This document shows positions 1-14,090 of a stretch of 14,090 nucleotides of DNA, piece after piece. The stretch is taken from positions 1 through 14,090 of the forward strand of contig JAYZQJ010000188.1 in assembly GCA_036149055.1 (NCBI GenBank), given 5' to 3'. Below the pieces are notes generated by a model, which saw only the letters and a list, made by a program, of their open reading frames with translations, was not told the origin of the DNA and searched no databases. Every line of letters starts with the position of its first letter. Position 1 is the stretch's first letter. A program made the translations under genes and the position numbers. Source of the stretch: Myxococcota bacterium. Its GTDB lineage: Bacteria; Myxococcota_A; Polyangia; Polyangiales; Sandaracinaceae.

Positions 1-122
1 CCCCATTGGCGCTTTGCCCAATGGGGGGAGGGTTTGCACCAAACCCTCCAGCAAGAAGCAGCGGGAGGGGGGCCCCATTGGCGCTTTGCCCAATGGGGGG
101 AGGGTTTGCACCAAACCCTCCA
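1..122. repeat. Two identical 50-bp REP-like units (1-50, 73-122), each made of two adjacent hairpins
   Basis: CCCCATTGGCGCTTTGCCCAATGGGGGGAGGGTTTGCACCAAACCCTCCA occurs at 1-50 and 73-122 with 22 bp between copies. Hairpin 1 is CCCCATTGG/CCAATGGGG (9-bp stem, 8-nt loop). Hairpin 2 is GGAGGGTTTG/CAAACCCTCC (10-bp stem, CAC loop). It lies 6 bp beyond the stop of the FG-GAP gene and may continue past the window edge. Confidence 0.85.
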
Positions 123-128
123 AGAAAC

Positions 129-2459
129 TCAGCGACACGCGAAGCCGTAGCGGGAGCCCGGGTCGGTCTCCAGCGCCTGATCCTCGGTCGGCGGGCTCGC
201 CTCCGCGCCGGTGAAGAACCACGCGCCGCCCGAGGGCGTCTCGGGCGCGCCGATCACGACGTCGGTGAGGCCGTCGCCGTCCCAGTCGTGACCGCCGACG
301 CAGCGGCCGAGCTCGTCGCCGCCGTCGACCACCGGCGGCGCGGTGGGGGTCAACGGGACGCCCGCGGTGTCGAACGCGGTGAAGAGCCACACCCCGCCCT
401 CGTCGCCGTTGCTCGCGTAGCCCGCGATCGCGAAGTCCTCGTCGCCGTCTCCGTTCACGTCGCGGAGCGGGGCGATCGCCGAGCCGAAGCGGGCCGCGCC
501 GGCGGGCGTGGGGAGGGTCATGAAGTCGGACGTCGAGAGCCCGTCGAAGCGGCCGAAGAAGAGGTAGGCGACGCCCTCGTCCACGACGCCTCCGTCCCGG
601 CCGATCGCGCCGACGACGAGATCGTCGTAGCGGTCGTCGTTCACGTCGCCGACGCAGGCGAGGGCGAACCCGAGCTTGTCCTGGTCCATGCCGCCCGGGG
701 TGGTGAGAGTGAGATCGGGCCGGGTCGCGAGATCCCAGCCGCCGTGCACGTCGGGGCCGCCGAAGTAGACGTGGACCGCGCCCCGTCCGTCGCCGCCACC
801 GGGGGCCAGGTAGGCGCCGACCGCGAGGTCCATGTAGCTGTCGCCGTTGAAGTCGCCTCCGGCGATGGCCGCGCCGAACGCCTGCCCCACGGCCGCCGCG
901 CCGAGCGGGTCGACGAGCTCCGCCTTGTCGCTGCTCGAGACGCCGGTCGCGCTGCCCCAGTAGACCCACACCCGCCCCTCGCGCGGCGCGGGCGTCCCCT
1001 CCTCGGGGAGCACGCCCGGCTCACCGACGACGAGATCGTCGAAGCCGTCTCCGTCGAAGTCGCCGGGCACCGCGAGCGCCTCGCCGAACCACGCGTCGTC
1101 CAGCGGGTTGCCGCTCCGGAGCTCGTCCGGCGCGCCGAGGAAGGAGATGCCGGGCGACGCGTCGTCGGTCCAGACGAACACCGACCCGCGATGCACGTCT
1201 CCGCCGGTGTGGCGCTGGAGCGGCGCGCCGCCGATGAGCTCGGCCCGGCCGTCGCCGTTCAGATCGCCCACCGCGAGCGCCCGACCGAGGTTGCCGTTCA
1301 CCAGGCCGGGGTTGGTCCGCACGTCCTCGGCCGCGAAGCGGAGGCCGGCCGCCGCGTCGCCCGGATAGACGTGCAGCGCGCCGAAGCCGCTGTTGAAGCC
1401 GGGCGCGCCGACGACCGCGTCGGCGAGCGTGTCCCCGTCGATGTCGCCCGGGACGACGCCGACGTCGAAGTGGAGGATCTCCGAGGTCTCGGGCGGCGAG
1501 CAGCCCGCGTCGTTGCAGGCGCGGATGCGCCAGTACCAGCGCCCCGCCGAGAGGGCCTGGGCGGGCGGCGTGATGACGAACAGCTCGGGCGCCGCCTGGG
1601 TGACGACGACCTCCACCGGGTCCAGGTCGCTGTCCCGCGACAGCTCGATCTCGAAGCGGGTCGCCTCGTCGGCGCCGCTGTCCCAGACGAACTTGGGGCG
1701 GGTCGCGTGAGGGCGCGGCAGGCCGGGGTCGGGCGCGTCCACCCGGCCGGTGTCGTAGCCGCGGATGGGGCGCACCGGGCGCGGCCCGAAGGGCGGCGGG
1801 GTGCCGACGCCGCCGTCGGCGGGCACCGAGGCGTCGGGCAGGGTCGGTCGCTCCACGCAGCCGCCCTCGGGGATGCAGACCTGGGTCTCGCCGCAGGCCC
1901 CCGCGACCGGCGCCGCGAAGCACGCCCCCTGAACGCAGCGGGCCTCCGCGCAGGACGCGGCCGGCGCGTCACAGGCGGTGGCGTCGGCGCACACCGCGTC
2001 ACCGCAGCGCTCGGGCGTCTCGGGCGAGCACCGCGGGTCGACGCACTGTCCGTCGACGCAGGACTCCTCGTCGCCGCACGTCACCCGCGCGCAGGCCCGG
2101 GTCACCAGGACGGTCACCCCGTAGTTACCGGTGAAGCTGATCGAGACGGCGTTCCGTCCGACCACCTGCCCGTCGGCGCCGTAGAGGGTGACCGAGACCC
2201 TCCGATCGCCGGGCGAGGCGCCGAGGAAGTCGGCCACCCGCACGCCCTCGAGCGCGTCGGCGTCACCGAGCACCCCGGACATCCGGGAGTCGACCAGGGC
2301 GCCGTTCCCGTCTTCGATCCGGGCCTCGGCGACGACGAATTCGACGCCGGGCATGTAGTCGGTGCGCAGGTCGACGGCGAGGATGACGCCGTCTTCGGTG
2401 CACGAGCAGAGCGAGAAGGCGAAGCAGAGGGCGAGCGCGGCGCGCCGGGGATCGGGCAC
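129..2459 (-). CDS. FG-GAP (integrin-alpha-like) beta-propeller lipoprotein with N-terminal Cys-rich region and Fn3/Ig-like middle domain, 776 aa
   Basis: GTG start preceded by GGAGG. Lipoprotein-type signal (RR, hydrophobic stretch, SLCSC). Seven D-x-[DN]-[GD]-D-x-x-x-[DE] FG-GAP motifs: GDIDGDTLAD, GDLNGDGRAE, GDFDGDGFDD, GDFNGDSYMD, GDVNDDRYDD, RDVNGDGDED, HDWDGDGLTD, with FG/LG-x-A and G-x-V-x-V/L strands. Fn3-like segment PKFVW...FEIELS...GRWYWRIRACN. Confidence 0.9.
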   Translation of the reverse strand: MPDPRRAALALCFAFSLCSCTEDGVILAVDLRTDYMPGVEFVVAEARIEDGNGALVDSRMSGVLGDADALEGVRVADFLGASPGDRRVSVTLYGADGQVVGRNAVSISFTGNYGVTVLVTRACARVTCGDEESCVDGQCVDPRCSPETPERCGDAVCADATACDAPAASCAEARCVQGACFAAPVAGACGETQVCIPEGGCVERPTLPDASVPADGGVGTPPPFGPRPVRPIRGYDTGRVDAPDPGLPRPHATRPKFVWDSGADEATRFEIELSRDSDLDPVEVVVTQAAPELFVITPPAQALSAGRWYWRIRACNDAGCSPPETSEILHFDVGVVPGDIDGDTLADAVVGAPGFNSGFGALHVYPGDAAAGLRFAAEDVRTNPGLVNGNLGRALAVGDLNGDGRAELIGGAPLQRHTGGDVHRGSVFVWTDDASPGISFLGAPDELRSGNPLDDAWFGEALAVPGDFDGDGFDDLVVGEPGVLPEEGTPAPREGRVWVYWGSATGVSSSDKAELVDPLGAAAVGQAFGAAIAGGDFNGDSYMDLAVGAYLAPGGGDGRGAVHVYFGGPDVHGGWDLATRPDLTLTTPGGMDQDKLGFALACVGDVNDDRYDDLVVGAIGRDGGVVDEGVAYLFFGRFDGLSTSDFMTLPTPAGAARFGSAIAPLRDVNGDGDEDFAIAGYASNGDEGGVWLFTAFDTAGVPLTPTAPPVVDGGDELGRCVGGHDWDGDGLTDVVIGAPETPSGGAWFFTGAEASPPTEDQALETDPGSRYGFACR

Positions 2460-2565
2460 GAAACCTCCGGGGGTCGAGGGTCGCCCTCGCGGGGGATCGA
2501 GGGCCGGTTGGTGTACGGGGAGTGCACGGTCTTCCTCCCCCGTTTCGTGGATTTTTTCGTTCGGC

Positions 2566-4535
<1,970 letters not shown>

Positions 4536-4553
4536 GCGGCGCGGAGGATAACA
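4536..4553 (-). promoter_or_regulatory. Putative extended -10 element (TGnTATCCT) for a leaderless or short-leader oppD transcript
   Basis: Minus strand reads TG-T-TATCCT-CCGCGCCGC-ATG with no Shine-Dalgarno. It closely resembles the element upstream of 8440. Confidence 0.4.
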
Positions 4554-4565
4554 GCTGCCGTCCGC

Positions 4566-5389
4566 TCAATCACAGGAGACCGCGTGGACCTCGAGCCCGG
4601 GGCGGGTCTCCTGCCGGAAGGCGCCGGCCGGGATCTCCACGTTCAGGTCGATGCGCGAGAAGCGCACGAGGGTGTCGATGTCCCGACTGGGATCCTCGAA
4701 GCGCACCCGGAACGGGAGCACGACGCCGCGACCGGCCTCGTCGTCCGGGTCCGCGATGAAGGCGTAGTCGTCATAGGTGACCCGCCACTCGGTCTGCCCG
4801 TCCGCCGAGAACACCTCGCTCCGCTTCAGCCGCATGCGCTGGGACTCGGGCGGCGCGGTGAGGTCCTGGTCGCGCACCTCGAGCACGAGCTCCTGGCGGC
4901 GGCCGTCCTCGGCGAGGAGCTCCACGTGGTAGCTGCCGCCCTCGCACCGGATGCGGCGCTCCTCGGCCTCGATGCGCGGGGTCTCCCCGAGCAGGAGCCG
5001 GGTCACCTCGGTCGAGCTGAAGCGCAGGCCGAGCAGGCGCTCGATGTTCGCCGGGCAGGTCGGGCCCTCGTAGAAGCGGTTCTCGCGCAGATCCATCAGC
5101 GCGAAGCGGTCGCCGTCGCTGGTGAGCACCGCGGCCGGGCCGAACTGGGTCATCGCGTCGAAGCGCACCCGGTCGGGGCGGGCGATGAACATCAGCACGG
5201 TGCCGCGGATGCGCCCCTCGGGGTCGCGTCGATCCACGCGGGCCTCCGCGCGCAGCACCCGGGCGGGCCGGCGCATGTCGCGGTAGGACTCGAGCGCGCT
5301 CGTCGCGTCGCTGAAGGGGTAGGTCGGGCAGGGTCGGCCCGGGCAGCCGCTCATCAGGGTGAGCGCCACCGCGCAGAGCGTGATCCGCG

Positions 5390-5393
<4 letters not shown>
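4566..5393 (-). CDS. Lipoprotein, LolA/LolB/DUF4292-like beta-rich fold (tentative), 275 aa
   Basis: The real gene is the last 275 aa of ORF 4566..7457. ATG 5393 overlaps the yitJ stop (ATGA). Signal MTRITLCAVALTLMSGC with lipobox MSGC. The motif RPDRVRFDAMTQFG..AVLTSDGDRFALMDLRENRFY resembles LolA-superfamily proteins. Family call is by eye. Confidence 0.7.
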
Positions 5394-7276
<1,883 letters not shown>

Positions 7277-7303
7277 CGCGGACGCGGTGTGCCTCGAAAA
7301 CCC

Positions 7304-8368
7304 CTATATGTCGAGGGCCGCGCGGTTGGGGCACGGCATGGTCTCCATGCAGTTCCCCGGCGCTCCGAGCTGCACGTTGCAGGCCTCCCGCTCCCCCGCG
7401 ATGCAGTCGGCGCAGTCGCCGCCGTCGGCCTCGACGCACGCGCCGCACTGGATCCACGCCCGGAGCGCGCAGAGCCGCTGCTCGCTGAGCAGGTTGCCGC
7501 TGAGCGGCATGCGCGATCCGCAGACGTCGTCCGAGCTCGCCGCCGCGACCTTCAGGTACATCAGCGACATCTCCGGCATCGACGCCGTCAGGAGCGGGAC
7601 CTCACCCACGCACTGCATGCCCTCGGGGGCGGCGTCGAGGATGCGCGCGTGCACCTCGGCGTCGCTGCCGCTCAGGTCGAGCGCCCCGGCCGGATCGCTG
7701 TTGTCGTGACAGCGGCCGAGCGCGCAGCTCGGCTGGATGATCTGGGCGTTGATCGCCGGCCAGGTCGGGTCGACGCAGCTCCGCTCGCAGGCGGCGATGG
7801 TGAAACCGGTCACGTTGGGCTCACGATCGACCCGCTCCTGGCTGCGCTCGATCACCGGCGTGCGCGAGGCGAGCCAGTTGCGGAGCAGCTCGCGGCCCTC
7901 CTCCGTGTCGAGGCCGGGCAGCGGCGTGGCGGTCACCCCGTCGTCGGCGATGCGCTCGAAGCGCTCGTTGACGCTCTCGGCGTACATGCGCCCCGCCTCC
8001 CCGGTCGGCGGCATCTCGCCCGACTGCACCTGCTCCCAGATGTGGCCGCGCATCGAGAGCACCCGCTGCTGGTTGCGGAGGAGCCGGTCGGCCGCCTCGA
8101 GCTCCACCTCGTTGCTGGTGGAGGCGAGCCGGACGTCGAAGTCGAGGCCGAGCGGCGCGCCGAAGCGCTCCTGCGCGTCGATGTCCTCGCTGTGGCAGAA
8201 GCCGCCCGCACCGCAGCTCTGGATCATCAGCGCCTGCCCGGCGAACGCCGGCACGCCGTCGGGGGTGTAGACGATCTCCAGCGCGGCCGCCTCGTCGGCC
8301 GGCCCCAGGTCGGGGCCGCACGAAGCGAGCAGCAGGATCGAGATCGTCGCACCACAGAGTCGCCGCAT
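7304..8368 (-). CDS. Lipoprotein, putative di-haem c-type cytochrome with atypical CX5CH and CX4CH motifs, 354 aa
   Basis: GGAGG before ATG. Lipobox LASC. CGAGGFCH (8192-8215) is followed by GEMPP...LRNWL. CALGRCH (7706-7726) is followed by LDL...SLMYLKV...GSRMPL...LRAWIQCGA, a planctomycete-type cytochrome c pattern. Cys-rich tail. Confidence 0.65.
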   Translation of the reverse strand: MRRLCGATISILLLASCGPDLGPADEAAALEIVYTPDGVPAFAGQALMIQSCGAGGFCHSEDIDAQERFGAPLGLDFDVRLASTSNEVELEAADRLLRNQQRVLSMRGHIWEQVQSGEMPPTGEAGRMYAESVNERFERIADDGVTATPLPGLDTEEGRELLRNWLASRTPVIERSQERVDREPNVTGFTIAACERSCVDPTWPAINAQIIQPSCALGRCHDNSDPAGALDLSGSDAEVHARILDAAPEGMQCVGEVPLLTASMPEMSLMYLKVAAASSDDVCGSRMPLSGNLLSEQRLCALRAWIQCGACVEADGGDCADCIAGEREACNVQLGAPGNCMETMPCPNRAALDI

Positions 8369-8426
8369 CGGACCTCCAGGCCGGCGAAAGACGCCGACGG
8401 GCTCGAAGCATACCCGATGCGCGCGC

Positions 8427-8439
8427 TATCTTCCGCGCG
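8427..8439 (+). promoter_or_regulatory. Putative -10 element (TATCTT) 7 nt upstream of ATG; candidate leaderless promoter
   Basis: TATCTT-CCGCGCG-ATG; TAnnnT hexamer, no SD. Confidence 0.45.
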
Positions 8440-8610
8440 ATGCGGACGGTTTGGCTGCTCTTCGCCCTCGCGCTCTTCGGGTGCGAGGCCGAGATCCCCG
8501 AGGGCGTGTTCGCGTGCAGCGAGGACGCGGACTGCCCGCCCGAGCTCGTCTGCCGCACGAACGTCAGCCGCTGCTTCCGCACCCGCGCGCCGTCGGACGC
8601 GGGCGGCTGA
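8440..8610 (+). CDS. Small Cys-rich lipoprotein, 56 aa (not in the ORF track)
   Basis: MRTVWLLFALALFGCEAEIPEGVFACSEDADCPPELVCRTNVSRCFRTRAPSDAGG*. Basic N-terminus, hydrophobic h-region, lipobox LFGC, four further Cys, nearly all third positions G/C. Fills the gap between two minus-strand genes. Confidence 0.8.
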   Translation: MRTVWLLFALALFGCEAEIPEGVFACSEDADCPPELVCRTNVSRCFRTRAPSDAGG

Positions 8611-10227
8611 TCAGGGCACGCAGGTGGCGCGGGCCATCGCGCAGGTCGAGATGCCGGGGCAGCCCGAGTTGAAGTAGACGATCTCCGCCGGGTCCGAGAG
8701 CACCCCGTCGACCCGCACCCGGATGTCCCAGCGCCCGTAGATGCCCGCGGTGTCGCACGGGAGGGCGGCGGTCGGCGGGAACGGATCGACGGCGGCGCCG
8801 CTCGCGTCGAGCACCCGCTCCTCGGCGTCGTAGGGCGCCGCGCCGCAGCCCACCCGCTCGTTCACCTGGGTGCTCGTGGCGCGCGGTCGGCCGTTCACCC
8901 GGGTCACGAGCGCGGGCGGGCTCGAGTGCGGCACGCCGAGGTCCACGCAGCCCGGGCCGCTCGCGGTGTCGATCCGGATCGTCGGGTTCGGCGCGCAGCT
9001 CGACGACGCGTAACAATACTGCGACTCGGTGCACGCCCGGCAGGGAGAGCAGAACGACCGGGCGGCGACGCACGTGGCGACCGCCGGGCAGCCCGAGTTG
9101 TAGTAGACGGTCTCGACCGTGTTGCTGCGGCGCCCGTCGACGGTCACGTAGGCTTGCCAGCGCCCGTAGATCCCGAAGTCGCAGTCGGTCACCGCGCCAG
9201 ACTCGAAGGTGTCCTCCCAGCGCCCGTCGGGGCCGAGCGGGAAGCTCGCCGGGTCGTCTCGCGGCGGATCGCCGCAGCTCACCTGCTGGTTGGTCTGCAC
9301 GGCGGTGCGGTTCGGGCGCCCCTCGATGATCCGGCGGAACGTGAAGTCGGGCGCGGTGTGGGCCACGCCGAGATCGATGCAGTCGGGCGCGCCCGAGGTC
9401 TGGAGCATGAACGTCGGCTCGGGGTGGCAGGCGCCGCGGTCGCAGTACTCCCCCGCGCCGCAGCGGGGCGAGGTCTGGCAGCTCCCGGCGACGCACGCGT
9501 GCGTCGTGCAGGGATCGCCGTCGTCGCAGTCGGAGGGCGAGCACGGCGTGGGCCCGGCGTCGGGCGGCGGCGTGGAGGCGTCCGGCTCCGGCGGCTCGGG
9601 ACGTGGCTGACAGCCCAGGGTCGCCTCGCAGAACTCGTCCGCCGCGCAGAGGGCGTCGTCGGGGACGGCGAGGCAGCGCTCGCCGACGCACTGCCCGGCC
9701 GCGCACGCCGAGGTCCCCGCGCACTCGGCGTCCGAGCCGCACTCCCGCTCCACGCAGCCCTCCGGGTCCTCGAGGCAGCTCGGCGGCACGCAGCGCCCGA
9801 GGCTGCACGCGGTGGCGTCGGCCGGGTCGCTCGCGGTCGGGCACGACAGGGACGCGCACGCGGCGCTGACCCCGACGAGCACGCTCCGGTCGTCCTCGAT
9901 CGCCACCCGGGTCACGCCGTCGTCCACCGCGCCGCCGCGCGCGTCGAGCAGGGTGACCCGCACGTCGTAGACCCCGGTCGCGACGCCCTCGAAGTCCGCG
10001 AGGCTGCGCCCCGAGAGGAGCGCGAGGTCGAGCCCCGGGTCGGGCGAGAAGGTGACGTCGCGGGCGTGAGCGACGGCCCCGTCCGAGACCCGGACCAGCT
10101 CCACCCGCGCGAGCACGAACTGGAAGCCGTGTCGGTAGCTCGTCTGGAGGCGCGTGCTGACGAAGTGCCCGTCCGCGCACCCCGCGGCCAGGGCCAGGAG
10201 CAGGAGCGGTGCGATCGCGCGACGCAT
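8611..10227 (-). CDS. Cys-rich modular lipoprotein with two tandem ~125-aa C-terminal domains, 538 aa
   Basis: Signal MRRAIAPLLLLALAAGC (lipobox AAGC), beta-rich N-domain, 14-Cys region, Pro/DAG linker, CDDGDPCTTHAC motif, then a duplicated domain with shared C.DLGV.H, GRP, GIYGRW, VDG and NSGCP motifs. Confidence 0.85.
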   Translation of the reverse strand: MRRAIAPLLLLALAAGCADGHFVSTRLQTSYRHGFQFVLARVELVRVSDGAVAHARDVTFSPDPGLDLALLSGRSLADFEGVATGVYDVRVTLLDARGGAVDDGVTRVAIEDDRSVLVGVSAACASLSCPTASDPADATACSLGRCVPPSCLEDPEGCVERECGSDAECAGTSACAAGQCVGERCLAVPDDALCAADEFCEATLGCQPRPEPPEPDASTPPPDAGPTPCSPSDCDDGDPCTTHACVAGSCQTSPRCGAGEYCDRGACHPEPTFMLQTSGAPDCIDLGVAHTAPDFTFRRIIEGRPNRTAVQTNQQVSCGDPPRDDPASFPLGPDGRWEDTFESGAVTDCDFGIYGRWQAYVTVDGRRSNTVETVYYNSGCPAVATCVAARSFCSPCRACTESQYCYASSSCAPNPTIRIDTASGPGCVDLGVPHSSPPALVTRVNGRPRATSTQVNERVGCGAAPYDAEERVLDASGAAVDPFPPTAALPCDTAGIYGRWDIRVRVDGVLSDPAEIVYFNSGCPGISTCAMARATCVP

Positions 10228-10283
10228 CGCCCGTCATGTTCGATCCCGTCGCGGTCCTTGTCGAGGCGTGGTAACCGGAGGGC

Positions 10284-12635
10284 GTGGGGAACGGCTCGCG
10301 CCTGGTCCTGGTTGCGTGGCTGGTCGCGTGGCTCGCGATGTCCAGCGCGGCGCTCGCGCAGGAGGAGCCGCCGACTCCGCCGAGGCTCCTCGAGGCGCCG
10401 CCGCTGGAGCTGCCCGAGGGCGCCGCGCCGATCGAGGGTGGCGCGGCGGTCGAGCTGCTCCTGACGATCGACGCGACCGGCGCGGTGAGCGACGCGGCGA
10501 TCACCACGCCGGTCCGACCCGACGTCGACGCCCTCGCGCTCGAGGCCGCCCGGCGCATGCGCTTCGAGCCGGCGACGCGAGGCGGCGAGCCCATCCCGGC
10601 GCGGATCCGCTTCCGCTACGTCGTCACCGCGCCGACCCCGCCGCCGCTCGAGGCGCCGCCGCCGCTCGAGCCGCCGCCCGATCCCCTGTTCGAGGCGCCC
10701 GACGAGGGCCCGGAGCTCGGGGTGACCGCGGTGGTCGAGCGCGACGAAGAGGGCGCGGCGAGCCGCATCACGCTCCGCGGCGAGGAGCTGACCACCGTGC
10801 CCGGCACCTTCGGCGAGCCGCTCCGCGCGGTCGGCAGCCTCCCCGGCGTCGCCCGCTCGCCGTTCGGCCTGGGCTTCTTCCTGGTGCGGGGCTCGGACTT
10901 CCAGAACACGGGGTTCCTGGTCGACGGCTTCCCGGTGCCGCTGATGTACCACGTGGGCGCGGGCCCCGCGATCCTCAGCAACCGCTTCGTCGACCGCATG
11001 GACTTCTACGCGGGCAACTACCCCGTGCGCTACGGGCGCTACGGCGGCGGCCTGATCGCGCTGAGCAGCGACATCCCGGACGTCGACTCGCCGCTCGGCG
11101 AGGCCTCGCTGGACGCGGCCCGGGCGAGCGTGCTGGCGGTGGTCCCGACCGACGACGGCCGCGGCGCGGTCGCGGCGGCGTTCCGGCGGAGCTACTTCGA
11201 GGCGATCCTGCCGCTCGTGCAGCCCGGGCTGGAGCTGTCCTTCATGGACTACCAGCTCCTCGGTGAGTACGCGCCCGACGACCGGCTCGAGGTCTCGTTC
11301 TTCTTCTTCGGCGCCAACGACAACCTCGACCAGAGCGGTCAGCTGGGCGACGGAGGGTTCATCAGCGAGGGCAGCCGCTCGCGCGTCTCCTTCGACCTCC
11401 AGCGCCTCATCGCGAGCGTGCGAATCCGACCCGACGCGGACACCCGGGTGACCCTCAGCGGCATGGTCGGGCGGGACGCGAGCGGCTTCGACGCGGCGCA
11501 GCCGGGGCTGGGCCTGTTGACCTTCGAGCTCGAGGCCTTCTTCGCCGGCGTGCGCCTCGACGCCGAGCTGACGATGACCGATCAGCTCCGCGCGCGAGCC
11601 GGCGTCGACGTCAACACGCTGAGCGCCCGGATCCTCGGCACCGCGCCGGTCCCGCCCGGTCTCGGCGAGCAGCCGCGCCCCCTCCCGACGCTGACCACGA
11701 GCGACGCCTCGGTGGGCGTGGTCGAGGCCTTCGCGGCGGCGTACTGGGAGCAGGTCTTCGACTTCCGCCCGCTGGAGATCAGCGCCGGGCTGCGGGTTGA
11801 CGTGATGCGCTACGGCGACGTGCTCGAGCCGATCTTCGACCCCCGCGTGGTCAGCCGCCTCGCGCTCGCCGAGTGGATCACCGTCAAGCTCGCGTCCGGG
11901 CTCTTCGTGCAGCAGCCGAGCCCGTTCACCATCTTCCGGGTGGGCGGCAACCCGTCCATCCCGCCGGAGCGCGCCTGGCAGTCGTCGGGCGGGCTGGAGC
12001 TGTCGCTCCCCGTGGGCGTGCAGGCGTTCCTCACCGGCTTCTACAACCGTCAGTGGAACATCGCGCGCGCCACCGACGAGATCGTGCCCACCGAGGACGG
12101 CCTGCGGCGGGTCTTCTTCCGCGCCGACCAGGAGGGCCACTCCTACGGCCTCGAGGTCATGCTCCGCATGCGGCACGAGGGCTTCTACGGCTGGGTCACC
12201 TACACCCTCTCGCGCGCCGAGCGCTGGCACCCGGGGCAGGCGCCGGAGGTCTTCGGCTTCGACCAGACCCACGTGCTCAACCTCGTCGCGAGCTACGGCT
12301 TCGACGGCTGGCGCTTCGGCGGCCGCTTCCAGCTCGCCACCGGCCGGCCGGCCCGGGACGCGGAGGGCGCGCGCTTCGACGCGGACACCGGCGGCTTCGT
12401 CGCGATCTTCGGCCCGCGGGGCCCGCGCGTGCCCTACAGCCACCAGCTCGACGTGCGCATCGACCGCGAGTTCGATCTCGGCGCCGTGAAGGGCTCGGTC
12501 TACCTCGACGTCATCAACGTCTACTTCTCCGAGCTGCCCGAGGGCCGGCTCTTCCAGTACGACTACGCGCGCAGCGGCCTGTTGCGCGGGCTGCCGATCA
12601 TCCCGTCGATCGGCGTGCGGGGGACCCTGCAGTGA
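10284..12635 (+). CDS. TonB-dependent receptor with N-terminal TonB C-terminal-like domain (myxobacterial type), 783 aa
   Basis: GTG start after GGAGG (short spacing). Signal peptide ending ALA|Q. TonB_C-like segment VELLLTIDATGAVSD...DALALEAARRMRFEPA.RGGEPI. Pro-rich linker. Plug ELTTVPGTFGEPLRAVGSLPGV...VRGS...VDGFPVP. Barrel strands AGLRVD, EPIFDPR, SYGLEV, GWVTYTLSRA, FDQTH, QLDVRID, YLDVINVY. Confidence 0.88.
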   Translation: MGNGSRLVLVAWLVAWLAMSSAALAQEEPPTPPRLLEAPPLELPEGAAPIEGGAAVELLLTIDATGAVSDAAITTPVRPDVDALALEAARRMRFEPATRGGEPIPARIRFRYVVTAPTPPPLEAPPPLEPPPDPLFEAPDEGPELGVTAVVERDEEGAASRITLRGEELTTVPGTFGEPLRAVGSLPGVARSPFGLGFFLVRGSDFQNTGFLVDGFPVPLMYHVGAGPAILSNRFVDRMDFYAGNYPVRYGRYGGGLIALSSDIPDVDSPLGEASLDAARASVLAVVPTDDGRGAVAAAFRRSYFEAILPLVQPGLELSFMDYQLLGEYAPDDRLEVSFFFFGANDNLDQSGQLGDGGFISEGSRSRVSFDLQRLIASVRIRPDADTRVTLSGMVGRDASGFDAAQPGLGLLTFELEAFFAGVRLDAELTMTDQLRARAGVDVNTLSARILGTAPVPPGLGEQPRPLPTLTTSDASVGVVEAFAAAYWEQVFDFRPLEISAGLRVDVMRYGDVLEPIFDPRVVSRLALAEWITVKLASGLFVQQPSPFTIFRVGGNPSIPPERAWQSSGGLELSLPVGVQAFLTGFYNRQWNIARATDEIVPTEDGLRRVFFRADQEGHSYGLEVMLRMRHEGFYGWVTYTLSRAERWHPGQAPEVFGFDQTHVLNLVASYGFDGWRFGGRFQLATGRPARDAEGARFDADTGGFVAIFGPRGPRVPYSHQLDVRIDREFDLGAVKGSVYLDVINVYFSELPEGRLFQYDYARSGLLRGLPIIPSIGVRGTLQ

Positions 12636-13516
12636 AGCGCGTCGCCTTGATGCTGCTCCTGACCGTCGGCTGCGAGGGCCCGGACTTCGAGCCGGCCTCC
12701 ATCGTGCGCGCTCCGCGGGTGATCGCGGTGGTCGCGGCGCCGGTCGAGGCCACCGCCGGGGAGGCGGTCACGTTCACGCCCTTCGTCGCCTCGCCCGACG
12801 CGGCCGCGCTGACCCTCGAGTGGGAGGTCGACCTGGGCGTGCCCGCGCTCGCCGCCGCCGCCGGTCAGTCCCTCGAGGGCGAGCCCCGCGCGATCGCGCT
12901 GGAGACGGACGGCGACGTCGCCCGCCTCCCCGCCGAAGAGACCCGCGCCGCGCTCGACGCCTTGCTCGCGCGCGTCGGCGACGCGCCCCCCGGCACGCCG
13001 GAGCACGTGGTCCGCTACGTCTACGAGACGGTCGGTCTGACCTTGATCGCGCGCTTCACCCTCCGCGCCGACGGCGAGGTCGCGATGGAGGGCTTCAAGC
13101 GCTTCTCCCTCGTCGCCGCGCCGACGTCGCTCACCAACCCGCCGCCCCCGCGCTTCCGCGTCGGCGACGCCTGGGTCAGCGCCCGCGGCCCCGACCCCTT
13201 CGACTGCGCGCCCGAAGCCGAGCCCCCGCGTGTGCCCGCCGGCGAAGCGGTGGTCCTCGCCCCCGAGCCGGACGAGCCCTGGCTCGAGACCTTTCCCGCG
13301 CTCGACCTCGAGGGCGACGTGATCACCGGCGTCGAAGACGCCTACTACTCGTGGTTCTCGGTCGCCGGCGAATTCAGCTTCGAGACCACCCGCCCCCCCG
13401 GCCGCACCACCGAGTGGACCGCCCCCGACACCCCCGGCACCTACCCCCTCTGGCTCGTCGTCCGCGACGGCCACCTCGGCGCCTCCGCTTGCCGAACCCT
13501 CGTCTCGGTCGAGTGA
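12632..13516 (+). CDS. TBDR-associated lipoprotein with C-terminal PKD/Ig-like motif, 294 aa
   Basis: GTG overlaps the TBDR stop (GTGA). MKRVALMLLLTVGC has lipobox TVGC. RVIAVVAAP.EA..GE.V near the N-terminus and YSWF...GEF...WTAP..PG...LWLVVRDG..G near the C-terminus. It is the C-terminal part of ORF 11873..13516. Confidence 0.82.
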   Translation: MKRVALMLLLTVGCEGPDFEPASIVRAPRVIAVVAAPVEATAGEAVTFTPFVASPDAAALTLEWEVDLGVPALAAAAGQSLEGEPRAIALETDGDVARLPAEETRAALDALLARVGDAPPGTPEHVVRYVYETVGLTLIARFTLRADGEVAMEGFKRFSLVAAPTSLTNPPPPRFRVGDAWVSARGPDPFDCAPEAEPPRVPAGEAVVLAPEPDEPWLETFPALDLEGDVITGVEDAYYSWFSVAGEFSFETTRPPGRTTEWTAPDTPGTYPLWLVVRDGHLGASACRTLVSVE

Positions 13517-13534
13517 GCTGCGGACGTTCCGATT

Positions 13535-13553
13535 CGACACTGCCTTCGTGTCG
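13535..13553 (+). terminator. Small hairpin downstream of the TBDR-lipoprotein operon (possible terminator or stabiliser)
   Basis: CGACAC-TGCCTTC-GTGTCG, 6-bp stem, 18 nt after the stop. No U-tract. Confidence 0.25.
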
Positions 13554-13557
13554 GTCA

Positions 13558-13943
13558 CGTGAGCTGCGAGTCCTCCGAATTTACTCTCGCAAAGACGCAA
13601 AGCCGCAAAGGGGCATGCGGGCAGCGGGATGGCACCTGGCCATCTCCTCCCCACCACCTCCTCCCTGACACCACCTCCTCGCCAGCACCTCCGTGAGCTG
13701 CGAGTCCTCCGAAATTACTCACGCAGAGACGCAGAGACGCAGAGACGCAGAGACGCAGAGACGCAGAGACGCAGAGACGCAGAGACGCAGAGGCGCAGAG
13801 GGGCATGCGGGCAGCGGAATGACACCTCGCCACCACCTCCCCGCCATCCCCTGCGTGAGCTACGAGTCCTCCGAAGTTACTCACGCAAAGACGCAAAGCC
13901 GCAAAGGGGCATGCGGGCGTCGGGACGGCATCTCGCCACCACC
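13558..13943. repeat. Three tandem copies of a composite extragenic element (starting 13558, 13692, 13854)
   Basis: Each copy reads CGTGAGCTRCGAGTCCTCCGAANTTACTC + (NCGCARAG)n + GGGCATGCGGGC + ..GGRAYGRCAYCT.GCCA + C-rich tail, with n = 3, 10 and 3. Confidence 0.9.
13721..13800. repeat. 8-bp microsatellite (ACGCAGAG)x9 + GCGCAGAG
   Basis: Counted directly: 9 perfect units at 13721-13792 and one variant at 13793-13800. Confidence 0.95.
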
Positions 13944-13970
13944 GACCGAGCTGAACCCGCCGGCTGGTGG

Positions 13971-14009
13971 TTCCGGAAACTCTGATCCGTCGCATTCCGG
14001 AAAATCTGA
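13971..14009. promoter_or_regulatory. Tandem 15-bp direct repeat with palindromic TTCCGGAA core; candidate operator
   Basis: TTCCGGAAACTCTGA (13971-13985) and TTCCGGAAAATCTGA (13995-14009), 1 mismatch, 24-bp period, ending 24 bp upstream of the ATG at 14034. Confidence 0.4.
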
Positions 14010-14033
14010 GCCCCCTCGGAGGAAGGGGCGCGG

Positions 14034-14090
14034 ATGATGATGCTGGCGATAGCGATGGCCGCCATGATGCAGGCGGTGGAGGAAGGCGAC
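14034..14090 (+). CDS. 5' end of a CDS truncated by the window edge (MMMLAIAMAAMMQAVEEGD...)
   Basis: GGAGGAAGG upstream, several in-frame ATGs, frame open to the edge. Product and true start cannot be determined. Confidence 0.45.
   Translation, partial: MMMLAIAMAAMMQAVEEGD

Follow-up and report, generated by a model that had tools for sequence, protein, structure and literature searches.

In Pseudomonas aeruginosa, a lipoprotein and a periplasmic partner, TagQ and TagR, were proposed to dimerise the inner-membrane Ser/Thr kinase PpkA of the H1-T6SS, which carries a disordered linker (PMC13713981). A three-gene unit composed of a lipoprotein sensor, a membrane adaptor and a Ser/Thr kinase, GlnH-GlnX-PknG, was described in Actinobacteria (PMC6069109). 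In myxobacteria, TraA of Myxococcus xanthus is a polymorphic surface receptor for kin recognition (PMC13184517), and eukaryotic-like kinases are abundant, with 353 in Minicystis rosea and 317 in Sorangium So ce56 (PMC8436480). The genome studied here, from the family Sandaracinaceae, encodes 271 such kinases. Here we describe a family of lipoproteins, referred to as S1, whose distribution and gene linkage suggest a concrete input layer for such kinases: a receptor family, a constant module and a predicted hub.

The window, the whole stretch of 14,090 nucleotides that was analysed, carries two S1 genes on the minus strand, gene A (129..2459, 776 aa) and gene B (8611..10227, 538 aa), with reading frames as first described. 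Protein A consists of a lipoprotein signal peptide ending in Cys20, the predicted lipidation site (2400..2459), a constant seven-stranded beta-sandwich with a pilotin-like predicted fold (residues 21-122; 2094..2399), a 14-Cys stalk (residues 123-201; 1857..2093), a Pro/acidic D[AG]G linker (1755..1856) and a variable payload (132..1706). The FG-GAP beta-propeller recognised in this payload by the sequence-only reading is borne out by a Pfam match (E 9e-42); the adjoining "Fn3" domain (about residues 252-335) gave only weak, Ig-like matches (E 0.006-0.035). Protein B is composed of a signal peptide ending in Cys17 (10177..10227), the constant beta-sandwich (residues 18-123; 9859..10176; E 1.5e-22 against a profile built with protein B among its members), a 14-Cys stalk (residues 124-206; 9610..9858), an acidic linker with an 8-Cys spacer (9427..9609) and a payload of two Cys-containing repeats of about 125 aa (residues 270-396 and 414-538; 8614..9420), predicted to be Ig-like sandwiches. 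The CDDGDPC motif and the two novel repeats noted earlier are present. The CDDGDPC unit lies in the spacer and resembles Dicty_CTDC repeats, which are weakly matched in two paralogues; protein B itself has zero Pfam matches. The repeats belong to no named family and gave no feature match in the ESM Atlas search, with a TM of about 0.6 against MG2/Big-like Atlas models, and the S1 module was present in all 10 other proteins that they matched. RNA-library contigs span the whole window fairly evenly, and this coverage is therefore not evidence of transcription.

The N-terminal regions of A and B, which had been aligned by eye, are homologous (BLASTP 34% over 222 columns, E 1e-18), and the Cys spacings of the two stalks are exactly those first quoted. 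The beta-domain alone scored z 9.0 with 0 of 1000 shuffles as high, and the similarity of the whole N-region survived the masking of Cys (z 9.9). With Cys masked, the stalk alone scored no better than chance (z -0.8, equalled or exceeded by 827 of 1000 shuffles), therefore the stalk match between A and B lies in the Cys spacing. The payloads are divergent, as had been claimed, and show only a weak alignment (z 2.4, equalled or exceeded by 4 of 200 shuffles). The shared D[AG]G linker, taken earlier as part of the likeness, is indeed present, but it is general to the lipoproteins of this genome (33.6% of 896 predicted lipoproteins, with 14 of the 20 S1 proteins among them, vs 6.9% of the remaining 7052 proteins) and not specific to S1.

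A and B are two of 20 S1 paralogues in this genome, and the family counts 1865 representatives at 50% identity. The common layout is a lipobox Cys, a beta-sandwich of about 100 residues, the 14-Cys stalk, an acidic linker and a variable tip. The constant-N/variable-C family proposed from two proteins was thus recovered on a larger scale: 125 S1 proteins fall into 71 tail clusters, not one or two fixed architectures, including RCC1, LamG, disintegrin, C-type lectin and FG-GAP tails (among 95 tips, LamG was named in 9, RCC1 in 8, disintegrin in 8, C-type lectin in 3 and FGE-sulfatase in 2). A signal peptide with a lipobox Cys was found in 20/20 S1 proteins of the genome, lipidation being predicted from sequence, and the domain begins with Cys in 149/150 top relatives and is single-copy in 150/150 proteins. 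Non-Cys positions are also strongly conserved (T33 96%, D34 99%, R74 96%, R121 93%; 120 rows). The view that the N-module has no named family was upheld by the absence of any Pfam or NCBIfam model over the beta-domain or stalk at curated cut-off; the best stray profile match reached E 0.0013 in 2 of 19 members, and the ESM Atlas placed the module near unnamed Myxococcota clusters (cosine 0.84-0.88), which are leads only. No published description of the S1 family or its cassette was found, though subscription journals and supplements could contain one. Rapid shuffling of tips was considered and is not proven: the S1 tree, with 12 of 122 branches starred, is star-like, tails group on it beyond chance (39 changes vs 51 shuffled, minimum 12), and the starred branches force at most two origins for any tail. 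An S1-like beta-domain also occurs in four genomes from beyond the order, none of them with S3 (see below); three of the four proteins were inspected and have neither lipobox Cys nor stalk, so this domain can occur where the hub is absent.

Pilotins are outer-membrane lipoproteins, each with a small domain directly behind the lipid anchor, that bind a C-terminal segment of a partner, and their fold faces the periplasm in known cases. Type V pilins are made as lipoprotein precursors and include variable tip subunits. The predicted structure of the S1 beta-domain (7 strands, pLDDT 95.5) has as its closest solved fold the T3SS pilotin 2YJL (Z 10.3, rmsd 2.3, 94 of 108 residues aligned, 11% identity), which stands only 1.4 above the next row of the fold search; the alternative pilotin 5WEC of the Vibrio T2SS scored Z 8.9 at 7% identity. 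Type V pilins followed (Mfa3 8.3, BT2657 8.2, BDI_3522 8.0, Mfa2 7.8; range 7.6-8.3), at about the background range stated for the tool (Z 7-8). The rows span residues 1-104, and the stalk is thus barely covered. Foldseek with the S1 module gave no match at E<=0.001, type V pilin proteins heading its list. Neither the PDB sequence search nor Pfam returned a pilotin, a YscW-type Pfam match included; the former gave ribosomal S33 only (E 0.12). No secretin gene was seen among recurring S1 neighbours, as grouped by similarity. A shared predicted fold alone shows no function.

The genes to which S1 may be functionally connected form a three-gene cassette of an inner-membrane Ser/Thr kinase, a protein T and S3, a small Cys lipoprotein that carries no payload. 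In its outer part the kinase consists of a long linker of low complexity, at the end of which lies a short G.DAF[DE]-like motif. T consists of a signal peptide, TPR and PEGA regions, one hydrophobic helix and a tail of about 15-20 residues; in profile searches it matched only TPR and PEGA-type models, with TPR_Slam reaching weak scores below cut-off in two T proteins (E 0.03-0.05), and no C-terminal beta-barrel was found. At least two K/R follow the helix in 7% of 29 T tails vs 67% of 15 controls (p 4e-6); the tails break the positive-inside rule, so they are unlikely to be cytoplasmic. S3 has no Pfam or NCBIfam match, and 48 S3 proteins from 55 loci end at most 40 residues past the model. Homology of S3 to S1 or S2, suspected by eye, was unsupported by profile comparison (P<5). 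Within 5.2 kb of the 55 S3 loci, T was present in 46, a kinase in 39, S1 in 18 and S2 in 0, and many of these kinases share the terminal motif; when loci were picked by S3 alone, S1 lay within 5.2 kb in 16 of 53.

The co-occurrence of S1 with S3 is new here. Among 60 other genomes of the order, 17 have both, one S1 only, one S3 only and 41 neither (Fisher 8e-13), and the association persists without the own family and the five genomes that seeded the S3 profile (10/0/1/41, 7e-10), although p-values given here overstate it because genomes and loci are related. The two also agree inside patchy families (2/6, 1/3, 1/6, 2/6, 2/3), and the genome with S3 only has a weak S1-like gene directly after S3. 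Genomes carry 1-43 S1 genes vs 1-4 S3 genes. Most S1 genes are orphans amid unrelated neighbours: 19 of the 20 in this genome, protein B included, have no S3 within 5.2 kb on the same contig, 0/20 lie directly behind a T gene, and kinase proximity is not enriched (6/20 vs 17%). T was found within 1.5 kb in 0/30 S1 loci; an S1-T link, judged absent with such short flanks, emerged with 8-kb loci, 8 of 40 lying beside T and S3. The adjacent arrangements are operonic, convergent or divergent. In G003, a closed genome of 10.3 Mb from the own family, one strong S1 gene lies directly upstream of the sole T and S3, which makes it a natural minimal test case. No S3 was found in G015 (88% complete, three full S1 genes) or G011 (93% complete, one S1 gene).

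The beta-domain is shared with a sister subfamily, S2 (HHalign P 88.7, E 2.6e-6, 94 columns), which also has the first four Cys of the stalk, the remaining 10 being S1-specific, and whose genes immediately follow a T gene of their own. T is directly upstream in 22 of 29 S2 loci (29 genomes), always with a single-helix tail, and beta-domain lipoproteins lie at most two genes away from 14/33 single-helix T genes vs 0/46 two-helix ones (p 6.6e-7). The S2 arrangement of one receptor with one adaptor offers a precedent for S1. Similarity among S2 proteins correlates better with that of the TPR of T (rho 0.56) than with that of the T tail (0.35, partial 0.30), and much of the covariation is thus accounted for by co-inheritance. 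The idea that only the tail covaries with the beta-domain lost weight when the TPR was brought into the comparison; the accompanying subtype table relied on patterns picked after the data were seen.

A syntenic orthologue of gene A lies tail-to-tail with a kinase-T-S3 cassette in G001, G008, G004 and G014. Based on this synteny in relatives, the corresponding cassette of our genome (contig C136) probably adjoins the left end of the window, itself lying outside it; in the assembly itself, the two are separated by a genome-wide repeat and about 2.6 kb of further DNA, and each ends in such a repeat. Compared with G001, of the same genus, protein A is 43% identical in the beta-domain, 60% in the stalk and 25-35% in the tip; identity is 39-42% for the neighbouring S3 and 40% for the C-terminal 20 residues of T, whereas the T body (73-93%), kinase domain (73-97%), flanking genes (84-95%) and remaining two S3 orthologues (71%) are better conserved. 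Protein A, its neighbour S3 and the T tail thus diverge together, and the divergence of A and S3 could reflect joint replacement of adjacent DNA.

We consider it somewhat probable that S1 proteins serve a split receptor kinase as its interchangeable receptor subunits, with dispersed receptors and few hubs; in this split form, the cassette lipoprotein, S3, lacks a payload, and payloads would be supplied by the many dispersed S1 proteins. The constant module would dock on an S3-T pair in the outer membrane, through S3, the T tail or the TPR, the TPR would bind the terminal motif of the kinase, and ligand binding or clustering at the tip might pull kinases together and activate them. Because docking would be constant, S1 genes would be free to disperse and multiply while hubs stay few. 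Among the roles first suggested for the N-module, docking is best supported, by the cassette link and the pilotin-like fold; export is possible and polymerisation has the least support. A bolder version, a combinatorial receptor system spanning the outer membrane, is doubtful: dozens of separately encoded surface receptors with animal-type tips would plug through the pilotin-like module into a few common S3-T-kinase hubs, in the way that receptor-like proteins of plants share one kinase. In that version T would be a helix protein of the outer membrane with its lipoprotein as escort, and the cassette next to gene A would form a private receptor-adaptor pair, exchanged rapidly and serving self/non-self recognition.

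The same co-occurrence and linkage would also be expected if T and S3 were a Slam-like or pilotin-like device for surface delivery of S1 adhesins, with the constant module as a targeting tag and the kinase only regulating or reporting. Few devices for many cargoes fits the copy numbers, and the pilotin and type V pilin N-domain matches and the weak TPR_Slam scores point the same way. Export is nevertheless unlikely: T has a single terminal helix followed by a short tail and no beta-barrel, kinases near 39/55 S3 loci, many with the shared motif, are not needed for export alone, and a private T for each S2 would be costly for a mere exporter. Another explanation, which we regard as quite improbable, treats S1 proteins as stand-alone adhesins on a rigid, disulfide-stabilised pedestal and the kinase-T-S3 linkage as a relic of an ancestral operon. 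The orphan genes, the genomes G015 and G011 and the beta-domains on non-lipoproteins agree with it; a relic would not account for the joint presence or joint absence seen within patchy families, and the differing adjacent arrangements and conserved T33, D34, R74 and R121 argue against it.

The periplasm-facing orientation of the pilotin fold would suit sensors on the inner face of the outer membrane, detecting envelope damage or incoming proteins in a TagQ/TagR-like or immunity-like manner, and the FGE-sulfatase of 2/95 tips is the domain of TagR (PMC13713981). This is very unlikely, since most named tips are extracellular-type binding domains on long acidic linkers. The slimmest chance is given to a polymerising fibre, in which the paralogues would form the tips of an S3-anchored lipoprotein pilus with type V pilin-like beta-domains as its subunits. 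It would draw on the matches to Mfa3, BT2657, BDI_3522 and Mfa2, but these Z values lie within background, the N-terminal sandwich alone matches, the C-termini are unrelated, and neither a payload-less major subunit with the S1 module nor tandem domains were found.

If the split receptor kinase is correct, it would be a many-to-few convergence of receptors across the Gram-negative envelope, and the constant module a natural plug for displaying chosen domains. Compared with known systems, S1 resembles the pilotins 2YJL and 5WEC in predicted fold and differs in its appended stalk and payload, low identity and the absence of a secretin gene from its recurring neighbours as grouped by similarity. 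Type V pilins of Bacteroidetes (Mfa2, Mfa3, BT2657) matched the S1 domain through their N-terminal, transthyretin-like sandwich at background level (Z about 8), and S1 has no second pilin domain, conserved C-terminal donor strand or pilin operon. T does not show the Slam/type XI architecture, a TPR fused to a C-terminal beta-barrel beside its cargo. TraA is likewise a polymorphic myxobacterial surface receptor, and gene A is hypervariable between close relatives. TraA has an N-terminal variable domain, a C-terminal anchor and the partner TraB; it is single-copy and is not known to have a kinase cassette, in contrast to S1. The gene linkage of lipoprotein, adaptor and Ser/Thr kinase, as in TagQR-PpkA and GlnHX-PknG, is conserved here, and T matched TPR and PEGA-type models only, with no homology to TagR or GlnX found. 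In GlnH-GlnX-PknG, the sensor is a single solute-binding protein, PknG has its own TPR and no variable receptor family is described (PMC6069109). TagQ/TagR-PpkA shares with S1 a membrane lipoprotein, a partner and an inner-membrane Ser/Thr kinase with a linker; it has one fixed sensor, one kinase and a T6SS output, whereas the S1 system has a TPR-PEGA adaptor with a terminal helix, kinases with a short terminal motif in place of a folded periplasmic domain, and 1-4 hubs for as many as 43 variable receptors.

The two lipoproteins encoded on the minus strand of the window, by gene A (129-2459, 776 aa) and gene B (8611-10227, 538 aa), belong to a real, undescribed family, here named S1, whose members consist of a lipobox cysteine, a beta-sandwich domain, a 14-Cys stalk, an acidic linker and a variable tip. 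The labels S1, S2, S3 and T were all coined in the present analysis. The sequence-only reading had claimed a common N-region for the two proteins, and pairwise alignment of residues 23-231 of A with 19-231 of B confirmed it (34% identity, E 1e-18), the beta-domain by itself reaching z 9.0 in 1000 shuffles. The similarity persisted with cysteines masked across the N-region (z 9.9) but not for the masked stalk by itself, whose alignment was not significant in the shuffle test. For the C-terminal parts, which had been proposed to diverge completely, the alignment was not convincing (z 2.4). The Pfam and NCBIfam scan found FG-GAP repeats in A (E 9e-42) and no match in B. The near-identical relatives of A (the cluster of protein P0107) come from Sandaracinaceae and bear the annotation hypothetical protein; B has 69-74% identity to its closest relative, and its type of tip was found outside B only on 10 proteins, all of them S1.

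Several other features of the window were observed. Directly downstream of B, a 354-aa lipoprotein-like protein (7304-8368, minus strand) carries two atypical Cys-x(4-5)-Cys-His motifs, is possibly a haem binder, and had no match in Pfam or NCBIfam. On the other side of B, 56 bp away and divergent from it, is a TonB-dependent receptor (10284-13516, plus strand) whose N-terminus has a TonB_C domain; an unnamed lipoprotein follows it. The region 2566-7276 (minus strand) encodes a homocysteine methyltransferase-MTHFR fusion, a DUF4292 protein and an oppD/oppF-type ATPase pair, permease genes being absent from the window; its gene order is kept in a genome of the same genus, G001. An 8-bp unit is repeated ten times in tandem in a non-coding-looking region at 13721-13800.

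An S1 profile for which the beta-domain alone was used converged in the own genome on 21 ORFs, 20 of which have the lipobox cysteine, the beta-domain and the 14-Cys pattern, spaced 4-x-4-4-7-4-5-5/6-4-4-8-5-5 with small variations; the remaining one belongs to a sister group, S2. The same profile retrieved 1865 representative proteins (50% identity), of which 1119 reached E<=1e-10. Among the best 150 of these, a cysteine stands at the domain start in 149, at least 14 cysteines were counted in 128 of the 133 sufficiently long proteins, and a second copy of the domain occurs in none. The Pfam scan covered 95 of the 150 (long proteins within a residue limit, near-copies of own genes excluded); matches were obtained in 47, every one within the tail. 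These tails included LamG (9), RCC1 (8), disintegrin (8), Dicty_CTDC (4), C-type lectin (3), FGE-sulfatase (2) and FG-GAP (2), single cases of Kelch, beta-helix, TSP1, SLH, PQQ, BNR, Big_13, Stig1, DUF1554 and DUF6923, and MopE-only cases; no named catalytic toxin domain was among the 95. For tail clustering, 169 candidates were reduced to 134 with a full stalk (the representatives among them also with a tail of at least 100 residues) and, after removal of 9 near-duplicates, to 125, which formed 71 clusters. The proposed family with constant N-terminus and variable C-terminus is thus upheld by paralogue number, representatives and tail diversity. The module tree is star-like and tails are retained among close relatives; deep tail shuffling is suggested, not proven. 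By genome, S1 was detected in 17 of the 18 from the same family (1-28 matches each), 18 of the 60 from the same order (1-43 each) and 7 of 200 from the phylum. A literature search, with supplements outside its scope, found no description of the family or of the gene cassette discussed below; in the portions consulted, PMC7159879 and PMC8436480 mention PEGA domains or kinase expansion in other contexts only.

Individual loci show further variation. Three S1 genes lie in tandem at L003:4033-8164, two with near-identical modules and tails only 55% alike, which suggests conversion or recent duplication. The S1 protein at L098:1282-4518 lacks the first four cysteines of the stalk and keeps the others. 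In the proteome of the own genome, acidic D[AG]G repeats occur in 33.6% of 896 predicted lipoproteins vs 6.9% of 7052 other proteins (about fivefold), and may be a sorting, spacer or modification signal.

S1 is very probably a functional partner of a cassette of a Ser/Thr kinase (K), a TPR-PEGA protein (T) and a small lipoprotein (S3), which has conserved cysteines, carries no payload and is covered by neither Pfam nor NCBIfam. T lies directly upstream of S1 in 0 of 20 own genes and 0 of 30 short loci; in 8-kb loci, 8 of 40 S1 genes adjoin T and S3. At cut-offs of E<=1e-8 for S1 and E<=1e-3 for S3, 60 same-order genomes had both in 17, S1 only in 1, S3 only in 1 and neither in 41; without the own family and the genomes seeding the S3 profile, the counts were 10, 0, 1 and 41. 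The 18 genomes with both, the own included, contain 201 S1 matches vs 33 S3 loci (the latter tallied by hand). Around 55 S3 loci, T was found at 46, a kinase at 39, S1 at 18 and S2 at none; in the unbiased set S1 was near 16 of 53, p 2e-12 against a chance rate assumed to be 3% and with loci that are related to each other. The gene order varies: K>T>S3>S1 operons, S1>T>S3, and convergent and divergent pairs are among those seen. The T tails at S3 loci have an AQLxP-like motif in common, and many kinases there end in G.DAF[DE]. An operon at L013:2757-8278 combines S1, kinase, T and S3 with an FHA/sigma-54-like activator (labelled by eye), possibly a complete circuit including its output.

The neighbourhood of A was compared among relatives. 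In G001 and G008, another relative's genome, the window genes run via the A orthologue directly into S3<T<K and then into genes of C136, the own-genome contig that carries a K-T-S3 cassette; in two further relatives (G004, G014) the A orthologue is likewise paired with the cassette. Because of this gene order and pairing, the C136 cassette is probably the neighbour of A in the own genome. In the own assembly the two are separated by other DNA of about 2.6 kb and by a repeat found genome-wide; window positions 1-135 are this dispersed repeat, which has a 72-bp internal repeat and stands at very many contig ends, and the assembly is broken here because of it. In the comparison with G001, identity is lower for A (beta-domain 43%, stalk 60%, tip 25-35%), for the S3 beside it (39-42%) and for the final 20 residues of T (40%). 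It is higher for the T body, the kinase domain and the genes on either side (73-97%), and also for the remaining two S3 orthologues (71%).

The sister group S2 comprises 17 own-genome lipoproteins with a related beta-domain (HHalign P 88.7), only the first four cysteines, and tails that vary too; S1 forms one side of a 100/100 branch, and S2 is present in 43 of 60 same-order genomes. Of the 17, 7 have a T gene as upstream neighbour, in 6 cases on the same strand, against a background of 1.2% among 7948 called genes; 14 have a kinase no more than three genes away (background 17%). In a set of 29 other genomes, 22 of the 29 best S2 matches come immediately after a T gene. The C-termini of T are of two types, two helices plus hairpin or one helix plus short tail, and a beta-domain lipoprotein is the neighbour of 14 of 33 single-helix vs 0 of 46 two-helix T genes. 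The latter, in the own genome, encode a terminal helix pair and a hairpin of two strands whose last residue is Phe, and precede lipoproteins with other short N-motifs, of CSL or EG.F.C type. The neighbouring kinases have short terminal motifs after a low-complexity linker. In 27 pairs, the covariation of S2 with the TPR of T (0.56) exceeded that with the T tail (0.35, partial 0.30), a point against the receptor-to-kinase model weighed below.

An AlphaFold2 model of the S1 module, made from a 120-row alignment, has seven strands followed by small Cys-linked hairpins (pLDDT 95.5, pTM 0.88). Among solved structures it most resembles 2YJL, a T3SS pilotin from Pseudomonas (Z 10.3, rmsd 2.3, 94 aligned), followed by a Vibrio T2SS pilotin (Z 8.9); Foldseek returned no match at E<=0.001. 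The fold is pilotin-like, yet S1 is not filed as a pilotin. A role of the S1 system in export or display appears unlikely. Type V pilin N-domains scored at background (Z about 8), and S1 as a pilus is the least probable of the readings weighed here.

That the S1-cassette linkage is a relic is also improbable, more so than export or display. The analysis established co-occurrence, linkage and co-divergence, together with S1 anatomy, family size, tip diversity and fold likeness. Against a partnership of S1 with the cassette stand the 19 of 20 own S1 genes without a nearby S3 on the same contig and two genomes (G015, G011) in which S1 is present and S3 was not detected. At four loci of the two S3-less same-family genomes (L222, L224, L226, L228), S1 has VSN or VSD in place of its conserved RTD motif. 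Also on the opposing side, four genomes outside the order have an S1-like beta-domain and no S3; in the three that were read, the proteins lack lipobox cysteine and stalk, and L131, L132 and L133 place the domain on secreted non-lipoproteins. Homology of S3 to S1 was looked for and not supported. S1 proteins as periplasmic sensors are very improbable, only marginally ahead of a pilus.

A receptor-to-kinase model is somewhat favoured: S1 and T would be located at the outer membrane, S1 would dock on S3-T, the TPR of T would bind the terminal motif of the kinase, and clustering would activate it. T tails lack the basic residues typical of cytoplasmic tails, as would be expected if the helix lay outside the inner membrane and the tail could be reached by a pilotin-like domain.

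Such a receptor-to-kinase system would work like TagQ/TagR-PpkA (PMC13713981) and GlnH-GlnX-PknG (PMC6069109), with no adaptor family in common; what S1 would add to both is the convergence of many receptors on few kinase cassettes.
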